Assembly: GCA_041576165.1 (NCBI GenBank)
Contig: JBFGLM010000064.1
Coordinates: forward strand, 1-24,169
Source of the DNA: Acidimicrobiia bacterium
Lineage (GTDB): Bacteria > Actinomycetota > Acidimicrobiia > Spongiisociales > Spongiisociaceae
Direction: 5' to 3'
Length of the DNA: 24,169 nt
The notes below the pieces were generated by a model. It did no database searches. It saw only the letters and a program-made list of their open reading frames with translations, and was not told the origin of the DNA. Made by a program: the position numbers and the translations under genes. Of this stretch, positions 1-24,169 are shown piece by piece (the first letter of the stretch is position 1; each line of letters starts with the position of its first letter).

Positions 1-1
1 C

Positions 2-334
2 ATCCTCCTAGCCGAGGCACCGCAGCCGGTCGGGTTGGGACGCTTGATAGAGGAAGTGTGGGGCCAGTCACCGCCCGACGATCCCGAGGCCGCATTACAC
101 AATCTCATCTCTCGCTTGCGCCGGCTCACCGGCGACGACTTTGGCGATCACATGCGGAGCGGCCAGGCCGAGATGAACCGACCCTGGTTCCTCACGGCGT
201 TGGGGAGCGTCGAAGCACGCTCAATTCGATCCGCCGTCGAAACAGCCGAAAACGCTCCCTCTCCGGCTTCGTTCGGAGCTGATCCAACGGCTCGACGGAG
301 ACACATGTCAGATATCGGACCATCGACCGGATGA
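2..334 (+). pseudogene. Fragment of a SARP/AfsR-type regulator (OmpR-like winged-helix part), 5' end outside the window, apparently lacking the BTAD domain
   Basis: Frame 2 is open from the window edge and reads ILLAEAPQPVGLGRLIEEVWGQSPPDDPEAALHNLISRLRRLTG, a typical SARP wHTH signature. The rest does not resemble BTAD and the frame stops at 334. Confidence 0.55.
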
Positions 335-590
335 GATCTGTAGAGTCCGCCACGGTACGGGGGGGCCGGAGCGGCCCGCGGAGACCGGTATCGCGGCGTG
401 GGGAGGCGATCATCTGTCCGGATCTGGATGCTGGAGGTTCGCCGCTGCCACGCGAGCCCGGCGCCCGGCAGTGTGTAACGCCGGTCGTTCCCGCCACCCC
501 AGGCGGTCCACCCCTTCGTGACCTCATGGACAAGTTGCAGCGGACGAGCTCGCCTTCGGGAGGGAATCGTCAGGGAGGAGAAACGGGAGT

Positions 591-2495
591 ATGCAGCTAA
601 CGAGAAGCAATAGGCGGACGCTCACCGTTGGGACGATCGTCGCCATGGTGACGGCCATGCTGCCGCTGCTGGTGGCTACCCCGGCCCGCGCCAGCGGGCA
701 TCCTGTCGTCACAATCATGGACATACAGGACAAGGCCCATACGTCGCCATTCGAAGGCGTATTCGTGGAGACGACTGGGGTCGTCACTGCCCACACATTC
801 GACGGCTACTACGTACAGGACATGGCCGGCGACGGCGACCCCGACACATCGGACGGAATGTTCGTGCGGCAGTTCGGGGACAAACCGGCCATCGGTGATG
901 TGGTCGTGCTGATGGACTTTGTCGAGGAAAATGTTCCCGGTGGCTGCGGCACAGGGAACCTGTCTACGACACGAATGAACTTTCCGACTTGGTCGCCGGC
1001 GGGGACCGCGCCACTCCCGGCGCCGCAGGTGATCGGCACCAGCGGTCGCATCCCGCCGGCCGTGGACGTCATAAGCAGCGACGAGGAGCCGGTCAACCTC
1101 CAGCCCTCCTTCTGCCCGGGCGGCGGCGGGACGAGCACGTTCGACCCGGCCAGCGACGGCATCGATTTCTATGAGAGCCTCGAAGGCATGCTGGTCACGG
1201 TCGAAGATCCGGTCGCTGTTTCAGGTACCCGCACGTTCAACGCGTTCAGCAGCGAGATGTTCACGCTGACCAACAACGGCGCCAACATCGCGCCGGCGGA
1301 CGCCCGCACGGCCCGGGGCGGCATCAACCTGCAGCCGTCACCGACCAACACCGGCGACCAGAACCCTGAGCGTGTGCAGATCCAGTTCGATCCGACCGTC
1401 TCGGGAGGCGCCTCAGTACCGGCCATCACAGTGGGAGATGTGCTCGGCGATGTCACCGGCGTCGTCGGTTATAGCTTCGGCAACTTCGAAGTGATCGCCA
1501 CCGGGCAGGTGACCTTCTCCTCCGGGGGCCTCGGCGTCGAGAGCACCTCGCTGGTTCCGGTGCAGAAGGAAGTGACGGTGGCCAGCTACAACGTGCTCAA
1601 CCTGGACGCCACTTCGGCGGACGATGCGCAGCGGGCGACGCTGGCCGGCCACATCGCCAACAACCTGGGATCCCCCGACGTGATCGCCGTGCAGGAGATC
1701 CAGGACAACAACGGAACGGTCAACGACGGCACCACCGACGCCACCGAGACCTTGCAGAAGCTGGTCGACGCGATCGCCGCCGCCGGCGGCCCGACGTACG
1801 ACTTCTTCGACGTGGCCCCGGCCAACAACACGTCCGGAGGTGTGCCCGGCGGCAACATCCGGAATGCGTTCCTGTACAACGCCGACCGGGTGAAGCTGGT
1901 CGACTTCATGTCGCTCACACCAGCCAACCTGACGGAGTTCGGTGTCTCGGACCCGAACGCATTCGCCGGCACCCGCAACCCGCTGGCCGCCACGTTCAAG
2001 TTCCGGGGCAAGGAGTTCACGGTGATCAACAATCACCTGACCTCCCGGTTCGGATCGAGCCCGGTGTTCGGTGGGCCGCAGCCGTTCGTGCAGGCGGGAG
2101 AGACCGAGCGGGCCGCCCAGACCGGGGCGCTGAACGAAGTGGTCGATGCCTTCCTGGACGAAGGACGCGGCAACGAGTTCCACGCCAGCAAGTCGGGACG
2201 GATCATCGTCACCGGTGACCTCAACACGATGGAGTTCACCGACGACATCACCGACATCCTGCCCGGGCCCGACCAGGTGCTGACCAACCTCATCGACGGG
2301 TTGACCGACGACAACGTGTATACGTTCAACTTCGAGGGCAACTCGCAGGTGCTCGATCACATGCTGGTCACCAACAACCTGGCGAGCGCGGCGGAGTTCG
2401 ACATCGTGCATGTCAATGTCGACTTCCCACGGGTCAGTCCGGCGTTTGGCAGCGACCACGAGCCATTGGTTGGACGGTTTGATCTGAACCCGTAG
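591..2495 (+). CDS. Secreted endonuclease/exonuclease/phosphatase (EEP) family nuclease with N-terminal OB-fold region (ExeM/YhcR-like)
   Basis: Signal peptide ending PARA-S; OB-like GVVTA...GYYVQD; EEP motifs SYNVLN, AVQEIQD, NNH, GDLN, QVLDH, SDHEP; AGGAG and GGGAG RBS candidates upstream. Confidence 0.9.
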   Translation: MQLTRSNRRTLTVGTIVAMVTAMLPLLVATPARASGHPVVTIMDIQDKAHTSPFEGVFVETTGVVTAHTFDGYYVQDMAGDGDPDTSDGMFVRQFGDKPAIGDVVVLMDFVEENVPGGCGTGNLSTTRMNFPTWSPAGTAPLPAPQVIGTSGRIPPAVDVISSDEEPVNLQPSFCPGGGGTSTFDPASDGIDFYESLEGMLVTVEDPVAVSGTRTFNAFSSEMFTLTNNGANIAPADARTARGGINLQPSPTNTGDQNPERVQIQFDPTVSGGASVPAITVGDVLGDVTGVVGYSFGNFEVIATGQVTFSSGGLGVESTSLVPVQKEVTVASYNVLNLDATSADDAQRATLAGHIANNLGSPDVIAVQEIQDNNGTVNDGTTDATETLQKLVDAIAAAGGPTYDFFDVAPANNTSGGVPGGNIRNAFLYNADRVKLVDFMSLTPANLTEFGVSDPNAFAGTRNPLAATFKFRGKEFTVINNHLTSRFGSSPVFGGPQPFVQAGETERAAQTGALNEVVDAFLDEGRGNEFHASKSGRIIVTGDLNTMEFTDDITDILPGPDQVLTNLIDGLTDDNVYTFNFEGNSQVLDHMLVTNNLASAAEFDIVHVNVDFPRVSPAFGSDHEPLVGRFDLNP

Positions 2496-2515
2496 CGGCC
2501 GGTAGGCCAAGCACT

Positions 2516-2552
2516 CAGCGGGCGGGCGGTTCGGGGGGACGCCCGCCCGCTG
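2516..2552. terminator. GC-rich hairpin between convergent genes, probable bidirectional terminator
   Basis: CAGCGGGCGGGCG (2516-2528) pairs perfectly with CGCCCGCCCGCTG (2540-2552), between the stop codons at 2495 and 2570. Confidence 0.7.
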
Positions 2553-2569
2553 CTGCATCGCCGCGGATC

Positions 2570-2962
2570 CTACGCCCCCCGCTGCGAAGCGATTTGGATC
2601 AGATTGCCGCAGGTGTCATCGAACACCGCAATCGTCACGTCGCCCATCTCGAAGGGCTCCTGGGTAAAGCTGACGCCGAGTCCGGCGAGCCGTTCGGCTT
2701 CGGCTTGCACGTCGTCCACCGCGAAAGAGGCGGCGGGAATGCCATCATCCACCAGCGCCTTTTTGAAGGGCCGCACCGCCGGGTGCTCGTCGGGCTCCAA
2801 GAGCAGTTCCGGGCCGTCGGGATCATCGGGTGAAACGACCGTCAGCCAACGGAACTCGCCGACCGGCACGTCGGTCTTTTGCACGAAGCCCAGCACCTCG
2901 GTGTAGAACGCCAGCGCCTTGGCCTGGTCGTCCACGAACACCTGAGTCAGGTTGATTCTCAC
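2570..2962 (-). CDS. VOC family (glyoxalase/bleomycin-resistance) protein
   Basis: RINLTQVFVDDQAKALAFYTEVLGF...FDDTCGNLIQI; GTG start at 2962 is preceded by GGGAGG, so it is preferred over 2980. Confidence 0.9.
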   Translation of the reverse strand: MRINLTQVFVDDQAKALAFYTEVLGFVQKTDVPVGEFRWLTVVSPDDPDGPELLLEPDEHPAVRPFKKALVDDGIPAASFAVDDVQAEAERLAGLGVSFTQEPFEMGDVTIAVFDDTCGNLIQIASQRGA

Positions 2963-3067
2963 ACAGCCTCCCATCCGCAACTCTGGTCGGCATGATCGCA
3001 GGCGCGACGCAACCCGGCCTCCTCCCGTCCGCTACATTCCCGTCACTGGCACCGTGGGGAGGCAACA

Positions 3068-5335
3068 GTGACCGTGGTGGATCGACCGGCGCCGTTCATT
3101 CGGCCCGATGGCAAGGAGAAGGTGACGGGCACCGGCCGCTACACCGCCGACCTGAACCTGACCGGCCAGGCGCACGCCAAGTTCCGGTACACCGACCATC
3201 CCCATGCCCGCATTCTGCGGGTCGACACCAGCGCCGCCCGGGAGCTGCAGGGCGTCTTCGCGGTGCTCACTCAGGACGACGTACCGCACGTTCGCTACGG
3301 CGGTATGGCCAAGGACCGCTACCTGTTCGCTAAGGATGTCGTCCGCTGGGAGGGCGAGGTGGTCGCGGCGGTGGCGGCCGCCCCTCCGGAGATCGCGGCC
3401 CGGGCCGCCGAGCTGATCGATGTCGAATACGAGGTCCTTCCGCCCCTGCCCGATTTCGTCGCCAACATGCAAGAAGGGGCACCGCTGGTGCATACCGACT
3501 GGGAGTCGTACCGCGCCGACGACTCGCTGAACCGTTCCGGCAACATTCTGGGCCACTCGTCCATCGTCAAGGGCGACGCCGACGCCGCCATGGCCAAAGC
3601 CGACGCCGTGGTCAAGAGCCGCTACGTCAGCGACGCCTCCCAAGGGCTGCCGATCGAACCGCGCGCGATCCTTGCCGAGTGGAACGGCGACCGGGTCACG
3701 ATCTGGTCGTCCACCCAGGTGCCGTTTGCGGCCCGGAGCGGCGTGGCGACCACCCTGCAGATGTCCGAGTCGAAGGTGCGGGTGATCGTCCCGCTGCTCG
3801 GCGGAGGGTTCGGCTCGAAATGCGATTTCCACTTCGAGGCCCACGTTGCCGCCCTGGCCAGAGCGGCCCGGCGCCCGGTCAAGCTGGTGTTCTCCCGCGA
3901 AGAGGAGTTCATCGCGCCCGACCATCGCCGGGAAGGCATGGTGATCGAACTGGAAACCGGCGTCCGGCGCGACGGCACGATCGTGGCGCGCCGCGGCACC
4001 CTGGTCCTCGACTCCGGCGCCTACTGCGGGGAAGGGGGCTTTTTCGCCCAGATGGCGGCGATGCACGTCTGCGGCCCCTACCAGCTGGAGAACGTCAACA
4101 TCCACTCCTACCTCAACTATTCGACCAACCAGCCGTCCAGCTCCGTCCGGGCACCAACTGCGCCCCAAGCGTGCTGGGCGCTCGAACAGCACATGGACGA
4201 AGTGGCGGCGGCCATCGACATGGACCCGGCCGAGCTGCGGCGTCGAACCCTGATCGAGGAGGGCGCCCACGGTCCCACCGGCCAGGTATTCGAGAAGATC
4301 GGGGCCAAGGAAACGCTCGAAGCGGCGTTAGAGATGATCGGCTACGGCCAGGACCTGCCCGACGACGAAGGCATCGGCATCGCATGTGGCTGGTGGCCCT
4401 GTTTCGGATCGCCGTCGGGCGCCTACGTGAAGCTCAACGAGGACGGCACCGGAACGATCATCACCGGTGCGATGGAGTCGGGCACCGGCGCCGTCATGGG
4501 CCTCCCCATCCTGGCAGCCGAGGTCCTTGGCATGCGGCCCGAAGATTTCTCGATCACCTATCAGGACACCGACGTCGGGCCATGGGACATGGGCTCGTCC
4601 GGTTCCCAAACCACTTTCAACAACGGGCGAGCGGTGGTGGAGGCCGCCAAGGAGGTGCGCGACCGGCTGCTCGACCTCGGCGCGATCCACTTCGAGGCCA
4701 GCCGCGACGACCTCGAGCTGGTCGACGGCCAGGTACGGGTCAAGGGTTCACCCACCTCGACGGTGGAGATCGCCAAACTCGCCGGCGGCGGTGATCCGAT
4801 TCTGGGCAAAGGCTTCGGCGAGATTCCGGAAAACCCGCCGGTCGACACCTCCTACTGCGTAGGGGTCATCGGAGTCGAATCCTTTCTCGCGCCGCAGCTG
4901 ATAACCCACGCCGCCCGGGTCAAGATCGACCGGGCCACCGGTGTGGTGCGGGTGCTGGCCATCGCGGCTGCTCACGACTCGGGCGTGATCATCAACCGCA
5001 TCGGCGCCGACGGTCAGGTTTATGGCGGGGTCATGATGGGAGTCGGCCAGGCCCTGTCGGAGGTGTCGATGTTCGACGAGGAAGGCCGCCAGCGGAACCC
5101 GGCGCTGCTCGACTACAAGCTCCAGACGGTGGCCGACGCTCCGGCGATCGACATCCGCTGGATCGAGATCGCCACCCCCAACGCCGGACCCAAAGGCTCG
5201 AAGGGTGTGGGCGAACCGCCCAGCGTTCCCACCCCGGGCGCGATCGGCAACGCCATCGCCCAGGTCATCGGGCGCCACGTCGCCCAGCTCCCCATGACCC
5301 CTGAGCGGGTGTGGGCGACGATCCAGGAATCCTGA
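3068..5335 (+). CDS. Xanthine dehydrogenase family molybdopterin-binding (large) subunit
   Basis: KVTGTGRYTADL, STQVPF, GGGFGSK, GQVYGG, DYKL and KGVGEP motifs; GGGGAGG RBS. Confidence 0.92.
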   Translation: MTVVDRPAPFIRPDGKEKVTGTGRYTADLNLTGQAHAKFRYTDHPHARILRVDTSAARELQGVFAVLTQDDVPHVRYGGMAKDRYLFAKDVVRWEGEVVAAVAAAPPEIAARAAELIDVEYEVLPPLPDFVANMQEGAPLVHTDWESYRADDSLNRSGNILGHSSIVKGDADAAMAKADAVVKSRYVSDASQGLPIEPRAILAEWNGDRVTIWSSTQVPFAARSGVATTLQMSESKVRVIVPLLGGGFGSKCDFHFEAHVAALARAARRPVKLVFSREEEFIAPDHRREGMVIELETGVRRDGTIVARRGTLVLDSGAYCGEGGFFAQMAAMHVCGPYQLENVNIHSYLNYSTNQPSSSVRAPTAPQACWALEQHMDEVAAAIDMDPAELRRRTLIEEGAHGPTGQVFEKIGAKETLEAALEMIGYGQDLPDDEGIGIACGWWPCFGSPSGAYVKLNEDGTGTIITGAMESGTGAVMGLPILAAEVLGMRPEDFSITYQDTDVGPWDMGSSGSQTTFNNGRAVVEAAKEVRDRLLDLGAIHFEASRDDLELVDGQVRVKGSPTSTVEIAKLAGGGDPILGKGFGEIPENPPVDTSYCVGVIGVESFLAPQLITHAARVKIDRATGVVRVLAIAAAHDSGVIINRIGADGQVYGGVMMGVGQALSEVSMFDEEGRQRNPALLDYKLQTVADAPAIDIRWIEIATPNAGPKGSKGVGEPPSVPTPGAIGNAIAQVIGRHVAQLPMTPERVWATIQES

Positions 5336-5336
5336 G

Positions 5337-6230
5337 ATGATCACCTACCTCGAAGCCGCCAGCGTCGAGCAGGCGGTCGCGGCCATGGCCGACGGTGCTC
5401 GCCCCATCGCCGGCGGTACCGACCTGGTGGTCGGCGCCCGCCAGGGCAAGGCGTCGCTGCCCGAGTCGCTGGTCGGCATCCACCGCATTGCCGGGCTCGA
5501 CACGATCACCGCCGAGGAAGCCGGGTGGCGGCTGGGAGCGCTCGTAACCCATCAGGCCATCGTCGAGCACCCCAACATCAGAGCCGACTACACCGCACTG
5601 GCGGACGGTTCGGCCATCGTCGGGTCGCACGCAACCCGGGTACACGGGACAATTGGCGGCAACGTCATGAACGCCTCCCCGGCGATGGACACCGGTGCGC
5701 CGCTGCTGTGCTTCGGCGCGACGGCCACCTTGCACGGACCGGACGATTCCCGGGTGGTCGACCTGGCCGACCTGTGGACCGGACCCGGCGAAACCTCGGC
5801 TGCGCCGGACGAGCTGCTCACCTCCGTGGTGTTACCGCCGCCGCTCCCCGGTACCGGCAGCGCGTACGTTCGGCTCCAGTATCGCCGCCAGATGGAAATC
5901 GCAGTGGTGGGCGCGGCGGCAGCAGTGACGCTGGAGGGCGATACGGTGACCGACGCCCGGATAGCGATCGCCGCTTTGTCGCCCGTCATCATGCGGATCG
6001 CCGGCGCCGAACAAGCATTGATCGGCTCCCTGGCCGAGAACTCTGCGGTGGCGCAAGCGGCCCAGGCGGCCGCCGCCGCGGCCTCGCCGATCTCCGACGT
6101 CCGGGCGTCCGCCGACTACCGCCGAGCAATGGCCGCGGTCATGACCCGCCGGGCAATCCAGACCGCGGTCGCCCGGGCCCAGGGCCACGATATACCCATC
6201 CCCGCCAGCGACACCACGTTCGGGAGCTGA
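5337..6230 (+). CDS. Xanthine dehydrogenase family FAD-binding (medium) subunit
   Basis: IAGGTDL, TIGGNVMNASPAMD and PISDVRASADYR motifs; starts 1 nt after the large-subunit stop. Confidence 0.92.
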   Translation: MITYLEAASVEQAVAAMADGARPIAGGTDLVVGARQGKASLPESLVGIHRIAGLDTITAEEAGWRLGALVTHQAIVEHPNIRADYTALADGSAIVGSHATRVHGTIGGNVMNASPAMDTGAPLLCFGATATLHGPDDSRVVDLADLWTGPGETSAAPDELLTSVVLPPPLPGTGSAYVRLQYRRQMEIAVVGAAAAVTLEGDTVTDARIAIAALSPVIMRIAGAEQALIGSLAENSAVAQAAQAAAAAASPISDVRASADYRRAMAAVMTRRAIQTAVARAQGHDIPIPASDTTFGS

Positions 6231-6232
6231 GC

Positions 6233-6700
6233 ATGCGCTATCCCATCACCCTCATCGTCAACGGCACTGCCTACCCGATCGAGGTCCCGGCCGACAAGAG
6301 TTTGCTCTATGCGGTCCGTGACGACGTCGGTCTGACCGGCTCCAAGGAGGGGTGCGACGACTCGGAGTGCGGCGCCTGCATGATGCTCCTCGACGGCCGA
6401 CCGGTGAACTCGTGCTCGTACCTGGCCGTGCAAGCAGACGGTTCGAGCGTCACCACGGTGGAGGGCCTGGCCGCCGGCGGGCTCGATCTCTCGCCGCTGC
6501 AAGCAGCCTTCTTGACCGAAGGCGGGGTGCAGTGCGGCTTCTGCACCCCGGGCATGCTGATATCGGCGACTGCGCTGCTGACCGCAAACCCCAACCCGTC
6601 CGAGGACGAAATCCGCATCGGTTTGTCGGGCAACCTGTGCCGGTGCACCGGCTACGAAGGCATAGTCCGCGCGGTCCAGCAGGTGGCCCAACAGGAGTGA
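6233..6700 (+). CDS. Xanthine dehydrogenase family 2x[2Fe-2S] (small) subunit
   Basis: GSKEGCDDSECGAC, QCGFCTPG and GNLCRCTGY; the real start is the ATG at 6233 (MRYPITLIVNG), inside the track ORF 5525-6700. Confidence 0.93.
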   Translation: MRYPITLIVNGTAYPIEVPADKSLLYAVRDDVGLTGSKEGCDDSECGACMMLLDGRPVNSCSYLAVQADGSSVTTVEGLAAGGLDLSPLQAAFLTEGGVQCGFCTPGMLISATALLTANPNPSEDEIRIGLSGNLCRCTGYEGIVRAVQQVAQQE

Positions 6701-6806
6701 ACGGCAACCGCAAGCCCCAGCCGGCGGTCGACGGCGCGGGCCGGGCTAGCACGGTGCAGGCGTCGGCGGGTAGGTCTCGGGATGAGGTTTCGTCGGGTGG
6801 CGATCG

Positions 6807-7010
6807 CCCCCTCCCATGATTTCCCGGGCGGGGGAGGCGGATTCGGCGACGAATAGGAGCCGCAGCCGGAGAGGGAGCGCGGCACGGCGCGACGAGATGG
6901 CGCCCTCCACGATTTCCACCCCGCGGCGGGCGGAGGACATGTGACCGTTACGTGCCGCAAGAGAACGCCCTCTCCGCCCCTTCAGGGCACCTCCCCTTTC
7001 CGGGGGACGG
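6807..7010. repeat. Inverted pair of REP-like palindromic elements in a convergent intergenic region
   Basis: GGGGAGG (6831-6837)...CGGAGAGGG (6867-6875) is mirrored by CCCTCTCCG (6968-6976)...CCTCCCC (6990-6996); each copy has small internal hairpins. Confidence 0.45.
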
Positions 7011-7036
7011 AGCGCGGGTGGATTCGGCGCGGACGA

Positions 7037-7687
7037 TCACATACCTGGCAATCCGATAGTCAGGTACGCCAACCCGACCACCACGAGCAGTGGGACCGCC
7101 AGCACCACTCGTTTGACCAGGGTTGGAGCGGGCACGCCCTGGACCCGGGGAGCGAACGTCACCGAAAACGCCCAGGCCTCCAACGCAATCATGGGGGCGT
7201 ACCAGACGGATGCGATCGCCATCTCGGTCGTGGTCATGCGCCAGTTGTCACCGAACGCCGATTGCAGGACGGGGATCTGAATAGCGGCCGCCGCCAACAG
7301 CAACAAAGGTCGGAGCCAGCGGGGGCGTGGCCGAGCGAAACCGATCGCGCCCAGGATCACCGACGGCCACATAACCGCCCCGCCTGCCCCGAGCAAGACC
7401 AAGCTAAGCGCCGACAGTCGCCACCATCCCACGCCGCCCGCACGGCGCCGCCACCACGCCACGCCCAGCAGCGAACCGACAATCACGCTGGCTCCCAGAA
7501 TGAAGAGGGTTCCCGACCAGGAAAACTCGGGGTGCGCCGAGATGTACCTCATCCACACCCGCATAGCCACGCCCCACACCAGCCCGACTGCGGCACCCGT
7601 GAATATCGGATGAAGACGAGCCCTACGTGATAGCACCTCAATCGCTGAATCGACCACCACCAGGCTCCTTCGACTAGGTCCGTTCAT
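7037..7687 (-). CDS. Hypothetical multi-pass membrane protein
   Basis: Several hydrophobic segments (GAAVGLVWGVAMRVWMR, FSWSGTLFILG...). ATG 7687 chosen because it lies 6 nt after a CGTC -10 element, suggesting a leaderless mRNA. Confidence 0.75.
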   Translation of the reverse strand: MNGPSRRSLVVVDSAIEVLSRRARLHPIFTGAAVGLVWGVAMRVWMRYISAHPEFSWSGTLFILGASVIVGSLLGVAWWRRRAGGVGWWRLSALSLVLLGAGGAVMWPSVILGAIGFARPRPRWLRPLLLLAAAAIQIPVLQSAFGDNWRMTTTEMAIASVWYAPMIALEAWAFSVTFAPRVQGVPAPTLVKRVVLAVPLLVVVGLAYLTIGLPGM

Positions 7688-7693
7688 CAAACA

Positions 7694-7721
7694 GACGAGC
7701 CAGCGCTCAGGCTGGGTGACA
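7694..7721 (-). promoter_or_regulatory. Putative ECF sigma promoter TGTCACC-N17-CGTC
   Basis: Minus strand reads TGTCACC-cagcctgagcgctggct-CGTC-tgtttg-ATG; the same motif and spacing occur at 22582-22609. Confidence 0.55.
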
Positions 7722-7748
7722 TACAGGCACACACACCCTCCGATGCCG

Positions 7749-10700
7749 TCACGCCTGGCTGAGGGTGGCCCCGATGCGGGTGGCGCTAGCGGTTGCGCCC
7801 AACTCCCGGTAGATACGCGCAGCGTGGCGAGCCGCCGCGTCGCATTCAGTCGGATCGCGGGTCAACTTCGCTTGGAGCTCCCACAGGCTGGCTTCGTCCC
7901 AGCGTTCGCCCCAACGTTGTGCTCGATCGATACCACGGCGCACGATCCGGAGCGCCTTGCGCCTGCGATCGCGGACCAGCCGGGCGTGGCCGCGCATGAT
8001 CGCGACTCGGGGGCGCGCATACGGAAGAATGATCCCGAAGATGCGCAACTTCAGAATGGCTCGGAAGGCAGCTCGCTTGACGCGTCCGGTGATCAAAGAC
8101 GGTTCCTCATCCCACAGCCGGTAGATCACGGAGAGGGCGCCCGTGTACGCAACGAGCTGAGGGAAGATCGGTGACAGGGCGATTCCGTTCAGCGAATCTA
8201 CCGCCGCCGCCATCGCTGACCGACTGTCCCCGGCGCGGATGAGTGCCTGCGCCCGAGCCGCATGAAGGATCGGGACCGTGGCCTGGTCGGCCGTCCGGAC
8301 CAAGCTGTTTGCTTCGTTCGCCCAGGCCGTCGCTGTCTGGTCGTCTCCAGTTTCGTACAACAGCGGTGTGCCCAGGGCCACCGCCCAAGCGGTGTGCTCG
8401 ATGTTGCGGCGCCGCTCCGCCGAGACTCGTAGCAGCCGGTACTCCTGGCACGCCTCCCCCAGATGACGACTCATCATCAGCGCCTGACCGCGCAGCGCCC
8501 GAACGATCTCCATGGTGTAGTCGTCTCGGCGGAGCCGGCAATTCTGTTCGGCCTCGGCGAACGATGCCATCGCCTCTTTCCATTCGCCGAAGCACAGCTG
8601 GTACGAGCCGCGCGAGTTGGCGGCGGCCACGTCGTGGGGAGGCAGTGCGGCCGACTGTCGCCATTCGTCACCCGTGCCGCGGCTGTCCGCCTTGAGTTCC
8701 TCGGCGGTACGCGCAGCCAAGTTGTAGGTCTCGGCGGCTCGCCGCAGGCGCATGAGCCGGGCACCGTAACTCAGGCTGCTGTAGGCGAGCCCGGCAGCCG
8801 CCGGGCGGCCCGCTCGTTCCGCCAGATTGATCGACAGCAGGTTGAAGAGCGTGAACCGCAGGCTGTCGACGCTGAAGTAGTAGACCTCACCGACAAGCGA
8901 ACAGATGCGCGCAGCGAGCGCTAGTCGAGCCGTGTCCTTGGACGGCGAGACCCGGGTCCGACGGGCGGTCCGGCCGGTCATGTAGTGGAGCACCTGTACG
9001 CACAGCTCCCAAACAACGCGGATGCCGACCGCAGCAGACCGACGGGGCGTCCGAACACGAAGTTCTCTCAGCGCGGTCTGGTGATGGGTTAGCGCTCTCT
9101 CGAGTTCGCCCGTATCCATCAACGCGATCCCGAGTTGAGCATGCCAGTACCCACGCCGGTGCGGCTCGACCGCAGGATCGGCCACCTCCAGCGCCTGCTG
9201 GAAAAGACTGATGGCCTCCCGGCTGGCCCCTCGATCGAGTGCGTCTTCGCCGGCCAGTTCGAGATGATGGATGGCCTCCAGCAGTTTGCCGGCCCGGAGG
9301 GCGTGATAGGCCAGCATGGCGTGTTGGCGGCTGCCGGCATCGGACAGCGCGTCGAACATCGTGGCATGTATCGTCCGCCGCAGCGCATCGGGGATCATGT
9401 CGTAGACCGCTTCCTGGATGAGGGCGTGCCGGAACGAGTACGTGCCGTCGCCGCGAGCGGTGAAAAGTTCGGCCGATACGAGTTCGGCCAAGGTGTCCCC
9501 AAGCCCGCCGCCCGGCGCAGTCGCTCCGAGCGCGACCGCCACCGATTCGGGCGAGAAGGTGCGGCCGAGAGTGCTGGCGGTCTTCAGCGTCAGCTCGGCC
9601 GTGGGCGTGAGCCGGTCCAGCCGGCTCGCCACCAGACCGTGGACCGAGTTGGTCAACCGGATATCCGCCGGCCATTCGCCTGCAGCCGTGCGGGAGTCCC
9701 TGATGGCGATCGCCAGCTGCTCGGTCAGCAACGGGTTGCCGCCCGCCTTGTCGGCAATGGCGTCCGCCACCTCGTCGGGCAATTCGTCAACCCCCAGCTC
9801 GCGCGCCGCCAATTGCGCCGCCTGGCGATCGGAGAGGCTCGCTGGCCGCCACACCACCGGCGGTTCAACTTGAGTCCAGGTGATCCCGGGCGCCGGCGAC
9901 TCGTCCCGGCTGGCTGTCACGGTGAGGACCGGCTGCACACCCGCCACCGCCTCGCGGAGCAGGCTGAGAGATGCTGCGTCGAGCCAATGGGTATCGTCGA
10001 AAATCAGCAACAGCGGAGCCTTGTGGGCGGCCCGCCGGAGAAGCGCCAGCACTGCAGAGGATACGGCCTGCTTGCGAGCAGTAGCCGCCAGCCGCACGGT
10101 GGCCGGACTGTCTTCCAGGCCCAGATCCAGGAGGGGATCGAGCGCCGGACTCATCTCGTTCATCCCGCCGAGGGTGGCGAGGAAGGCGTGCGCTGCTTCC
10201 CGCCGCTCCGCCTGGGATGCCGCCGCACCCAGATCTAGCAGGTCACGCACGATCATCCTCCAACCGCTGTACGGGCTGTTACGGAGGATCGGGTCGCCCG
10301 CGCCGACGAGCGGGCGCAGACCGGCGTCCTCGCCGCGAGTGATAGCTTCCCGCAAGAGTCGGGTCTTACCAATGCCCGGTTCGCCGATGATCGTGACCAG
10401 CCGGGAACGGCCGGACCGGCCCACATCCGCAATCAGCTGATCCAGTAGGGCGAGTTCCCGCTCCCGCCCGATGGTGGTTGCCACCGTTTCGTGGTCCAGG
10501 ACCGCTTCCGCGGCCGTCGTCTGCCACAGCGGGCGCCAGGCGGTGGTGTGCGGGCCGGCCTTGGTGACAACATCCGGCCGCCGCGAGAATTTCACACGAG
10601 TTTGGGCAGCTGAGACGGAATCGCTGTCTACAAGAACTTCATTGTGCGAAGCCTGCATCAGCCCCGCTGCGCGGTTCATCACCGATCCAATCGTGGTGTA

Positions 10701-11792
10701 CTGGCGAAACGCGTCCGACCCATACGCTCCGCAGAACGCGCGCCCTGTCGCCACCCCGATGCCGAACTCCTGACGGGTGTTGAGAAGCCGGCTCGCAATG
10801 GCGAGCGCCGCCCCGGTCGCCCGCACGGCATCGTCCTCATGCGCCCGCGGCGGCAGGCCGAACGTGCCGATCATGGTTGCGCCCTTGTCGTCTATGGACA
10901 CCTTGTCAAGGCACCCCTCAAACCGATCAAGTTCCTCCTGCCAGGCCGACACCGCACGGTTGAGCGCGCGGCCGTCGTCCTCGCGTTCGATGTTCAATTC
11001 CCGCAGGTTGACGAACACACTGGTGATGAGCCGCAACTCCGCCAACCAGTCGCCGGTCTCGACCCGATGCAAGACAGGTTCCGGCAGATAGGCCGCAGCG
11101 GAAGCTCCAACAGAGGGCCGGTCGGCGGGGACAGGAACCGGTGGCGGCGGATCGACCGCGTGGATCGTCACGTTCACTCCCCGCGGCTCGCCCCGAGCAT
11201 GCGCGGCCAGGAGCGCCCAGGCTTGCGGCGATGCGACTACCTCCCGAGGCTTGGCGGCGTTGATGGTTCCCGGAATCTGTGAGGTGGGATCGCCACCGAG
11301 CAAGAAAACCCAGCGGTCCAGGTGCCCACCCACCTCGAGAAACCGTCCGGCCCCGCAGGTGACACCCATGCGGACGTCAAGCCCATGGCGGATCATTGGC
11401 TCCAGCTGCGGAACGTTTTTGGCGAGCAACAGACCGCAACGGGCGGCCCGGATCGTCGCCTGGGCGAGCGCTTCCGGTTGCTCCGCACTCCACAGCGCGG
11501 TGATCGAGTCACCGGAGAACCCGAGCACCTCGCCGGCCCAATGATTGTGCACGTCGTCAATGATCGGCTGGAAGATCGCGTTGAGCAGGGCCATCAGCCT
11601 GTCGGCCGCGCGGGGACCTTCGGTCGCCAGTTCCTCACCGACGCGTGTGAATCCCGAGATGTCCAGGTACAGCAGGGCGGCCTGAACCGGCTCCGACGTC
11701 CATGACGTAGCGACACCTCTACGGGACAGCCGGGATCGGAGGGCTCCGTTCACGAAGCTATTGAGCAGATCGGGGTCCTGCACGCTTGACAC
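7749..11792 (-). CDS. Soluble adenylyl cyclase-like STAND protein: tandem class III nucleotidyl cyclase domains, P-loop NTPase and TPR-like C-terminus
   Basis: C1 LYLDISGFT and FSGDS; C2 DKVSIDDKG, FGLPPRAHEDD and QYTTIGSVMNRAAGLM; Walker A GEPGIGKT; Walker B LLIFDDTHWLD; GGNPL; FRHALIQEAVY; helical Ala/Leu-rich repeats. Start may instead be GTG 11783. Confidence 0.9.
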   Translation of the reverse strand: MSSVQDPDLLNSFVNGALRSRLSRRGVATSWTSEPVQAALLYLDISGFTRVGEELATEGPRAADRLMALLNAIFQPIIDDVHNHWAGEVLGFSGDSITALWSAEQPEALAQATIRAARCGLLLAKNVPQLEPMIRHGLDVRMGVTCGAGRFLEVGGHLDRWVFLLGGDPTSQIPGTINAAKPREVVASPQAWALLAAHARGEPRGVNVTIHAVDPPPPVPVPADRPSVGASAAAYLPEPVLHRVETGDWLAELRLITSVFVNLRELNIEREDDGRALNRAVSAWQEELDRFEGCLDKVSIDDKGATMIGTFGLPPRAHEDDAVRATGAALAIASRLLNTRQEFGIGVATGRAFCGAYGSDAFRQYTTIGSVMNRAAGLMQASHNEVLVDSDSVSAAQTRVKFSRRPDVVTKAGPHTTAWRPLWQTTAAEAVLDHETVATTIGRERELALLDQLIADVGRSGRSRLVTIIGEPGIGKTRLLREAITRGEDAGLRPLVGAGDPILRNSPYSGWRMIVRDLLDLGAAASQAERREAAHAFLATLGGMNEMSPALDPLLDLGLEDSPATVRLAATARKQAVSSAVLALLRRAAHKAPLLLIFDDTHWLDAASLSLLREAVAGVQPVLTVTASRDESPAPGITWTQVEPPVVWRPASLSDRQAAQLAARELGVDELPDEVADAIADKAGGNPLLTEQLAIAIRDSRTAAGEWPADIRLTNSVHGLVASRLDRLTPTAELTLKTASTLGRTFSPESVAVALGATAPGGGLGDTLAELVSAELFTARGDGTYSFRHALIQEAVYDMIPDALRRTIHATMFDALSDAGSRQHAMLAYHALRAGKLLEAIHHLELAGEDALDRGASREAISLFQQALEVADPAVEPHRRGYWHAQLGIALMDTGELERALTHHQTALRELRVRTPRRSAAVGIRVVWELCVQVLHYMTGRTARRTRVSPSKDTARLALAARICSLVGEVYYFSVDSLRFTLFNLLSINLAERAGRPAAAGLAYSSLSYGARLMRLRRAAETYNLAARTAEELKADSRGTGDEWRQSAALPPHDVAAANSRGSYQLCFGEWKEAMASFAEAEQNCRLRRDDYTMEIVRALRGQALMMSRHLGEACQEYRLLRVSAERRRNIEHTAWAVALGTPLLYETGDDQTATAWANEANSLVRTADQATVPILHAARAQALIRAGDSRSAMAAAVDSLNGIALSPIFPQLVAYTGALSVIYRLWDEEPSLITGRVKRAAFRAILKLRIFGIILPYARPRVAIMRGHARLVRDRRRKALRIVRRGIDRAQRWGERWDEASLWELQAKLTRDPTECDAAARHAARIYRELGATASATRIGATLSQA

Positions 11793-11800
11793 CCTCGCCC

Positions 11801-11817
11801 TAGCCTCAATGAGGCTA
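11801..11817. promoter_or_regulatory. Perfect palindrome TAGCCTCA-A-TGAGGCTA in the divergent spacer (operator and/or paired -10 boxes)
   Basis: 8-bp arms with a 1-nt spacer; TAGCCT (TANNNT) occurs on each strand; lies in the 55-bp gap between divergent start codons. Confidence 0.6.
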
Positions 11818-11847
11818 CCCGGTGCAAAGCGCGCAGGACGGGAGTGA

Positions 11848-12768
11848 ATGGAGACGGCCTACGCAGCCGAACGGGTCGGGCGCCGCCTGCTCGACCTGGC
11901 GGACAGGTTGGGCTCGGAGCTTGGTCCCAGCCTACGTTCCTTGCTGGCCAGGCTCGGGTTTGATGACGTTGCTGCGCTCCTGCATCCCCTCGGCCAGCCG
12001 ATCATCCAGATTCCACTCTGGACGGCGGAGGCGCTCGCTCCCCGGTGCCCGGTCGCCGACGATCAGCTGCTTGATCTGATCGAAGCCGCTGCGGCGGGGT
12101 ACCTTCACGTCCGGATCCAGGACGACCTCGTGGATGGGGACGCCGCAGGCGATCCGATCCGCGACATGTTCCTCAGCGACGCATTGCTGATCCGCCATCA
12201 GTCGCTGGTCGCCCAGGCGGTCGGTTCCCCAAGTCGCTTCTGGAACCGCTTTGAACAGCTGGCTTTCGACTACGGCCACGCCATGTTGTTCGAGCGGGGG
12301 CTCCATCGCGACGGGACGTACTCGCGGACCGAGTTCCGGCAGGTGATGAATCGCTCGATGCCCCTGGCCATCCCAGCTCTGGCGGTTCTCGAGTTAGGGA
12401 GTCGATGGGAGTTGGCGGAGGATGTGGTCAGGTTCGTGCGTCATGCCGTCACCGCAGGTCAGCTGATAGACGATCTACGTGATGCCGTTGCCGACTTTGA
12501 CGCCGGGCGCCGGACGTGGGTGACCGTCCAACTGGGAAGCGATCACGGACGCGATGCCGTGTTGGTTTCGCTTGGCCTGGGCGGGTTTGACCGTGTGATC
12601 CGGGAGGTGGAGCGTGAGGTCGAGCAAGCCCGCCTCGTGGCCCGGCGGTGCGGGCTCATGACAGCAACGCGCTGGCTGGAGATGCGTCTCGCCGGGGTGG
12701 GGATGATGAGGGATTCGTTCGCTGCGGCATTGGCGGCCGCACCAGCCCCTCGCAAATCAAGGGACTAG
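11848..12768 (+). CDS. Class I isoprenoid-biosynthesis-fold enzyme (polyprenyl synthase/prenyltransferase/terpene synthase-like)
   Basis: Predicted helical 306-aa protein with HVRIQDDLVDGD (first Asp-rich motif) and GQLIDDLRDAVADFDAGRRT (second); GGGAG RBS. It lacks the RRG that follows the first motif in chain-elongating synthases. Confidence 0.75.
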   Translation: METAYAAERVGRRLLDLADRLGSELGPSLRSLLARLGFDDVAALLHPLGQPIIQIPLWTAEALAPRCPVADDQLLDLIEAAAAGYLHVRIQDDLVDGDAAGDPIRDMFLSDALLIRHQSLVAQAVGSPSRFWNRFEQLAFDYGHAMLFERGLHRDGTYSRTEFRQVMNRSMPLAIPALAVLELGSRWELAEDVVRFVRHAVTAGQLIDDLRDAVADFDAGRRTWVTVQLGSDHGRDAVLVSLGLGGFDRVIREVEREVEQARLVARRCGLMTATRWLEMRLAGVGMMRDSFAAALAAAPAPRKSRD

Positions 12769-12789
12769 CTTCCGCCACGGAGGTGGGAG

Positions 12790-13131
12790 ATGACGCTACC
12801 CGGACCGGGCGAGGTCAACGAAGTTCCCGATACGGTGATCGGCCGTGCTGTGCGCGACCCCGGTTTTCGAACCCGAGTACTCGCCGCCGCCAACGAGGAG
12901 GCGATCAAAGCGATTGTGGAGGAAACACTGGGCATTGAGCTGGAGGATGCGGCTGCCCGACAGCTGAGCGCGTTGAACAAAGCTCGGGTGGAGGCGGCTC
13001 TTCAGGAGCTGCAGACGCAGGTCGGATCTCGAGTCGGCGGCCCGGTAGAGCCGTCGTGGCGTGGACGCGGCCGCCTTGACGTTGGTGGACGACCAGATGC
13101 CGGGTGCCGGATGGCTCGGGTCCGCCGGTGA
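12790..13131 (+). CDS. NHLP/Nif11-like small protein, candidate RiPP precursor 1
   Basis: Strong GGAGGTG RBS; VIGRAVRDPGFRTRVLAA resembles the NHLP-clan leader; clear paralog of 13225-13476. The tail after ...GSRVGG is uncertain. Confidence 0.7.
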   Translation: MTLPGPGEVNEVPDTVIGRAVRDPGFRTRVLAAANEEAIKAIVEETLGIELEDAAARQLSALNKARVEAALQELQTQVGSRVGGPVEPSWRGRGRLDVGGRPDAGCRMARVRR

Positions 13132-13224
13132 GCAGTGCGTGACGCAGTCGTTTGACGTCCAGTGAACTCCCGCTTCAGGGCAAGCAACGTGGACTAGCTT
13201 CTGTCATGACACGGGAGGTGTGCG

Positions 13225-13476
13225 ATGTCTCTACCAGGACACGGCGCCATCGACGAGGTACCCGACCAGGTCGTGGGCCGGGCCGTGCGCGACGCGGAAT
13301 TCCGGGATCAGCTTCTCGATGCGGCCACCGAGGCCGAAGTACAGGCTGCGGTGGCAGACGCGTTTCCGGGGATAGAACTGAGTTCTGATGCGGCCAACCA
13401 GATCTTGGCGCTCGACCGGAATCAGGTCGAGATCGCCCTGGCCGGTGTGCAGTACGGGAGGGCCTCTCTCGCGTAA
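13225..13476 (+). CDS. NHLP/Nif11-like small protein, candidate RiPP precursor 2
   Basis: GGAGGTG RBS; VVGRAVRDAEFRDQLLDA...GIELS...; aligns with precursor 1 along nearly its whole length; ends EIALAGVQYGRASLA. Confidence 0.75.
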   Translation: MSLPGHGAIDEVPDQVVGRAVRDAEFRDQLLDAATEAEVQAAVADAFPGIELSSDAANQILALDRNQVEIALAGVQYGRASLA

Positions 13477-14260
13477 TCACAGCCGACTTCGCCGCGCAGC
13501 CGACTTTTACGACGAATGGACCCCCGAATTCTTGGCTGAATGTGACGACGTCTTCCAGTCGGGCTTGCCGCTTCCCCGGGTGGCCCCCGAGACGGTCGGT
13601 GCGTCGATGAAGTTCATTGCTGCCGAGGCACAGATCGGGCCGGGCCACCATGTGCTCGATGCCGGCTGCGGAGTAGGTGGCCCGGCACGGATCATCGCCC
13701 GGTCGATCCCCGGCGTCATGGTCGACGGAGTCACGGTATCGGCAGTACAGGTTGCGGCAGGAAATGAGCTGAACGCCGAAGTCGGACTCGCCGACCGGGT
13801 ACGCCTGCATCTGGCGGACTATCACGCTCTCCCTTTTCGGGACGCCGCCTTCGACCGGGTACTCCTCCTGGAAGTCACCGGCTACAGCCCCGACCTGGAG
13901 GGCCTCTACCGTGAATTGAGCCGGGTGCTGGTCCCGGGAGGCTGGCTGTATGTAAAGGATGTGTTCAGCGCGGAGGGACCTCTCACCCCGAGCGAGGAGC
14001 GGGATCTCGAGGATTTCGACCGGATGTGGCACGTCGAGCGCTCCCCCACCATTACCGAGAGTGTGACCGCCATCCGCGCCGCGGGCCTGGCCAAAGTCGA
14101 ATCCGGCGAGTACGCCCGCGTTGGCATCGATCGCTTCCTCGGCGCAATGTTCCGCCTCTCAGGCGGATCAGTCGAATTGTCCACCCTCGGGCGCGGATTC
14201 TTGCGCACCTTCGAGTCGCTGCCGGTCGAGTTCGGCTGGATCCGGGCGCGCCGGCCGTGA
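13445..14260 (+). CDS. Class I SAM-dependent methyltransferase (tocopherol/sterol/GPP-methyltransferase-like), start uncertain
   Basis: N-terminal DFYDEW; motif I HVLDAGCGVGGPA; GVTVSAVQ; ADYHALPFRDAAFD; RVLVPGG. The nearest in-frame canonical start upstream of FYD is GTG 13445. Confidence 0.85.
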   Translation: MCSTGGPLSRNHSRLRRAADFYDEWTPEFLAECDDVFQSGLPLPRVAPETVGASMKFIAAEAQIGPGHHVLDAGCGVGGPARIIARSIPGVMVDGVTVSAVQVAAGNELNAEVGLADRVRLHLADYHALPFRDAAFDRVLLLEVTGYSPDLEGLYRELSRVLVPGGWLYVKDVFSAEGPLTPSEERDLEDFDRMWHVERSPTITESVTAIRAAGLAKVESGEYARVGIDRFLGAMFRLSGGSVELSTLGRGFLRTFESLPVEFGWIRARRP

Positions 14261-14348
14261 GTTGCCTGACGCACAATCTCCCATCCGCCACCCGAACCGA
14301 GGCTCAGGAGCCCCACGTACCATGGGTCCGCCGACAGTGGGAGGGTGA

Positions 14349-15125
14349 ATGGATTTGGCTATCAATGGACGACAGGCATTGCTGACCGCATCGTCCCGTG
14401 GCCTGGGGAAAGCCTGCGCGATGGCACTTGCCCATGAGGGCGTCAACGTCACGATCAACGGCCTCAACCCCGACCATCTGGACGCCACCGCCGCCGAGAT
14501 CCGGCAGCTGGGCGTCGAAGTCACGGCCGTGGTGGCCGACATCAACACCCATGAAGGTCGGGCGAGCCTGCTGGAGGCATGCCCGGATCCCGACATCCTG
14601 ATCAACAACAACTGGGGTCCTCCGCCCGGCCCATGGGAATCCTTTGAGTACGAAGACTGGCTGGGGGCGGTCGAGGCGAACATGCTCGCCCCGATCATGA
14701 TGATCAAGGGAGTGGTCGGTGGCATGCGGCGCCGCAAATTTGGCCGAATCGTGAACGTCACCTCCCAGATGGTCAAGTCGCCCTTTGCCGTCATGGGCCT
14801 TTCAGCCGGAGCGCGTGCGGGGCTGACCGCCGCCTGTAAGGCCCTGTCGCGGGAGGTTGCGAAGGACAACGTCACGATCAACAACCTGCTGCCCGAACGG
14901 ATCGACACGGAACGGCAGGTCTATATGGCCCAGCAACGTGCCGCATCATCCGGCAAGTCGTACGAGGAGGCAAGAGCCGAGATGGTCGAGAGCATCGCAG
15001 CCGGCCGGATGGGACGGCCCGAGGAATTTGGCGCAGCATGTGCGTATCTATGCAGCGCGCACAGCGGCTACGTCTCCGGCCAGAACCTGCAACTCGACGG
15101 GGGTTCGTATCGCGGCACGTTCTAG
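14349..15125 (+). CDS. SDR family oxidoreductase (3-oxoacyl-ACP reductase-like, atypical subgroup)
   Basis: MDLAINGRQALLTASSRGLG, DILINN and GRIVNVTS; LSAGAR replaces YxxxK; C-terminal GQNLQLDGG. Confidence 0.9.
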   Translation: MDLAINGRQALLTASSRGLGKACAMALAHEGVNVTINGLNPDHLDATAAEIRQLGVEVTAVVADINTHEGRASLLEACPDPDILINNNWGPPPGPWESFEYEDWLGAVEANMLAPIMMIKGVVGGMRRRKFGRIVNVTSQMVKSPFAVMGLSAGARAGLTAACKALSREVAKDNVTINNLLPERIDTERQVYMAQQRAASSGKSYEEARAEMVESIAAGRMGRPEEFGAACAYLCSAHSGYVSGQNLQLDGGSYRGTF

Positions 15126-15212
15126 GCCCACCGGTCCGGTCTCGTGAACAACGGCAGAAAGGCTCTGAGCTACCGCCACCTGCACCCAGAGGGCGAGCGA
15201 TAATCCCGGGAC

Positions 15213-16793
15213 ATGGAGATTGCGCTACTGGTTGTCGGGTTTGCGATGGGCTTTGTGGCGACCCTGGTCAAGCTACCGCCCCTCGTTGGTTATCTGTTGG
15301 CCGGATTCGTCCTGCACGCATTCGGATTCGAGACAAGTGGGGCGTTGGAAACGGTTTCCGATCTCGGAGTGCTGCTGCTCCTGTTCGGAATCGGCCTCAA
15401 GCTGCGACTCCGCACCCTCGGGCGGCCCCAAGTTTGGGCCACTGCGACTGCCTTTGCCATGATCGGCACCATCGTCGTCGTCGTGGCTCTGCTGGGTTTG
15501 GGCGCCCTTGATATACCGCTAGCTCGCGAGCTGGACCTCACGTCGGCGGGGATCGTGGGATTCGCGCTCTCGTTTTCCAGCACCGTTTTCGCAGTTAAGG
15601 CGCTCGAGCGCACCGATGAAGCGGCCTCTCTCGCCGGGCGGATCGCAGTTGGCGTGCTGGTCCTGCAGGACATCTTCGCGGTTGCATTCCTCGTGGCCGT
15701 TGGCGGAACCCGACCATCGTGGTGGGCGCTGGCGCTCATACCTCTCTTCGCGATCATTCGGCCTGTATTCGGGTGGATCCTCGAACACAGTGGGCATGGC
15801 GAGATTCTGGTCCTGCTCGGGTTCACCCTTGCAGTCGGTATCGGCGCGGAAGCCTTTGCCATCGTCGACCTGAAGCCCGATCTGGGGGCGTTGCTGGCCG
15901 GATTCGTGCTTTCGGGCCATCCCCGGGCGCCCGAGATGGCCGATCGGCTGCTGGCGTTCAAGGATCTGTTCCTGGTCGGGTTCTTTCTCTCGATCGGGCT
16001 GGCCGGGACGCCGCCGATCAATGGATGGATCATCGGGGTTGTCGCTGTGGTGCTGGTTCCAAGCCGGAGCTTCGTACTCATCTGGTTGCTCACTCGTTTC
16101 CGGTTGCGCTCCCGCACCGCCCTCCACGCCGCGTTGACCCTGTCTACCTACAGCGAGTTCGGCCTGATCGTCGCCGCCGCCGCACTGTCGGCCGGACTGC
16201 TCGATCAAGCCTGGGTTTCCACCCTGGCGGTCGCCGTCGCGGTGTCATTTGTGATGGCGTCCGCCGCCAACTCGGCAAGGTACCGGCTGTATGACAGGTG
16301 GTTCCCGACGCTGGCGCGACTGGAGCGCGAGCCGATCATCCCCGACGACTCCATCATCGACTGCGGCCCGGCGCGGGTATTGATTTTCGGCATGGGCAGG
16401 ATCGGGACCGGCGCCTATGACGAATTGGTCAAACGCAGGGGCGGGCTGGTTGTCGGCGTCGACCGCTGGCAACAAACCGTGGACGATCATCGGACCCAGG
16501 GACGCGCCGTCATCCGGGGCGACGCCCTGGACCGGGACTTCTGGGAACGGGTGCGCTTCCACCCTGACGTCGAACTCGTGATCGCCGCGATGAGCAGCCA
16601 TGCCGCCAACCTCGAGTGCGTGAACCGCATCCGGGAGTTCCTTCCGGACGCTCGGATCGCGGCGATCGCCACCTACCCGGACCAGGTCGCCGAGCTGCGG
16701 GCCGCCGGCGTCGACGTAGCCCGGAACCTCTACGAGGAGGCAGGGCAAGCGCTCGCCGACGACGCGGTAGCGGTTGTGTGGGAGCCAGATTGA
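15213..16793 (+). CDS. CPA2 cation:proton antiporter with C-terminal TrkA-N/KTN domain (KefB/KefC-like)
   Basis: LPPLVGYLLAG, LLFGIGL, LSFSST, LVLQD and SEFGLI motifs; KTN Rossmann motif IFGMGRIG. Confidence 0.9.
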   Translation: MEIALLVVGFAMGFVATLVKLPPLVGYLLAGFVLHAFGFETSGALETVSDLGVLLLLFGIGLKLRLRTLGRPQVWATATAFAMIGTIVVVVALLGLGALDIPLARELDLTSAGIVGFALSFSSTVFAVKALERTDEAASLAGRIAVGVLVLQDIFAVAFLVAVGGTRPSWWALALIPLFAIIRPVFGWILEHSGHGEILVLLGFTLAVGIGAEAFAIVDLKPDLGALLAGFVLSGHPRAPEMADRLLAFKDLFLVGFFLSIGLAGTPPINGWIIGVVAVVLVPSRSFVLIWLLTRFRLRSRTALHAALTLSTYSEFGLIVAAAALSAGLLDQAWVSTLAVAVAVSFVMASAANSARYRLYDRWFPTLARLEREPIIPDDSIIDCGPARVLIFGMGRIGTGAYDELVKRRGGLVVGVDRWQQTVDDHRTQGRAVIRGDALDRDFWERVRFHPDVELVIAAMSSHAANLECVNRIREFLPDARIAAIATYPDQVAELRAAGVDVARNLYEEAGQALADDAVAVVWEPD

Positions 16794-16921
16794 TCTGGGC
16801 TGATGGCGAGCCTCGAGCCTTGCGCGGTCCGGCGGCCGGATCTGATCTGGTTCCTGTAAGGCCATTGGGACGTCACCAGGACCGCTTCTCGCGCGTAGGG
16901 TGGACGCCGAGGTAGAACCGG

Positions 16922-17311
16922 ATGGCCACCCAGCACCCGATCGAAGTCATCCTGCTCAAGCAATGGGCCTCGTACATCGCGGTGCCGGTGTGGATTTGCG
17001 ACGAGGACGGCAACCTCAGCTACTACAACGAGCCGGCCGAAGACCTCCTGGGCCTTCGGTTTGACGAGGCCGGGCCCATCAATGTCGACGAGCTGGCTGA
17101 CCGGTACACAACGACCGACCTGAACGGCTCCCCGATGCCGACGGAGCAACTGCCGATCGTGGTGGCACTTCGCGATCGGGTCCCTGACCATCTGTCCGTC
17201 CGAATCAAGGACCACCGGGGACAATGGCGCGTGATTCAAGCCAGCGCCGCCCCGATTGAAGGGCAGGGTGGCCGCCACCTCGGTGCGTTCGCCATGTTCT
17301 GGGAGCCATGA
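16922..17311 (+). CDS. Stand-alone PAS domain protein
   Basis: PVWICDEDGNLSYYNEPAEDLLG and a C-terminal PAC-like IKDHRGQWRVIQASAAPI...G segment. Confidence 0.8.
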   Translation: MATQHPIEVILLKQWASYIAVPVWICDEDGNLSYYNEPAEDLLGLRFDEAGPINVDELADRYTTTDLNGSPMPTEQLPIVVALRDRVPDHLSVRIKDHRGQWRVIQASAAPIEGQGGRHLGAFAMFWEP

Positions 17312-17321
17312 GGAGCGGACG

Positions 17322-18161
17322 GTGCAGGTGACGCTGTGGGGTACGCGGGGGTCGGTCGCCCGGGCCGGGCCCGGGACCGTTACGTACGGCGGGGACACAT
17401 CCTCCGTAGAGGTCAGTGCCGGCAGAACTGCGCTGGCGCTGGACGCGGGTTCGGGCATTGTGCCACTGGGTGACTCGCTGCTCGGCAGTTGCAGCCGAAT
17501 CGACGTGTTGTTGACGCATCTGCACATGGATCACATACAGGGCCTCGGGTTCTTCCGGCCGCTGTACGACCCGAGCATCGACGTGCACATCTGGGGGCCT
17601 GTATCGACCACTATGGACCTGGCAGAGCGGCTCCGCCGCTACCTGTCCCCACCACTGTTTCCCGTCCGCCTGCGCGACCTGGACGTCACCCTGCACGACG
17701 TCCGCCCGGGCACGATCGCGATCGGTGATCTGCAAATAGCAGCGGACTTGGTGATCCATCCCGGGACCACGCTCGGCTACCGGATCGAAGCGCCCAACGG
17801 GCAGGCCTTTTGTTATCTGCCCGATCATGAGCCGGCGTTGGGGGTTCGGAATTTCCCCGACTCGCCAGAGTGGACCTCCGGCTATGCGCTGGCTCAGAAC
17901 GCAGACCTGCTTGTTCACGACACCCAGTACACCGATGACGAATATGCAACGCGCATCGGATGGGGTCACAGCACGCTGCATCACGCGATGAAGTTCACAG
18001 AGTTGACCGGCGCCCGTCACATGGTGACGTTTCACCACGACCCCGAACACACCGATGCGTTTCTCGACAGCCGGCTCGAGACCGCCCGGGTCGCCTGGGG
18101 GGAAGACCGGCCCTTCGCCGTCACGGCCGGCCGGCCGGGCGCCACTTTCGACCTCAGCTGA
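17322..18161 (+). CDS. Metallo-beta-lactamase-fold hydrolase, possible cyclic-nucleotide phosphodiesterase
   Basis: LWGTRGS, LDAGSG, THLHMDHIQG (HxHxDH), PDHE, HDTQY, WGHS and FHHDP; GTG 17322 follows GAGGAG. Confidence 0.85.
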   Translation: MQVTLWGTRGSVARAGPGTVTYGGDTSSVEVSAGRTALALDAGSGIVPLGDSLLGSCSRIDVLLTHLHMDHIQGLGFFRPLYDPSIDVHIWGPVSTTMDLAERLRRYLSPPLFPVRLRDLDVTLHDVRPGTIAIGDLQIAADLVIHPGTTLGYRIEAPNGQAFCYLPDHEPALGVRNFPDSPEWTSGYALAQNADLLVHDTQYTDDEYATRIGWGHSTLHHAMKFTELTGARHMVTFHHDPEHTDAFLDSRLETARVAWGEDRPFAVTAGRPGATFDLS

Positions 18162-18206
18162 TCGACCAACGCAGCCGCGTTGCAGGTGGGTACCATCGCC
18201 GGGGCG

Positions 18207-19583
18207 ATGAATGAGAGAGGGAGCGGTGCATTGGGTGAGGACCTGCAACCATTGATGCGAACCCCGCATCCGGGCCCGGCCAGCCGGGCAATCATTGAAT
18301 CGCTACGCCGGGCCGAAGTTCCCGCCGGTCTCTCATTCGGGCTGGGCGACCACCCCCCGGTATTGGCCCGGGCCGAAGGCGCGGTGATCGAGGACCCCGA
18401 CGGGAACCGGTTCCTGGACATGGTGGCCGGGTTCGGCTCGCTCAACCTGGGCCATTCTCACCCTCGAATCGTGGCCGCCTGCGTCGAGCAACTCTCGACA
18501 GCCCAACAGGCCATGTCGATGGTGTCGGTCATCCGCACCGAATTGCTCACACGGCTGTCCGGGCTAGTCGGCCCCGGGTACCGAACGATCCTGGGAGCGT
18601 CGGGCTCGGAGGCGGTTGAGATCGCGCTCAAGCTGGTGCGGCGGTCCACGGGCCGGACCGGCGTCGTTGCTTTTACAGGCGGGTTTCACGGCCGCACGCT
18701 GGGTGCGCTGGCACTGATGGGCCGGGGGTCGCAGCGGGCCGGCCTTGGCAGTCTTGGGACCGAGGTGTACCACCTCCCCTACCCCGATCCGTACCGGTCG
18801 CCGCTGGCCGCCGATGGGCGGGATGTGTCCCGTGCCACGATCGATCTGTTGCGTAGCTACCTGGACGATCCCGCCGGTGGTTGGGCACCGATTGGGGCGG
18901 TGATAGTCGAACCGGTCCAGGGGAACGGCGGAATGATCCCGGCCCCGCCGGGTTTTCTGACCCAGCTGCGAGAGGTGTGCGCGAACTATGACATTCGTCT
19001 GGTCATAGATGAAGTGATGAGCGGATTCCACCGGACCGGCCACCTCTTCGCCTTCGAGGCCGACCCGGATGTGGAGCCGGATATCGTCGTAGTCGGAAAG
19101 TCCCTCTCGGCCGGGTTGCCGCTGTCCGCCTGTCTCGTTGCCGACGACCTGGCAGGCGCCACCCCGGCCGGAACAGAAACCAGCACGTATGCCGGGAACC
19201 TGGTGTCGTGTGCCGCCGCTCATGCGGCGCTCGACGTCTACGAGGAGGCCGACATGTCGCAACGAGCCGCCTCGCTCGGCAAAGTCCTGATGGACGCACT
19301 TCACAAATCTCTGCGCGGGCATCTGAACGTGGGACAGATCCGAGGCCGGGGATTGATGGTCGGAGTGGAGCTGGTCGAGAACACCGAGACCCGCAGCCCG
19401 CTCGCCGCGGCCCGCTTCATCAGCGAGGCAACGCTCCGTCGGGGCTTGCTCGTGTATCCGGGCGGCCATTACGGCAACGTGATCGGTTTTCTTCCGCCGC
19501 TCGTGGCCACTGAGGATCAGCTCATAACGGCCGGCCAAATACTGGCCGGCGCTCTACAGGAGTTACCCGGCAATGCCGATTAG
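18207..19583 (+). CDS. Class III PLP-dependent aminotransferase (GabT/4-aminobutyrate transaminase-like)
   Basis: NLGHSHP, SGSEAVEIALK, FHGRT, VEPVQGNGG, IDEVMSGFHRTG and PDIVVVGKSL (PLP lysine). Start may be TTG 18231. Confidence 0.9.
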   Translation: MNERGSGALGEDLQPLMRTPHPGPASRAIIESLRRAEVPAGLSFGLGDHPPVLARAEGAVIEDPDGNRFLDMVAGFGSLNLGHSHPRIVAACVEQLSTAQQAMSMVSVIRTELLTRLSGLVGPGYRTILGASGSEAVEIALKLVRRSTGRTGVVAFTGGFHGRTLGALALMGRGSQRAGLGSLGTEVYHLPYPDPYRSPLAADGRDVSRATIDLLRSYLDDPAGGWAPIGAVIVEPVQGNGGMIPAPPGFLTQLREVCANYDIRLVIDEVMSGFHRTGHLFAFEADPDVEPDIVVVGKSLSAGLPLSACLVADDLAGATPAGTETSTYAGNLVSCAAAHAALDVYEEADMSQRAASLGKVLMDALHKSLRGHLNVGQIRGRGLMVGVELVENTETRSPLAAARFISEATLRRGLLVYPGGHYGNVIGFLPPLVATEDQLITAGQILAGALQELPGNAD

Positions 19584-19717
19584 CCCCCATGGCACCGCAG
19601 CATCGGCCACCTGGTAGCTTCAGGGAGATGGCAGGCGCGGCGCGAGCAGCGGGCCGTGGTGGGATGAGTCAAGCGCCCCTCACCTCGCGGCCGGCCGTGA
19701 CCCGGCGGGAGGCGGTC

Positions 19718-20323
19718 GTGACCCGGGCAAGAACTGCCCGCCCAAGCATCGGCTTGCTACTGGCATTCGTGTTGGTGGCGGGAAGTTGTGGCGAACGAGG
19801 CTCCGGCGAGCTTGTCACCGAGGACCGCGCCGTGGAGCCGTTCGAGGCGCTCGAAGTCAGCAGCGGCGTGACCGTCGAACTCATCGTGCATCCATCAGCC
19901 AGTCGCTCGGTTTCGGTGACGTACGATGACAACCTCATCGACAATGTCGTGACCCGCGTCCGCGGCGAGACGCTCATCATCGGACTCGACGAAAGCGTGG
20001 CCGTCTTCGGCGGAGGCCGGGTAGTGAACGTGACGTCCGAGACCCTCATAGACATCGACGTCAGCGGCGGGTCGACAATCAACGCTTCCGGAAATGCGCA
20101 AGCGTATCGACTGGACGCGTCCGGTGGCGCCGACGTCAATCTGCGAAACCTCGAGGCCAGCGAGGTCTTGGTGGAGGCCAGCGGCGGAGCCGAAGTCCGT
20201 ATTCACGCCACCGCTCTCGCCGAGGGGGAGGCTTCGGGTGGCGCCGAAGTAACCGTCTACGGGGATCCGGCCCGCCTGGAGATCGACACCAGCGGTGGGG
20301 CGGAACTGCACACCGGCGAGTGA
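19718..20323 (+). CDS. Lipoprotein with GIN/DUF2807 (adhesin-head-like) beta-helix domain
   Basis: Lipobox VAGSC after a hydrophobic stretch; GSGELVTEDRAV; repeated ASGGA units; GTG 19718 follows GGGAGG. Confidence 0.8.
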   Translation: MTRARTARPSIGLLLAFVLVAGSCGERGSGELVTEDRAVEPFEALEVSSGVTVELIVHPSASRSVSVTYDDNLIDNVVTRVRGETLIIGLDESVAVFGGGRVVNVTSETLIDIDVSGGSTINASGNAQAYRLDASGGADVNLRNLEASEVLVEASGGAEVRIHATALAEGEASGGAEVTVYGDPARLEIDTSGGAELHTGE

Positions 20324-20359
20324 CGCTTTCGAAGATCCGAGGCCCGGCCCGGCGGGTGT

Positions 20360-21160
20360 CTAGCCGGTCACTCCATACCGCCGGCTGTACCAATCAACCA
20401 GGAAACGCCTGATCGCTGCCCGATCCGGTTCGTCGGCCAGCGTCGACGAACGTGCGGCGGATGCGAGTTCCATATGTAGCGCACCGGCCCAGGCGAGTGC
20501 GTCGTCTTCGTCGATCCCACCGGCCCGCAGCACACGGATCCGCTCGGCGTGGCCCTCCGGCACCGGGAGCGTGATGTGGCCCGTCGTGAGGTATTCGATT
20601 CCCTGAATCGCCAGGCGGACGGCGTGAGCCGCGTACTTGGTGTCGAAGCCGTGGGCCGCGACCAACTCCGGGCGCGAGACGTTCTTCTGCCCGCGCTCTC
20701 CCCGCCAGCGGCGCAGCTGTTGTTCCATGTATCCGAGATAGGCACCTGCCGCCCGCTTGGATCGGGTCAGCTCGCCGATCTGCCCCGCAGGGAACCCGGC
20801 GTCGATCATCCGCAAGCTCGCAGGAGCGAACACGATCATCAGTACCGACGGGTTCCCGTTCATTGCCAGATCGACGAACTTGCGCAGCGTGTAGACCTGG
20901 ACGTCGATATCTCCCGGTTCTGAACGAACGCCCTCCGGCTTGGTACGGAGCATCATGGACTGACGCCGGGCCAAACCGGTGACCAACTCGGAGAACGGCT
21001 CTACCCGGACAACGGTGAAGTCGAGGTCGTCCTGGCCGACCGAAATCGCATGGGCGGTCGAACCTGCCTCGGTCACGGTCAGTACCTGGTCGGGTTCAAT
21101 CTCCGCGGCGTCGAGCAGGGCTCGCACCCGGCCGTGCGTAGCTTCGTCAAAACGGCTCAT
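20360..21160 (-). CDS. DNA polymerase beta-superfamily nucleotidyltransferase (Nuc-transf/RlaP-like)
   Basis: AGSTAHAIS-x3-DDLD, VYTLRKF...GNPS, YLGY...Q, GFDTKYAAHAVRL and TGHITLPV. Confidence 0.8.
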   Translation of the reverse strand: MSRFDEATHGRVRALLDAAEIEPDQVLTVTEAGSTAHAISVGQDDLDFTVVRVEPFSELVTGLARRQSMMLRTKPEGVRSEPGDIDVQVYTLRKFVDLAMNGNPSVLMIVFAPASLRMIDAGFPAGQIGELTRSKRAAGAYLGYMEQQLRRWRGERGQKNVSRPELVAAHGFDTKYAAHAVRLAIQGIEYLTTGHITLPVPEGHAERIRVLRAGGIDEDDALAWAGALHMELASAARSSTLADEPDRAAIRRFLVDWYSRRYGVTG

Positions 21161-21225
21161 CGCCGGACATTGTGCGGCAACAGGGGGGCAACTCCGCCGA
21201 ATTTGGCCCGCACTATGGAACGATG

Positions 21226-21900
21226 TCAGACGCTTCCGTCCCGCATGATGCGAAACATCGTTGTCACATCCTCCATGTAGTGGTCCATGAGCGCGCCGAA
21301 ACGGGCAGCCTCATCCACCCCGCCCGTACGCAGCCCCATCGCCCTGGCACCGAACTTGGCTCCGCGGAAGTACGGGCGCAGGTCGGGGTACGGCATCGCC
21401 CTCGGCCCGGGGTCCGGGTCGCCCGGCTTGGGGGCCGGCTGGTCAACCGGTGCGAGTCCCAGCCCTCTCACCACTTCCAGGATCTCATCCTCGAAGGGGC
21501 GATCGGCGAAGTCGCGGCTCACGATACGGGCGATCTCCGCTCCGCCCGGGCCGATGATCACCGTCGCTGGGATCGCCAGGTCGCGCGGGTCTTCCATGTT
21601 CATCAGCTGGTATGGCTTGATCGCCCGGGTCCGATCGGGATCGGAAAGCAGTGGGAAAGGCAGGTTGAGCTTCTCCACCATCGCCGCATGCTGTCCTGGA
21701 CTGTCGATGTCGATCGCAGCGATCACTGCCCCAGCCTGGGTGATCTCGTCATGCCGGAGGGCCAGGCTGACCAGCTGGCCGTTGCAGTACGGTCACCAGT
21801 CTCCCCGGAGGAACACGAGCACCACCCCGCGGCCGTGGTGATCCGACAAGGTCCAGGGCTCGCCCGCTTGGTCGAGCAACGTGAAATCCGGTGCCGTCAT
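21226..21900 (-). CDS. AhpC/TSA (peroxiredoxin-like, thioredoxin-fold) selenoprotein with UxxC motif
   Basis: From ATG 21900: MTAPDFTLLDQAGEPWTLSDHHGRGVVLVFLRGDW-TGA-PYCNGQL, continuing in frame into the track ORF 21226-21726 (LPFPLLSDPD...PATVII). The TGA is codon 36 (21793-21795). Confidence 0.88.
21760..21780 (-). promoter_or_regulatory. Putative bacterial SECIS hairpin
   Basis: GGCCAGCU-GGUC-AG(C)CUGGCC stem-loop begins 13 nt downstream of the UGA and has a G-led apical loop. Confidence 0.65.
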
Positions 21901-21957
21901 GGCGCCCAGGGTACGCGGGCGCCCGTCCTTCCCGCCAGGCGAGTCGGCAAACCGGGA

Positions 21958-22530
21958 TCAGGGAACGGCCACCTTGTCATCAATCGTGGTGTGGGACCTG
22001 GCGTGCGGCCACAGCGCCATTCCCACGGCAGCCCCCAACGCTCCCACGACATACGCCGTCGTCCAGGCGATCGGATAGTCACCATAACTATCAGGGGTGC
22101 CGACTTTCAGCAGCGTCAGGATGATCAGGGCTGCGGTGGCCGCCAGGAAAGTCGCCCCCATGAACCATGCCACCGGCTGAGAGCGAGCACCCCACGCGAA
22201 CAGGATCAGCCCGACGCCGTACAGCGTGGTCCACAGCACAATCGCCCAGCCGGCAAGCGCCGACATCGCCAACCCGAGGAACAGGAACACGATTCCGGCC
22301 CGGATGAGCGATCGACGCTCCGAATCGGGCTTGGCACGCAGCACCGTGACGAGGAGCATGGCGCCGCCAAGCATCAAGGCCACCCAGCCCACGATCCACG
22401 TCATCTGCGGGCTGCCGTCCCACGACCGGGTGCGATCCAGGACGGTCGCCCATCCAAATGCGGCGGGCACTATGAGCCAGGCTCCAGCCCCGAGCCGGGC
22501 GACTGTGCGATCGATTGCGCTGCGCTGCAT
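21958..22530 (-). CDS. Hypothetical multi-pass membrane protein
   Basis: MQRSAIDRTVARLGAGAWLIVP... with about six hydrophobic segments; GGGAG RBS before ATG 22530. Confidence 0.75.
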   Translation of the reverse strand: MQRSAIDRTVARLGAGAWLIVPAAFGWATVLDRTRSWDGSPQMTWIVGWVALMLGGAMLLVTVLRAKPDSERRSLIRAGIVFLFLGLAMSALAGWAIVLWTTLYGVGLILFAWGARSQPVAWFMGATFLAATAALIILTLLKVGTPDSYGDYPIAWTTAYVVGALGAAVGMALWPHARSHTTIDDKVAVP

Positions 22531-22581
22531 GACAACTCCCAAGACTCGTCCGTCGGGCCGACGGGGAACTTCTCTCAGACT

Positions 22582-22609
22582 GACGAATGAACCCGGGCAT
22601 GGGGTGACA
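22582..22609 (-). promoter_or_regulatory. Putative ECF sigma promoter TGTCACC-N17-CGTC
   Basis: Same motif and spacing as 7694-7721; lies upstream of the 21958-22530 gene. Confidence 0.55.
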
Positions 22610-22654
22610 CGCTCCGCGATGAGCAGTCCAGGTGCAGCCTGGGGACGGAATTCG

Positions 22655-22681
22655 GGAACCGTTCGGGTGGGTTGGGGCGTC
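22655..22681 (+). promoter_or_regulatory. Putative ECF sigma promoter GGAACC-N17-CGTC
   Basis: GGAAC...CGTC geometry typical of actinobacterial ECF promoters, just upstream of AAAGGAGG and ATG 22706. Confidence 0.5.
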
Positions 22682-22705
22682 TGACCCGCCGAAAGGAGGC
22701 TCACC

Positions 22706-23125
22706 ATGATCCGCAAGCTCGCAGGCGTGCCGGTGGCGCTCCTGATAGCAATTGCTCTCGTGGCGGTCGCCTGTGGTGGTGGCGAGGCCGGAGACGCACC
22801 GGCGGACGGTAACCAGGTGTCGTCTGGCGTGTTGGCCGACGGTGGTCTCACGGTTGCTGAAGCGCTTGCTACCGACGCCACCGGCGTGCTCGCCGTTCGG
22901 GGATTCATTGTGGCCGATGACACCGGCGCGCAGCTGTGCGACGCCCAGGCCGAGTCGCTGCCTCCCTTGTGCGGCGGTGCCACGATCGACCTGGCCAGCC
23001 TGGACGGCATAGATGCGTCACTGCTGGAGGAGGCGCAGAGCGTCCGGTTCTCCAATCAACCAATCCTGGTCTTCGGTGAGATCGTCGACGGCACCCTGGT
23101 CCCCAATCCCCTGGTCTCGGGCTGA
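22706..23125 (+). CDS. Hypothetical lipoprotein
   Basis: AAAGGAGG RBS; signal peptide with lipobox VAVAC; acidic body with LCDAQAESLPPLCGG. Confidence 0.8.
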   Translation: MIRKLAGVPVALLIAIALVAVACGGGEAGDAPADGNQVSSGVLADGGLTVAEALATDATGVLAVRGFIVADDTGAQLCDAQAESLPPLCGGATIDLASLDGIDASLLEEAQSVRFSNQPILVFGEIVDGTLVPNPLVSG

Positions 23126-23154
23126 GTTTCAGCAGAGCCCGTGTATCGACACCA

Positions 23155-23194
23155 GACGAAAGTGGCCGGCCCCTAGATGGCCGGTCACTTTGTC
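23155..23194 (+). terminator. Hairpin, probable intrinsic terminator
   Basis: GAC(G)AAAGTGGCCGGCC-cctagat-GGCCGGTCACTTTGTC long stem about 30 nt after the stop at 23125. Confidence 0.6.
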
Positions 23195-23367
23195 GCCCGA
23201 ATTCACCGGACGTGGCGTCGCCCTCTGCGGCCCGGCGGTGCGGAATCACAGAGCCTGGGCCCGGCCGAACCGGGAGCGCCCAGAGATGCCGGTCGGGTCG
23301 ATTGGCACTGTTCGCTACTATCGGGAGCAAGTAGGTTCCGAGGGTGCACAAATGCGTAGGAGGTGAC

Positions 23368-23556
23368 ATGCCACACCGCAAAGGGAGCCGGGTTCGTGAG
23401 CTGACGAAGAAGGTTGGCGCTCACGGTAGGGCAGGTACGATCATCGACATTCGCGACGACGGCTCCATCGAAGTGGAGTGGGATGATGGCCACACCTCGA
23501 CCCTGCGCGGCGCTCAACTCGTCGCCGAAAAGAAGGCCAAGTCGGCCACGAGCTGA
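23368..23556 (+). CDS. Small SH3-like protein (DUF1918-like)
   Basis: GGAGGTG RBS; GSRVRE...VGAHGRAGTIIDI...IEVEWDDGHTSTL resembles DUF1918. Confidence 0.7.
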   Translation: MPHRKGSRVRELTKKVGAHGRAGTIIDIRDDGSIEVEWDDGHTSTLRGAQLVAEKKAKSATS

Positions 23557-23650
23557 CGGGCGATACGGCGGGGCCACATAGTTGGCTTTGGCGCGTCGGT
23601 GCGGCATGCCCGGGCCGTTTCGCCTGCGTGACCACCCGGCTGGACGCACG

Positions 23651-23677
23651 TGTCGAATGCGAGACGCCACCGGCGTC
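23651..23677 (+). promoter_or_regulatory. Putative ECF42-like promoter TGTCGAA-N16-CGTC
   Basis: Motif lies about 60 nt upstream of the VOC gene start at 23735. Confidence 0.5.
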
Positions 23678-23734
23678 GGAAGTCTGCAAGGGTTCCCCTC
23701 GGAGGCGGAACTACCGCAAGAAAGGGAGGCACGG

Positions 23735-24103
23735 ATGGCGCACAAGATCGTGCACTGGGAGCTCATGGGTCCCGACGCCGAAGCTCTGACGAGCTTCTAC
23801 ACCGAGATCTTTGACTGGAAAGGTGAGGCCGTACCCGGCTTCGACGGGTACAACATGGTGCAAGCCGACCTGGCCGGCATCGGAGGGGCGGTAGGCAAAG
23901 GCAACGAGAACATGCCCGCCTACCAGACGATGTACGTGGAGGTGCCCGATGTAGACGCGCACCTCCAGAAGATCGAGGCGGCGGGCGGCAAGACGGTTGT
24001 ACGAAAAACCGTGGTCCCCGGCATGGTGACGTTCGCGCTGTTCAACGATCCAGCCGGCAACCTCGTCGGCATCGTCGACGAAGAGGTGCCACCGGCGGAG
24101 TGA
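23735..24103 (+). CDS. VOC family protein
   Basis: MAHKIVHWELMGPD...FYTEIFDW...IEAAGGK...FALFNDPAGNLVGI; GGGAGG RBS. Confidence 0.9.
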   Translation: MAHKIVHWELMGPDAEALTSFYTEIFDWKGEAVPGFDGYNMVQADLAGIGGAVGKGNENMPAYQTMYVEVPDVDAHLQKIEAAGGKTVVRKTVVPGMVTFALFNDPAGNLVGIVDEEVPPAE

Positions 24104-24130
24104 CACCCGGCGTCTAGACCCAAGTTGATC

Positions 24131-24161
24131 GGCGAGCCCGGCCCATCCGGCCGGGTTCGCC
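24131..24161 (+). terminator. GC-rich hairpin, probable terminator
   Basis: GGCGAGCCCGGCC-catcc-GGCCGGGTTCGCC 13-bp stem (one G-U pair) after the VOC stop; no U-tract. Confidence 0.55.
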
Positions 24162-24169
24162 CGCGTGAG

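Follow-up and report, generated by a model that had tools for sequence, protein, structure and literature searches.

A four-gene operon in an Acidimicrobiia bacterium and the large cyclase gene that faces it are read here, with modest confidence, as a cassette that lipidates ribosomal peptides and is coupled to a protein of cyclic-nucleotide signalling. The operon probably attaches prenyl and methyl groups to two small leader-type proteins. The enzyme-precursor core of this system is not new, since peptide prenyltransferases of the same fold have been characterised in PalQ/PalX/PalP (2023) and ChrPC (2024). Methyltransferase tailoring, tails without tryptophan and a conserved coupling to a cyclase are apparently new.

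Layout of the locus

The window is the whole stretch of 24,169 nt that was analysed (assembly GCA_041576165.1, contig JBFGLM010000064.1, positions 1 to 24,169, forward strand; GTDB lineage Bacteria; Actinomycetota; Acidimicrobiia; Spongiisociales; Spongiisociaceae). An open reading frame check of 7749-14260 places the cyclase-NTPase-repeat gene P0001 head-to-head with an operon whose products are a DDxxD enzyme, a pair of paralogous small proteins and a class I methyltransferase. All five reading frames lie where the initial annotation had put them, with the gene content that it gave to the operon and the divergent gene, and the 55 bp that it reported between the two start codons correspond to 11793-11847. 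Both promoters, and any shared control site, must by prediction fall within this interval. Neither a peptidase nor an exporter is encoded in the cluster at 7749-14260, a point against the lipidated-peptide reading. The features are as follows.

7749..11792, minus strand: P0001, 1347 aa, a full-length relative of soluble adenylyl cyclase (sAC), with tandem cyclase domains, a STAND NTPase and TPR-like repeats
11142..11687, minus strand: cyclase domain C1, P0001 residues 36-217, aligned to human ADCY10 residues 41-222
10590..11117, minus strand: cyclase domain C2, P0001 residues 226-401, aligned to ADCY10 residues 259-440
9933..10472, minus strand: STAND-type P-loop NTPase, P0001 residues 441-620 (AAA_16, 1.2e-22, 81.6 bits)
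7752..9251, minus strand: TPR-like helical repeat region and presumed sensor module, P0001 residues 848-1347, from the ortholog profile
11793..11847, no strand: divergent intergenic region, 55 bp between start codons
11848..12768, plus strand: P0002, 306 aa, a trans-isoprenyl-diphosphate-synthase-fold enzyme (from fold and motifs) and predicted peptide prenyltransferase
12790..13131, plus strand: P0003, 113 aa, NHLP-clan small protein A, residues 1-~80 homologous to the family by sequence comparison
13225..13476, plus strand: P0006, 83 aa, NHLP-clan small protein B by sequence comparison, with the tail ...AGVQYGRASLA and no Trp
13445..14260 (frame open from 13388), plus strand: class I SAM methyltransferase, with a Methyltransf_11 match

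The cassette: enzyme, small proteins and methyltransferase

P0002 carries the motifs QDDLVD (residues 91-96) and IDDLRD (207-212), which contribute a first Asp-rich motif (D92/D93/D96) and, after Q205, a second one (D208/D209/D212). It matches no Pfam or NCBIfam model, polyprenyl_synt (PF00348) included, and PF00348 touches only one of 84 members of its family. The AF2 model of P0002 (pLDDT 96.6) superposes on polyprenyl diphosphate synthases with a VIA Z of 24.0 (rmsd 2.6 Å, 272 residues) and reaches a TM of 0.68-0.70 in Foldseek, both comparisons returning chain-length synthases as structural neighbours. Together with a match of the family profile to PDB 4lob (9.7e-7), these results bear out the isoprenoid-synthase fold that had been assigned to the DDxxD enzyme. 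The profile alignment to 4lob covers the first Asp-rich motif (VHDDVVDE in 4lob) and the Q-x-x-(D)D-x-x-D of the second; D92, D96, Q205, D209 and D216 are each at least 90% conserved among the 84 family sequences. A review (PMC13290415) gives as a class trait a conserved Gln that directly precedes the second Asp-rich motif. Q205 aligns with the FQ of 4lob and does not discriminate peptide prenyltransferases, because canonical synthases have this Gln as well. After the first Asp-rich motif, the family has an 11-residue gap opposite the RRG-containing loop of 4lob, and it thus lacks the loop that in chain-elongating synthases follows this motif and binds diphosphate and IPP. The family counts 285 representatives at E<=1e-3, one member being fused to a radical SAM/SPASM protein.

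P0002 is proposed to be a trans-IDS-like prenyltransferase of the ComQ, PalQ or ChrPC-P kind. Its first Asp-rich motif would bind an allylic prenyl diphosphate, and the site occupied by IPP in true synthases would take the short C-terminal tails of P0003 and P0006, whose folded NHLP leaders would dock on the enzyme.

P0003 and P0006 are 48% identical, in keeping with their description as paralogs, and both genes are preceded by GGAGG-like sites and a common GGACTAGCTTC word. Against NF038399 (Os1348 NHLP clan) they score 27.0 and 27.6 bits, respectively, under a cut-off of 40; of 20 small-protein family members, 18 match this model at E<=0.01 (best 1.9e-21) and 16 match TIGR03793, which supports the NHLP kind proposed for these proteins. 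They are the only NHLP-like genes in their genome. The Arg/Gly-rich tail of P0003 (13021-13131, the last ~37 codons) is doubtful: GC by codon position is.84/.73/.59 there versus.77/.44/.69 in the rest of the frame, and the tail has no counterpart in any relative compared. The single Trp and the single Cys of P0003 both lie in it.

Across the family, some 10 variable residues without a Cys/Ser/Thr-rich core follow the conserved NHLP domain, and no universal nucleophile occurs in the tails compared. Tails end in KWG in six related loci, and those of many other loci lack Trp. According to the review PMC13290415, the few characterised enzymes of the class (ComQ, PalQ, ChrPC) all act on Trp, and two tails lacking a secure Trp downstream of P0002 count against the prenyl reading. 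The same feature, recurring in a large family without any database model, could mean that P0002 and its relatives extend the range of reactions by which enzymes lipidate peptides.

The methyltransferase frame at 13388-14260 matches Methyltransf_11 at 1.3e-16, confirming the class I enzyme annotated at the end of the operon. Similarity to its orthologs begins at frame residues 34-40. Because no ATG, GTG or TTG occurs between the P0006 stop and that point, translation probably starts at the GTG at 13445, with a 32 nt overlap with P0006, or alternatively at 13388. Orthologs 41-48% identical are found in 11 of 23 related loci, where they overlap or abut the peptide gene, and the P0002-family enzymes of these loci form one clade (support 95/96). 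The nearest solved relatives act on small molecules, which weighs against the peptide reading; they are MitM (4.6e-24), a glucose O-methyltransferase, and the C-methyltransferases of GPP and FPP. The best NCBIfam match, GPP 2-C-methyltransferase (NF041943, 1.5e-15), scores 57.8 bits versus a cut-off of 400. Translationally coupled to the P0006 gene, the methyltransferase would then tailor the same product, either on the peptide or on the prenyl group.

The sAC-like partner

Full-length sAC is built of a C1-C2 cyclase pair, a P-loop NTPase and TPR-like repeats, and P0001 has the same order, its C1-C2 pair being collinear with that of human ADCY10. The single sequence aligns to ADCY10 in two collinear stretches (E 2.2e-30) and the ortholog profile matches it at 1.2e-68, versus 7.6e-23 for the next best cyclase. 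The cyclase-NTPase-TPR architecture of the initial annotation stands, except that its one cyclase part is a tandem pair of domains. C1 has the metal-binding Asp motifs DISGFT and FSGD, both Asp being invariant in 9 of 9 orthologs. Catalysis presumably requires these two metal-binding Asp of C1 and a Lys, an Asn and an Arg of C2. C2 of P0001 keeps the DDKG Lys and the Asn, whereas the Arg of the NxxxR motif, retained in 8 of 8 orthologs, is Gly in P0001 alone (MNRAAG); the cyclase may thus be weakly active. Gly also replaces the Lys of the ADCY10 LKFAGD motif, which has a role in bicarbonate binding in sAC.

The NTPase has Walker A (GEPGIGKT) and Walker B (LLLIFDD) motifs that are conserved among the orthologs and, to judge from its sequence, is a MalT-type STAND NTPase. 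For the repeats, the TPR label fares less evenly. Taken as a single sequence, P0001 falls below the Pfam cut-off (16.9 vs 30.1 bits), with sub-threshold TPR_12/TPR_7 at residues 848-913, and its repeat region has no PDB sequence match. The eight-ortholog profile does support TPR: its positions 850-950 align with consensus TPR proteins, and positions 1124-1249 with MalT domain III (E 0.009). Among Pfam and NCBIfam matches to P0001 there is no DNA-binding domain. The repeat/NTPase module most likely would respond to the modified peptide and switch the synthesis of cAMP or cGMP; going by gene neighbourhood, the TPR region might bind the peptide and the signal might be intracellular.

Related loci and comparable systems

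Co-occurrence was counted over 23 loci related to the P0002 cassette, from Acidimicrobiia, Myxococcota and proteobacterial MAGs. The gene next after the enzyme gene encodes an NHLP-like homolog of ~70 aa in 20 of them, and a cyclase-domain gene lies within the examined flanks of 19. The association of enzyme, small proteins, methyltransferase and cyclase posited from this one locus thus recurs in two phyla, with the cyclase gene in five arrangements: divergent, downstream co-directional, convergent, upstream co-directional, or as a separate protein with hydrophobic N-terminal segments. One linked cyclase type of 485 aa, with such segments, has a quite different sensor part. Two of the four loci without a cyclase are cut by contig ends, one (L009) has complete flanks and none, and one (L021) has a weak partial match only. 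The size of the enzyme family and the frequency of small proteins beside the enzyme make the arrangement more than chance. The pairing of cassette and cyclase in distant bacteria suggests an undescribed link of lipidated peptides with cyclic-nucleotide signalling, and a literature search returned no published genetic link of sAC or cyclase-STAND proteins to a peptide-modification cassette.

A sister architecture is found in 8 of the 23 loci, where the peptide gene is followed by that of a protein of 600-680 aa bearing QW motifs as well as GDDCAA. MstE, a class II terpene cyclase, is the best match to its model (E 5e-7, TMt 0.68), and this protein takes the place of the methyltransferase. One related locus has a P450, PhyH and a MatE exporter instead. 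This conserved swap at a single operon position (methyltransferase, MstE-like terpene cyclase, or P450 plus dioxygenase) would serve as a natural experiment on prenyl tailoring.

PalP-PalX-PalQ of Paenibacillus alvei (Miyata, Ito, Fujinami 2023; PMC10853753) is a characterised peptide prenyltransferase system that likewise joins a sensor, an NHLP-type precursor with a short core and a ~300-aa isoprenoid-synthase-superfamily prenyltransferase that databases miss. The earlier statement that no characterised system has the combination seen here must therefore be given up for sensor, precursor and prenyltransferase, and can apparently be kept for the methyltransferase and the cyclase coupling. As published, PalQ has a FARM (D89/D93), Q197 and a SARM (D200/D204) (PMC10853753), and it shares with P0002 the order DxxxD, ~110 residues, then Q-x-x-D-x-x-x-D. 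PalX consists of a 72-aa NHLP leader and an 8-aa core (PMC10853753), so a tail of ~10 residues can suffice. PalP is a histidine kinase, whereas the sensor of the window is a soluble sAC-like cyclase-STAND-TPR protein; the window also adds a methyltransferase and has two precursors. PalQ strictly needs the C-terminal Trp (PMC10853753), in contrast to the window, where the tails are ...GRASLA or the doubtful Arg/Gly-rich extension.

ChrPC (2024, Chem) is described in the review PMC13290415 as a fusion in which a trans-IDS-like P domain attaches a prenyl group to a ribosomal peptide and a C domain of the class II cyclase type tailors that group. Its P+C logic, so described, is mirrored by the sister loci, where both activities are present as separate genes flanking the NHLP gene; the loci examined here contain no P-C fusion, and in the window the position of the terpene cyclase is filled by the class I methyltransferase. 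The published precedents of PalQ/PalX (PMC10853753) and, as reviewed in PMC13290415, ChrPC, together with the sister MstE-like enzyme, lend support to the original ComQ-type reading.

ComQ-ComX also pairs an isoprenoid-synthase-fold enzyme with a small ribosomal precursor, prenylated in its short C-terminal part, and a sensor gene is adjacent. ComP and ComA are the sensor kinase and regulator of the ComX pheromone circuit in Bacillus quorum sensing. Unlike the window, that system has a two-component output and an exported pheromone, and its ComX leader does not resemble NHLP. The second Asp-rich motif, of which the P0002 family keeps part, is missing from ComQ (PMC10853753). Another large protein with cyclase, NTPase and repeats is the subject of TIGR03903, whose model positions 341-928 align with P0001 residues 304-878. 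The model, 'TOMM system kinase/cyclase fusion protein', presumably owes its name to a place beside NHLP-type RiPP clusters. Membership was rejected at 142 bits versus a cut-off of 705.75; P0001 has no Pfam kinase domain, the kinase being replaced by the second cyclase domain. In yeast, a-factor undergoes prenylation and then carboxyl methylation. Such eukaryotic CaaX processing (PMC10853753 for the CaaX part) resembles the cassette in placing a prenyltransferase and a methyltransferase near a protein C-terminus, and it provides a template for a lipidated tail with a methyl cap, but its enzymes have unrelated folds, its acceptor is Cys, and the window has no aaX protease. Two further assignments were set aside: a GPP C-methyltransferase and terpene synthase pair of the 2-methylisoborneol type, given the score of 57.8 bits versus 400 and the chain-length synthases around P0002, and Pycsar, for which the PycC match (3.2e-11) covers the generic cyclase core and the window offers no effector-like gene.

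Gene association accommodates equally a P0001 that senses the product and a P0001 that controls the operon. The latter, which we consider rather unlikely, would leave the cassette as described and make P0001 an upstream regulator of the MalT/LAL type: its repeats would sense another metabolite or nucleotide state, and its control of the facing operon, and of further genes, would run through cAMP and a CRP-type factor whose gene lies elsewhere. AAA_16 is the NTPase module of MalT/LAL regulators, the ortholog profile touches MalT domain III, and divergent promoters 55 bp apart are typical for a regulator and its target. At one locus (L006), moreover, the neighbour of the cassette encodes a classical AAA_16-TPR-LuxR regulator, which has an HTH but lacks a cyclase, and the genome of the window (G000) carries another sAC-like STAND gene on contig C53 that no cassette accompanies. 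Against regulation stand the missing DNA-binding domain and the adjacent sensor kinase of published relatives, which is part of a pheromone circuit (PalP, PMC10853753). The cyclase linkage also persists with quite different sensor parts such as the 485-aa type, a pattern that fits a receptor equally well.

It is improbable that the product of P0002 and the methyltransferase is a free methylated isoprenoid, with the NHLP-like proteins as non-substrate partners such as small regulatory subunits or chaperones. Such a product would be a terpene or a non-canonical prenyl diphosphate, on the pattern of the pathways with GPP or FPP C-methyltransferases. That view draws on the GPP 2-C-methyltransferase match and the GPP and FPP C-methyltransferases among the PDB relatives, on the tails without a conserved nucleophile, and on the top Foldseek match of P0002, a hexaprenyl diphosphate synthase that works as a heterodimer and depends on a small second subunit. 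The GPP match, however, covers the Rossmann core only, and MitM and sugar O-methyltransferases are better PDB matches; PalQ and, according to PMC13290415, ChrPC are peptide prenyltransferases of the same fold. The missing loop in P0002 and the membership of the small proteins in the NHLP clan, known for its RiPP leaders, point the same way. Far less probable still is anti-phage defence, with a Pycsar-like or Avs-like cyclase-STAND sensor that detects infection and a cassette that supplies the effector. STAND NTPases are common defence sensors, and PADLOC models match P0001 residues 35-168 (PycC) and P0005 (mads methyltransferase, 3.8e-14). The PycC match is nevertheless that of a generic class III cyclase and far poorer than the match to human sAC (about 2e-30 single, 1e-68 profile), and P0002, P0003 and P0006 have no PADLOC match. 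No cNMP-binding effector, phage gene or mobile-element gene was seen in the window, and the variable tailoring enzymes, exporter and peptidases of the sister loci suggest a natural-product cluster.

For the favoured peptide-lipidation reading, a bolder form can be drawn that we regard as unlikely. This full-length bacterial sAC counterpart would use its STAND/TPR module to receive, in the cytoplasm, an NHLP protein of ~70-80 aa that comes from the facing operon and carries prenyl and methyl groups; with no protease or exporter, the system would be an intracellular lipoprotein-to-cAMP switch with a non-tryptophan acceptor, its methyltransferase activating or capping the lipid tail. If true, the C-terminal half of sAC-type cyclases would gain its first class of ligands. 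We know of no ligand or role established for the NTPase/TPR half of these enzymes. The cyclase link is the most unusual part of the locus, and the window's partner has the full sAC domain order; a genetically paired candidate ligand makes the question testable in a small bacterial system.

Layout and conservation of the cassette

All five open reading frames of the initial annotation, and the 55-bp gap, were recovered in place:

7749-11792, minus strand: P0001, cyclase-STAND NTPase-repeat protein (1347 aa)
11793-11847: intergenic gap between P0001 and P0002 (55 bp)
11848-12768, plus strand: P0002, DDxxD enzyme and predicted peptide prenyltransferase (306 aa)
12790-13131, plus strand: P0003, NHLP-clan small protein and putative precursor (113 aa)
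13225-13476, plus strand: P0006, paralog of P0003 (83 aa)
13388-14260, plus strand: class I methyltransferase, open frame

The window is one entire contig of 24,169 bp (G+C ~66%), in which ordinary genes flank the cassette: those for a CoxLMS-type molybdenum hydroxylase, SDR, Kef-type antiporter, MBL-fold protein and class III aminotransferase. The last four of these, and both ORFs of 6941-7732, have no counterpart in the 20 related loci compared. Since the flanking genes are found in no related locus, the boundaries of the cassette are those first proposed, 7749-14260.

The initial annotation had asked whether these genes co-occur across genomes, and they do. Among 23 loci holding relatives of P0002 (L002-L021 and L029-L031), an NHLP-like gene is present in 20, a cyclase-domain gene lies nearby in 19, and orthologs of the methyltransferase (41-48% identical) directly follow the peptide gene on its 3′ side in 11, their ORFs overlapping or abutting it. 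A full-length ortholog of P0001 (26-36% identical, ~1300 aa) adjoins the enzyme gene in 11 of the 23. Nine Acidimicrobiia loci have it divergent from the enzyme gene; in two proteobacterial MAGs it lies downstream, and in L031 upstream, each time co-directional. At L002, a convergent gene of 899 aa bears a cyclase domain at its N-terminus. Seven further loci, from Sorangium, other Myxococcota or proteobacterial MAGs, encode a ~485-aa protein whose C-terminal cyclase domain matches strongly (4e-29 and 1.2e-21, two copies scanned) and whose N-terminal half contains several hydrophobic stretches; for that half, an atlas match provides a lead toward a MASE-type membrane sensor. Four loci showed no cyclase gene: L006, where the sequence ends 376 bp past the preceding gene; L012, whose contig is just 1.8 kb long; L021, itself a weak and partial match; and L009, whose flanks are complete. 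At L009:5266-12471 (Polyangiaceae), the enzyme and NHLP genes are followed by genes for a cytochrome P450, a PhyH dioxygenase and a beta-lactamase-fold protein, with a MatE exporter upstream. The cassette at L006:5024-7945 (Egibacteraceae) neighbors a classical AAA_16-TPR-LuxR (LAL-type) regulator rather than a cyclase-bearing STAND protein.

A divergent prenyl synthase fold and its putative precursors

As a single sequence, P0002 matches no Pfam or NCBIfam model, and its one match among PDB sequences is at chance level (E 0.71). A word-index homolog search gave four relatives, and exhaustive phmmer gave 285 cluster representatives at E<=1e-3, with 40 at E<=1e-30. Ten residues are at least 90% conserved in an 84-sequence alignment of the family: W58, G84, Y85, D92, D96, E149, R169, Q205, D209 and D216. 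The profile of this alignment matches the polyprenyl synthetase 4lob at 9.7e-7, pairing the family motif vQDDllD with VHDDVVDE and ahQlfnDlvDaekD with AFQIIDDILDYTSD. The AlphaFold model of P0002 (pLDDT 96.6) superposes on trans-isoprenyl diphosphate synthases, or trans-IDS, of the long- and medium-chain kinds with Z 24.0 and an rmsd of 2.6 Å over 272 residues, at a TM of at most 0.70. Judged by this predicted structure, P0002 is a divergent trans-IDS, and the isoprenoid fold originally assigned to it is borne out by superposition and profile alike. The donor-binding first Asp-rich motif and the Gln are kept, and the second Asp-rich motif is partly kept. An 11-residue gap falls at the position of the RRG-containing loop of 4lob; in true synthases, the loop after the first Asp-rich motif helps to bind the diphosphate and IPP.

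Some family members are fused to other domains. In P0155, the enzyme domain is followed by a radical SAM domain (a SPASM protein by its source name), and in P0146 it is preceded by a SnoaL-like domain. At L004, a stand-alone SnoaL-like gene is found past the STAND gene; it falls in a gene cluster shared with L005, L008 and L019, the domain scan having been run on the L004 copy only. Two other fusions gave no Rosetta-stone clue: P0030 has 400 additional aa without a match at the sister loci or in Pfam, and P0009 shows a fragmentary match to AEP-TOTE in its N-terminal part.

P0003 and P0006 are 48% identical. Taken alone, both fall below the cut-offs of Frankia_peptide (22.2 and 21.0 bits, respectively; cut-off 48) and of NF038399, ‘Os1348 family NHLP clan’ (27.0 and 27.6 bits; cut-off 40), and their description as NHLP-like precursors gains its footing from the family. 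A homologous ORF of ~70 aa with a good ribosome-binding site lies 3′ of the enzyme gene in 18 of 20 reference-genome loci and two of three further loci. NF038399 recognises 18 of 20 such small proteins (best 1.9e-21), and TIGR03793, the model for NHLP leaders, recognises 16. The motif ELIGRAVxDxxFRxRLLxDP is common to all of these proteins, with a helical region after it, and just ~10 variable residues extend beyond the conserved domain. The tails end in ...AKWG, ...SKWG or ...TKWG at six Acidimicrobiia loci, and elsewhere in ...FLAS, ...NLAS, ...RKAAG, ...RKAAS or ...GGVGM. P0006 ends in ...GVQYGRASLA and contains no Trp, and the family comparison found no nucleophile common to all tails; both points count against the proposal. 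The C-terminus of P0003 carries ~37 extra codons of a composition unlike coding sequence, matched in no relative. The word GGACTAGCTTC occurs at 12764-12775, taking in the P0002 stop codon, and again at 13191-13202, upstream of P0006. This repeat is the scar of the tandem duplication that gave both precursors, and similarity between the duplicated copies stops at about column 290 of the alignment. No further member of this peptide family was found in the genome holding the window.

In a tree of 22 enzymes, built without the partial match L021 and without the two divergent L031 paralogs, those from methyltransferase loci form one clade of 12 rows, split from the other 10 with 95/96 support. The KWG group is a subclade within the tree (100/100), and P0002 groups with the enzymes of L002 and L003 (86/88), whose peptide tails likewise lack Trp.

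Peptide prenylation by enzymes of this fold has precedents. PalQ of Paenibacillus alvei (UniProt K4ZRG6), an isoprenoid-synthase-superfamily enzyme labelled a terpene synthase in databases, prenylates PalX at its C-terminal Trp; PalX is a precursor of NHLP type made up of 72 leader and 8 core residues, and the third gene of the cluster encodes a histidine kinase (PMC10853753). A 2026 review puts ComQ and PalQ in one group with the P domain of ChrPC, that of the trans-IDS-like peptide prenyltransferases, and gives Trp as the acceptor of all those characterised; it also states that ChrPC uses its C domain to cyclise the prenyl group once attached, and likens the C domain of the related NctPC to MstE (PMC13290415). 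Set beside the published description of PalQ (FARM D89/D93, Q197, SARM D200/D204; PMC10853753), P0002 has the same fold and spacing (D92/D96, Q205, D208/D212) and the same kind of precursor. The P plus C logic of ChrPC, as the review presents it, also recurs at sister loci of P0002, there as separate genes. By analogy with PalQ and with ChrPC so described, these features lend peptide prenylation strong, circumstantial support, and P0002 probably prenylates the NHLP small proteins on their tails.

Putative tailoring genes at a shared operon position

The methyltransferase is a class I enzyme (Methyltransf_11, 1.3e-16). Its closest solved relatives are MitM (4.6e-24), a glucose O-methyltransferase (5.4e-22) and PDB 3bus (2.2e-18), with GPP and FPP C-methyltransferases lower among the PDB matches, from ~4e-10. 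These nearest solved relatives are natural-product methyltransferases; that they act on small molecules counts against the proposal. PDB 5gm1, also among its relatives, we take to be TleD, which methylates a prenyl double bond. Two known pathways were set aside. A daptide-type pathway was suggested by the methyltransferase, SDR and class III aminotransferase of the window, and the latter two lack counterparts at 20 loci; the defining features of a 2-methylisoborneol-like pair of GPPMT and terpene synthase failed.

At eight of the 23 loci, a 600-680-aa protein with no Pfam match takes the place of the methyltransferase 3′ of the peptide gene. Its alignment shows invariant QxxDGGWG and QLxDGSW together with a GDDCAA motif, and an atlas match to squalene-hopene-cyclase repeats (score 0.94) serves as a lead only. 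A structural model (pLDDT 73.7) best matches MstE, a class II terpene cyclase of the monodomain kind (E 5e-7, TMt 0.68, 19-20% identity), with myxobacterial monodomain cyclases also among the best matches. A papain-like or M50 peptidase often lies upstream. L031 (G288:C51:16500-36000) holds a full-length P0001 ortholog (26% identical) followed by a divergent enzyme paralog, and on the other strand an MstE-like gene and a second paralog; a motif scan found no NHLP-like ORF there.

In this family, a single operon position is filled by one of three putative tailoring options, a methyltransferase, oxygenases or a proton-initiated terpene cyclase, which suggests that tailoring is aimed at the prenyl group itself. 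A methyl cation and a proton attack a double bond in chemically parallel ways. In the proposed pathway, the methyltransferase would act on the prenylated product of P0002, a step somewhat favored by the present evidence. The cassette of the window has neither peptidase nor exporter, as first noted, and encodes soluble proteins only, which fits an intracellular product. The sister type, with its peptidases and a cyclase bearing hydrophobic N-terminal segments, fits a product that is processed and sensed at the membrane.

The cyclase protein and the setting of the locus

Residues 36-217 and 226-401 of P0001 are collinear with C1 and C2 of ADCY10, the human soluble adenylyl cyclase or sAC (E 2.2e-30), and a profile of eight orthologs matches ADCY10 at 1.2e-68, the runner-up cyclase scoring 7.6e-23. 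Conservation extends to the C1 Asp motifs DISGFT and FSGD, the C2 Lys (DDKG) and the C2 Asn. All eight orthologs have the Arg of NxxxR, for which the window's copy has Gly, a point against the proposal. Next in P0001 comes a STAND NTPase of the AAA_16 type whose Walker motifs are intact, and then a repeat region that, in an ortholog profile search, matches TPR proteins and, weakly, MalT domain III; a single-sequence search of the C-terminal 917 aa gave no match among PDB sequences. Neither a transmembrane segment nor a DNA-binding domain was found in P0001. TOMM kinase/cyclase fusions and Pycsar were both considered and rejected, as their defining features failed.

The recurrence of a cyclase gene beside the enzyme makes it very likely that this protein is functionally tied to the cassette. 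Gene association cannot give a direction between the two. The cyclase protein could be the receptor of the cassette product, as first proposed, or could with equal probability regulate the operon; each of these roles is less likely than not. Of the original picture, a prenylated and/or methylated peptide sensed by the divergent protein, the folds, motifs, family relations and gene association hold, while the prenyl transfer, the target of methylation and the role of the cyclase are what we infer from them. Its claim to be a combination without a characterised precedent holds in part: the enzyme-precursor core is of a kind already described in 2023-2024, while methyltransferase tailoring, Trp-less tails and conserved nucleotide-cyclase coupling, here to a full-length STAND protein of sAC type, were not found in the literature searched, the 2024 ChrPC paper (Hubrich) lying outside the scope of that search.

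The P0002 family is rare and patchy, occurring in six of 401 genomes sampled from the window's class, in five of 48 sampled from the neighboring family and in none of the five sampled from its own. The metagenome-assembled genome holding the window (5.1 Mb, 161 contigs, contamination 7.5%) is larger and more contaminated than these five same-family genomes (2.3-2.8 Mb), which makes the host assignment of the contig uncertain; possible explanations are a mixed bin and horizontal gain of the contig. The same genome carries a second sAC-like tandem-cyclase gene (G000:C53:1110-2183, locus L035; 27% identical over residues 34-393, open frame 1314 aa), which has no adjacent prenyltransferase gene, as the genome has only one copy. 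Within the window, 6941-7732 holds a pair of ORFs (229 and 231 aa) that overlap on opposite strands just downstream of P0001; neither has a Pfam match. The molybdenum hydroxylase operon spans 3068-6700, and its three genes encode the large MoCo-binding, FAD and 2Fe-2S subunits; the ORF at 5525-6700 probably starts much later than listed, since its Fer2 and Fer2_2 matches are confined to the last ~150 residues.
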